DNA of 61,568 nucleotides, filler included, from Bipalium vagum (Eukaryota): the NCBI GenBank assembly GCA_037834085.1. It is 3 parts of 3 records of this genome, joined end to end, with 100 filler letters (N's around TTAATTAATTAA, not from the genome) between each part and the next. Parts side by side here need not be neighbours in the genome. Positions count along the whole stretch, not along the records: positions 1 to 19,362 come from JBBMKC010004398.1; 2 more parts are not named here. One strand, given 5' to 3'. This document shows positions 1 to 61,568 of the stretch, piece by piece (position 1 is the first letter of the stretch; every line of letters begins with the position of its first letter). Both the position numbers and the translations under genes were made by a program. The notes under the pieces were generated by a model. The model was not told where the DNA came from. It was given only the letters and a program-made list of their open reading frames with translations, and did no database searches.

Positions 1-290
1 AGGCATATCGGACAGCACATCTTGAATGTCCCACTCTACGTGCGACTTCAGCTTTAGATAAGCCACATTCCAATAATTCAATGATGCGACCACGTTCGAA
101 TTGACTTATTTCACGTCTGGCGCCCTTTTCCATTTTTATTATTTGGTAATTATTATATTAAAACAAAAAACTCTTGATTAGATTAAAAATTAAATTAAAT
201 TTAAATTAAATAGATTAAAACAGTTAAATAAAACATTTTCTTTATTTTTGGTAATAAATTCTACATTGCTAACACTTTTGAGCATGAGTA
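1..290 (-). mobile_element. 5' end of a Tc1/Tc3-like transposon; transposase N-terminal HTH runs off the window
   Basis: Minus strand from ATG at 133 reads MEKGARREISQFERGRIIELLECGLSKAEVARRVGHSRCAVRYA, a paired-like HTH. A Tc1-type TIR-like stretch (tatactcatgctcaaaagtgttagc, minus strand) lies at ~268-292. Confidence 0.75.
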
Positions 291-583
291 TATTATCAAA
301 TTTATTAAATATAACTTTTAATTTTATTATTTAAAAAAAGTTTTTTAATTTTAATTAAAATATAATTCTTAAAAAATTTGGATATTTTAAAATTTAGTTA
401 ATAAATTCAAAATAAATCGATGATGTGCTCAGTGTTTTGAAATAAATTATTTTAGATTATATATTAATATTAATAATGTTACTTAAATACGTACTCAAGA
501 CATAATAGGATAGTTATCGCAATTTTTTATTTAGAAACATATCTTTGGTAAATACCACTTAAAAAATATTTTTCCTCATTTTA

Positions 584-865
584 TTAAAACTTTAATTTTC
601 TGATTATTTTAGTATGGAAAGGAATCGACAGATCTTCCATTTCAGTATTTCCTAATCTTCCGTTTCACTCAAGGAAAATGTCTTGATATTCAATTTTTTT
701 CTGATCCTCCCTTGTCTCTGGTAAGTTAGTGGAGTGACTATTTGGAAAGACGTACTGATATTGCTGCCTATATCTGATTAAATAACTTTCATTCTTCCTT
801 TTCCAGGTTTTCTTTAATACCATTAAAAAGCCAATAATACTCAAAATCAATATGACTTGAAACAT
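584..865 (-). pseudogene. Small orphan signal-anchor membrane protein, copy A: 66-aa ORF with homology continuing past the TGA at 665-667
   Basis: 13/36 ungapped identities to the N-terminus of ORF 4075-4419. The same frame past the TGA reads NGRLGNTEMEDLSIPFHTKIIRKLKF*, matching HTKNNMRGIKF of that ORF. Confidence 0.55.
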
Positions 866-1374
866 TTCGGATTTGTTAAATAAATGTTAAACCTGAAAAC
901 TTTAACAAATTTATTTTTTTACGTTTCCGTATTATTAAAATATATTAATATATAATAAGAAAAGGAAAATGGGAAAGATGTAAAGTAGAAAAGAAATAAA
1001 AAGTTTGTGATAATGAGTGAAGAATCGATAATAAGGAAACATTTGAAAAATTAAATTAAAAAAAATATTTAATTGAGCTGGTTCTTTCATTATTACAATG
1101 TATTATTATGTCAAATGATTTTGTTGGCTTTGCCAAAGCTCACGAACCGTAGACCTAGAGACCATTAAAAGTCTATAATGGTAATGATTATAATAATAAT
1201 AAAATAATTATTTTAAAATGTACTTTTAAAAAGAATTAATTAATATTATTAATAATTTATCATAATATTATCTCATCGTTGAGATAATAATAAATACTTC
1301 TTAGAATTAATGGACTTTTCGAGGAAATAGCTTTTCCAAAGTAGAGATTCGCGGTCGTCGGCCAATCTCCACTA

Positions 1375-1991
1375 CTATTTAGGCGAGGGTTTTGATCAGA
1401 AATTCGACCAACAAAAAAGATAAAACAATTAGATCGCGCATTTCCTAAAGGTACATTCGAAGAATTGACAATTTGAAGAGGATTTTTCAGGTATTCGCAT
1501 CAGAAGAATAGACAATAAAAAGCCGAGAATCTGGAAGTTGCCATTGATATGGAACAATTATCAACAAAAGGAATTCCTGTAACTTGCAAACTCCTCCAGC
1601 TTTATTTAATAGAGAAGGTATTATCCTCATTTACAATAACACTTGGCCGCACTCTTCTAAAGTTACTCAACTAGAAATCCGTGAGTTGGGCTCTGAAGTT
1701 TTGCCTCGCCCAGCTTATAGCCCTGATATCTGGCCACCTTTTTCGATCATTGCAGCCTTTCCTTAAAGATAAAATGTTTTTCAACGGTGATGGGGTAAAA
1801 TTGAGCTTGCAATCTTTTTTGATGAAAGTCTGCCATTTTTTTTTATGGTATCCAGTCCTTGAGCAACAAAAATTGATAGATGATTATCGATAATGATAAT
1901 GATTACATAATTGATTGATATAATTCCGTATCAAATATGTTATTTTAAAACTTTGCTTTCTGATCATCGGTTTCTTTTCGGTATCCTAATA
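1375..1991 (+). mobile_element. Degenerate mariner remnant (3' catalytic part)
   Basis: IILIYNNTWPH (decayed HDNARPH), EVLPRPAYSPDI and LFRSLQPFL; TIR-like end ttttcggtatcctaata. Confidence 0.8.
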
Positions 1992-2669
1992 TATTTTTAC
2001 ACAATACTCAGGAAAAACAAGATAATTTATTCCTCCCTATTTATTGATAAAACCTAATACATTTTTTTGCGTGGAAAATTTGCAAAGTACAAAATTGATC
2101 TGATGCCATTGAACTAGATGGCCTCTTCCTTAAAAATTGTATTAGGATCACGACTGACAGACTGAATTACTTTCACCATTGTCTGTATTGAATTAAATGG
2201 AAACCTATCTATTTTTAAGTGTAAAAAATGCCAAGAAATTTCTAAAGAAAAACCAAATCTCCCTAACGAAAATGGAATTGTAGTGCAATTTATGTTTGAA
2301 GTAGCTCACGACTCGGCGATGTTGATTAAATTTATGACAATTAAATATGGAATATCATTTCTTCACCGTTGTCAATGAATAAAATCATTATGGTTTTCTT
2401 TCAAAAAGTATCTCTCAGATACTCAGGATAAAAGAAGTCCTTCGAAATGTCTTTTATTATTTAATTAGTTAATAATTTACAGAATTTATTACTTGTAATT
2501 TCCCAATAAGATTTGTCGAAAATTATCTATTCAGTTCGTTGAATAATTTTTCCAATAATCATTCAACCGGAAAATTTCTTCTCCAAACTGAATCCATCTC
2601 TAATCAATTTATTGTTCATAACTCGTATTTTTAAGTTGTAACATAATTTTTCGTGATTTTGGATAATGT

Positions 2670-3700
2670 TTATATATTTATGAGCAAAAATATTAATGAG
2701 AAATCAATCAATATGATAATTTTCAACAGTGTCGGAACTTTTTTCCAGAAATCGCGAGATCTACTCAAAAAGAAAGACGTCAACCACTTTTTATAAAGCC
2801 ACCCATGTTCTCAAAAAGCAGATTAGATTAAGATCAGTTGGCATATGGTCTGGGAAATATGGAGGGTGTTGAAATACGTCAACGTTAACCTCTTGGAGTG
2901 CGGTTTTGACAATATTTATTGCGTGTTGTTTCGAATTTTCGTGAAGAAAAATATTTTTGACTTGTTTATCCTGTCCATTCTCTTTCATAATGTTGTTTAT
3001 TCATTTGATTCTTTTTATTGATTTTTTGGATCATTTCACCGCTCAATTTCACTAAACAAAAATCATTCATTCTAAACGCCGTTGTGCAAACTGAAGTCGA
3101 CCAATACTTTCTGTGCTTCAGCTTTGCATACAAACATCATTTCTTATCTTCCGTTTATATATTAGATGAAGAAACCGTTCCTTGTGGTTGGTTTCTTCAT
3201 TTGTGTCTAGTAAGAGTTTGAGTTGCAATTTTTAAACGACTGTCTTTGATTTTTTTGTTCAGTCGATATGGCACACAAACGTCCAGTTTTTGTCTATACC
3301 TGATTGATTTTATCTGGTGGTAGACGGCCACAGTTTCACTGTTCTCTAAAACAAATTCCTGTATGATTGACGGCAGTAATCTCTTACGACTGCCATCAGT
3401 TGATCATCATCGAAATTGGATGATTGATCGATATGTGGAACGTCTTGAAAGTTGAATGTCATATTTTCGAATTTCTCGTATCAATTGTTGCATTAACCCA
3501 GACTATAAAATATTTCCATACCAAAATTTCATGAACCGCTTCTACAACTTTCTTATCTCGATTAAAATAAAATATTAATAATTGTTATTGATCAACTTGA
3601 TACTGCATTTCAAAGTTGTCAAATTTTAATAAAGTGAAATGACATTTTAAAAACTTTATTATACTTTTGTAGACCAAAATCGATTTTCCAGATAGATTTA
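2670..3700 (-). mobile_element. Degenerate mariner
   Basis: ORF 2791-2988 has FLHENSKQH...QHPPYFPDHMPTD (HDNA/YSPDL motifs). Upstream fragments resemble the KLDVWVPY and IxTxDEKW motifs. Boundaries approximate. Confidence 0.75.
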
Positions 3701-4074
3701 TAACTTAATGGAATAGTGTTAAAACCTGATGTGATGCTATTTATAATAACATAAAAATGGTAATGTTTTATGACAAATATTTTTAAATTATTTTGTTTAA
3801 ATATTAAAAGATGTGAAAATTTTTTAATCATTTTATTCGTTGAATTCAACATTTTCTTTATAAAACCAAATTTTTCCAATATAATTCTTTTTTAATTTCC
3901 TGAGATTTTTAAATTAAATCTTTTTAAAAATTTATTAATTAACACAAATAAAAATTAAAATTAATTTAATTTAATTTTTCAAATTAATTTTTTAAAAAAT
4001 AATTAAATTAATAAAAAAAATTAATTAATTTTGTTGAAATAATTACTATTAAAATAATTTTTCAAAAACTTACA

Positions 4075-4419
4075 ATGTTCCATTTTTCTATCATCGGTGT
4101 TGTAATTGTCCTATTGATTTTATTAAAGATTTTCCGAAAAAAGCGAAATGTCTGTCATTTAATCAGATTTACTGACGAATATGATCGACTTCTGCTAGGC
4201 AGAGAGTCATTTTTCAAGAAAATTAAAGAGACTATTTCAGTATTTCTCCACAGATTAAAGAGATATTTTCAACGTTCACCGAAAACCAAAACTTTCAGTC
4301 CACTTTATAAAACAAATAACAACGATCAGTATCGCTCTCTGTGGACCCATACAAAGAACAATATGAGGGGTATCAAATTCGAGCCCGTCAGTCTAATCGC
4401 CTGTGGTTTCGAACAATAG
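4075..4419 (+). CDS. Small orphan single-pass (signal-anchor) membrane protein, copy B, intact 114 aa
   Basis: Uninterrupted ORF with a ~17-residue hydrophobic N-terminus followed by basic KIFRKKR. It has two local paralogues, and the TNNNDQYRSLW motif differs from copy C mostly by synonymous changes. Confidence 0.65.
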   Translation: MFHFSIIGVVIVLLILLKIFRKKRNVCHLIRFTDEYDRLLLGRESFFKKIKETISVFLHRLKRYFQRSPKTKTFSPLYKTNNNDQYRSLWTHTKNNMRGIKFEPVSLIACGFEQ

Positions 4420-5574
4420 ATTTTAGCAATTTTAACTTAATTTCAATTCGTCATTAATTAGTTTATTTCGATTAAAATATGATAATTGTTTTCCATTTAA
4501 TTAACATGTGCAAAGGTATCAATTGATTTTTTATATGTTCAAGTCATCAAGTAAAAACCGTTTTTCTTTCCTCTAATTATTTTAATTGAGCAACGAAAGA
4601 ATTGTAAATTTTTGCGGAAATGTATTTTAATTATCGGATTAAATTTAATTGTTACATAATAATAAAATATTTAATAATAATTAAATGATTATTATCACTA
4701 GTTTTTGTTTCGTCAATTTTTGAGTGAGTTTTTCAACGCTCCAAGTAAATATTTTTGATAATAAAAAAAACATCATGAGACAAAAAAAATAAATATTTAA
4801 AAATTATTGTTTAATTTATTAAATAAACAACCAATCATTCTTTGATGATCAGAAAATTCTACGTTCATTTTGATGAAGGCGACAGCGTGTTACTTTGATG
4901 TTTATCCACATAATTTCGTTGTAGATTTTCTCAATTGTATATTTCCTGTTCTTATATAAGGTCGAAGATGGTTGGGTTCTCAAAGTAATGGTATTTTTCA
5001 TGTAGTAAGTTACTGTCCCGCAAGAAACATCTGAGAATAAATAAACCATGAAATTCACGCTTCGGAACCAATTCACACATTTACATAAAATCAAAATGCG
5101 TTAAAATACGTTTTCTTAAGGTCGATAATACATTCTTCAAATGATCAAAGAGTAAAATGAATCGATTTTTAGTTTTTTGACATGTCGATCATTTCTTCCT
5201 GCTTTTGTCCTGAATTTCTTTCCTTATTTTTTTCAAACCCTGTATCTTCATTCCGTACGCTTTGTAGGGGCGTTCTCAGTCAATGGTTGGAGTTTCACTT
5301 CTTTTCCCTCATTGGTAGAATTTTTTTACCCAAAAACCCACTCCCATCAGCTCATATGCAACACCAAAAATGATAACTTTCCTCTCAAGAATTAGAGGCT
5401 TGAATTTAAATAATTTTCCAGAACTATTTGAGATGACTTTGAGGATCACTGAATTTTCTGTAATGGTAAGGTCAAATTTAGTACGAGTTCCGTAATATAT
5501 GAAGAATCCATATTGGTATTAACTTGAGTTGGATATATGGATTTTAAGTCATTGTCATGTAACCTTCTCCTGAT

Positions 5575-6467
5575 AACTGCATAAAATCCAGCTTCCTTTA
5601 GTACTGTACTGAGATCGAATTCTGTGAAGTCTTTCCAAAAGTCGACACATCAATTTTTTATAATAAACAGCATTGACTGTTTTATTAGAAGATAGGAATT
5701 CTTTGTGAACGACTCTATCAGGATCAAAAACCGTGATCAGGAGGGTTTTAATTTTTGATTGTTGTAGCCGCAACTTTTTGGTTTTGGAGAGCTCTTTGAA
5801 CACCATTGCATGTTCTGTCGTTTGGTTTCAGACTCATATTGAAAACACCATGACTCATCACCAGTAAAAATTGATTTGATAAATTTTTGTCAGTATCACA
5901 AGTGAAAATGAAATTTCTGCAGCAATCAACTCTCTGTTGCAATTTTTCAGGAATCAGTCTGTGAGGAACAAACAGTGAACATATCTTTTACTTACCTAAA
6001 TCCTCAATCAACATTCTCCGAATCAATTCTCTATTGATTCCAGTTTGATTTTCCAGCATTCTTAATGTAATACGCTTACCGTCTTCAACAACTTCTTTAA
6101 TTTTGTCCATGTTTTCATCATTTCTGGACATTCTGTCATGATAGAAAGGATCATCACGGCCTGCATAAAAGCGAGAACATCATTCAAAGACTCCAGATCA
6201 TGACATTGTAATGTTCCCAATCACGATTTTCAACATTTCGTAGGCCTGGGTAAGTCTTTTGCCTAACACTTAGCAAAATTTTATATTCATTTTCTGTTCC
6301 ATTCTGAAATTATGACAATACTTAAAATGTTAGCAGATTAACTGAAATAAAATATTCAGGAATGTCAATGAACTGTATCATGTGCCGCCAACATAAATAA
6401 AATTCATTTTGCACATTATAATTCGCATTATAAAAATAGTCCTGGAACTTTATTGTCATACAATGTA
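5575..6467 (-). mobile_element. Mariner (irritans-like), 5' two-thirds, truncated before HDNA
   Basis: MEQKMNIKFC*CLGKRLTQAYEML from ATG at 6302, then WCFQYESETKRQNMQW and SKIKTLLITVFD..VVHKEFL; TIR-like end at ~6439-6467. Confidence 0.85.
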
Positions 6468-6639
6468 CATACGAGCACTATCTTAACAATACATACTAGC
6501 TGCTTGTTCGTAGGTATTCTGGGTACGAAAATCCTTACCACAAAACTGTAATTGCCAGAATCTTTGCATTGCATATTCGGAATGCGGTTTTTCTGTGCCT
6601 CTTACATCACTTTAATATACATTAAATAGAAAAAGAGAA

Positions 6640-7260
6640 AATTACAATAAAAAATATTATCAGCATTCATTTAGTCTTGAGAATATCAGCAATTCTTCGG
6701 AGCATGTGCTGGATCAATTCTCGTCAATAATCTGAAGTTATATCATATCCCAAGACATGTCTAAATCAGTGGCGCAAGTTTTTCGTCGACTTGGGCTTTA
6801 TCAACGAAACTTTTTTCTTTAGTAGGAATGAACAATTTTCTATTGTCTAAGAATCAGGCCACGCGCCAGACCAAGATTGTAAAAGGATAATGTTATTTTG
6901 TTGAAACCATTTTCTGACGTACTTTGCTCGAGCCCCGTCATGTTGAAATACAATGAAATTGAGTCTAGACAATCAATGAAGAAGTGGATCTTCAATAATA
7001 TTTGGATAAATGGCAATATCCATTTTATGCAACAAGCCCCATTTCTTTTGAAAGAAATTTATGTTTAGTAGAAGATTGACTTTGCAAATGTGATGGCAGC
7101 TGAGATTGAGGAGTTCCTAACGTTTGGGTTAAGAGTAAAAATTCTTTTAATCTTACGATCAATCGTGGTTAATGTCTTTCTGGATCGGCAAAAACAATTT
7201 TCTGAAGCACAGTTGTCAGTTATTGGGTTGTTTGGAAAGCCATTTCGCATTTTTTTAGTA
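6640..7260 (-). mobile_element. Internally deleted Tc1-like remnant
   Basis: RSRKTLTTIDRKIKRIFTLNP (GRPR-linker/HTH2), VFQHDGAR, and a LIQHMLRRIADILK C-terminal motif. Confidence 0.65.
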
Positions 7261-8430
7261 AAAAGTAAGACTAAAAGTTTTATTAGTAATAAATATTTTA
7301 ATCAATGATGTTTTGTCCTTTTTGTTCCAAGACCTTCTCCCATCTACCAGGCAATTTGAATATCCCAACCTTTAAAATGACTTAAGTGCTTTAAATTAAT
7401 ATTTAAAGATAGGTATAAAAAAGCGAAGTGACTTTCCGAATAACCCAATTCTTCTTGCCGAGCAAAGAGTTATATTAATGACTAACAACAATATGAGATT
7501 TGAATATATCACAACTCAGGACTGTACTCACTAAAGAAAGCCGAATAAAAGCCCTTTAAAACTGAAGAATAGAGATGATGTTTTCCTTGCTTCAGTGCAT
7601 TACACTGGTCCATTTTTGAAATGCTGGTGATGGAAAATATTGATCTTTTACGATAATTACAAACAAAAAAACTAATTAATGGACAAATTTCTAGCCCAAA
7701 GGACCCTTATAAAAAACATTGTCTTTATGGACTAGTGTATTAAATTTTTATTAATTATAATTAATAATAATAATTATTATTATTTTCCCGAAAATGTAGT
7801 GAAACCAAAATGGAAAAATTTTTTAAAAAAATTTTGTAAAATTTAACTGACAATTTTTCAATTACTGAATCTTTGTGACTGACATTGTGAAAGATTTTAC
7901 TTTAAAAAGATAACGTTGAACATGGAATAAAAATATGTGCTATTTCAAGTTTCCTATTAAAATTTGACATTTTCATGACAAAAATTCCAATAATTTAGCG
8001 TGACTTTTTGATAAACTTGTTGATTTTTTTCTGAATGTTCGTTTGAATGTCAATATTTAGATAAATTTTTTATTATTTAATAATAAATTATTTTAAAATA
8101 TCAGTTAAAGTGTTAATTAAAACTGAAAAATTCCGTTCAAAAATATTCAGGTTTTTCAAAATTATTTTCAAAATTAAATTAATTTAAGAAAATATTACTA
8201 AAATATTATTAAAAATAATATTTTTAAGCTGAGTTAAGGATATTTTCATAATTGATCATTTAATTGTGCACATTTTCAATATTTGAAGTCGTCAGGGTTT
8301 CACTGGTTTTAAATTGTAATTTCTTCTTTAAAATTGATAAAATCAGATAAAAAAAGATATAATAATCAATAAAAAATGGAATATCATAAGTTAAACAGAA
8401 TTTTATTGAATAATAAGAAGTGAAATTTAA

Positions 8431-8763
8431 TCAATTTTTTAAATTTGTTTTTAAGATTAAATTTTTATATATTTTTTTGTTTAAATTGAAAGATTTTTTC
8501 GATCTCCAAAGAGATCGGTACTTATCATTGTTGTTCGTGAATTATTGGATCAATGTCGGTTTCCTGTATGAACATTGGTTAGAAAAGTAATGAAAACTGT
8601 TCTTTGAGCTTTTTTCAAGAATATCGCTCATAAAATGAATCAAAAACGGAACTCTATGTATGAAATGATTTTTGTAACTATAGTGAAGTCTAAATGATTT
8701 CTGCACTTTGCTTAAAGCATTTGTGGAAAAGAATTTAAGAAAATTTAAGTTTACCATATTCAT
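8431..8763 (-). pseudogene. Small orphan protein family, copy C, with one in-frame TAA at 8542-8544
   Basis: FRLHYSYKNHFIHRVPF aligns ungapped with IRFTDEYDRLLLGRESF of copy B. After the TAA (opposite a TAT Tyr in copy B) the frame reads FTNNNDKYRSLW, versus KTNNNDQYRSLW. The N-terminal hydrophobic segment is weak or decayed. Confidence 0.6.
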
Positions 8764-9312
8764 AGTTCTAAATATTTATATTGGTATGTAATAATACTAT
8801 TTTAGAGACCTTCAGTCCATATCAACTAAATCCTTCGAAATAATAATATTGATATTAAACATTTTAAACACTGATCATTTATTTCATTTTATGTAGTTTT
8901 ATTTTTTATGTACAAAACCAAAATATAATTTTCTGTAATTTTATCTATTTATTTATTCCATGTAAAGGTTAAAACCCGGGTTTAATTATCTAATTTTTCT
9001 TTCCTTCTTAAAAAAATATAAAATATGTATATAAAAATTATTATTATAATTATAAATAATTAAAAAATAATCATTTTGATGATTAATTTGTAAAATTATC
9101 GGAAAAAATGTTTAGTAAAATAAAATTACTATAAATACTTTTTGAAAAAAGTTTTTAATAAATATTTCTATAAAAAAATTTATAGTGAAAAATTTTAAGG
9201 TAAATTCTAAAAATAAAAAATTACTAAATTTAAAAATGCAAAATAATATAAATACTGAAGTGTTTCAGTAGCGAAATATACAAAAATAGACACAAATAAA
9301 CACTCCAAGAAA

Positions 9313-9395
9313 AGTGGAACGGACAAGCAAAATCAGAATCGAACTCAGTGGAACCGACAAATTGAAACTCGAATAAAACTTAGTGGAACTGACAA
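9313..9395 (+). repeat. Three AGTGGAACnGACAA direct repeats (period 34-35 bp), possibly within a degenerate LTR
   Basis: Copies at 9313-9326, 9347-9360 and 9382-9395; tggtgtca (PBS-like) at ~9610. Confidence 0.7.
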
Positions 9396-12129
9396 AGCCA
9401 GAAGGAAGCATTAGACGCAAATCTAGAAGCTGAGAAAGGAGCCAACAAATAATAGACCATTAAACGATTAGTATCGATAACCAGCATCAAAAAGAAAGGA
9501 AAGCTTCAAACAAATAGTAAATTATTTTATTGCGATAGGTTTAATAGATTTGACTAAAAATCTAAATAAACTTTTATTTTTATTAAATTAAATAAAAATG
9601 TAATAATTTTGGTGTCACACTGCTTGCAGGTGAACCTATAATCAAGTAAATAATAGGAATTCAAAATTAAAAATTAAGCTATAATTCGATTACGAATTAT
9701 AATGCAATAAAATTCAGCTTCCTTTAGTACTGTACTGAGATCTATAAGTTATTAATTAAACTTTATAAATAAATACTAAAGATTGAACAGCTACTCCAAC
9801 ACTTTAGGATCAAAAAAATTTTTGTTTTTCACTGATTTCCCAGTATCTTCTTTTTTTGCGTTCTTCACGTCAAGTAGGACGGAGAACCGAATTTTTATCT
9901 GAGAGCCCTTGACAATAGGATACCGAAGGTGTTGTGACTTTTCTTAGCAATCTTCATATCTCGGTTTTTAACTCAAAAATAATTTGTAACAATAATAAAA
10001 TTGTAGATTTATATAAAAAAATATATTTTAATAAAAACTTTATTATCTCAGTTTATCGTTTTAAAGTTTAAAAGTTTAAAAGTTTGTATTTTACAATCGG
10101 TATTTTTATTTAAGTTGTCACTCGAAAATTTAACTCCGTTCATAGGCGCACTAAAACATTCTGAGTTATAAACAGTTTATGTTAAGTTTCTCAAAAATCC
10201 AACATCGATCTTTTTAACCCAACTCTTTTTAAATACACGTTTTCAGCAAACTTAACAATATATTATTAATATTGATTATTTTATATAGGTACATGACATA
10301 CCAGAGGTGGACAGGCTTAATGTACGTGTATTGTTATATATGATATAAAATATGATATAAATATATTTTTCTTCTTAGTTTGAATTAAATGTTAAATTTT
10401 ATAAATAAATTAACTGTAAAACATGTCATAAACAAGGGGTTCTACTTATGTTATGTATAAAAATGCGAGTACCTGCCTAATAGTTTAGATCGGTATAATA
10501 TATATATATATAATATAATTGATATTGTTACTGTTCTGTTTTAATTAACTAACATTCTTCTTAAATCATTTATTTATTTTGATGTTTATTTCGTCAACTG
10601 CAATGATATATAACTGGTTTTTAATTTTATAATCTTAATATTTTCATTATTATTGGTTGAAATTAATTTATTTAATCTTTTAAAACAATTTCATTATCAA
10701 AATTATCAAACCCATAGAAAATTTATTTATTTATTTATATTATATACATTATATATTTCATTAAAAATCGGAAAGGACTTATTTAAAACTCTGTATATGA
10801 TTGATAATGTTATTCTATTGATAGTCCCATAATTTTTTCGTTCAAAATCTTAATTTGGTTATTAAAAATTACCAAAATAATTAATTACTATATGAATTTT
10901 ATTTTTTAGCGTTTCTTTAATGGTTCTCAGTATTGCAAATTCATCAAAAATTTAATTTCATCAAAAATTTCAGATCAAATAAATTCATTAAATTTTTAAT
11001 TTTAAAGTCGCATAATTATTTTAAAATATTTTAATTCATTTTATTCTCTATGGGCAATATTATCAAATTTTGAAGTATATAAAACGATTTGTAAACTGAA
11101 AATCTCAGAATAAATTCTTTAATTATAAAATTTATATTTTGATTTCAAAAAATTTTAATTCTAAAATTTTAAAGGGAAATGATAAAATTGAACAAATCAA
11201 AATTTTTTCAATAATCTTATTTAAATAATTTTGGAGTATTTCATTAATTATTTTGGATTATTCTATTACTTATTATTCCGCTTGTATTAAAAGGTTTAAT
11301 TAAATTAATTTTTAAAATGTAAAACACAAAAATTTTGGAATGTCCTATAAGAAGATATACAAAAATATATTTGTCCATTTTCTAAAAAAGCCAAAACTAG
11401 TTAATTTAGATTGATGCAGAAAAACAAATACTTTACCAATTGATTTGATATTTGAAATTTATTAATATCAATAATGTTTCACGATAAATATAATGACTTG
11501 GTCATACAAATTTTCTTTATGCTTCATTTCGTGAAGCTTCTAACCACCCACGTATTATATACTTGTAAAAATGTATTTAAATTAATTTTTAATTTTATTA
11601 AAATTTAATTAATTTTAATTTAAAAAATAAAATAACAATTTTACTTTATCATATAACATACTTTTCCCTGTTTTTATGTTAATCTCTGGATTTCGATCTT
11701 TTATTGATAATGATTCGCATATCTTTCGTTCATCAATGCTATCAAAATTGTTCATAATCACTCTTAGCTCTTTTGCAAAATTATATAATATTTATAGGAA
11801 ATATTCTTTAATTTTAAACAAAAATTAAACTTATTTTGATGAAAACATTTAAATATTTTATTTTCTATTAATAAAAAAAGTGATTTCAATTACCATTTTT
11901 AAAATAATTTTCGTTATATATTTATTTAATTACTGCAAACCAAAACGTGGATCTAAATATAAAATAAATCTATTAATTATTACTGGAAAAAATCGGAACA
12001 TATTTCAAAGTGTATCAAAATAGAAAAAATTAATATTTATTTATTATAAAGAAAAATATAAATAATTTGAAATATACATATATTTAAATATTCTTTTTTT
12101 ATAAAAAATAAATATTTATTTTATGATTA

Positions 12130-12700
12130 TATTAAGGTAGTCGGAAAGTCTGGAGCATTCTAATAATTTCTAAATTAAATAATTAATATTTCATCAAAGA
12201 AATACTAAAAAATTAATTTAAAAAGCTTTGTTTATACGATTTTCAACTAAGACTTGTCACAACAAGGAGACCCGAAACATTTAAAAATAGGAAATTATTC
12301 TGTGATATACAAATTGTTTTTAGTGACTTAAAAAGGTGATGGTATTACCTTCGTTTTAACGGTTATTTCAAGAAACCAAAGTCATTTTTCTCCATAATAA
12401 AGCAAAACCATATACTTCAAATATAGTCAAAACCACTATCCAAGAACTTGATTGAAAGGTTCTTTAGCACCCACCATATTTCCCAGTTATTGCACCAACA
12501 GATTTCTATGGCTCTCTAACTAAATGAAAGATATTATTTTTGAGTAGGAAAAGAACTTTAAAAAGTGACTTCTAAGTAGTCTAACGATCATTGGAATAAA
12601 AGATTTGAGAATGTCTTAAAAAATAATGGAAACTACATTATCGTTTGTTTTTTCATTATTATTTTTAAATAACATGTTTTACTTATAAATATATTACACG
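12130..12700 (+). mobile_element. Internally deleted mariner remnant
   Basis: TIR-like ttaaggtagtcggaaagtc; FLHNKAKPYT...ELD*KVL*HPPYFPVIAPTDF. Confidence 0.75.
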
Positions 12701-12829
12701 TGTTCCAAAATTATCCTCACATCTTGAAAACGGCTCATGAAACCATTCATTTGATAGTTAAATTTATTTTTACTGTCCTAGACATCATCATAATTTATAT
12801 ATAGGTAATGTATATGAAGTTTATAATCA

Positions 12830-13330
12830 TGCGAATAATATTATCATGTCTTCTCAACAATTAGTCCCTTTGATAATGATTGATAGAACTTTGAATGATG
12901 AGAAATATGCTTAAGAAATTATTGAGAAGAATGTTGTTAACTTTAAAAAACATCACAACAACTTCTGGTTCCAGCATGACAACGCACATCCTCATTTTTG
13001 TGAAGTTACCATCGCTGCTTTAAAACAAAATACAACTAATATCATTCCATGACTGCTGCGCTCTCCAGATCTCTCCGTTATACAACATTTTTTGGATGTA
13101 CTTGGCAATAGATTGCGAAAACGGAGTATGTGGAACCACCGGCTTCCCGGGAATCTTTAAAACATTGACTGAAAGAGCAGTGAATATAGTTCCTTTTGAA
13201 GCCTTCAAGTTTTTGTTCGACAGTATGCCACGCCGAATTGCGGATTGTGCAGAAAAGAATGGTGGTCATATATCATACTGTTGGAAATTTGATCAATAAA
13301 TGTTTTTTTGACATTTGTATGTTCGTTTTT
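12830..13330 (+). mobile_element. Tc1-like transposase remnant (3' part)
   Basis: FWFQHDNAHPH, SPDLSVIQHFW, and FDSMPRRIADCAEKNGGHISY (typical Tc1 C-terminus). Confidence 0.8.
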
Positions 13331-14139
13331 AATAAGGATAACTTACAGGGTATTGCAAATTAATAGTTGCATGTTTTCATTGCATTTCTATTTCAACTGT
13401 ATTCAGAAAATTAAAGATGAATATCACCCGAAAAAGATTAACTTTAATTCCGGAGGAACGCAATACCAAGGAGAGAATTGATGAAAGAGCCATTTACGCA
13501 GGTCTCTCAGCACTGTAGCAGACAAGATAAATCCTCATCAAAACAAACATTTATCTATGAAAAACCTCTTGATTCGAGGAAAATCTGCTTCCGGTACAAT
13601 GTTTCTCCTTCTTTTTTTCTTTTTTTCTGTATTCGTCAGGTTGACAGTGTTTATATATTGATTAAAAGCGGCCTTTCGGCTACAGGGATTCCACAACAGA
13701 GCAAAAAGACCGCTCGTTGCCTGGTCATCTACTGCAACCAGGGTCTTACACTATTTAAGTCAGATGAAATTACATTGGTAATTAAAAATATCGTATCTTC
13801 CGAGGAACAATAGTATTTATTTCACAGTATTGCATCTGCGCAAAGATTTAAAAAGAAATATTAAGTTTTACCTTATTGTGTTTTAAATCATTTTTCTAAG
13901 TGGGAGATCATTTTGACTCACAATATATTATTGAAAATCACAAAAAATTATGCTACAACCTAATATATTTAATAAATTTTATTTAGATAGACTTATTATC
14001 TCTTGATCTAGTTAACCCAAAATCCCAAATGAAGCAAGCGTTTACATTTTGATACATCACATAATATCAGAAAAAATTAATCAGTTAAAGAGGTTGATTA
14101 TAACTTTTATGTAAAGTAAATGTATATAAATATTAAAAA

Positions 14140-14692
14140 GTACACCAGAAAAAGACAATGCTCACAGTATGGTTGTCTATAGCTTGTGTCATATATTTTT
14201 CGTTACTAAAGCAAGGTGAAACTATTAACTGTGACAATATTGTTCTAAAATTGAAATAATGCAGAAAACATTATGTATTAAACAACCGTCACTAATCAAT
14301 AGAAAAGGAGTCACCCTATTACATGACAATGCAAGACCACATGTGGAAAAGAAGACGTTGCAAAACTTGAAATACTTAAACATTGAAATTTTACCACATC
14401 CTCCTTATTCACTAGGCTTATCTCCGACCGATTACCATTTTTTAAGCATTTGGATAATTTGTTGGTTCAAAGAATTATTGCTGATCATGGTGATGTCTAT
14501 ATCACCATATCCGAATTCCTGGACTCCATAAATTCAGATTTTTATGTAAATGTGATTCTGAAATTTGTCTCTAGATGGGGAAAATGTGTAGAATCCATTT
14601 TTGAATATTTTATTTAAATAAAAATTTTTTTGGACTTTTTAAAATTTTTTTATTTATTACACAATCGGACATTTCATATGGAACACTTAATA
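14140..14692 (+). mobile_element. Mariner 3' half
   Basis: LLHDNARPHV...ILPHPPYSLGLSPTDYHF; TIR-like end cggacatttcatatggaacacttaata. Confidence 0.9.
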
Positions 14693-15219
14693 AATATATT
14701 TTTGCTTAAAAAGGACTTACAAAAATCCGAATACAAAAATAAACATGTTTTTTATTTCTAAAAGTATTTTCTTTTAAAAATAAAAATAATAATATTGTTA
14801 GCTAAAACTTAATCTGTTAGAAGAATTGACTATTACTTAACCTCAACCGAGCTCACAATCAGCAAATTTGTAAAGACTTCCTTCACATTCATTTGCATCT
14901 TTTCGTTCTTATTTAATTTCATTTTTCGAGCAGAAGAAAGGAGCAGTGTCCTATTGGCTTATGGTAAAAATCTTATTAAAATTTGTTTACTTTTTATTTT
15001 TTTAATTTAGGAATTATAATTCTTTAAAAATTCTTTATATTTTTACTTTTATTTATTCTTTATATCATCAAAATTTTTTAAAAAATATTATTTTTTCATT
15101 TATATATTTTAATAAATACTTATTATTTGTTTAATCTCAATTATTTTTATGTTCCCAACAATTATCAAAAATTATCTTGACTAAAGACGTTCTTAAAATA
15201 ATTTTCAATGATAAAGATA

Positions 15220-16435
15220 CAGGCTTTTTAATTCAAGTTGGAATAATTGTAATTCTATTTAGTACATTTTTAATTCAAATTCGTTTGTTTTAATTCAAGT
15301 TGATACATTTTTAATTCAAATTCGTATTTTATCTATTATTCTCTATTATTGGTAATTGGCTATGAAATTTATTGTATTTTTTCCATTTCCTCATTTTTAG
15401 ATTAGATCATGAATAGTTCAGACTGATATGAAGATTATACGTGTATCAATTAAGAGGTTACAGAGAATAAACATTATAAAATTATCAATAATGACTCAAG
15501 ACATAAAATTGTCTCAAATTATCAAAATAATATGAACCAAAGTTCTATTTCCAAAAATGAAAACCTACCTAAAAGTACATTAAGCCGCACAATTACAACA
15601 TTCAAAGCACCAGGTGAATTTACGGGGGGAAACGAGGTTGAAAAAAATATCATAAGATAAATTATGAAATAAAAACTTTCATCCAAGAGATTGTAGATAA
15701 TGATTGCACAGAAACATTACGGAATATTCAAAAAGTAATTTTTGAAAAGTTTCAGGTAAAAATATGCCTAGCTATAGTAAGAACCCTACATTACAACTTG
15801 AAAATGCAAAAGATGATCACAGAGAAAAGAAATGATTCCAAAACAATTGAACTTCGGAAACAATATGCATTACTGTTTGATACGTTGGATGATGAATTTT
15901 CTGACCCTAATATTTGACCATGAGAGTTATTAAAGGCAGGGCAAAGATTGGTTCAATATCAGTAACAACAGTTAAAAATAATAAATCTAAAAATGCAAGT
16001 GTTTGATGTGATATATCAAGAAATGGAATGTCCTTTCATGAAATTAATTACAAGCCTTACAGTAGTAGCTCATTTCGGAGATACATAAATAATTTTTTTG
16101 AATATATTGAAAACGAAACAGTCAGTAAATGTGTGGTTATAATGGACAACTTTCCTTTTCACAAGTGTAGCAGTGACAGAGATTTTTCAAGGAAAGGGAC
16201 ATTCTATAAAATACCTTTCACTCTACTCTCCAATGCTGAACCCAATCGAAAATATGTTTTGAAATGGAAGAATTTTGTAAAAGAAACAATTGTACTTCAG
16301 AAGATGAATTATTATATGCCATGAAAGAAGAACTAGATACAATTACTAGGGACACGGTGAAAGATAGTTTCGAAATATGAAATCCTAAAATACGAATTTG
16401 AAATTAAATAGTTCCGACTTGAATTAAAAACCCTG
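15220..16435 (+). mobile_element. Full-length degenerate IS630/Tc1-type (DDE_3) element with TIRs and TA TSD
   Basis: TA-CAGGCTTTTTAATTCAAGTTGGAA ... TTCCGACTTGAATTAAAAACCCTG-TA; VVIMDNFPFHK and frameshifted KYLSLYSPMLNPIENMF; subterminal TTTTTAATTCAA repeats. Confidence 0.85.
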
Positions 16436-16489
16436 TAAATATTAATTGAAATATATAATAGTTTTAAATTATGAAGATTAATGGCAGGG

Positions 16490-17290
16490 GTTCGTTAAAT
16501 AATTATTTATTATTAGAGGTTAATTTTCCTATCATGAAAATTAATATTTGAAGCCATCACTGATTCTCTTTTTATGTTTCACCCTAATAATTATATCCAT
16601 CTATTATGTCATAAAGTATGAAAGTAGATTTATTAAAGAAATCTTTGATAAGGACCAATTTATTTAATGAAAGTAAGCACCTTCAGCAAGTATATGCGTC
16701 TGTCACTTTGTTGGCAGATCGGAGATGCTTTTTATCAAAAAACTCAGGTTTCAGAGATTCGATGAATTGCATAAAGGCATTTTGGACAGCCTCGGGAGAA
16801 AATAAATTTTTCCCTTTAAAAAGTTATCCAGATTCCTAAAAGAAATAATATTCGGTATGTGCATGGTCTGGGGAATAAGGAAAATGATTAACGGTTTACA
16901 AATTCATCTCCAAGTTTATTAGTTTCACTCGCTTTGCAATGTATGAACAATAGAAAATTCCCTCTAGTCTTTTATCTTGACTTATCTATTAAAAGTCATA
17001 TCGATCTTCCAATTTGTTCTATACTCTTTCGAATTTAAAACAATATTTTGTTGTTTGAACTCCAATAACGTGTTACTTTTTGTTCATCTTACTGTCTTAA
17101 AAGAGAATTTTACAAATTGAAAGATCTCTAATTCTTATTTTACTCAAATTTTAAGCTTCAATGAATAATTACCCCATGAAATCTCAATGTTCTATTTATT
17201 TTTTTAAAATATTGTTTTGGATTTTTCTATTCTAAAAAAATTTTTCAACTTGGAAAGTGATAAGCTATCCCTAATTTTTCTGCCAATAAT
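16490..17290 (-). mobile_element. Degenerate mariner remnant
   Basis: Minus strand reads HFPYSPDHAHTEYYFF at ~16840-16885; boundaries approximate. Confidence 0.6.
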
Positions 17291-17373
17291 GGCACAAATA
17301 TTTTCTTTTTTTAATCTAAAATTTTTCTCAAAAAGTTAATTACACAGATAAATGAACAGAAAATCTTTAAATA

Positions 17374-18667
17374 CAAAGCGCGTAAAAAGTCTGTTCACCC
17401 CCTATCAAAAATACTAATTTTGATTTATATTTCAATTTAATTATAAATAGTTGTTTAAATATTAACTTTTTGTAAAGATATTTAAATAATGTAATCAAAT
17501 ATAACATATTTTTAAATTATATTTGTCAAAAAATCTACAAATTTATTGTTTTAGATAAATAAAATGTCTAGATATTTAACAGAATTACAAAGATGTTGCA
17601 TTTTTGCATTACGGAATAATGAATATTCTTGGACTGAAATATGTCAATAAATCTTGGAAAAGTACAACAAGACGGTGACAAAACTTGGCATGCAATATAT
17701 TTGGAAGAAATATCTCGAAACAGGTTCGGTGAGTGATAGGATGAGAAAAGGCAGACCAACCATTGTTTCACCACTAGCTTCACGAGCTATAAGATGCATT
17801 TACAAAGCGAACCGCTTTGCATCTGTTCCTTATATCACCAATAGGTACAATTCAAGTTATGTCAGAAATGTATCTGTCAATACCGTCCAGAAAATTCTGA
17901 AAAAAAAATATGGTTTTCGAAGTTTTACAGAAATTAAGAAGCCATATTTGAAAATGCATCAACGATTCAAAAGACTTTCCTGGGTTAAGACTTACAGTGC
18001 TTGGGATGCAGATAAATGGGGAGATGTAGTATTCAGCAATGAGTGTTTCTTTCAATCCTATTCGCATTTGAAAAGTATAACCCTACCTTTACCCACCCAG
18101 TTATGGGAAATGGCCCATCCATTCATGTCTGGGGTTGCTTCAGCAGTAATGGAGTTGGATTTCTAAAAAAAATCACTGGAAATATGAATGCCGAGAGATA
18201 TCAAAAAGACATTTTTCATGACTTAGATCTAGTTGGCAAATGCTTAGTCTTTCCAAAAGCAGCATTCGTTTTTCAACAAGATTTAGCTTCTCCTCATAAG
18301 GCCAAAAGTACCCAGGCTTTCCTAAAAAATAAAAATATTGAGTCTTACCTTGGCCAGGTAATTCTCCTGACCTGAATCCCATAGAAAATATCTGGGGTAT
18401 CCTTAAACGTCAACTAAGTCCAATGAAACATAATTGTGCTGAAGATTTATGGAATGAGATCAAAAACAAATGGTACAACCTTTCTCGTAACACATGCCAG
18501 AAAATTGTGAACTCAATGCCCAAAAGATTAAAATTGGTCAAGGAATCCAAGGGATATCCTATTTAATATTAAGACTTGTTCATTTAATAAATTTCGTTGT
18601 TTAAAATATTCTTTTCAATAAAAATTAGTTTTTTTTTAGGGGCTGAACAGACTTTTTACTAGCACTG
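17374..18667 (+). mobile_element. Full-length Tc1 (DD34E-type) element with a frameshifted transposase pseudogene
   Basis: TIRs gtaaaaagtctgttcacccct / aggggctgaacagactttttac flanked by TA. ORF pieces from ATG 17564: RKGRP, VVFSNEC, HVWGCFS, VFQQDLASPH, WPGNSPDLNPIENIW. Confidence 0.93.
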
Positions 18668-19362
18668 TAATTAGTGATATTCACTTTTTACTTTTTATTG
18701 TTAATGTGAAAGAATCCTTCCCCGGAAAACAATTAAAAAGAAATTAAATAAAAATTAAATGGAATAAAATATAAATAAATAAAAAAAATAATTATTACTA
18801 TTGTTGCGGTTATTATTTTTATTGTTATCATCAATTAAAACAAAAAAATCTAAATATAAAAATACAGAAAAATAATTTAGTAAGTATAACTTACTAAAAA
18901 TAGATTTTATACATATAATTTAATGATAGAAAATATAAATAGAAATATATTGATAAAAAATTATAAATTTAGTAAAAAAATATTACTAAAAATAAAACAA
19001 TAATTAAAAAATGTATATATATAAATATAAATTGAAAATAACAAATTGCACTTACAATTACAAGACAAACGAGCTCCTGCATAATTAAATCCATCACGGC
19101 AATATATTAGATCAAAATAAATATTCAAAATAAATCACCCACGAAGATCAAATTGAATATAAATATGATTAAGGCAACAATTTGAAAACACATTCACAAG
19201 TTATTTATGCGAACAAGTAAAATTTCTTTATTTATTATAATCTTATTATTATATTTTTTCTTATAATTTAAATTTTTGTAATTAGTATAGGTTGCGTGAA
19301 AAGTTCTGAAAGCGAAAAAGAAAAAACGTAAATTTTTTATTTAAATTCATATTATTATATAA

Positions 19363-19462
19363 NNNNNNNNNNNNNNNNNNNNNNNNNNNNNNNNNNNNNN
19401 NNNNNNTTAATTAATTAANNNNNNNNNNNNNNNNNNNNNNNNNNNNNNNNNNNNNNNNNNNN
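19363..19462. other. Assembly gap / artificial scaffold linker
   Basis: N44 + TTAATTAATTAA (stops in all six frames) + N44 = 100 bp. Confidence 0.97.
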
Positions 19463-19500
19463 TTATTATTATTATTATTATCATTATTATTATTATTATT
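19463..19500. repeat. (TTA)n microsatellite at contig edge
   Basis: Seen directly in the sequence. Confidence 0.9.
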
Positions 19501-19809
19501 CATTTTTGTGTTCGATTATTATCGTTTTAGCTATTGACTTGATTTTTGTCGTTGTGTTGATTATTCGAAATTGAAGATATTTTGTTTTGAGTGATTATTC
19601 GAAATACTTTTGGGTGATAAACGGATTTTGGAGAGATTTTTGTTGTTGCATCAGTCTGTTGTTAGATTTATAATTGTTTTATTGTGATCTTTTTGATTCA
19701 ATTTTTGGGTGCGGAATAAGTATTATTGTGGGAGTTTTGATTCAAATTGAGTTTTACTTTGTGTAGAGACAATAGAATTACAAGCAAGAAATTGTTAAGT
19801 TGTTAAGTT

Positions 19810-20345
19810 ACAACGAAAAAATGAATGCTGATGTTTAATTCAAATACGTGAATATGATTTCAAGCCTTGGATTGATTCAAACTACCATTCTGAGGATCCA
19901 GTTGTGTTCACCCAAGATGAGGCTCCATGTCATATATACAAAAGACTCAGAACTGGTTTGAGAACAATATGCTGAATTTCTGGCCAAAGGATCTGTGGCC
20001 TCCTAATTCTCCAAATATTAATCTCTTGGATTTTTTCTATCTGGGCGAATCTTCAACCTAATGCTTGTAATAAGCCACATACCAACATCAATGCTCTCAA
20101 GGTTAGTTTAATCAAAGCCTATGAGGAATTATCCGAAGAATCTATTGTGACGACATGCCAAAGATTCCGAACAAGGATTGAAAAAATTATTCAAAATAAT
20201 GGTGAATTAATTGAATAAATAAAATCTGTATATATCTATTTTCATTATGTATAATGATATTTGTTGTATAAATAAAAGTATTTCTTCGAAATTCTTAGTT
20301 GAGATTTGTTTTGCAAAAAGTCGAAATTTTTATTCCACACCCCGT
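19810..20345 (+). mobile_element. DD37D (maT-like) transposon 3' remnant
   Basis: FTQDEAPCH..KTQNWF, frameshifted WPPNSPNINLLDFF (third catalytic residue D), and RIEKIIQNNGELIE*; TIR-like end attccacaccccgta. Confidence 0.75.
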
Positions 20346-22349
20346 ATATGTAAGTAGTGTGTAAATGAAGTTTTAAAAATCGTAGATTTTGAGGATTGAT
20401 GTAGAGTTATAATTTTATTTACTCATTCACAGACTAATGGTAGATGACTACTGTAGCATTTGAAGAGGAAGATTAAATGAAGATATTAAAAATATAATCG
20501 CGAACGAATCTAATGAAATATCAAACGATCGAAAGACATTTGGATAAGAAAATCAACAAGAGTTCAGAAATTGATATGCCATTTGTAAGCTTTGATATAT
20601 GTCAGGTAAAGAGACTTAAAGTTCAATATAAATGTCAGTTAAACGGTTGAGGCAATCAACTTTAAAGGTCGATGTCATGTGTAGCATTTATTTCATACGG
20701 AGACAAATAATTATTATAATTAATAGATGAAATTTAATTTTCATAACATGCTATTTCGAAGACATTGGAGACTTTCTTTAAGTCTTATGAATTCTTTGAC
20801 AAATTTGAAATATCAGCATATACAAAAATAATTTTAAAAATATTAAAATTCTTTAATAAATTAAAAATATTCTGAAATTGAATCTTAATAATATTTTATA
20901 AATAAATACAAATATATATTAGAAAATTATTTTTTCCCAAACTCGAAAATTTTATTATTTATTAAGCTTATCCCTATATTTATTAAGAGCTGTACTATAG
21001 GTTCTATTGTACTATATTTAAACACCGGACTTTGTATTCATTGAAACAATAAAATGAATACATTTAACAAAGGTCAGTCAAAAGAAAAGTACATTTTCTG
21101 CTATATTCACATGAAAATTGAATTACTGTTTCTTAAAAGTGTTTTGTGGGGGCCACGAAATCTCCCACATTTATGGAGTTTGTAAATTGACGAAAACCTG
21201 AAATCAATCTTTCAACATTTTTCATAATATTGTTAATAAATTTGTTTAAATGACGTTTCAGTTAAATTTTTTAGTTTATAATTTATTTTTTCTTTATGAT
21301 TTTAAAAAATATTTATTAATGAATCTTTTTCTCACGAAGGCTCAGTTTTTGTCACAAATTATTCCCAAACCTATAATCCAAATCAAATCTATCTAAAAGT
21401 TATGCAACATTTTTATTGGGACTGAATTTTTATTTAATATAAACAATTAATTACAAATAATTTGTTTTATTATAATTCTTCGTTATATCATACTTTCTAA
21501 AAACAGTAATAGAAATGAAAATTAGAACCAAAATGATTTGAAAAGTCACAAAAATATTTTGAATTATTTCTTAACAAATTGATGAATTAATTGCCTCCAA
21601 CGTATTCCCACCCCTCCACCGATGCCTCTGCCCACCAATTCTCCAAGACAGAGTCTAAAAAATACAATCAAGATTTATTGCCGTACTTCCAGAAGAGTTT
21701 TTCAAATTCTTTTTCAATTTCAGATGTGAGTCTCCTGGTTACATCGCCTGTGAGCCAGGACTGAAATCTATCCAAACCAAATAATGCGAGGAAAATCAAG
21801 TAACAGTCACAACTCTCTATGCCTAGTCAAGGATTAAGTAAAAAATAGGAATTACTATATACACTGAACAATTTTTTCAGCTCATTTATTGACAGAAATT
21901 CGATTCGACTCTCAAAAAAAAAACTGATGTCTTTTAATTGTTTAAAACGAGAATAATATTTTCCAGTCAGGTTTTTTTGTTGTTAAATAAAATAAGAAAT
22001 AATTTCTTTTTCATAATGATCATATATAATTTTGTCAGGTACGAATTTGTCTATTTTCACTGATAGTAATAAATCAACGAAAAAAATAAATAATTAATAA
22101 ATAATAAACATCTTTCAATTCAATGAACATCTTACAATTATTTGTTTAAATCGATCAACTTCAAACCTTTGATGTGCTGGCTCATTCCAATATAAGACGA
22201 AATAAGAAGAAAAGTGACAGTGAATAAAATAGATTTATTATCTAAAAAATAATTCAAGGTAAAGTAATTGAAAATCTGAATTTCATTCATTCTATGAATC
22301 GTATTCTAAAAGAATCTAAAAAAGAAAAAATTGTCTTTTGTTTTATCAA

Positions 22350-23696
22350 TTAAGAAATATTCTGAGCATAATGAACTAATACTAAATAGTACAACCAGTA
22401 AAAACAATTATACAAAAGAAAACAAGCTGGAAAAAGAAAGCGACTATAACTGTCTAACTCGGAATCTTGAGTCGGGGTTGTTTTGATGGTTTTCTTGTCT
22501 TTGTGAGCGTCCAAAGCGTGGATAATCAGCAGTGATTCCATTTCCGAACAAAATTCAAATCGGTTTCGGTCGAGTGAATTTTTCTGTTGAAGTTGAAAGA
22601 ATTGCTGCTGTTGACAAGCTGAACACCATTTAGCTAATTCGTGACGGACGATTTCTCTAACGTTCTTTTGCCAGCCGTTCGACTTCTTTTTCCTTGTATA
22701 GATACTGGTGATGATGAATTCCAACAAAGCTCCAATAACAAATACTATACAGGCAATAACCCAAACATCAATGGCTTTTATATAACTGACTCTTGGTAAT
22801 GTCGATGATATTCCCGTTGCTTGAGTCAACATTCCTAACAAGGTTACAAGTCCTAAAGTGACTCGGGCTGGTACAGATTCAACATTAATCCAGAAATTCA
22901 ACCACGATACCATGACAATTAAAATACCCGGCACAAAAGTGCTGACAAGATAAGATCCCAATTGTCTTTGCAATTTAAATCTTGCCTTTAAACATGTGTA
23001 TCTACCAGTAGAAGTACTCGATTCATTTGTACAGTCATTTGTATTAACATGGCTTGGGGAATTAAATTCTGATATCTGTAGACCTTGTGAAATGACCATG
23101 GGATCTTCTTCTCTCCAAACAAATTTCAATTCATCGTAAGTATATCCATAACTTCCAATGTCCATCAAACATTCCTGACTGTCCATGGGAAACGTTTGCA
23201 AGTTCATTTCACACGAGAATCGCATGGTTATTTTCTGACTGTAGAGAATTTTTCCATCGGGACGAAGTCTCATGAGATAATTTGGAAGAGTCATTTTGTG
23301 AACATAGCCCTGTTTGCCATTTCTAAAGAATAAATCCGGCAACCAAACCTTCATTTTCAATGATGGAGAAACAATGTTACTGTTGAAATGTTTAAAACTG
23401 TTCAGATTCATCCAAGCCAATCGAGGATCCGTCCATTCTTGACGAAGATAAAGATCAGTTGAATATTCCATTTTCGTGACACTCACCGAATTGATGGCCA
23501 ATATTTTCATGTAAACCAACACTTCTGTTTGATCGTTTTCACTGGGTCTCTCATTCTTTTTATATTTTTTCGGATCAAATATTGTATTGATGATCAGATC
23601 TCGTTGTAAAACAGCTGCACTTTTTTTCTGAGTACTCGAAAACAGAACCATCACATTGCAAGAAACAATTAATATCCAAAGTGGACTGGAATTCAT
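22350..23696 (-). CDS. Anion-selective Cys-loop ligand-gated ion channel subunit, GluCl/glycine-receptor-like (probably lophotrochozoan-type glutamate-gated chloride channel); single-exon CDS
   Basis: 448-aa intact ORF with a signal peptide, W.DPRL, WLPDLFFRN, Cys-loop CEMNLQTFPMDSQEC, loop B SYGY, a second Cys pair in loop C (CTNESSTSTGRYTC), the PAR anion motif, LPRVSYIKAIDVW, and M4 SRFLFPACF..N.FYW.YY. Confidence 0.96.
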   Translation of the reverse strand: MNSSPLWILIVSCNVMVLFSSTQKKSAAVLQRDLIINTIFDPKKYKKNERPSENDQTEVLVYMKILAINSVSVTKMEYSTDLYLRQEWTDPRLAWMNLNSFKHFNSNIVSPSLKMKVWLPDLFFRNGKQGYVHKMTLPNYLMRLRPDGKILYSQKITMRFSCEMNLQTFPMDSQECLMDIGSYGYTYDELKFVWREEDPMVISQGLQISEFNSPSHVNTNDCTNESSTSTGRYTCLKARFKLQRQLGSYLVSTFVPGILIVMVSWLNFWINVESVPARVTLGLVTLLGMLTQATGISSTLPRVSYIKAIDVWVIACIVFVIGALLEFIITSIYTRKKKSNGWQKNVREIVRHELAKWCSACQQQQFFQLQQKNSLDRNRFEFCSEMESLLIIHALDAHKDKKTIKTTPTQDSELDSYSRFLFPACFLLYNCFYWLYYLVLVHYAQNIS

Positions 23697-24489
23697 TCTG
23701 TTCCTGACTGAGCAGATGATAAAAATGATAATTTTTTACTTTAATTAGTACATATATATATTATTTAATTTATATGGATAAAAGAATTAACAGCAGCATA
23801 GACAAATTATTTGCTACCATCAGTAGGGTGAAACAGAAAAAATGTATTTTTCTTCAATCGGCAAACAGTATTGTGAAAATTTCTGTTGCCCCACAGTTTC
23901 AATGAGAAAAAATGAGATACTTTAGCAACACATTTTTTCGATATTACTATTAAAGAAATAAGTGAACGGATACACCACTGCGCTTGAATTCCATGTCGGA
24001 TGTGCCAAGGATTTCCAAAGGGGAAAATCAAGGTCGTTTCTTTATCTGAAAGTTCTATGGATTATTAATAAGGCTTACACTAATACGGCTTACTGAGTAT
24101 ACTATTCCCATGGTATTTTTATTGACATCCGTCATTAATTGTACTGCTTAAAATTTCTCTTTGGATAAGGAAATACCAAACCAAATAACTACGGTTGTCA
24201 ATGACCATATTTTAATAACTGAAAGAACTCTTGTTGATTTTTTGATTGTCATTAAAGGAATACAATGGCCGTTTCACCTTACTCTATTGGGAAATCCATA
24301 TATCATAGTGATTTTTGTTTTGATTATAATTACGACTATTTTTCAATGCAATAATAAATGAAATAATAGAATTGATTTTATTTTTTACCATCATTTATGG
24401 TGACATATGTCATTGCCAAGATTTTGTGTTTTTTGAAGATTTTTAAATATATTTATATTTAAAGGGGTATTGTTTGATTTAAAATAAAT

Positions 24490-25320
24490 AATTAATATTA
24501 TGGTGTTCCATAAAAAATGGTCGTTTTGATTCGAAAAATTCAATAAATTTTTAAAATTAAGAAACAAAATACAATCTAGTGCTTTCACAAACAAGGGCCC
24601 AATGTTGTGCAATTTTCATACCATTCAGAGATTTAGAGTCAAAATACATTGATAGGCTCTTTTACAGATCTTCCTTGTTCTCAAACAGCTTACCTCGCAA
24701 TAAATATACCATGGAGAAAAACACGTGTAAGTCTGATGCTGCAGTATTGAGTGAATACGGTGCATGTGGTAACAGTTCAATTTCCTCTATATTTTGTTTC
24801 TATTGTTTTTTTGAGATATAAGGTTTTGCTTTCTCCGCTTGCATAGAACTCTATTCCAGTTGATTAAAACACATTTTTTTCGAGAATCTTATGAAGTTGA
24901 TTCAATTGTGCAGAATAGATAATTGAATTAATGCTTTGATTATTTGGAAGAATATCAAAGAATACATTTCTAGAAAACGGAAAATATAAACTTCTTTCCA
25001 AATATATCAACTTTAGACCTGTCACCAGATGATTCTTTTGTTGATAATCATTGATCTTTTTTGTTTGAACTATTCATCACAATCCACTTTTCATCCATAG
25101 CAACAATTCTTTGGAAAACCGCTTGCTAATGGGATATCCAACAACTTTTTATAAATTTGAAATTTTTATATTTTTTTTATCAACTTGTGAATCTGTTAAT
25201 TGATGTATTTTTTGTCACGTATTTTTTAAAATTTTTATACAATAAAATAATAGTTTATTGATCCATATTACAAGTTATATATGTATAAACGGTCATTTTT
25301 ATGGGATACCATAATAATAT
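24490..25320 (-). mobile_element. Degenerate mariner
   Basis: Minus strand RIVAMDEKWIV and ELLPHAPYSLNTAASDLHVF. Confidence 0.8.
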
Positions 25321-26199
25321 CTTGATGAGAATTTCATATCTTATTAATAAAATGTTAATTTCAAAAATATTAAAATCAAAATTTTCCAAAATAAATTAAA
25401 ATTAAAATAAATATAATAATAATATAAATAACATTTATTTTTAGAGAAAAACTTGAGGAAATTTTCATACAATTACACTGTCAATTATAATAAAATCTAA
25501 ACTTTAATAAGGTCTTATAATAAATATCATAAGAAAGTCATATATTGGTAATGAAGTTTTATTTTATGTTTAAAAAGTAATAAAAAATGAACCCTTGTTA
25601 CTTAAGTGTGAAAAATTTTATATTAATTATTAATACGAGTTTCCTAAATTTCCTTTCAAACTAATTCATTAATCTGATACTGAAATAAAAATTTTGCTTT
25701 GATTAATAAAAGAAAGATTTTGTTTTTATTATAAATTTTTCTTTAAGGTAGAAGATATACATCTCCATTCGATGTTGGTGTATATTATAAAAAAACTAGT
25801 CAGAGCTTTTTTCGATTTTTCAAATCTTTCAATATTGGTAATTTTACTGGTTCATTTTCAAGGGGTTGGATAAAAAAGAGGTTAAAAAGCTTCAGAGATC
25901 TTATAATAAATCAAATTTCATGATTGATATCGAGTCTTAAGATTATTGAAGACAATTATGAGACTTTTGGGATCCGTAATAATCACTGGTAATCTTTTTT
26001 ATTTTGACTTTTTATATTTTTCCCTTATTAAAGAAATGTGATTTAAAAGACTTAACTCATGAAGGTTTCAGTAGCCATATTAGACTGTCTATAGACATCG
26101 ATTTTTTACAAATTTTTCTTTATCAGTGAATATTTGCCACTATAAAAACAATTAATATTAATTTTTACCTTTAATAAATAATTAATACTTTTGTAGAGA

Positions 26200-28030
26200 T
26201 GTATTCAGTTCTAAGTGCTTGATTACAAATCTTGAATAGAACTAAGTTCCACGGTTGCAAAGTGAATGATTACTCATAGGAAGGTAATGTTAAACGTTTT
26301 GTGGTCTATGAGTGGTATTATTCATTATGATTTCATGGTATATAGAGAAACAATCACTGCAGAAACCTATTTTCGTCAACCCTGTGACTGAAAGAAAAAA
26401 TTGAAGTAAGAACGAGTATTAATGAATTGCAACCGTCTTTTACTTTTGAACTTTAATGCTTGTCCTCATATTGCAACATTAAATTATGTGAAGAGTGGCC
26501 CATATATAGATGCTATCACTTCTAACAATTACTATGAAAGATTACAAAGAAATTTTTGAAATCGTATTATATTGATCTTTTTATTGAATAATCTATTTAG
26601 TGATAATCCTCTAGATGAAGAGACAGCCACACGAATTTAACGCCAAGACAATTATTGCTTTTTTCCAAAAAAATTCACAAAATAAACTGGCTACGGGTAA
26701 TCACTTTCGGCAGCAAAATATTAAAACAATCCGGAATGTGATATCACGCTTTCTGAAGACTGGAGTAACAGATTACAAGTCATTACCATGTCGTAAACCA
26801 GTTGTAAACACTACAAGAACCCAAAGAAAAGTGTTGAAGCACGCGAAAAACAACAGATCACTGTCAGAGCGCGTGTCATCAAAGCAGTTGCATTCTGAGT
26901 CGTAGTACCTATCAGAGAGTGAAAGAAGTGGTTGGATTGCATAGCAGATAGAAGCAGAGGAAGCCTAAGTATAATAAAGGTCAGCTACGCTTTACAAGGA
27001 TAGTCTTCCAAGTGGCAAGAATTACTTCTTTGTTTTGGATGACGAAACATATGTGCTACTACATCCGACGCAAGTGCCTGGTAACCAATATTATTTGTCG
27101 GATGATGAAGCGGAAACATCAGTTGAAGAGTGTGTAGTTCAAACCGGTAAATTTGAAAAAAAGGTTTATTATCTGGCAAGCGTTGGCAGAAGATGGGTCT
27201 GTTTCAGAGCCGTTTGTGATTAATGGTACTGTTAATGGTGAAATTTATCTAAAAGAATGTATTGAAAAGCGTCTTTTACCGTTTTTACAAAAGTTGGATG
27301 TTCAAAGGCCAATTTTATTTTGGCCTGATCTGGCAACTTTGCATTATTGTAACATTGTGACGGCCAAACTCAACTTTGTTTCTAAAGAACAGAACCCGCC
27401 GAATGTGCCACAATTACGCACAATTGAAAATTTTTGGGCACTTTGTAAGCACAGATATCACATGCTGAATAAACCAGTTTACTGTATACCAAAAATGAAA
27501 CGAATCTGGACACGCATCTCTAAGGAAATTGCAGCTGAGTCTGGAAAAATCTTGTTTAAACACTTTCAACAAAAATTGCGTACTTGTTCCGAAAAAGGAC
27601 CACTTTCTGTTTAAATTTTGTATAAAAATGTTCTTGAATATAAATGTTATTCGTTCTAAAAGTTTACTTATGTTCATGTTTGCTGGTTTACCAAATGTAC
27701 AGGTTTGACGTGCGGTATCTATATATGGGCCACCTATATTTAGTTACGAAACTTTACCTCTATTACCTTACTCTTCAAACATATATCTTTTCTTATCACT
27801 TGACAATTTCCTAAGAAAATTTTTATAAATCTGGATAATGTTCAACACGCATTTTTTTCTTTTGTTAAATTATGTGATTAGGAGTTTTATAAAGACGGTA
27901 AACTCCTAGAACATCGGAAAAGTTCAATGTTTATGTAATTCGTGATTAATTTAATAATTAAAAATTTTTCAATGGTGACCTATCAACTTTTGATTTGTGA
28001 TATAAAAAGCGATAGTACATTTTCCCAAAA
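26200..28030 (+). mobile_element. Mariner remnant split by a nested insertion at 26491-27736
   Basis: KVMLNVLWSMSGIIHYDF...LLLNFNACPH lies before the insert; FSYETLPLLPYSSNI (decayed LPHPPYSPDL) resumes after it. Confidence 0.7.
26491..27736 (+). mobile_element. ITm DD37E-like element with TIRs, frameshifted
   Basis: TIRs gtggcccatatatagat / atctatatatgggccac. Motifs DDETYV, IWQAL, FWPDLATLHY and NPPNVPQLRTIENFW are characteristic of ITmD37E; D-to-E spacing here is 32. Confidence 0.85.
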
Positions 28031-31000
28031 TAATAATAAATAAATGCTTTCTACGAATATGATGATTTTTTAACTGATATAATTGATATTAATATTTTGA
28101 TAATAATCATTAATTTTTCTCACATTAATAATAAATCAACAATATACAGTTAATTGTTCGAAATTTATAAGTCACTATTCAGTAACTGTTTAGTTCTATC
28201 AAACTGCAGCAACTTCTGACTTGATATAAATAAAATGATATCAAACTTTTAGTTTATTTCAGAATAATATATGATCATTTTTGATGAAATTCAAATGATT
28301 TATTTGTATTGATTTTCCAGTTCACGTAAATGATTAGTGTTTTCTATTGCAAATATGAATGATCAACGAGAGATCCGGTTGTGATCCGGTTGTATTATGA
28401 TATTTTTTAATTAAATTTACACTAAGTAAATTTTTTGTTAACTTTTTCATTTATTCATTTTGTTTATATATTAATAAAATTTTCCATTTTATTACAAATA
28501 AAATTAGTGACAACTCGTTACTATTTCTATTTTTAATAATATAATATAAAATAATATAAATATTTTTTCTGGGTTTACACAATCTAAAAAACTTTCAAAA
28601 AAAGAAAACAATAAAAACCTATAATAAATAAAATCCGTGCCATATTATTATCTTTCATAAAGTTGTATGATGGTATTCCCAGTAAGTTCAAGAATTTCAG
28701 ATGAATGGAATTTTGAATTATTGAGAAAATAGGTAGGGATAATCAGAATGGTCGTCATATAAAATTACCAAGCTCTTTTCAAGGGTTTTGTGAATAGAAT
28801 CTTGATTCTTCAAATGGCAATATCGAATTATCAAGTTTATAGTGAGAAAGATTGAGAAAATGAAGAATGTTTATGATGATGGGATTCTTCACAGATGTTT
28901 CCTTTGACTCGAATCCGGAGTAAAGTAAATAATGAAATGTTGTTTCATTTAAATTTAAAGTGGTTCATAAGTATAACAAAAAGGAAAGGATTGTCTAATT
29001 TATATATCAAAAGAAATTGTTTAATTAAAAAAATATTTTTAGATTTGTTTTAAAGCGTCTTTTTGTTTAAATAACAGTGCAATCACCTCATTAATAAAAT
29101 TTCTCGGTAATTGTTTTTATAGCAATGAGGATTCAACAGGATCATAAAAAATTAATTTTGGATCATTTCTAAGCATTTTATCGCAATCTTGGATTTCTCA
29201 ATAGAAAACCAGAAACATATCAATCTTCTGACACTAATTGATTAACATTTATCATCAATATGATTTTATTCCTATTTTTCCTTGATTTAATGAATTTTCA
29301 ACATCAGTGATAATACTTTTGACGATCTACTCTAATTTTCTGCATCCAGTTTTCATCATTGTGTCTGGTAGGATCATAATAGTGTCAGACATGGCAATAC
29401 AGGAAACAAAGGGTCATTGTATATTTAGTGAGCATCCCGTTGTTCACAGCCTATGAAATGTATTTTGGGAAATTTCACTGAAAAAGGGAAAACCACAAAT
29501 TAAAACACACTGAAAACTAATTGCCAGAAAATTAATTAAATTCCAGGATACTTTATAAATTCCTGAATAATGAAGGAAAATAAATAAAATTTATAAATAA
29601 TACATTTATGACTTTCATGAAGACAGAAATATAATATTTTTATGATTAATTTCCAGTGCTGCTCTTCCCATCTGAGAATTACTGAAGACAGTTTTAGAAA
29701 TTTTGTCAGCACATAAATCTTTCAGACAAAAATGAAACAGACATTGATGAACTTGTCTTCATTTATCTTTATAAGGGCAAATATTAATCTTAATATTTTT
29801 CATTCTCCGAGCTGTCATTAAATTAAGAGTAATCTCGCTCTTTGAATTTGAGAGCTTGAACTGTGAATATATATAAAATAAAAAAAATGATCAAAATTTC
29901 TTTATCATTTATTTTTATCATTATATAAAACGGAGAGGAAACTACTTTTGCTTTTCTTTCATTTATTTTGATAGATAATGCGAAGTCAAAAGTGAACCCA
30001 TTTAGAATTGCAAGGAAAAGAAAAATAAAAAATATTTCTCTTTAATAAATTTTCAAGTGATATGAAAAGGATGGGAAAAAAATCTCATATTTTGATAAGA
30101 AAACAAATATTGAGCGGGAAAAGTTTGACATTTACGAAAAATCAGTGAAGCGCGTCTGATAGAATTATCTATATAAAGTAATATTGAGGAAATTTTTCCA
30201 AATTTTTAACGAGCCAATTTATCGTCCAAAGAACATCATCAATTATTATTGACTTGATAATCTCAATTATTCCCAAATATATATGCGTATAAGCGTTGGT
30301 TTGTTTGTTATTCTTTTTCAATTGATAAATCCACTTTGCTTCATTAGCATACTTCGGACCGTGGACGTTGAGAAATCACAGAAAATTACCAATCTTATAA
30401 TATTTACAATACGTAATTTAGAGACATTAGATTACCACATGCAATATAAACAGTTTTTTCTCATCAATCTCAAAATTATAATAAATTTTTATTAAAATTA
30501 AGATTTTTGTAATTCTGATATTCAAGAAAATATTCAGATCAAATTGATTTTTACTAAATCTATTGAAAATGACACTTTCTTCATAATATATTTTCTTAAT
30601 ATTTCATATTTGTGGCAGTTTAATAATAATTGCAAAGTGTTTTAATTCTTGTTAATTTTTAATATTTTAAATCACATCAATATAGATTGATTTGTCTCAT
30701 TACCAAGGAAAACTATAACTTGAGGTCAGAACCTAAACTTTTTACTTTTTTCGTTTCTGGCTGGCTCAACTCTCGCTTCACTTGTTGCTTAAAACAAAAA
30801 ATTATGTTTTTCTCTTCTCAAAGTATTATTTTCATTACTAAACCATTATTTTACTTCTTATGTTTGTAAAATATATTTTTTATCTTGTGACATCAAATGA
30901 TTGTACAATACTTGTATGTTTAACCTTCCATAAAAAATCTAGAACACATTTAGATAAATTAAATAATGTTCAACCACCAAAAACCAATGTGATCTTTGTG

Positions 31001-31387
31001 GAGATATTTTTGAACTGTTGCAATAGAAATTACACATTAAAATAATGTGGGAATAAATCAAATAACTTAAACATTCAAAATAATCAAAAAATTGGGAATA
31101 CATTAATATTTAATACATTAATACTTTAATACATTAATATTTAACTATTTTTACATCTTTTTAATTATATTTTTTATGGTGTTATGTCATTTAAAATAAT
31201 AAGATAATAAAAATGATAAAATAATAAGAATGATAAGAATAATAAGATGATAAGAAATTTTTTAGTCCTGAAGCATGGGACTTTGTATAATACATTTTAT
31301 ACAGAAATAATATTGATGGAAAATTTATTAATTGATATGTATGACTTAAACGCAGGAGAATCTATTTATAGACTTACTTTATAATAT

Positions 31388-31950
31388 TCAGGGTAGTAAT
31401 CCGAAAACCGGGAAATTTCAAAAAATGTATATTTACAACAAATATACATGAATTTCAAAAAAATTAATTATTGTCATTATATTCATTCAATTTCATTATT
31501 TATCATTTCATAATTATTGATTTTTTTGGATACCTAATTTGATGCGAAAAGGAAAACAATTATCAGATTTTGAGAGACAAGTAATAATTCTGTTTAAGAC
31601 AGAAAATCTTAATAAAATGCTCAAAGGTGATACCTGATTTTTCTGGAAAGCTTATCAAACACCAATTTGATAATGCCGTTGCATGTTTTAAAGCAAATTC
31701 GTTACAAATTACTCGGGAAAAAAATAGGATCCCATAAACAAATTTCTGGTGAGAAACGTGAAAATATGAAGGCTTTAGCTTTATCATCAGTTCGTGTAGG
31801 AGTGCTTCGTGAAAGGAAGCACTTGAGCCAGCGAGAAATATACCGACAACTGGAAATATCAAAAACATCCGTTTTTAATATCCTGAAACAATATAAGCTG
31901 AAGTACTATAGAAGAGTAAAGTTCAATTTCCTCACTTCGCAGCACTGTAA
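31388..31950 (+). mobile_element. 5' remnant of a Tc1/maT-like element
   Basis: TIR-like cagggtagtaatccgaaaaccggg; MRKGKQLSDFERQVI and HTH LSQREIYRQLEISKTSVFNILK. Confidence 0.7.
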
Positions 31951-33191
31951 TTAGCTTATCACAGAGTTTAGACATCATATCAATATATTTTTCAATCAAT
32001 ATTTTTTTGTTTTTTTTCAATTATTTTATCTTTAATAAATTTTATTATCTTACCTTAAATTAAAATTTTTAAAAAATAAATATATTTTATTAAAATCATT
32101 ATTACATGTTTATAATGTTAAATTTTTGATATTCTTTTTAAAATCAATTTGACTTTATCATATCTTTTTTATTTCAATATTTCCAAAAAAGTTGTTTTAG
32201 AATTTTTTTCTATTTCTGATGTTTCTAATTTGAAATTTAAATTTCAAAATAAACAAAAATAATTTGAAAAGTTATATATTCATCAGGTTTGAGAAATAGT
32301 TATATAAATATTATTATAACTAGTTTTGATAAATTTAAAGTATTTGCTGATTTAAAAATAGAAAAGTTAAATTTCCATTTCGATTTAAATTTGTTGATGT
32401 TAAAGGATAAAAAGATATTTCTAAATCATATTTTTGTTGTTAAATCGTGATAATAATAGTCATTATCTGAATTTAATTTACTCATTTTACTCATAGATTT
32501 TTGTACTTTTATCTTAAAAATTTTAAAATCTTTAAAACAATAATTATTTCACAAACTACAGAAATAAATATTTCCATTTTTAGTAAAAATTATAAAATAT
32601 TAAAAATTTATTTGATTTCTCTTCTTTTAAAATTATAAAAATAGTTTAGTTTTTATTAATATGAAAAAGTAAATATAATAAATTTTTTCCTTTTCAGTAA
32701 AATGAGCTTACATAAATTTGAGATTTATCAGATTTTAAAATTTTAAGAAAATATTAAAACATTTGTAATAATTTTTATTCTTCTTACTGGTAAATCAAAA
32801 GATGATTTAGATAAATATATTGTGTAATATTTATTATGTCTTCCGATACTAAAATATATTTCTATAATATGCTGATTTTTTTATTTATTACATTAAAAAA
32901 ATAATTAAGTTTTTTATTTTTTATCTAATCTATCATGTGGTTGAATCTATTTTGCTTTCTCAGTAATGGAACTTATTTTTCTTTCTGTATAATCAAAGAT
33001 TTTATTTTCTTCAAATTTTTGATTTTTTCAAAAAACTTTTTTATATTTTTTAATTTGTTAATCTTTGATGAACACAATCTTTTATGTATTTAGGGTCTGG
33101 TTAAAAAAGCATTTTTTTGAAAGAATACTAAGAGTATTATAATCAAGATAATTATCTCTGTTAGTTACATTTATATCCGTTGACAAGTTAT

Positions 33192-33568
33192 CAAGACTCC
33201 TTCGATTCTTCTTCAAATTCTACCTGGTAATATGCATTCCCTAAATCAATAGAGCTAAAATACCGAGCTCCCTCAAGTTTGTCTAACATTTCGTCTACTT
33301 TGGGTATTGAGAAAGCCTGTCTCTCTGTGATTGCGTTAAATCTTCTGAAGTCTAAACAGAGTCGAGTATCCTTCTTCTCTTTCTTTTAAACACAAATGCG
33401 CGGCGTATTCTAAGGAGAATTGCATCTTCTTATGATTTTATTTTTATACAGGTTTGAAATAGTCTAGTCTATTTTAATTTCCAAAGGCACCAGTTGTCTC
33501 CATGGTTTCAAATTAATAGTATTTCCTTTCGTCACAATCTTATGTTTCAACAGGTCCGTGCCAACCAT
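33192..33568 (-). mobile_element. Ty3/Gypsy reverse transcriptase fragment
   Basis: Minus strand KHKIVT...KPWRQ...IIRRCNSP*NTP..CV*KK..RLCLDFRRFNAITERQAFSIPKVDEMLDKLEGARYFSSIDLGNAYYQV; stops but no frameshift. Confidence 0.92.
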
Positions 33569-33753
33569 TATTTAAACAAATTAATTAATTAGTTTAAATA
33601 ATAAATATTTTAAATATTTTTAACTTTTTAATCCTCACAATCTTTTAATAACATATTATATAACAAATTTTTCTTATTTTCTTATTTTTATTATTATTAT
33701 AATAAAAAAAGTAAATATCTTTATTTATAAAATATATTACAGACAAATATTTA

Positions 33754-34310
33754 TAGTGAAACCTGCTTAAATTGAACACCATAGTGTCCTTGCTGAAAAT
33801 TTCAAATTAGAGAGGTGTTCAGATAATCAATGTGTTCAAGTTTAACAGGTTACATTACACATCTGTTTACACTTTTGTTCAATTTTACAAGGCTTTTGAA
33901 AAGCCATCCATTTGAAGCTTTAAAATTATGTAGTGATAAACTTTCAGCCACTTTTAATGCTTTTTCTTGAATGATAGGACCAGATATCGGAATATTGTGA
34001 GACCTGGGTACTGAAAACCAGTTATATATCCTTTCGTCCAATATAGCAGCATTTCCAGTTAGTCTACATAACCTTGTTTTATTTAATGACTCATTTCTGT
34101 TAATTTTATTTGTTAATTTGTTCCCTTCATTTTTCAAACTAGATGCAGTGCCTATTGAGATTCTATATTTCTTAGCAACAGCTCGTACGGACAAACAGTT
34201 CTTCAAATCATGGTGACATTTTATTTTCTCTAAAATACTTAAATTATACTTAATTTTTAAAGTGTTCAAATTTTAAAGTATACATGTTTTCAATTAACAC
34301 AGGTGACAAT
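33754..34310 (-). mobile_element. Internally deleted pogo/Tigger element (HTH_psq + CENP-B HTH only)
   Basis: ORF 33850-34269 reads SVRAVAKKYRISIGT and LDERIYNWF...IPISGPIIQEKALKVAESL...FKASNGWL; Tigger-like end tatagtgaaacctg with repeated gtgttca motifs. Confidence 0.88.
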
Positions 34311-34849
34311 AACTTATAATGTTGATAAATATTTTAAATCATGTTCCATTGCTGCTTGGTCAATTCTATTTATCAGAATTGGATTTAGTTTTGCAATTGA
34401 ATTTATATTTGTTTTACCCAGTCTCATTAAAATTAATTATTATTTTATTAAAATTTTCTAAATGTTGGTCAACATATTTCTTATTAGCAGAATTTTTTTT
34501 CTTAAATTTATTAGAAGATTTTAAATTCCAGGAAATTTTGCAGTTGTAAATTTAGTTTAAAAATTATGGTTTGTAATAGTTGATTGAATATCGACTATCT
34601 AACTATCAAACATTGAAATTATTTTCATTAATACTTTTTTCAGAGATTACATAATTTTTTCTTCATTCATACTTTTTACTTTTTCTTTCATAGCTTAATT
34701 TTAATATTATTCATAGATGTAAATATATGTTTTTTACTGTGTTCATGTTAGTTTTTATTACTTTTTGAAATATTTTTTATCAAATTCACAAAAAACTGTT
34801 TATGTTATTACCATTTTTAAATATAAATGTTAATATTTATATTAATTAT

Positions 34850-35542
34850 TAAAGGACTTTATGAATTATGAAGGAATTTGCAAAAATAGTTTAGAAAGTT
34901 TAAAGATGGCAATAGAAGTCAATGTTGACTAGGTGAGGTAATTGATTGTTGAGAACCCAAAACAAAGTACTGAAGAATTGGCAACAAGTCGTGCCGAGAC
35001 TAAAAGAATTAACTTTGTCGGGTTTGGATATAATAGATTTTATGTTTAATCTGACTTATAATGCTGTAAAGGTAGAGGTAAAGTTAATAATAATAGGAGG
35101 TAAAGTTAATGAAATTAGGACAACGTTAATTTTAAAATATTTATTTCTCTTATTACTATTACAAACTATTGACTCTAAAGGTTACCGCCAACAATTAGAC
35201 ATTTAAGCTCTTCAAAAAATATGATCCAGTTTGGTTAGTAGAAAATGGATTATTCTTCAGCATGATAATGCTAAGCCCCATGCATCCAAAATTACACAAA
35301 AAATTGACTACAGATTATCAATAACCGATTTTCTTTTTAAAAAAATTATTATAACCTGGAACACATAAGAAATGAAAAAGTTTTTTAAAATCAAAAATCT
35401 AGAAAATGTTATTCTTTCTGATATTCTTTTTTGGTATATAGATGATCAAAAAATTAACACTGTTAACGAATATTTAATCAATTAGTGTTTGTATTTTAGA
35501 GTTTTGTTGATTAGGGGCTCACAATTTACTTAAATACCTAAT
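34850..35542 (+). mobile_element. Fragmented mariner
   Basis: ENPKQSTEELA, TIDSKGYRQQLD and IILQHDNAKPHASKITQK. Confidence 0.75.
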
Positions 35543-36162
35543 ATTTTTCTATAATTACCTTTAAGATATAAAATCTTTACTATATTAAAATCAATCAATA
35601 GTTTTTAATTACCTTTCTCCTTCATGATTAAAAAGTCTTAAATATTTTGTGGAAGTGTTTTTTATTGAACTTTTTTATTTGTTAAATTTGAAAATATTTT
35701 TCTTTTTTGATCCTGGAAAAATAATTTTTGAAATTTTTCAGACATGTTTACGTTTTTATTTACTTTTGATTATTTAATTTGACTTTCATTTTATATTTTT
35801 TTTACTTCCTTTCTAATTTTGATATTTTTCATAAAAATATGAGATATTCCGTCTTTTGAAAAATAATTGTACTGAAAGAAATATATTTTTGTAATTTTTA
35901 AAAAAAGCAAGTCTCGAAAATACTTGAGTAAATAAAAATATTATTGTGAGATATGAGGGACCATTAACTACTTATTTTAATGGCAAACATCACTTAGGAC
36001 GGTATGAACGCAGACCAATACTACACAATCTTTTATATTTAATAATGATAGACACAATACTTTGCTTTCTTTGGTTTTCTCATACTATTAGGGGTTTTAA
36101 TTAATTTCCGCCGTTTTTAGAACAAAAAGAACATTTATTTTTACTACAATCATAATAAATAG

Positions 36163-36262
36163 NNNNNNNNNNNNNNNNNNNNNNNNNNNNNNNNNNNNNN
36201 NNNNNNTTAATTAATTAANNNNNNNNNNNNNNNNNNNNNNNNNNNNNNNNNNNNNNNNNNNN
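36163..36262. other. Assembly gap / artificial scaffold linker
   Basis: N44 + TTAATTAATTAA + N44. Confidence 0.97.
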
Positions 36263-36449
36263 TTCATCCGTAAATCCTTCTGAGAGTCGAAATCTTGTTA
36301 AGTTCTTGTAAAATCAACCTTTTAAGCAAAAACTTAACATCTCTAATAACAGTTGTAAAAAGTTCCTCTTTCTAAAGATTTTTATTTAATAAATTCTATA
36401 TGATTAGGAATGTTTTTTCAATCAAATCTTTGGTTTAATAATTATAAGA

Positions 36450-36775
36450 ACTCGGAAAAAGAAGCTCTGATTCCATATTTTTACAATAAAAAGAAATAGT
36501 TCTGAAAGCTACGAGGTCGTTGGACTCAATTTTTGTATCGTTCCTCTTTCGTAAGTTTTTACAAGAAGGACATCGAACAATTGATAATCTTTTGGAGAAA
36601 GTATCAGAGAGTAAGAAGTGTAAAGGATTATATCATATCGAAATTCGAACAATTTTCGCTACTTCATCACAAAGTCTTATTGTTGTCCTTCATTGTCTTA
36701 AAGAATTATTTTCTCTTAACTATTGACCATTACTAGAGTTAAAGGTTGAAGTGTATCTGGTCGACTTTCTCGATT
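36450..36775 (-). mobile_element. Highly decayed mariner 3' part
   Basis: Minus strand KIIL*DNEG...KLFEFRYDIILYTSYSLILSPKDYQLF, resembling LPHPPYSPDLSPTDYHLF. Confidence 0.55.
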
Positions 36776-36786
36776 TTCTGGATGAA

Positions 36787-36830
36787 ATATTTCACAAATA
36801 TTTCACAAATATTTCACAAAATTTTCACAA
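36787..36830. repeat. 11-bp tandem repeat (ATATTTCACAA) x4
   Basis: Seen directly; last unit imperfect. Confidence 0.9.
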
Positions 36831-37282
36831 ATACAAATATCACTTTATAATATTGACCATAATATAATCAGGGGGTAAAATAATAATACATCAATTGTAA
36901 AAGGAAAAACACGATACCGAAACTGTAACATTAGAACTGGAAAACTGAAATTTTATCTAAAAATATTCGCAAAATTGAATAATGAAATTAACCACTCTTT
37001 ATTTTTTACGGTCTATTAAATGTGAATTTATTTATAATTCTATAATTAAGGATTATTTATATCATATTTATATAATTATAATTTTAACTCATTGTATCAG
37101 AAATATTTTATTAATAGCCATTTTATATTAGATTCATTTTATAATATTATAAGACTATTTTTAAGTTGCTTTCAGAAATTATATTTTGGTTAAAAAATAT
37201 TTTCACGGTGTATATGGGGTGTTTCTTTTGTATATGCATATGTTGTAAGAAATAATATCACTTAAAATAAATTAATAAAACA

Positions 37283-38462
37283 TTGGGTTGTCTAAAATAT
37301 TTCCGCCGATTTTAGCAATTTGAAAACCGTAAGAATAATGAGACAATTTTAGAACTTTATCAAACTACATATGCACCATCTTGGTCGACAATATTTTGCA
37401 TTTTCTAGAAATCAGCTACTCTAGAACTTCTCTGATTTTCCGCTGAAAACCTGAGATAAATAGTTTTTGGTGTCCTGCTTTGTATTCAATTTACACCATC
37501 AAGGGCGTTCTGAAGTGACGAAACAAATGATAATCTGTCGGTATAATATCAGGACTATATGGAGGATGCAACAAACCTCTCAATCAAGGTCCTTTAAAGA
37601 CACATGTGGTCTTGCATTGTCACAATGCCTTTTCAATTATCACCACTTTATTGTAATTGCTTGTCACACTCAAGTTAATTGTTGATATTACAGAACAGAG
37701 TCAACATTTTGACCTGGTTGGAGTATTTCTTGGTAGATGATTCCTTTGTAATCCCACCAGATGCAAAGCATGACCTTCCATGGTGAAAATTTTGGGTTTG
37801 CCATGGTCTTTGGGGTGACACAGCATTTTAACCAAGATCGTTTTCTAAAACTATTCTCATATGTAATCCACTTTTCGACACCCATAAAAAATAAATTACA
37901 AGAATGAATCGATCTATTAAAATTTTCGGTGTTAACTCATGATGAATTCAAACATTCAGTTTCATTTTAAAACCAGTTTTTTAAAAAATTGCCTAAAACG
38001 GTTTGATGGTGAATACCGATGTTTAGTACTATTTCATGGCTGTCAATATGCCTGCCTTCACATTTTGAATGATTTGATCGACTTTTTGACATGTTAGCTG
38101 ACCAGAACGAGATGAGTCTTTGATATCGAAATCTATGGAACCGTTCACGGACTGCTCTATCAGATACAGCATCGGCATCATAATCTTTTTCGCAGCCTGC
38201 ATTGCATTTTTGTCTTATAAAAATAAAATTTCATAAGGTATCATATTTTTATTTCTATTTCTATTTTTTTTATTTCTAAACATAAATAAACTTTTATTTA
38301 TAAATAAAATCTCAAACTTCTTTAATTAATTTGAATGCTGTGATTATTAAATTTATGTAATTGAAAAATTTAAACAAATAAAATATCAATATAATTTAAA
38401 AATCTGTAAACGTTTTTCGCCACCTATTTACAAAATCGGTGTAAACATTTCAGACAATCCAA
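37283..38462 (-). mobile_element. Full-length degenerate mariner with both TIRs
   Basis: ttgggttgtctaaaatatttccgccgatttt / aaaatcggtgtaaacatttcagacaatccaa; GVEKWITYEN..RKRSW and KVMLCIWWDYKGIIYQEILQPGQ. Confidence 0.9.
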
Positions 38463-39189
38463 TATTAACAGAGTAAAATTTAGAAATTTCTCTAATAATG
38501 ACATTGGCTACTTCTTAGATAATCTATTTAAATTTCCGTGAAACCACAAATAATGAAGACCTTGAACAATCTGGATAGCAAAGTTTTGATTTTCACTAGT
38601 TTTTATTTGAAAATAATACATTGGTAGGAAATTGGAACTTTTGAAAAATATATGATGAAAAAGATGAGAACGATTGAGAGTCAGGATTTCTTTAAATCTA
38701 AAATTTATGAATTGTCAAAGTTTTAGCAGAAGTACCTTGAGAGTAACAGCACTTTTAAAAACTGAAGATTTCATTTATTTTCTCACTTAATCTTGAAAGC
38801 TAAAGTTCATATAAACAGTAACATTTCATATGAAAAAAAAACCATGATAATATTCAATTATATAAAAAGGTGACCGCAATTATTGTTGTAAAAATTAATT
38901 TATAAATATTTGCCTGGATTCAAGAGTTATACGTGGTTGTTTCAATAATTAGCGGTCCTATTGAAGAAAATCAATTGCATGGAATATTATATTTAACTAA
39001 ATTTTCAGTTGTTTCCTGATTATACAGAAAAAACTTGTTTTAATGTGATAATGTTAATTTTAATTATTCGATGATTTTAATAAAGTAGGATGAAATTAGT
39101 GACGTATCGAACACTGATCAAATACTTGGATTCTGAAGAATAAGTTGTAAAAAATATTTAAAAAATTACAATTAGGTTTTAGAATACAC

Positions 39190-39190
<1 letters not shown>

Positions 39191-39243
<53 letters not shown>
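39191..39243. repeat. (AAT)n microsatellite
   Basis: Seen directly in the sequence. Confidence 0.97.
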
Positions 39244-39246
<3 letters not shown>

Positions 39247-41536
39247 TACAAAATCTTTTAGTGGGTATTTGTAAAGTATTTTGAAGATGAAAAACATTTA
39301 TTGATGTTTTATATTTATTTTAAAATTAAAACAAGAATATTCATAAAATTTGTCTGGATAATTAATATATTTTTTAATTTACTGAAAGCAAGTGACCTTT
39401 GAAAAGAGGACTAAAATCACATTTTATTATTTTTCATTGAGAAAAGTGAGAAAAATTGAATAATGCTGTCATTCAATTTTAATGTGAAAGGCATTAACAA
39501 AAGGTTTCAGCAGGATAAAAGGGTGTATTTGTAAAAGTGTATTAATTATATGAGAACTGTCAGACATCGTAAAAACTTGAGTGACACCATGGGAAATTTA
39601 AGTGATTGATTATTATAAGACTTATTCTACATATGTACATTATTTATTTAAATATAAAATAAAATTTTATTTAATACACGAAAAATATAATATAAAATAT
39701 AATTTCAAAGGAAATTATTATTATTTATTATTATTAGCACAAGAATAAAATCTTTCAATTTTTAATGATATTAAAACTACAAGTATTCAGGTGAAAAATT
39801 GATTTAATTTTAGTTTCTTATAAATCACTTTTTCAAATTATCCATGATCTTCCAAATTTGACAAATCAATTTTTTATTGATAAATTGAAATAATTTTTTC
39901 TTAAGTTGTATCTGTACTTTCTGCGCTCCCTCTTGACAGGTAAAACACTCATTTCTATCAAGTAAACATAAAAGAATATTTTATGAAAGAAGGACTGAAA
40001 AAAAAGTTAAAAAATTAAAAAAAGCAAACACAAAATTATTGTTAATTATCTACAAAGCATTATTAAACAATTATTTATTATTATTAATTATAATATTAAT
40101 AATACTTATTATTATCATAATTCTTACAATACAATAATATTGCTTATATAACATTTTTGAAAGTAAAAATATATTTTAATAATTATGAAAATCAATAACT
40201 TTCCTTTTAGAATTATTTTTTTAATAATTTATAAATTAAAGAGATAAAAAATATATTTACAATTATATTTGAGAACAGTCACCATTGAATTAACATGTCC
40301 AATGTCTCATGCAAAACTATTAATTATTAATGAATATTATTGGTCTTAAATATGTTCATGTTATTGTTATCACAAAATTACCAAATCAAATTCAGGTGAC
40401 ATAAAATAGGTATTTGAGAAAATTTAAAATTGTACAATAACAAGTGTGACGAAGTTACTCAAATTCTATTTAGAAAATGACTTTTTCAAAAGGTCCTCCA
40501 ATAAAATCAATTGGAAATTACTTTTATCGAAGTGTGCAACCATACATAGGTTTATTTGTCTATCAATTTTTCCTTAATTTCGGCATCAGTAAGTCAATTA
40601 ATTTGTGACCTTAGTTACGGACTTTGCAACAAGAATTTCACAGCTGACATGATTTAAATCTCCTGAGTACATTGGACATTTTTGTGACGTGATAAATACT
40701 TGAAAACTAAATTCTCAAAAATCTTGTTGGTTTTGTATTGAAAACTAACATCCATGGTTCCTGAAATAATTGCCTATAGCTTACATAAATTATGCAGCTT
40801 CAAGATAAAGACAATAGTTTCCCGAATCCTTTGCTTAAGTAACTATTTTCATGAAATTACTGACGAAAAATCTCAAACCATGCCTTACGCAGGTTTCTTT
40901 GTGAGTGTTAGGATACTTACATTTTTGTTAAGAATGGAATCTATTACTTTGGATGACGCAATACTCAATGAAAACATTTTTCATCTAAAAACACAGAATT
41001 GTGCATAACGTTCTTGACATAAGTGACAGGTTATCTTAATTTTTTCCGAGAGTATGAATTTTGGTTCAACATTTACAAAAAGATGAGCTATGTAGTGCCA
41101 AAAATTGAAACTACTTTATTCATCTATCGTAAGGAATTGTAGTTCCAAGACTATTTTCCGGTTTTTTAGAGTAGTGGTGACTTGAGATCTTTTATTTCTT
41201 AACGTCTTCTAATTTTTTGAAAAGTTTCGTACTTTGGCATTTATAGAAAGACACCAATCTCCTTGTTAGTACTACAAACGCTCAGATGGTCGACAGAATT
41301 AAAGTAGTTTTAGAGATACTTCCCAGGACATTAGCATGCTCTAGGTTCTGGGGTCGGATTGAGACTGTGATAGACTCCAATGGGGGTTATTTTGAGTAAA
41401 ACCATTTGACAATAGTGAAATTTACTTTTGTATTGCATCTCTTTTGTAGTTACAAAGCAATTTCTCTTTTCTTGATAAGACTGTCAAATTTATCCCTAAC
41501 ACCTTGTAGTTTACTTATAAAAGCCAATCTAAATAG

Positions 41537-41540
<4 letters not shown>

Positions 41541-41603
<63 letters not shown>
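41541..41603. repeat. (ATT)n microsatellite
   Basis: Seen directly; explains the poly-Ile ORF. Confidence 0.97.
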
Positions 41604-42339
41604 TGTAAATAAAGTAAATGTATAGGTTGATATTATTATTCACTCAAAACCCGTTAAATTATAATTAATTAATTAAATTATAATTATAATCAATTCTTAA
41701 TGAGGGTATTTTTGTTTAAATAGTTTAACGGACTTTTAAAGGACTCTCCAAGATTAAAATGACCAAATCTTACTTTAAATTTTCTATTTAATATTATCCC
41801 CCTATTAGAAAGGAAAACCCGGGATCAAAACTTGCGTCGTTTAAAACACATGAAATTAATATGAAAATATGTCAGTTATGACAGCTCTCTGTCTGATATG
41901 ATTAAGAAACGTCTTAGGAAAAATTCAAAATTAAAAAAAGAATATAATATTATTTATTATCAGTCAAATGTTGCAAACTGCTAAGGAAACCAAAAAATTA
42001 CGCAATTATTTAAAATTAATTATCTTAAAATATAAAGAATTTTTTCTCTACGTGAACTTTTAATTGAAAACGAAAAAAAATTGTTCAGGCTCTGGATTTA
42101 ATTTTCCTATTTTCATTATTTTAATATTTTTACAATTGATAATACGCCAATAATATCTTTGTAAAACATAGCGCACTATTACATTTATTATGATGAATTG
42201 TTAGGATTAAAATGAGTGTACATGGAACAAGAAATGCATCCTGTTAGAAAAGCATCTGGAATTTCTTATTTAAGTCCATAGAATTAATTGAATGCTGTCA
42301 ATTTTATTGGTGTTGTGAAATCTTGAATTTCTCCGGAGT

Positions 42340-42805
42340 CACACCAGTCAATAAGGATTATTAACTGCCTGTTATGAAGCGTTTTCGCGAAAGTATACAT
42401 AGTAAGAGGAAAGATTCATGTTAAAGAAATACATGAATTTTGCACCATAATAATACTCAAACTCACAATATGGTGATTTTGGACAAAAACAAAACAAATA
42501 TCACTCACAAGCTCCAAACAGTTCTTAGGTGACTCTATGTGTCTTCTTTCTCTTTCGAAAATGAAATTAACAATAAAAGGAAAATGTTTCCGTTCTATTG
42601 ACGATATGAAGGGAAATTTGCTTCAGGGTCTCAAAGCGATTGAAGAAAACATTGATAAATGTTAAATGGATAATCTGGTTAAGCATTAGCATAATTGTCT
42701 CGCTGCAGATGGAACCCATTTTGAAGATGATAAAACAAATTTGGATACTTTGTCAAATTCTTTTATTTTATTAAAAAAGTTCGGTTACTGTTCTAACAGT
42801 GCATT
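42340..42805 (+). mobile_element. Mariner 3' remnant
   Basis: FFLFRKMKLTIKGKCFRSIDDMK and CLAADGTHFEDD C-terminus; TIR-like aagttcggttactgttctaacag. Confidence 0.7.
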
Positions 42806-43006
42806 TATTATAGTATCTATTTTTATAACAATCATTATTTTTTAAAGCAAATTAAAAACAAACTTAATTAATGTGCCACAAATTATTTTTAAAAAAATGT
42901 AAATGAGATATTTATGAAATTATTTTAATTTTAAAATTATATTTAACTTTTTTAAAAAAATAGGCAACAATATCGAATTTTAATTGTATAAATCATAATC
43001 TTTTTA

Positions 43007-43929
43007 TTAAAGTGGTCCAGAAGTCTTTTCGTATTTTATATCAAAAATTAAAAACAAAATAGGACAAGAACAAATATTTATTAAGCCTCAAAATAAAGAT
43101 CATTTGAATCAATCTATAGGCAAATTGTTGGATCCCGCGTTGATATCAGTCTTTGTTTTCGGAGCTGAAAAAGTTTGGGTACCCTTTATCTACTTCAACC
43201 AAATTATTGAAACAGCGCCCTCGTACAAAATGTGCCATAGATCTGAAAAGATGATAGTCCGATGGCGCAAGATCTGGACTGTAAGCTGCATGTGGTAAAA
43301 GTTCAAAGACATCCAATTCCTTTATTTTCATGGCAGTATCCGGCATGGCGTTATCGTGCTGTAGTAGTATTTTCTTTCGATTGACCAATTCTGGATATTT
43401 TCCTTTAACTTTGAGTACATCCTATCCAATTGAGAGCAGTATAGGTCTGCATCTATTTACTTTATCCATTGAATGAAGATGTCTAAGAACTGATGTCTTT
43501 TGAATACGAGTTCTTCAGATAATCTTCGAATGCTGGTAGATGGATTAGCTTCAACTGCGGTGCGTATACATCAGAAATCCATAGTTATTGACCTGCCTTT
43601 ATCTTGAAGGTGTTCCTGGCCTTGAAATATTTTTTGAACCAGTTTTGGACCATACAAATTGAAACAAAGTTCTTACCCTCCACCTCAAATATCTTTTTGG
43701 CCGCTTTTGTTGCATTGACACTCTTTTTCAATAATGTCTTAACAGTACTCTAAACAAATAAAAGTATTATATTTACAAAAATTTTATAAATATTAATTTA
43801 CCGTCTGATAAAGGAAGTTTTTATCTTCAAAATGATATATAACTGTATAGATTTAAATATTTATATCAATTACAAAATTAATTTGAAATAGTAAAACAAA
43901 AATACAAAAAGACTTATGAACCACTCCAA
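43007..43929 (-). mobile_element. Internally deleted mariner with both TIRs
   Basis: ta-ttaaagtggtccagaagtcttttcgtatttt / aaaatacaaaaagacttatgaaccactccaa-ta; LLQHDNAMP...LLPHAAYSPDLAPSDYHLFRSM. Confidence 0.92.
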
Positions 43930-44404
43930 TAAATCAATATTTAAATGATTAAATTTCATAAATAAATAAAAAAAAGAATTGAAAATTCCATGGTTATATA
44001 ATAAAATTTGATTGAAATTTCAGATTTATGATAAAAAAGAAAAAATAGATTACCCGGTATTCACATATAATCAACTCTCACTTTAAATCAGCTATTCTTA
44101 ACTGCCAGTTTATCTTTAGTTATTGAAAAAAGTATAAAAATATAAGATTTCATTAAGTAATTTAAAATATAAAGATATATGCATAACTTAAAAAACACAA
44201 TCGTGATAGTTTTAAGATTTTTTCTGTTTTACAGTGTTTAAAATAAAACTTTAAACTGAAACAGTGAACCATCAATATAATCAAGTTCTTTATAAGTAGT
44301 AATTAGAAATTAAAATTCTTATTAAATATATTTTACCTAATATTTACTGAATAATTATACATGGTTAAAGGTACATTTAAAAGAATCCATTGAAAAAAGT
44401 AAAT

Positions 44405-45500
44405 ATGCAGTATTCCTCTTCCATACCACCACTTCTAATCGCAAAATTTTTAGGTTTAAAAATGATAATAGAAATCTCCTAGCTACTAGTTCTGTTAACC
44501 GCCACGTTAAAAAAGTTCTTAATTTATTTTTATTTTTGACATGATAACTTTATTTTAATAATAATTTCTTTGAAAACTTTTCATTCGACCTTATTTATTG
44601 TAAACAAAAGTGTGCAAGGTTAACTGCATTTGAAAAATTGAAATAAAAGGATGACCAATAAAATTTTTAATAAATGGTTATTGGATTGGGATTTCGAATT
44701 GATTAAATTGCAAAAAGTATTCCGTTGATTATGCATAATGTACAGCTCATAGAATACAAGTAAACTTGAAATTTATTGATATGGTGTTTTTACCATCAAA
44801 GTCAACAAGCTCATTACAGCCACTTGACCAATGTATTATTAAATGTTTTAAAACATTTAAATAAATGACATAATTGAAAAAATAGAATTCTACATTTGAA
44901 CCTTAAAAATAATTAACTTTCAAGGACAAAATTATTTTTTTAATACTTGCTTGAAATGAAATAACAAATTCAAGAATTTTAAATTGTTCCAGTCATACTA
45001 AGTGGACCAATAATGTAGGTGGTGAATTTATAAAAGAAATTGTTGATAATTTTAACGAATTTGTTTCTAAAGCACAGATACCTGATCCTGTTATTGAATA
45101 TGAATAAAGTAAAATTAGATTTTACTGAAGATGATGTAATTTTAGAAGACGAATTCCTGAAAGTAAAAATCTGAACGAAAATACTGCAGTTCTAGAAGTT
45201 TGTAAAACCAATGACAAGTTAGATGATAATGAAAAAGAATCATTAAATAATGATGATCCTAACTTTTTAAGTGTTTCTAGAAAGGAATGTTATTCTGCTA
45301 TTCAGTTAATAAAAGTAATACTTCGACCACCCAGAAATGTTTGATTTTAAAGCTATTGAAGGACTGAATCAGGTCTCAAAAGCCTTGAAAAAGAATAAAA
45401 AAAATGCATACTTGACAATTGGGTAATAAAGAAATAAAAATTTTATTCGTTTTGTCTTCTTCAACATTTTTCTTTTTAAAAACACCTCTTAACCGCCAAA
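44405..45500 (+). mobile_element. pogo/Tigger DDE remnant
   Basis: VFLPSKSTSSLQPLDQCIIKCFK (pogo DDE_1 motif), an acidic C-terminal tract, and a cagtattcctct terminal motif. Confidence 0.8.
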
Positions 45501-46079
45501 TTTTTTAAATTTACTTTTTTTTAATATTTTATAATATAATATTTTTTTAATGTTATAGTTCTACAAAAAATTTCTTTTTCAAAAAAAGTAATAAATAATA
45601 TTTTTATTTAAATATAATAATAAATTATTATTTAGAAAACAAAATAATATTTAAAAAAGTCAACGATTGGTTTAAAATATTGATAAAGAGGAATATGATA
45701 TTTTAATTTTTCTTCTAAAAAGGGAATTATTTAGCTTCGAGAGACAAATGGTTAGTTGACCGACTCAAAGTCTATTATTTTTCAATGGGTCGGAGATTTT
45801 TGATAAATGCAAACAAATGTATTCCATGAAAAGAGAAGTAGAAGTACAGCCGTGATATAAAAAAAGCAAAATTTGAAAAAATTATTGTCACTGTCTCAAA
45901 AGTTATTGAAAATAATCAATTGTAAAAACTATTTTGTGGGACATACCATTTGTTCAACAAAGAAATCATTCCGAAAATCTAAATTTAAAAAAATGGAATG
46001 TAGGCAAATGTATAGGAAATATGTTGAGTGAAAAGTCTTTAATCTAGAAAAGAAAGCACATCAAATACATTTATTAATA

Positions 46080-46430
46080 AAAACGTAATATACTTAACCC
46101 AATGGTTGTCCACTAATTCAAATCAACGTCAAAAGTGCACTTGCGGAAGTGTCATCTCCTACAGATACTATAGCTTCATCATTTGATGCAAAGGAATTCT
46201 AAAATTGATTAGCTTAAGGTTTTGTAAGAGAAAAAAGTCAATGACAGACTAATTTGGGAATTACGTCGATTTTTAATAGATCTATAATTTATTTGTCCAG
46301 GTTTTTGTCATTTTTAATGTATTTTTGTGAACTGGTGTGTTGTCTTGATGAAAAAAGGTTTTTACCTGTTAATCTTTGCTGAGTAAGCAAATAAAAAAAT
46401 TTTCACTCTTAAAGTGAAAAACATTTTCAT
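46080..46430 (-). mobile_element. Mariner 3' remnant
   Basis: Minus strand FHQDNTPVHK. Confidence 0.6.
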
Positions 46431-47078
46431 GAATTTAAACAGATAATCAATTTATAGATTTATCTGAAAACAATTTTATTTAACATTATTTTTTCAGATA
46501 ATAATACTATTAATATAAAATGCTGAATTCTTATGCAATACATCCCGGGTATTCAAGTTATTAGTTTAAAAACAAATGATTGTTTATTCTTTCTAAAGAT
46601 AATGAATTCCTACATATAATGTTATACATTAGTCTACATTCCACATTTCTAATGAGAATTTTAGGAATGGGTTTTTTGAAATGAGAAATGTTAAATATAT
46701 TAGGTTGGAATTTATTAGCTTTTGAGATTTAAGATACGTTCCTTAGCCATATTTTATCCAAAATGGGATAAACTATGATTACAGTTGTGATGAATTTAAC
46801 AAAGTTAAAATCATCCAAGTGTTGAGGAACTTTATTTAATTCCCAACATGAAAACTATGAACACATTACAAAACCCATAAAACAATGTCAGAACAATATA
46901 AAAGAAGTGAATTGAAAATGATGTTTGAATTGATTTTTTTGACAATAAATAAATCATAAAGATAATAGCATTACAATTTATAAAGTTTTTACTATTGTTA
47001 AATATTTCTGTCATTTAGAATGGATCCATAAACCCAGACGACAATTTTATTGAAAATCCATCTAAGGATGATAATTTC

Positions 47079-47433
47079 ATGAAAAGTGCCAATATATTCT
47101 ATTTCATTATAACGCTTTTTGTCATTATAATGGGTATTATTGGAAACAGTCTCAGTTTAGCCGTTTTCAGTACTAAAAAGTTTAGGAGCACTTCTTCATC
47201 TTCATGTTCCATGTGTTTGGCTGCTCTTTCTCTGTCAGATTTATTGGTTATCATATTCCATGTTACCATTGAATGGAGTATTCGTGGCCTATCAGGTTAT
47301 ATTCATTTAGGATTCATAGATATGAAGAGTGCTACCAATGATGGCTTGTGTAGACTATATTTATATGTTGCATATACCTTGAGAATGAATTCAGTGGGCC
47401 TCATTGTCTTGTTTACAGTTGAAAGATATATAG
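47079..47433 (+). CDS. Class A peptide GPCR (FMRFamide/sex-peptide-receptor-like), exon with TM1-TM3; may begin at the acceptor at 47019
   Basis: GIIGNSLS (TM1), LAALSLSD (TM2), C and FTVERYI (TM3); donor G|gttagt after 47433. The frame is open back to ttag|47019 and includes an NGS sequon. Confidence 0.9.
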
Positions 47434-48379
47434 GTTAGTCAAATTTATAAAAAATATTAAAATTTTAAAAATATTTTTATATTATCAAACTATATGTTAC
47501 ACGTACTGCGTTGATAGGAAGTCATTAAAGTTATTAAAAATGTCATATTCTAAAAAGCTCTATAAAAGATCTACGTAATTTCAGAATAATTAAGAAATTA
47601 CCGTGAGAAATATTAGTAAAGTTTAACATAGTGTAATATTTATAGGAAAAATCTCACATTGTTTCATCAAAAAAGAAATCACCAAAATTAATTAAAACTT
47701 TATATTTATCCCGATTTAAAATAATATTTTGTTAAACCTAATGAAACTCTTTAAATATAAAAAATCTTTTAATTTTTGAATCAAAGTCCCAATAAGGAAA
47801 AAATGTCCTTTTTTATTTTTATAATTCAACATTTTAAAGTTACCAGAAATATTTCTTCTCAAATTCTCCCAGATGGTAGAATATTAAGTGGCATTAATAT
47901 ATCAATAAAGTTTAATAAATAAAATATGTATATAATTTGAGAGCATCAATTTTTTTTTAAAGATTAATCAATATTTTTGATATTTATTGATTTCATGAAA
48001 ATTTCCTAAATTTTCGTCATTAATATTTTATAATAACAAAATTAATTGCAAAAATTAATAATGATTATTTACAATTCTTTTAAGTAACATTATTACAATA
48101 TAACCCAATTCAATTTCATTATAATATATCGAAATGGTATCAAAATTAAAAAATATAAATAAAATTGTGAGCAAATTGTAATGAAAAAAAATTAAAATGA
48201 TTTGTTAAAAAAATTGCGTTTAAGAATTAATCATTTTAAAATGAATATAATTTTTATATTATTACTATATTTTGATATTTTCTTTTATGTGTACCTAACA
48301 AAACAATTATAAATTATTAAAAATGGTTTAAAAAGAACTTAGAGAATACCCAAGGAAAAGAATTCCAATGAAGATAATA

Positions 48380-48800
48380 TTTTGCTATTTCTTCAGGCCT
48401 TTGGCATTGATCATATTTGATAAATCGTCGTAAATCATCATCTAACTTCTTCCTTTATCTTGACCTTTCTTTGTCTTCGACGCTAAAGTCATCTGTCTTA
48501 AATCGTCAATACCATTTTTGTCATTTTGGTTCAGACAGAGCACATTCACCATAAGCTTCAGTCATTAATTGCTGATTTCTTTTTATTTTTTCTTAATTAA
48601 TGATTTTGCATTTTCGCTAAAATAAATAAGCTATTATTTAATCAGTTAAAACAAATACTAACTATTAATATCTTATAGATATATTACAATATTACTTTTT
48701 AGTTTTATTTTCAATGAAAAATACACGATATCTATAATAATAATACAAATAATAATAATTAATATATGAAAAACGATGGGAGCTAACTTCCATACACAAT
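48380..48800 (-). mobile_element. Mariner 5' remnant inside the GPCR intron
   Basis: LMTEAYGECALSEPK*QKWY*RFKTDDFSVEDKERS; TIR-like aaacgatgggagctaacttccatacacaata. Confidence 0.8.
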
Positions 48801-49582
48801 ATTTTGGCAAGTAGCCAACGAAAACAATTATTTTGAAATCAAAACTTAATTCGAAAAGTTGAAATATTATGAAATGTAAGGGATCTTATTCAAAGAATTT
48901 TAACTGAATCAAACTTTCTTTAGGAGCTGATTAAAAAACTGAAAGAACTATAATACTAATGTTTCTTTTCCGTAAACGGTATCCACTGGTGACAGATTCA
49001 GATGGTGAATTCTTTATTAAAAATTTCTAGAAATAAAGTTGCTAAGTGTTGCTGATGACTGCAAAAAAGTTATGCCTCAGAGACGAGTAAAAGATCAAAA
49101 TGAGGAAGCCGTAAAATCACAAATGAGAGAGGTAAAGATCATATCGTACGAGATTGTGAACCTAATCAGCTTAGAATTTTAAATAATTCTATAGCTTTGG
49201 AAATTTTATTAATTTCTTTTATAGTGAAACTTTTTTAAGCCATTCAGACATGAATTATTGCTAACTGATGACAAATCTCGGTAATAAGGACATTATGAAA
49301 ACGCACACGCAGATATATGAAGAGATGAACATGTTTATTAAATTTTGATTGATGTGTACTCGGATGGCGATAGAGTTATAAATGTTATAAGACTTAAAAT
49401 ATTATGTCCATTATTCTGTAACTTATGAAATTTTCAAGAAATAAAAATATTATTTTATAAAATATGAAATTCTGTAAGATATTTCAACGATTTGATGAAT
49501 TATCGATTTGTTTATGACTTATTTATTTATTGATTTTTATTTCGTAATTATTTCTTTTTCTGTACAGTGTTTTTTATTCCAG

Positions 49583-50223
49583 TCGTTTGCCATCCTCTTC
49601 AAAGAAATATAATTTGTACAAGACGCAGAATAAGAAATTGCATAATAAACGTTTTCCTGATATCTCTAGCTCTTAGTATTTTCAAGCCGTTTATTAGTGA
49701 TGGGAAAAACAAATGTGGGTCCCCTTTGAAATCCAATTTTGCATTTATTCTGGACACCTTTTATGGAATGCTCTTGACTGCAGCACCATTTGTATCTATT
49801 GTTACAATGAACTCTTTCAGTCTTTATCAATTGGCAAGTCGCTCTCAAAGACTTGTCATCAAATCATCAAGAGGTTGCAAATCAATATCTCGGCAATTCG
49901 GAATTACTATGATGGTTTTATCTAGTAGCTTCGTTCTGTTAAATTTGCCATACTTTATTGCCTGGTGTATGAGATTGTTGGACACTCAACGGAGCCTAAA
50001 TCTGTCTGCTTTTCTTCACATAACAAGAGGCATTTTTCATTTGAATTACTGCATCAATTTCTTCTTGTACAGTCTTACTGGAGCATTTTTCAGATCGGAA
50101 CTGAGGCGATTACTGACCGGTAGACAGTCTGCATTCACAGGTTACGTTTCAAGACATTCGGTTATAAACAATCTGATTCGGGAAAATTTACCATCTGATA
50201 GAAGAGCATTTGAAGCTTTATAA
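49583..50223 (+). CDS. Class A peptide GPCR, terminal exon (TM4-TM7 and C-tail)
   Basis: Acceptor ttattccag|tc joins in phase 1 to give ERYIVVCHPL; also PF..I..MN (TM5), FVLLNLPY (TM6) and NYCINFFLYSLTG..FR (NFxxY TM7 variant). Confidence 0.92.
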
Positions 50224-50555
50224 ATATTGTCCTTTTATTATTTAATTGTCAATTTTTTTAAAATATATTTTTATGTTAATCCTTAATCTTGACTGTCAAT
50301 ACGAATGGAAGTACAAATATTCGTAAATTCCATTTTCCTTTACAATATTTAAAATGTAATTATTTTTTCGAAGAAAGGTTTCGATACTTAAACATATTGG
50401 CCGAATTTTATCTCATGTCATTATATTTGCTTGAAATCCTCCTTAGAACAATGAAATTAAGTATTGTAAACCATACAAAAATTGAATTAATTGATCTACA
50501 AATATAATATAAAATAAAAATATCTTTAAAATATTAATATATACAACATTCTATT

Positions 50556-51040
50556 GTTGGGTTAGCCAAGGATACATCCCTGTTAACTCTTGTAAAAATT
50601 ATATGTTAGAGACTGCAAAAGGGTCTAGAATAGTTATGATTATTTTAAATCAATTATTAATACTGCAAAAGGGTCAGAGGTAAAATAATAATAATATTAA
50701 TAATACTAAAAATAATAATTAAAAATAAAATAATTAAATAAAAAGTACAAATCAAATTAAAACAAAAAAGGCAATTTATTATTTTCTAAAAAGGATCTGA
50801 TCTTGACAATGGCGAACCTAAATTGCCAAGATTAGATCAGGGTCCGCAAGAAGGGACCGATTTAGAATTAAAGAGCTAAAAAGGGAATTAAAATTGAATT
50901 ACACTGATAAAACTGGTCTACGATTGATTGATCGTCTGGCCAGAATAGTATATAAGGAGATGGAATCCGCAGTGGATTGCGAAAAAATTCTCTGAGAAAA
51001 ACTTTCGTCAGAAGACTACAAAATCTTACAGCTAGAAATA
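50556..51040 (+). other. LTR-like / promoter-like segment with direct repeats, dyads and a TATA box
   Basis: ACTGCAAAAGGGTC at 50612 and 50662; inverted repeats at 50794-50838, 50841-50858, 50913-50943 and 50964-50978; TATATAAG at 50949. Confidence 0.4.
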
Positions 51041-51399
51041 TAATAATTATTTTTTAAAAATATATTGAAAAAATACCTTTAGGCTTCCTGTGGTATATTG
51101 TTCAAGCTATCATACTTACGCCTGAACATAAATACAATGAACATCTGTGGCTAATAATGTATCTTATTTGGGTTCAGAAGAGAATATCTTGGAAATGGGC
51201 CACTGTGACACAAAAAACTCATCAGTTTAAATTTATTTACTTTAAATTTATTACGAAAAATCTGAATTTTTTTCATTTTCTGTCTCTGACATTTCCAAAA
51301 ATTTTCCACAGAACTACATCTTTTTTCCACAAAGAGTCAAATTAGCTGGTTTTGTTGAGAGTACTTTTTCAAAATACTAAATTATTAAAGTAATATTTC

Positions 51400-51930
51400 C
51401 AAATAATGAAAGTACAACCGCAACTTTAGAGGCACACAAAAAACAGTGACTGTTTTGGGCTAAAGATAAAATGGAAAAAAAAACCTGAGAAATCTAATCT
51501 AGGCAGGCCAGATAGGGTTGCGCATTATTGGCATGATTTTGGAAATGAAGAGTTAGTTTGATTGAAGAGGCATCCAGGAGGAGATTTTTATTAATAATCA
51601 TGGAATATTAGAGACATTCAACTGATCCTTCCTCTCCTGAATAAATATAGTGGTGATAATTACATTTTCTAGCAAGATAACTGCTGATATCTTGCAGCCA
51701 AATAGATTTTTCACGGGCTCCAAGAAAGAAACATTGAACATGTACTCTAGCCTCCATACTCAATAATCATTAATGCGATAGAAAAATTTTTGAGATTGCT
51801 TGTCCGTAAAGTTTATGAAGGTGGAAAATAATTCCAGTCCAATAAAGAGCTGAAATCTAATATCATCCTGGTAAATTCTATGAGACAGAATTCTTAAGCT
51901 ATTAATAATCAAGGATATTATAAATTCACT
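51400..51930 (+). mobile_element. Tc3-like transposase remnant
   Basis: PDRVAHYWHDFGNE (resembles DGPDG..YYWHDLR), F*QDN, and *PPYS...NAIEKF..LVRKVYEGG. Confidence 0.75.
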
Positions 51931-53760
51931 TTCATTACATTTGTTCCACGTTCCCTATGTAAAATCCATGTTTTCGAGATGTATCAATAAATAGGGTTCA
52001 TTTAGTTTAACCCAGTCTTTATCCATTCTGTAATTATATGTCAATTATTAAGAATTTTAAGTGCAAATTCAACCATATTATGTACTTATGTGCAATAGGT
52101 CATAAAATAATACCTGATAATATCACCTAAACATTATGATTCATTGTAATATAAAAGATTTAACGTTATAACATTCTGATTCTGGTTTGTAATATAGTAT
52201 TTAAAAATCTGGCAGCAAATTTTTCAATGACCCAATAGATAATTAGAAAATGTGTTATGTTTAGACAGTTATATATAAATAAATAAATAAATATATATAT
52301 ATATATATATATATTATATTGTGTCGAATGTATGCAAGAATATTCTTTGGTCAATGTTTTTGTAAATCTTAAAAGTGAACAATTTAGTTTGTTTACTAAA
52401 AAAAGTTTCTGAAAAACTTTCAAAATTTTTAATTTTTTGTTTTTGTGTTTCCGATCGCTTTTTAAATAATTTTTTTACTTTATAATATTGGGAAAAATCA
52501 ATAAAATACAAATCAAGACTGATAGAAGAATCGGTTCAGCCTTGGTTGCGATAACATGTTTCCAGCGTACTTAAGCCTCACTGACATGCTGAACATAATT
52601 CAAGAAAGAGAATACTCTTAAACAAAATTTTATCCAATATTTTATTAATATCTCTCATTATTAACAATTGAATTGTACCAAACATACCCTTTATTTAAAT
52701 TTAAATAAAGAGTGGAATTACAAAAGTACATTAGGGGTTGACGACCTCAGATTTACATTATCATATAAAATAATATTCTCTTCAAGGAATTTGAATCGAC
52801 TCGGAAATCATCCAGTCTCAGTTTCAGTTTTCAGAAAAACGTAATTTTTCAAATCTCGTTAAAATCAATAAATCAATTAAGGTAAGCTGTATATTTTTGA
52901 AAAAATATATTTGTACCTAAAGAACTTTCCTTACGCATGGAAAATAATCACTATTAATTATTAATATTTTGTAATATTAAATCGATGGTTTTCTGAAAGT
53001 GTTTTTCAAATTTTCACTGTGATGGTTTCATTAATATTTTTTTACTAATTTCATTTTATATTACTATTTAATAATAAAATAAAATTCTAAGACTTTTGGG
53101 TAACTAAGGAGAAAAGGCCATTGATATTGTTTTAATCGTCATTTAAATAAAACAATGTTCAGAAAAAAATATGTTTCATTAGGCTTACAGATTAAATATT
53201 GCATTATCCAATAAATAACCTTCTTTATTAACAAAAATTTTTAATTTACATATATCATAAATGTGCCATTATTATGGAGCATTTCTTTTTCAAAGAAAAG
53301 GTGAAATACGGAGCTATAAAAAAGTAGAACAATAAGTAATTCGATAAGTAAATTTTTCCTCTTTTCACAGTTTTGAATATGGGGAAAAATTTAAATCTGT
53401 CATAAATCCGTGGGAACCATCACAATATGAAAAAAAGAAAAAAGAAAAAAAAGAAAAAAAAGAAAATATATATTGCAGCAAAAACATCAACAATACCAAG
53501 AGCATAAATACACATGTCAACATCAGTGGGATTTTAGGTTTAGTGTGATTTTAGGTTCCAAACATTTTTGTGTAAGACTGCGATTTTGATTGTGAATTTT
53601 GGTTTGTGATAAAAATAAAAAAATATTTTTAATGAAATTAAATAATTTAATATTAATAATAACAAAATGAAAATCAAACCTGGAGCATATCCACTTTAGT
53701 TGGCAGGAAGAGCTAAATAATACATCTGGAACATTATCTGGAAACCTTGTTGGAAACCTA

Positions 53761-53770
53761 AAAAAAAAAA

Positions 53771-53830
<60 letters not shown>
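53761..53830. repeat. Poly-A followed by (AAT)n microsatellite
   Basis: Seen directly; explains the poly-Tyr ORF. Confidence 0.95.
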
Positions 53831-55635
53831 TGAACATATGGTTTCCAAGTGAAGATTAAAAATTATTAATGAGAGGATTAAAATTAACTAAAGAAGATTA
53901 AATTGCTTTCGAAATAATAATAGTAGCAAAATTAAATATATGTTCTCAAAGAAAGGATTAAAAAGTAAAAATGTCACTAATAAGAAATAATAACAATAAG
54001 AAATAATGATAAGAATGATAATGAAAAATGAATGATACAAAGAAATATTAATTTTATAATGAAATAATAACAATAACATATTGATAAAAATAAGTTTAAT
54101 AACAATCGTCATTCAAAAAAAGGCATAAGTGACAATTGTCATTAATACCAGCACACAAGAGGTACAATGGAAAATATTATAAATACTCAGGAAAAAGTCA
54201 AAAATTGCGCTTTAAAAAAAACTAAAAATAGTTTATCATAACTATAAAAGCAAAAAGAGCTTATTACAACTAAGATAAATAAATGTATCGTGTAAATGAG
54301 TGATTATATGTACTTAATTAAAAATATTAAACAGAGAGTGAATATTATTTCTCGTCTCTGTCTTTATAAAATAATTCTAATTTCTTCTTTTTACTTTTAT
54401 TTCAGGCCCTCACGGTCTAATAAATTAGTTATCAGATTCGATATTGTTTTCAGGACGTCTGTACATTTCCTTGTGTAGATTGAACTCTTTTTAAATTAAT
54501 CAATAGTCATTTTGATCTTTTGATCTATGGAGTTTATGAATTGGTTTTAAAACCTTGTACAAAATTGTATTAAAAAAAGTTTCAAAAAATATTTGTTTTT
54601 ATTCGTTGTGATCGGTATATTACCTTCACTAATTAAGAGTCAGATAAAAATAAATTATCCCACGTCCACCGAAACTTAACAAATTAATAAAATCCCAGTA
54701 GAACATACATTTATCAAAGGTCACACGGTCTGGTTCTAACCTTGAGAAAAATGAAGTCTCCAATGGATCATTATTTCACGTTTTACAGTACTTATTTAAA
54801 AATTTATATTTTCGTTTAGATTTTTTTCTTTTTTCAACTTCATTTACTTTTATATCGAGGATCATGTTTTCATGAATTTGGTCATAGCATCTGTTGAAAT
54901 TTTCACAATTTTTAAATTCTTTTTATTAATAATTTTAAAATAATTACCATTTCAGCTTGTAAAGATAATTATGTAACACGAAAGCTAATTTTTATGGAGG
55001 GTGAAGACAAATCTTCGGTAATTTAATCAAGATTGATTATCACTTTAATATATACCGCGGCATGGGACACTGGATACCTTAATTATTTTACAAATGATTG
55101 AATATGTTACAAAAAATGAAGTAGAAGAAATTTATTTAAATTAATTTTTTTATTTTTGATAAAAATTATTTTCAGAAATATAATTTTTTAATATTTAAGA
55201 TTATATTTAATATTTTCATAAAATTAAAGCAGCATTTATAAAATAAATAAAAATTGAAGGATCAACTAAAAATATCGCTTTAAATCTAAAAATATGCTTC
55301 TTTGTCTGAATATTTTATTTGAGAATGAAACAAATGTCATAAAATGGTCATTAATTCTCCACGGTTAAACATTCTAAATTGTTCAATAACGATTTCTTAT
55401 TTTCTCACTTCACATCGACCGATCACAAAAGCGCTTTTAAAGGCCTCGTTAATTATTCTAATTATTCTAATGCGGAAATAATTGACGATTTGTGGTTGAG
55501 GAATACAGTCATTTTTCAGACCTTTTTAGATACACCAATTCAATTAATAGACATTGGTAGATTTGACGCTTTAGTGGTTTAGGAGGTTAATCATAGCTTT
55601 GTTCTCATGGGAAAAAATATAATTCTTCGAAAATA

Positions 55636-55860
55636 TTAGGTAACCAAAAAGGTTACTGCGTTTTTCATGATAAATAATAACTTAATTATCAAAACAGTAA
55701 CACTTAAATTCATTGAAATAGTTACCATCACCCTCAATGACCTTTTGCCAAGATGACATAATGTTACTTTCACAATAAGATCAGTTATCTTTTTATTCGA
55801 TCGATATCTAATTCAGATTTTTCGAAACGTCTTGAGTAACAATGATAGTTCTTTGAAAAG
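55636..55860 (-). mobile_element. Mariner 3' end with TIR
   Basis: Minus strand SSWQKVIEGDGNYF; TIR-like ttaggtaaccaaaaaggttactgcg. Confidence 0.75.
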
Positions 55861-55969
55861 GTAAGAAACATCTTTACATTCTGAAATTTTATTCAGAAGA
55901 TGGAAGAAAATTGTATATATTAAATTATTTGTATTTTAGGGTATATCTTAGATTAAAAGACTGGTTTTA

Positions 55970-56641
55970 TTTACTTCTAATAATGAATGGTATCAAAATA
56001 TAAATCATTATTCTTCCACTATGATCCTGAATCAAAACAAAAGCTAAGGAGTGGTGTGAGCCTGGCTGTTCGGCTCCGAGGCGAGTTCATGTTCAGAAAT
56101 CAACTAAGAAGGTGTAAGCCCCAGTTTTTTGGGATGCAAAAGAGATTTTACTGGTGGATTATCTTTACACTTGAAAAACGATTAATTCTGAATATTATTG
56201 AAACATTTTGGATCAATTGGTCTCTAAAAACTCTTGAAGAAAACCCGATTTACAGAATAAAAAATTATTTCCATCAAGACTATGCACTATCTCACACAGC
56301 ACAAAAAACCACCGCTGAGATTACTGATTTGATTTACGAACTGTTGCAACATCCAGCCTATTCACCAGATTTAGCTCCCTCAGATTTCTGGCTCTTCTCG
56401 CACCTTAATAAATTGATGTGTGGAAAGCATATTTTTATCGAACAAAGATTCAATTGAAGCCGTAGACGAGTATTTTGAAGACTTTCCTGCAAATCAGTAC
56501 AGGAATGGAATCCATAACTAGAAGGAACGTTAGAATAAGTGTGTCATGCTTCTAGGTGAATATACGGAATAATAAAACGTATTAAAATCAAAAAATTGTG
56601 TTTTTCTTAACGAACGACAAAGCTTATAGATTGACCTAGTA
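55970..56641 (+). mobile_element. Mariner (irritans/Himar-like) catalytic domain, frameshifted
   Basis: FHYDPESKQ, EWCEPG.SAPRR, VFWDAKEILLVDYL, FHQDYALSH and LLQHPAYSPDLAPSDFWLF. Confidence 0.92.
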
Positions 56642-59600
56642 CATTGGCCAAACAGAAAATGAAAGAACGACATTAAAAAAAGATTTTCAAGATATTTTTA
56701 TTTATTTTTATCTAAATTTTATTTATTAGAAATTTCAATGACCAATGTCAAATATTTAAAATTCTGACCACGATTCTTGTTTTATATATTTTTCAATATT
56801 TATTTTTTTGGATAGAGAGAACGGGAAGGAATTTGATATTGTAATTGACACATTTCGAGTTGAATTTGGATACACTTTTGATCCTTCTCATGGGTGTCCA
56901 GTGAGTATAGCAATATAAAATAGCATATCGAGAAGGAGTGACAAGTTTCTCTTTTTGCTTTTTCATCTCTATAAGAACTTAATTTTTTAGTAGTAAAGTT
57001 ATTTTAGGAAAATATTTATAGTTTACTTTGAAGTGCTGAATTCTGGTCAGATAGAACAATTAGATTGAGTACACCTTGGGTTTTAAAAACACTGTGTATT
57101 TAACAAAAAGATTCACATAGAATAACATTCGAGACACGTGATAAAAACCATTTTAAGGAAAATTTTAAGAAATTGGAAAGGTTGGAAAAATAGAGAATGT
57201 CATTCTTTCTCTTCTTTAACGATGGCGAAAAGTCATTGACATTGTTTGAAATTGCTTTTAAATTAATATAAAAAATTTTATTTTGGACATAAAAATTCAT
57301 TTCTTTAGAAAACACTCATTTCTAACGTATTAGAGACTTTTTGATCTACGTAAAGACATTTGCAAGAAATGGTGATATTTTTGTGAAGCTAATTGAAATA
57401 TTATGATATTTCGTGGAGTGGCTTCAGTTATTTTCGAAACATTAAAGCTGTAGATATGGTGCGTATTGATTAAATAAAAGTTTTTGATTTATGTGTTATT
57501 GATTAATCTGTTTTCAAAAAAGCATTTTTTACACCAGATCTTAAGACTTGGTTATTATAAAATATTTATATATTAAAATATAATCATAGAATAGCTGTCT
57601 GCTTTAATGATAATATCCGTTTCCAAATTTAATAGAAATTTTATGTCTACCTCAAAATATTTTTATAAAAAATAATGAAAATAAGTAAAAAATAAAATAA
57701 TCTCATATTCTTTTTAAAAAGATTTGATAGTTCCATTTCATTGGATTTATTAATTAAATTCAACTCACTGTGTAATGGTCGTTAGATTATTTTAAAAAAA
57801 AATTATTTAGTTATGAAAAATATAACCAAAATAATAAATTAAAGAAAAACTAATATCATTGGGTAAAGGTTTGATTTTTAATTAATTCAATCAAATAACA
57901 ATGGGTAATTATTATTTTTGGCTTCATCGTGATTTTTGTACATGGATGAAAATAAATTTCAATTTGAAAAATGAGAGTTAAAAATTAATTAAAAAAAATA
58001 TTTTCAAAACTTCTTGAAACAGAATGATAACTTAAAAGTAAACCCAAAAAAATGAAATGGGGCAATCTAAATCTTGAGGCTTAGTTAAAAATAGACTCGA
58101 AAAATATTATATAAATAAAAAGAATTTGTGGAACAAATGGAAAATCATAATCATAATGATAATTAATAATACTTTGAAATAGTGACTGGTCAATTTGGAA
58201 TCATTAGTTAACCAAGAAAGTGTGTGCTCTTTTTGCATATACCATCATTACCGATGGGTAAAAGACCTTAAACAATTTTTAAAATGGTATTTAAATATAC
58301 AGTCTATTTAAATAAACAGAGCGCGTAAGGTATTTGAAGACATATTGATGTTGATGTTGTGCTGATTTTGAAATATAAATTTAAAATAAAATAATTTTTT
58401 AAAGATAAAAACTTCATAATTATTTAAGATTATTTAACAGAACCCGATTTCTACGTTTTGGAAATAGTTAACATTAGAGAGTTTTTAAATATTTCATAAG
58501 TATATTAAATATAAGAAAAATCATTATATGCCAAATTTCCAGACTGGTTGTTTTTTAAAAGATAAAAACCTTCAAATCAATATATCATTGACTTAACAAA
58601 ATCCCTCTTAGGAATAAATGAACGAGAGAATTTTTTTGTTTTATTACATTATAAATTATCAAAGCAAATTGTAAAAATATGAATATTTAATATCAAACAT
58701 TTATAATAAATGAAAACGGCCATACAATGACTGGCAGTTGATTAAGAGTCATGTTTTTGTTTTACCGAAACATATTTTTCATTTAAAATTGTGTATAAAT
58801 ATAAATTAGCAAAAATTAAAAAAATAATAAAAATCTTTTCACTTTTTCCAATCTGAAATGCTCAGCAATTCAGACTAATTAAAAAGCACGAGCACATTAA
58901 AGAAACTCATTCATTTCTAAAATTGCATAACCGTTTGGAATCACAAGGGTTGGTTTAAAAATTGTTATTCTTTATTAAAAAACATTACATTTATTTAATG
59001 AATTAGCAAAAAGATTTTAACAGTCTGAGAAAAATAGGCATGCTTAGCTATGATTTCTTCAGATTGCCTTTCAGTAAAATTTCAATATTATTAAATCAAT
59101 TCAGATAATTTTTCAGAATTTATTGATTTTTTGAATTTAAACTTAAGTAATACCCATTTGTTTTTCTTCCCCACATTAAAATAACAAAATTTTCTCCTCC
59201 ATAGTTTTACTGAAAGGACAGTTATATTTTTAGTTTATTATGTATTTTTAGAAATTAAATTTGTTACATCAGAAATGTTTATATTTTAAAAAATAAAATA
59301 AAAATTCCTTATTTTATAACCAATATTTCAGACAGTTTCGTTTATTTTAATAAATGTATAATTAATTTTGTTTGAATCTTTTATTATAAATTTATTAAAT
59401 GGCAGAACATAAGAATTTAAAAATTATCAAATCTTTAATATTTTGAAAATATTAACCAAAATACTTGATCGATCTGACTCATAATAACTAATATTGGGGT
59501 ACGTAATATGGATTAACAAAAGTGTACGTTTAAAACTTTGTGATCTAGAATAACACAAAAAAATTGGATCTCTATGCATTTTAATTCGAACTCAAATAAT

Positions 59601-60189
59601 AATGTGTCTACGTACACATGTCACTGCCCCAAACTCGATTGAATCTGACATATCATGAAATCGCCACGAATATTGGATTAGCTATTGGTGTAGATGGTGA
59701 CTACCTTTTATGATCTAAACTCAACTTCCGAAACCATTGGATATATTTTAAATAGAAAAAAAATTACCGTAATCGAATTTTCTCATCAGAAATTGAAACA
59801 CTTTCAAAAATCCAACATTTTTATAATCAAAACAATTTATTTTATCATCATTTTTTATTTATTTATTAATTAATTTTATTATAATTGAATTCAGAAATCA
59901 AAATTGTTTCAGTATCGATTAAGTTTATTCTGACAACTTCAATCAATTTAATCTAATCAAACATATTTTAATATAAAATCAATGTAATGTACAGGGTTAT
60001 TTTAATACTATAAAAAATCAAAGACCTTATAAAATAAAAATTTATAAAATATAGTTACTAGAGTTAAAAAATGTGCAAAACTTTCGAGTCTTTTTATTCA
60101 CTGTATAAATTTTCAAATTATTTTCATCACGTATTACTTAGGCAACTCTATGAACTCCAACGACTCTTCAATTGCGCGAGGCACCTAAT

Positions 60190-60560
60190 GTTGCATATTA
60201 GTGAGAAACGTCCAGGTCTGTCGAGGAAATAAAATGTTCTCACCGTGAAAATGCACCTGATTACACATCTAAAGTTTCAATGTTAAAAATTTAAAAGTTA
60301 AACTTTGAATTAGTTCCACACCCACCCTATTCTCCAGATCTGATCCGCCTATTTTTTTCTGTTCAAAAACAAAGACATTTCTTGCAGGACAAAGATTTTC
60401 GTCAAGTAGTGAGGTGATTACCTCTGTGGCTTGCAACAATGGTATCAAAGAATTTAAGAAACGTTTAATGAAACGTATTCAGCTTGTAGGAGACTACATT
60501 AAAATAAATTGTTTTTATTGTTTTCATATTTTTTCACAGAACTTTTTAACATACCATCTT
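60190..60560 (+). mobile_element. Mariner 3' remnant
   Basis: LHRENAPDY..LNFELVPHPPYSPDL and KRIQLVGDYIK. Confidence 0.85.
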
Positions 60561-61233
60561 AAGTTATTTTCTAAATTTCGGTGGAATCACAAAAAAATTA
60601 AATAACCTTTGCTATGAACTCAGAAGACTTATGAATAAGAAGAGCATAAGACGAATATAAATAATTAAATTTAATTGTCATTACTAAAATAGTAAGACTT
60701 AAAGAATCGAGTCTAGGAATGCGCAAGGACGTCTTAGTTAACGATCTGGATAAGAATATAAAAATAATAATACACATTTCATATTCTAAGACTTAAAAGG
60801 AATTGTTTAACAATCAAAAAAGTTTCAAAGACATTCTAAATTAACATTGTAAAATTGAATGATTAAAATGAAGTAATAAAACAAAAATTGCCCTTTTCCA
60901 ACTAAATATATTTTAAAGTGTAAAATTATTTATAAAGGTTTAAAATAAATTTGCTTAATTCTTAAAAATAAATTCTGTTATCTGAGTGAAGTCTTTTAGT
61001 TTATTAAAATCTGAAAATAATTTCCAAAAACATTAATTCGTAATTAAAAACTTCACAATTGACAAATTTTCTAATATTTTACAAAAATAGCTGTTTTCAA
61101 TAGAGTACCCAGACAAATGTCCAACTGCTGCATGAGGTGGCTGATTGTAATAAGTAGTTGAAAAAGAATAAAATTTTCTTTTATTCTGTTAATATAAAAT
61201 ATTGTAAAACAATTTTTTGTTCTATTTTTGTAG

Positions 61234-61389
61234 AGAACATCATCCGTGCCAAGTTCTATTTGAAGTGGTTCTGTAAATGTGTTAAGATCCTGGATAATGA
61301 TGGACAAAAAGGATGTTAAAGATCGGAGCGTAAATGTTTCTCAGGTCTTAACGGTTGAAGGTTGCGTTTGTGCGTGTTCGTTTAATTAA
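61234..61389 (+). pseudogene. Candidate terminal exon of a Noggin/cystine-knot-like protein with an in-frame TGA
   Basis: After a tttttgtag acceptor: RTSSVPSSI*SGSVNVLRSWIMMDKKDVKDRSVNVSQVLTVEGCVCACSFN*, ending in CxCxC. Confidence 0.3.
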
Positions 61390-61568
61390 AATTCACTGAG
61401 AAAACGATTCTGGTTTAATACTTTTATTAAAATCGATATCAAATTACAATTTAAATTACAATGATAAAGACAATTCTGACCGATTCTATTATATTTGCAA
61501 AAATGATTTTATTAATTATATTTATTAATTATAAAAATCCTCTCGCTCTTAGGCTCAGAGGTCCTCAG

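Follow-up and report, generated by a model that had tools for sequence, protein, structure and literature searches.

Is the apparent cluster of short open reading frames (ORFs A, B and C) near one end of this Bipalium vagum sequence made of real genes, and do the three belong together? The window, by which we mean the whole 61,568-nucleotide stretch that was analysed, comes from a host genome, that of a non-arthropod animal, of ~27% GC. The sequence-only reading had described a three-copy cluster of small membrane proteins. We found two members and one 33-nt island in the window, and a family dispersed over 5 contigs. A and B are probably diverged members of a real, unannotated, hitherto undescribed and taxonomically restricted multigene family of single-exon genes, whose predicted products are single-pass membrane microproteins of ~89 residues.

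The proposed alignment of A with B was reproduced: BLASTP recovers 13 identities over 36 gapless positions, at E 1e-5 as a single comparison. The score alone is modest, B reaching at least 26.6 bits in 5/300 dinucleotide-shuffled windows (null sets consisted of shuffles and in-window nulls). The relatedness of the two ORFs is validated independently by five paralogues elsewhere in the genome. Searches of the genome (440 Mb) with B, with A or with the family profile all led to the same five extra loci on four other contigs, and A alone as query retrieves these five intact members at genome-wide E values of 1e-5 to 2e-4. This brings the family to at least seven loci, spread over the 5 contigs, and to at least one relic that has decayed. 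In each of the five further members the frame stays open for exactly 89 codons and begins and ends at conserved positions, in DNA where stops make up 7.3% of codons. Two other resemblances that had been read between A and B, KKI..FL and HTK..R..KF, dissolve in the family alignment, where they are not collinear: HTK lies after the stop codon and after the C-terminal motif in A, and before the C-terminal motif in B. A permissive BLASTN of the window against itself returned only AT-rich low-complexity noise and no DNA repeat linking A, B and C, and Rfam and tRNA scans of the window were empty.

B matches the family profile over positions 1-89 (genome-wide E 1e-30). Its transmembrane (TM) helix is N-terminal (about residues 4-20; Kyte-Doolittle 17-residue maximum 2.99) and is followed directly by five basic residues. 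The variable middle of B holds about 25 extra residues, and both the juxtamembrane block with its invariant Tyr and the C-terminal motif are present. A keeps the TM helix, the basic stretch, the juxtamembrane block and the middle motif, and matches the profile over positions 1-81 with one TGA inside (E 8e-26); a profile built without nucleotides 626-664 still aligns 626-865 to positions 1-81 of 89. Since the family similarity persists beyond the in-frame TGA, A is, judged by its sequence, a truncated or recently dead copy, the TGA being either a nonsense change of fairly recent date or a variant that truncates the protein.

Table 1. Features of the A, B and C region, in window coordinates.
Feature	Position	Strand	Description
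Continuation of A past the TGA, in frame	626..664	-	Aligns to the family C-terminal region
Gene A	665..865	-	66 codons; ends at in-frame TGA (667-665, codon 67)
Upstream element of A	893..911	-	4 mismatches; TTTGTT core 44 nt before ATG
CGGAA box of A	929-925	-	64 nt before ATG
Decayed mariner-type transposase fragments	1584..2988	1584-1893 +; 2791-2988 -	Between A and B; from ORF translations and tblastx
Upstream non-coding element of B	4028..4046	+	2 mismatches to family consensus; TTTGTT core 45 nt before ATG
Gene B	4075..4419	+	Intact, 114 codons, stop TAG; all family features
Open codons after the C island	8431..8505	-	24 codons and a stop
Copy C island	8506..8538	-	11 codons, 10 with B's amino acid (B codons 80-90)

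We then ask what C is. The motif that it shares with B is present letter for letter: 4312-4344 on the plus strand and 8538-8506 on the minus strand differ at 7 bases, 6 of them synonymous and 1 a Gln/Lys difference. Outside this island, no test makes C a family member. The single reading frame attributed to it (8763-8431, minus strand) is interrupted by a TAA at 8544-8542, which precedes the motif by two codons. Upstream of this TAA is a 73-aa ORF with no resemblance to B or to the other members (shuffle p 0.26-0.89), so the R....Y......R..F pattern noticed in C is a chance match; where a weak TM helix had been suggested, C contains no hydrophobic helix. DUF684 (PF05075) was considered for this upstream ORF and rejected, at 17.9 bits against a 25-bit cut-off and with a genome-wide search for that family that does not return the window.

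C is no more than a 3' remnant of a B-like copy, and may have arisen by chance. We place a little short of probable the reading in which the island is no chance match but the last trace of a B-like duplicate that was partial or has decayed, or else a short patch of gene conversion. B reached at least 29.3 bits in just 1/300 shuffled windows, the degenerate motif pattern occurs at B and C only in 440 Mb (control hits 0), and in B the motif sits in the semi-conserved middle block of the family. After the island, the distance between motif and stop equals that in B (empirical p 0.011), and the codons in between are weakly similar to the B tail (p 0.06). The island is also the sole diagonal in the window with at least 25/33 matches, although three others reach 24/33. 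Yet the family profile gives no match at C even at E 1000, the upstream promoter element and the family block are absent nearby, and part of the synonymous pattern reflects ascertainment, the search having been made on protein sequence. Identity to B in the flanking DNA is 28-30%, ungapped and gapped, which equals background and misfits the uniform neutral decay of a dead copy.

The N-terminal TM helix followed by a basic stop-transfer stretch, described earlier for A and B, was found in these two and in the other members. All members show a single hydrophobic peak (Kyte-Doolittle 2.7-3.1, about residues 2-22; best value elsewhere at most 0.6). The hydrophobic run starts at residue 2-5, spans 17-19 residues and directly abuts charged residues, the 12 residues that follow the helix including 3-5 Lys/Arg and its N-terminal side none. 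The more positive flank is thus C-terminal to the helix, as in type III signal-anchors, weakly so in the C25732/C122677 clade, where the net charge of the post-helix flank is just about +1. On balance, we favor an uncleaved signal-anchor, with a tail that would be cytosolic and a short N-terminus that would lie outside or in the lumen.

The same proteins could instead be precursors of secreted peptides or prohormones, in which the N-terminal segment is a cleaved signal peptide and the basic pairs are processing sites. In favor of this, K/R pairs come after the N-terminal hydrophobic segment of these small proteins, one member carries a Gly-Lys-Arg site in its middle, and the middle evolves fast, like that of many secreted orphan peptides. 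However, the hydrophobic run meets charged residues, a polar c-region and small -1/-3 residues being absent by inspection, and conservation is highest at the helix end and in the juxtamembrane block, an unusual pattern for a signal peptide that is cleaved. By inspection, the tails of the 7 members also have no conserved dibasic or amidation sites, and no conserved Cys. We consider precursors of this kind improbable.

About 15 residues separate the helix from an acidic Tyr-x-x-hydrophobic motif in the ~65-residue tail, which ends in a conserved C-terminal motif, then a stop at the same position. In the juxtamembrane block, an invariant Tyr is followed by L, F or V at +3 in 7/7 members, Tyr-x-x-hydrophobic being a low-information motif. 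The tail might work through short linear motifs, in adaptor-mediated sorting or partner docking, and not as a folded enzyme; the structure to be expected is a single helix with a tail that is in part ordered. Conserved Cys and sequons are both absent from the tails of the 7 members, which is compatible with a cytosolic tail.

Selection on the protein, as had been suggested, is borne out across the family: non-synonymous differences are rarer than synonymous ones, with pN/pS about 0.5. Comparing paralogues within one genome, from which all the constraint figures come, gave pN/pS of 0.49-0.54 for B against the five 89-aa members (Fisher p 1e-6 to 3e-8) and of 0.72-0.87 for A against other members, or about 0.5-0.6 in codons 1-46; among pairs of intact members, pN was below pS in 8/10, with dN/dS of 0.41-0.55 overall and 0.22-0.46 in codons 1-45. 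GC3 is 0.33-0.45, versus about 0.23 GC in the flanks. The loci could also be non-coding DNA that is conserved, or ORFs that arose by chance and are not translated: AT-rich DNA readily encodes hydrophobic and Lys/Asn-rich peptides, and pN is about equal to pS in two recent pairs (C25732p versus C25732m and versus C122677). Against this, pairs that have diverged to a dS of about 0.7-1.1 still keep frame length and stop position, most pairs have a pN significantly lower than pS, GC3 is elevated, and conservation is patterned by amino acid and not uniform along the DNA; we regard untranslated DNA as a very improbable explanation.

A non-coding element of ~19 nt, at a fixed distance of ~45 nt before the ATG, is common to 7/7 loci. 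Searched genome-wide, the element combined with an ATGTTY pattern returns family members only (control hits 0), and transcription probably depends on this shared element. A hairpin seen in the 5' region of three recent paralogues was set aside, as it is not conserved in other members. AATAAA/ATTAAA signals lie at 4471 for B and at 596/585 for A. In diverged paralogues, the DNA homology runs from about 136 bp before the ORF to 16 bp after it and extends no further; its confinement to the ORF and this upstream stretch argues that the unit is not a transposon.

Mobile elements are nevertheless close by. The transposase fragments in the A-B spacer match, by tblastx, other mariner remnants of the window at 12369-12503 and 14286-14444; they lie outside the family and widened the spacer. 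Tc1/mariner elements occupy the same contigs and account for much of the A-B spacer, whereas the family ORFs have no transposase domain or inverted terminal repeats and are low in copy number. A candidate third copy at 7107-7289 (tblastn E 0.07) was rejected, this region being a mariner 3' end with inverted repeats. An origin of the ORFs from a mobile element or integrated virus, as its cargo or its remnants and not as host genes, has a next to negligible probability: while mariner/Tc1 debris is abundant in the window and other contigs, a mariner end adjoins the promoter of one paralogue and a sharp-edged 921-bp block is duplicated at 94% identity, this block has no terminal inverted or direct repeats, there are just 7-9 copies in 440 Mb, the homology is limited to the ORF and a short upstream stretch, and the ORFs carry no transposase or viral domains and gave no match in viral contigs.

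The sequence-only reading had also called the family lineage-specific and locally duplicated. The first part stands, with no relative in any protein library searched; the second does not, the loci being dispersed, and A and B, 22% identical and both on long, unresolved branches, are therefore not each other's recent local duplicates. A profile search of 1.84 billion representative proteins and a word-index protein search were both blank, as were searches of Pfam, PHROGs, PDB, viral contigs and, at the protein level, metagenome contigs; the best ESM Atlas value was 0.85, below the usable level. Exact-product look-ups for six members found no record in a resource that may leave out this genome's own records. 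The back-translated motif had one match in metagenome contigs, a chance one inside a long unrelated ORF. As claimed earlier, no known domain or transposase is recognizable: Pfam-A matches reach 13-18 bits where the cut-offs are 21-28, and no two members match the same family. One such match, the Chordopoxvirus A13L family (PF05961), likewise has an N-terminal helix and a short tail, and was rejected at 13.6 bits for B against a 24.1-bit cut-off, with one member of seven matching.

Several known classes of protein invite comparison. Among translated small ORFs (smORFs) of animals, those of about 80 aa are reported to show an enrichment of transmembrane motifs (PMC4359375). The family resembles these "longer" smORFs (Aspden et al., 2014, PMC4359375) in size class, single exon, predicted TM helix, protein-like conservation and the ease with which gene finders miss them, but the smORFs are a descriptive class and not a homologous family, with no sequence relationship to the present ORFs, which are known from sequence alone. 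Regulins (phospholamban, sarcolipin and sarcolamban) are also small single-pass membrane proteins, thought to bind a partner. They are tail-anchored by a C-terminal helix and are 30-50 aa long, whereas in the family the helix is N-terminal and the tail longer; the two share no sequence similarity, and we rejected the tail-anchored class since the only hydrophobic peak is the N-terminal one and none is C-terminal. Microsomal cytochrome P450s carry a type III (N-out/C-in) N-terminal signal-anchor followed by a basic halt-transfer. Family members share with these anchors a helix from residue 2-5 with no charge before it, basic residues directly after it and a Pro/Gly-containing stretch soon after; they differ in having no homology to P450s, a tail of about 65 residues without a catalytic domain, and a topology that is predicted only.

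Invertebrate genomes commonly encode small membrane proteins that are restricted to a lineage, so such a family is unsurprising by itself. If expressed, it would be a multi-copy animal gene family missed by standard annotation, with added value from its clear motifs and from a shared promoter element, which makes its regulation easy to study. It also offers a worked example of how a real smORF family can be told from AT-rich noise, by paralogue recovery, frame-length conservation, pN/pS and promoter conservation. A fuller picture, which we hold to be improbable, would have an orphan family, born de novo or diverged beyond recognition, with a private core-promoter element and N-out/C-in microproteins whose Tyr motif would link them to adaptor trafficking or tyrosine-phosphorylation signaling; its turnover would be by birth and death, and the B/C island would be explained by short-patch conversion between neighbors.

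In our main reading too, the family evolves by birth and death, B being intact with its ~25-residue insertion, A carrying a premature TGA and one locus on another contig being a clear wreck. In the 94%-identical pair, the ORF is conserved no better than its flanks. The relic L013 retains both the coding block and a promoter-like element.

We searched the whole genome (440 Mb in 272,664 contigs, positions 1-19362 of the window being contig C4398) with ORF B and retrieved five further loci sharing about 50% identity with its first 40-50 residues in open frames. Each is exactly 89 codons long, begins with Met-Phe and ends at the same aligned position. ORF A alone retrieved the same five intact members at genome-wide E values of 1e-5 to 2e-4, and a profile built from the seven loci recovered all seven in the genome (E 1e-26 to 5e-40) together with two marginal loci. 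The ungapped A-B alignment from which the sequence-only reading had started was reproduced, with 13 of 36 identities and E 1e-5 as a single comparison. Among 300 dinucleotide-shuffled windows, 5 gave B a score as high as this, and taken alone the match is only suggestive. The inference of a small membrane-protein family is borne out by the five loci found from either query. The proposed local cluster of three copies is not: two members lie in the window and five elsewhere on four contigs, and copy C adds no third gene. The discovery is real but of an ordinary kind: a family of single-pass membrane microproteins that has escaped annotation and is apparently orphan.

Family members, decayed relatives and transposase fragments (C25732, C122677, C72645, C239910, C237239 and C163246 are other contigs of the genome)
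Feature	Position	Strand	Basis or state
Family gene A	window 665-865	-	A-B alignment, profile
Family gene B	window 4075-4419	+	A-B alignment, profile
Family member	C25732:2611-2877	-	genome search with B, profile
Family member	C25732:6491-6757	+	genome search with B, profile
Family member	C122677:14465-14731	+	genome search with B, profile
Family member	C72645:737-1003	-	genome search with B, profile
Family member	C239910:9792-10058	+	genome search with B, profile
Decayed relic (L013)	C237239:7699-7794	-	juxtamembrane block and promoter-like element kept; stop in place of helix; marginal profile match
Doubtful decayed match (L012)	C163246:10657-10827	+	three stops
Tc1/mariner-type transposase fragments	window 1584-1893 (+), 2791-2988 (-), 5555-5806 (-), 12369-12503, 14259-14531 (+), 16028-16324 (+), 17654-18375 (+)		includes sub-threshold or partial Pfam matches: Transposase_1, DDE_3, HTH_Tnp_Tc3_2

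Constraint was compared throughout between paralogues within one genome. Pairs separated by a dS of about 0.7-1.1 still agree in frame length and in where the stop falls, stops making up 7.3% of codons over all frames. In most comparisons among intact members, Nei-Gojobori dN/dS comes to 0.41-0.55 for the full length and 0.22-0.46 for codons 1-45; with B set against each of the five, pN/pS is 0.49-0.54 (Fisher p 1e-6 to 3e-8). GC3 of the members is 0.33-0.45 versus a GC of about 0.23 around B, and among diverged paralogues DNA similarity extends beyond the ORF by no more than about 136 bp on the upstream side and 16 bp on the downstream side. Two pairs involving the plus-strand locus on C25732 (C25732p), inside its clade, show similar pN and pS, with the effect lying mostly in the C-terminal half, and in the 94%-identical pair the ORF is conserved no better than its flanks. 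Taken together, these features indicate that the family frames probably code for protein.

The two window members differ in state. B is intact and under strong constraint; its variable middle is longer by about 25 residues, and its promoter element has two mismatches. A meets a TGA stop after 66 codons, past which it still aligns to position 81 of 89 of a profile built without the post-stop sequence; its constraint is weaker (pN/pS 0.72-0.87), and it reads as a copy that was disabled or truncated not long ago. A and B lie in divergent orientation about 3.2 kb apart, as do the C25732 pair, about 3.6 kb apart, which form an inverted duplication (427 bp, 85% identity). At just 22% identity, and on long, unresolved branches, A and B do not stem from a recent local duplication. 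Synonymous sites of B are at or above saturation against every other member (pS about 0.8), versus 0.14-0.58 among the others, which may reflect either an old lineage or different codon use.

When the 160 nt preceding each of the seven ATGs were aligned, a single conserved block emerged, with consensus AATTTGTTGAAGTAATCAC. In A and B its TTTGTT core is placed 44-45 nt ahead of the ATG; five members have a CGGAA box about 20 nt farther upstream. Since most members have no open frame ahead of the ATG, this conservation is non-coding. The element followed by ATGTTY at the right distance occurs four times in 440 Mb, each time at a family member (4/4), and the reversed control gave 0 matches. We infer that the shared element may be a core promoter or 5' leader peculiar to the family. 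About 90-115 nt before the ATG (columns 93-115 of alignment A2), the two C25732 loci (C25732m and C25732p) and the C122677 member carry a GC-rich box with ACGT-core and TGACGCAA-like sequences. Likened to CRE and C/EBP-ATF sites, it is confined to these three recent paralogues; A, B and the two older members lack it.

Each member has one strong hydrophobic peak at about residues 2-22 (Kyte-Doolittle 17-residue mean 2.7-3.1), with no charged residue before it and 3-5 Lys/Arg in the following 12 residues. Invariant positions are Met1, Phe2, a Leu-Lys at the helix end, an Asn, a Leu-Ile-Arg triplet, one Tyr and one Ser; the middle is variable and the final 12 or so residues form a second conserved motif. 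Membrane-protein orientation follows the positive-inside rule, and long N-terminal hydrophobic segments without a preceding domain tend to insert N-out. On these grounds the segment is probably an uncleaved signal-anchor, with the N-terminus translocated and the tail cytosolic; the main alternative, secretion of the product after signal-peptide cleavage, seems improbable. The tails of the seven members share no conserved Cys or N-glycosylation sequon. Acidic residues precede the invariant Tyr in six of seven members, and Leu, Phe or Val stands at +3 in all seven. With the signal-anchor topology, this Tyr-x-x-hydrophobic motif would come within reach of adaptor complexes or SH2-type readers, a reading we hold more tentatively than the topology itself.

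Outside this genome, the profile run against 1.84 billion representative proteins gave 0 matches at E <=0.001. No relative of the family was found by word-index protein search, in Pfam, PDB sequences or PHROGs, or among viral and metagenome contigs, and an Atlas search returned nothing usable. 'Lineage-specific' here thus means without a relative in the libraries searched, which may lack records of this genome.

The motif shared by B and C is exactly as had been described, with 7 base differences in 33, 6 of them synonymous. Copy C as one reading frame does not hold: a TAA lies two codons before the motif, so that C consists of a 73-codon ORF and, past the stop, 35 further codons. Several results speak against C as a copy. 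The family profile found nothing there in the six-frame window translation with stops masked, even at E 1000; the 73-residue product resembles no member (p 0.26-0.89), and no promoter element lies nearby. Without gaps, the DNA of B and C agrees at 26/33 positions of the island and at 28-30%, the background level, on either side, and gapped alignment of the two neighbourhoods scored inside the shuffle null. Other results favour some real link to B: the protein-level match was beaten in 1 of 300 shuffled windows, the island is the only window diagonal with at least 25/33 matches (three others reach 24/33), and a degenerate motif search of the whole genome returned B and C only. In addition, the frame after the island is open for 24 codons, and the spacing to the stop that ends them matches that in B (p 0.011). 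The island may be a scrap of a former B-like copy or a short conversion patch, two readings that together have slightly less than an even chance; the third is a chance match. Under all three, C is not a third gene.

That the family is itself a transposon can be rejected: it has 7-9 copies with confined homology, its ORFs contain no transposase or viral domain (Pfam, PHROGs), and its recent duplicate lacks terminal repeats. This duplicate is a 921-bp block with one family gene, 94% identical between the C25732 locus (L016, 2320-3241) and the C122677 locus (L017, 8102-9022; locus coordinates), and its edges are sharp. A likeness of window 7184-7378 to sequence just upstream of C25732p was rejected as family homology, being the 3' end of an unrelated neighbouring mariner with its inverted repeat. 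On C25732, this mariner end with its inverted terminal repeat (window 7184-7450 versus L016 6224-6366, 72% identity over 146 bp) adjoins the promoter of a family member, and paralogue homology stops there; in the window, a second repeat copy lies nearby in opposite orientation.

Short, broken Tc1/mariner transposase frames are strewn through the window, and transposon debris makes up most of it around the two small genes. GC of the C4398 piece is 18-35%, and tRNA and Rfam scans of the window gave no match. The genome holds at least 58 nuclear-receptor zinc-finger matches, and searches for arthropod cuticle proteins, insect odorant receptors and fungal Zn-clusters gave none; the source is therefore an animal and most likely not from among the arthropods. 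Window 18064-18148, within a Tc1-like element, is 93% identical over 85 bp to C239910:45-128, which shows these elements to be a young family, or one with recent activity in this genome. A 45-bp direct repeat of unassigned nature (93% identity) links window 5573-5616 and 9699-9742.
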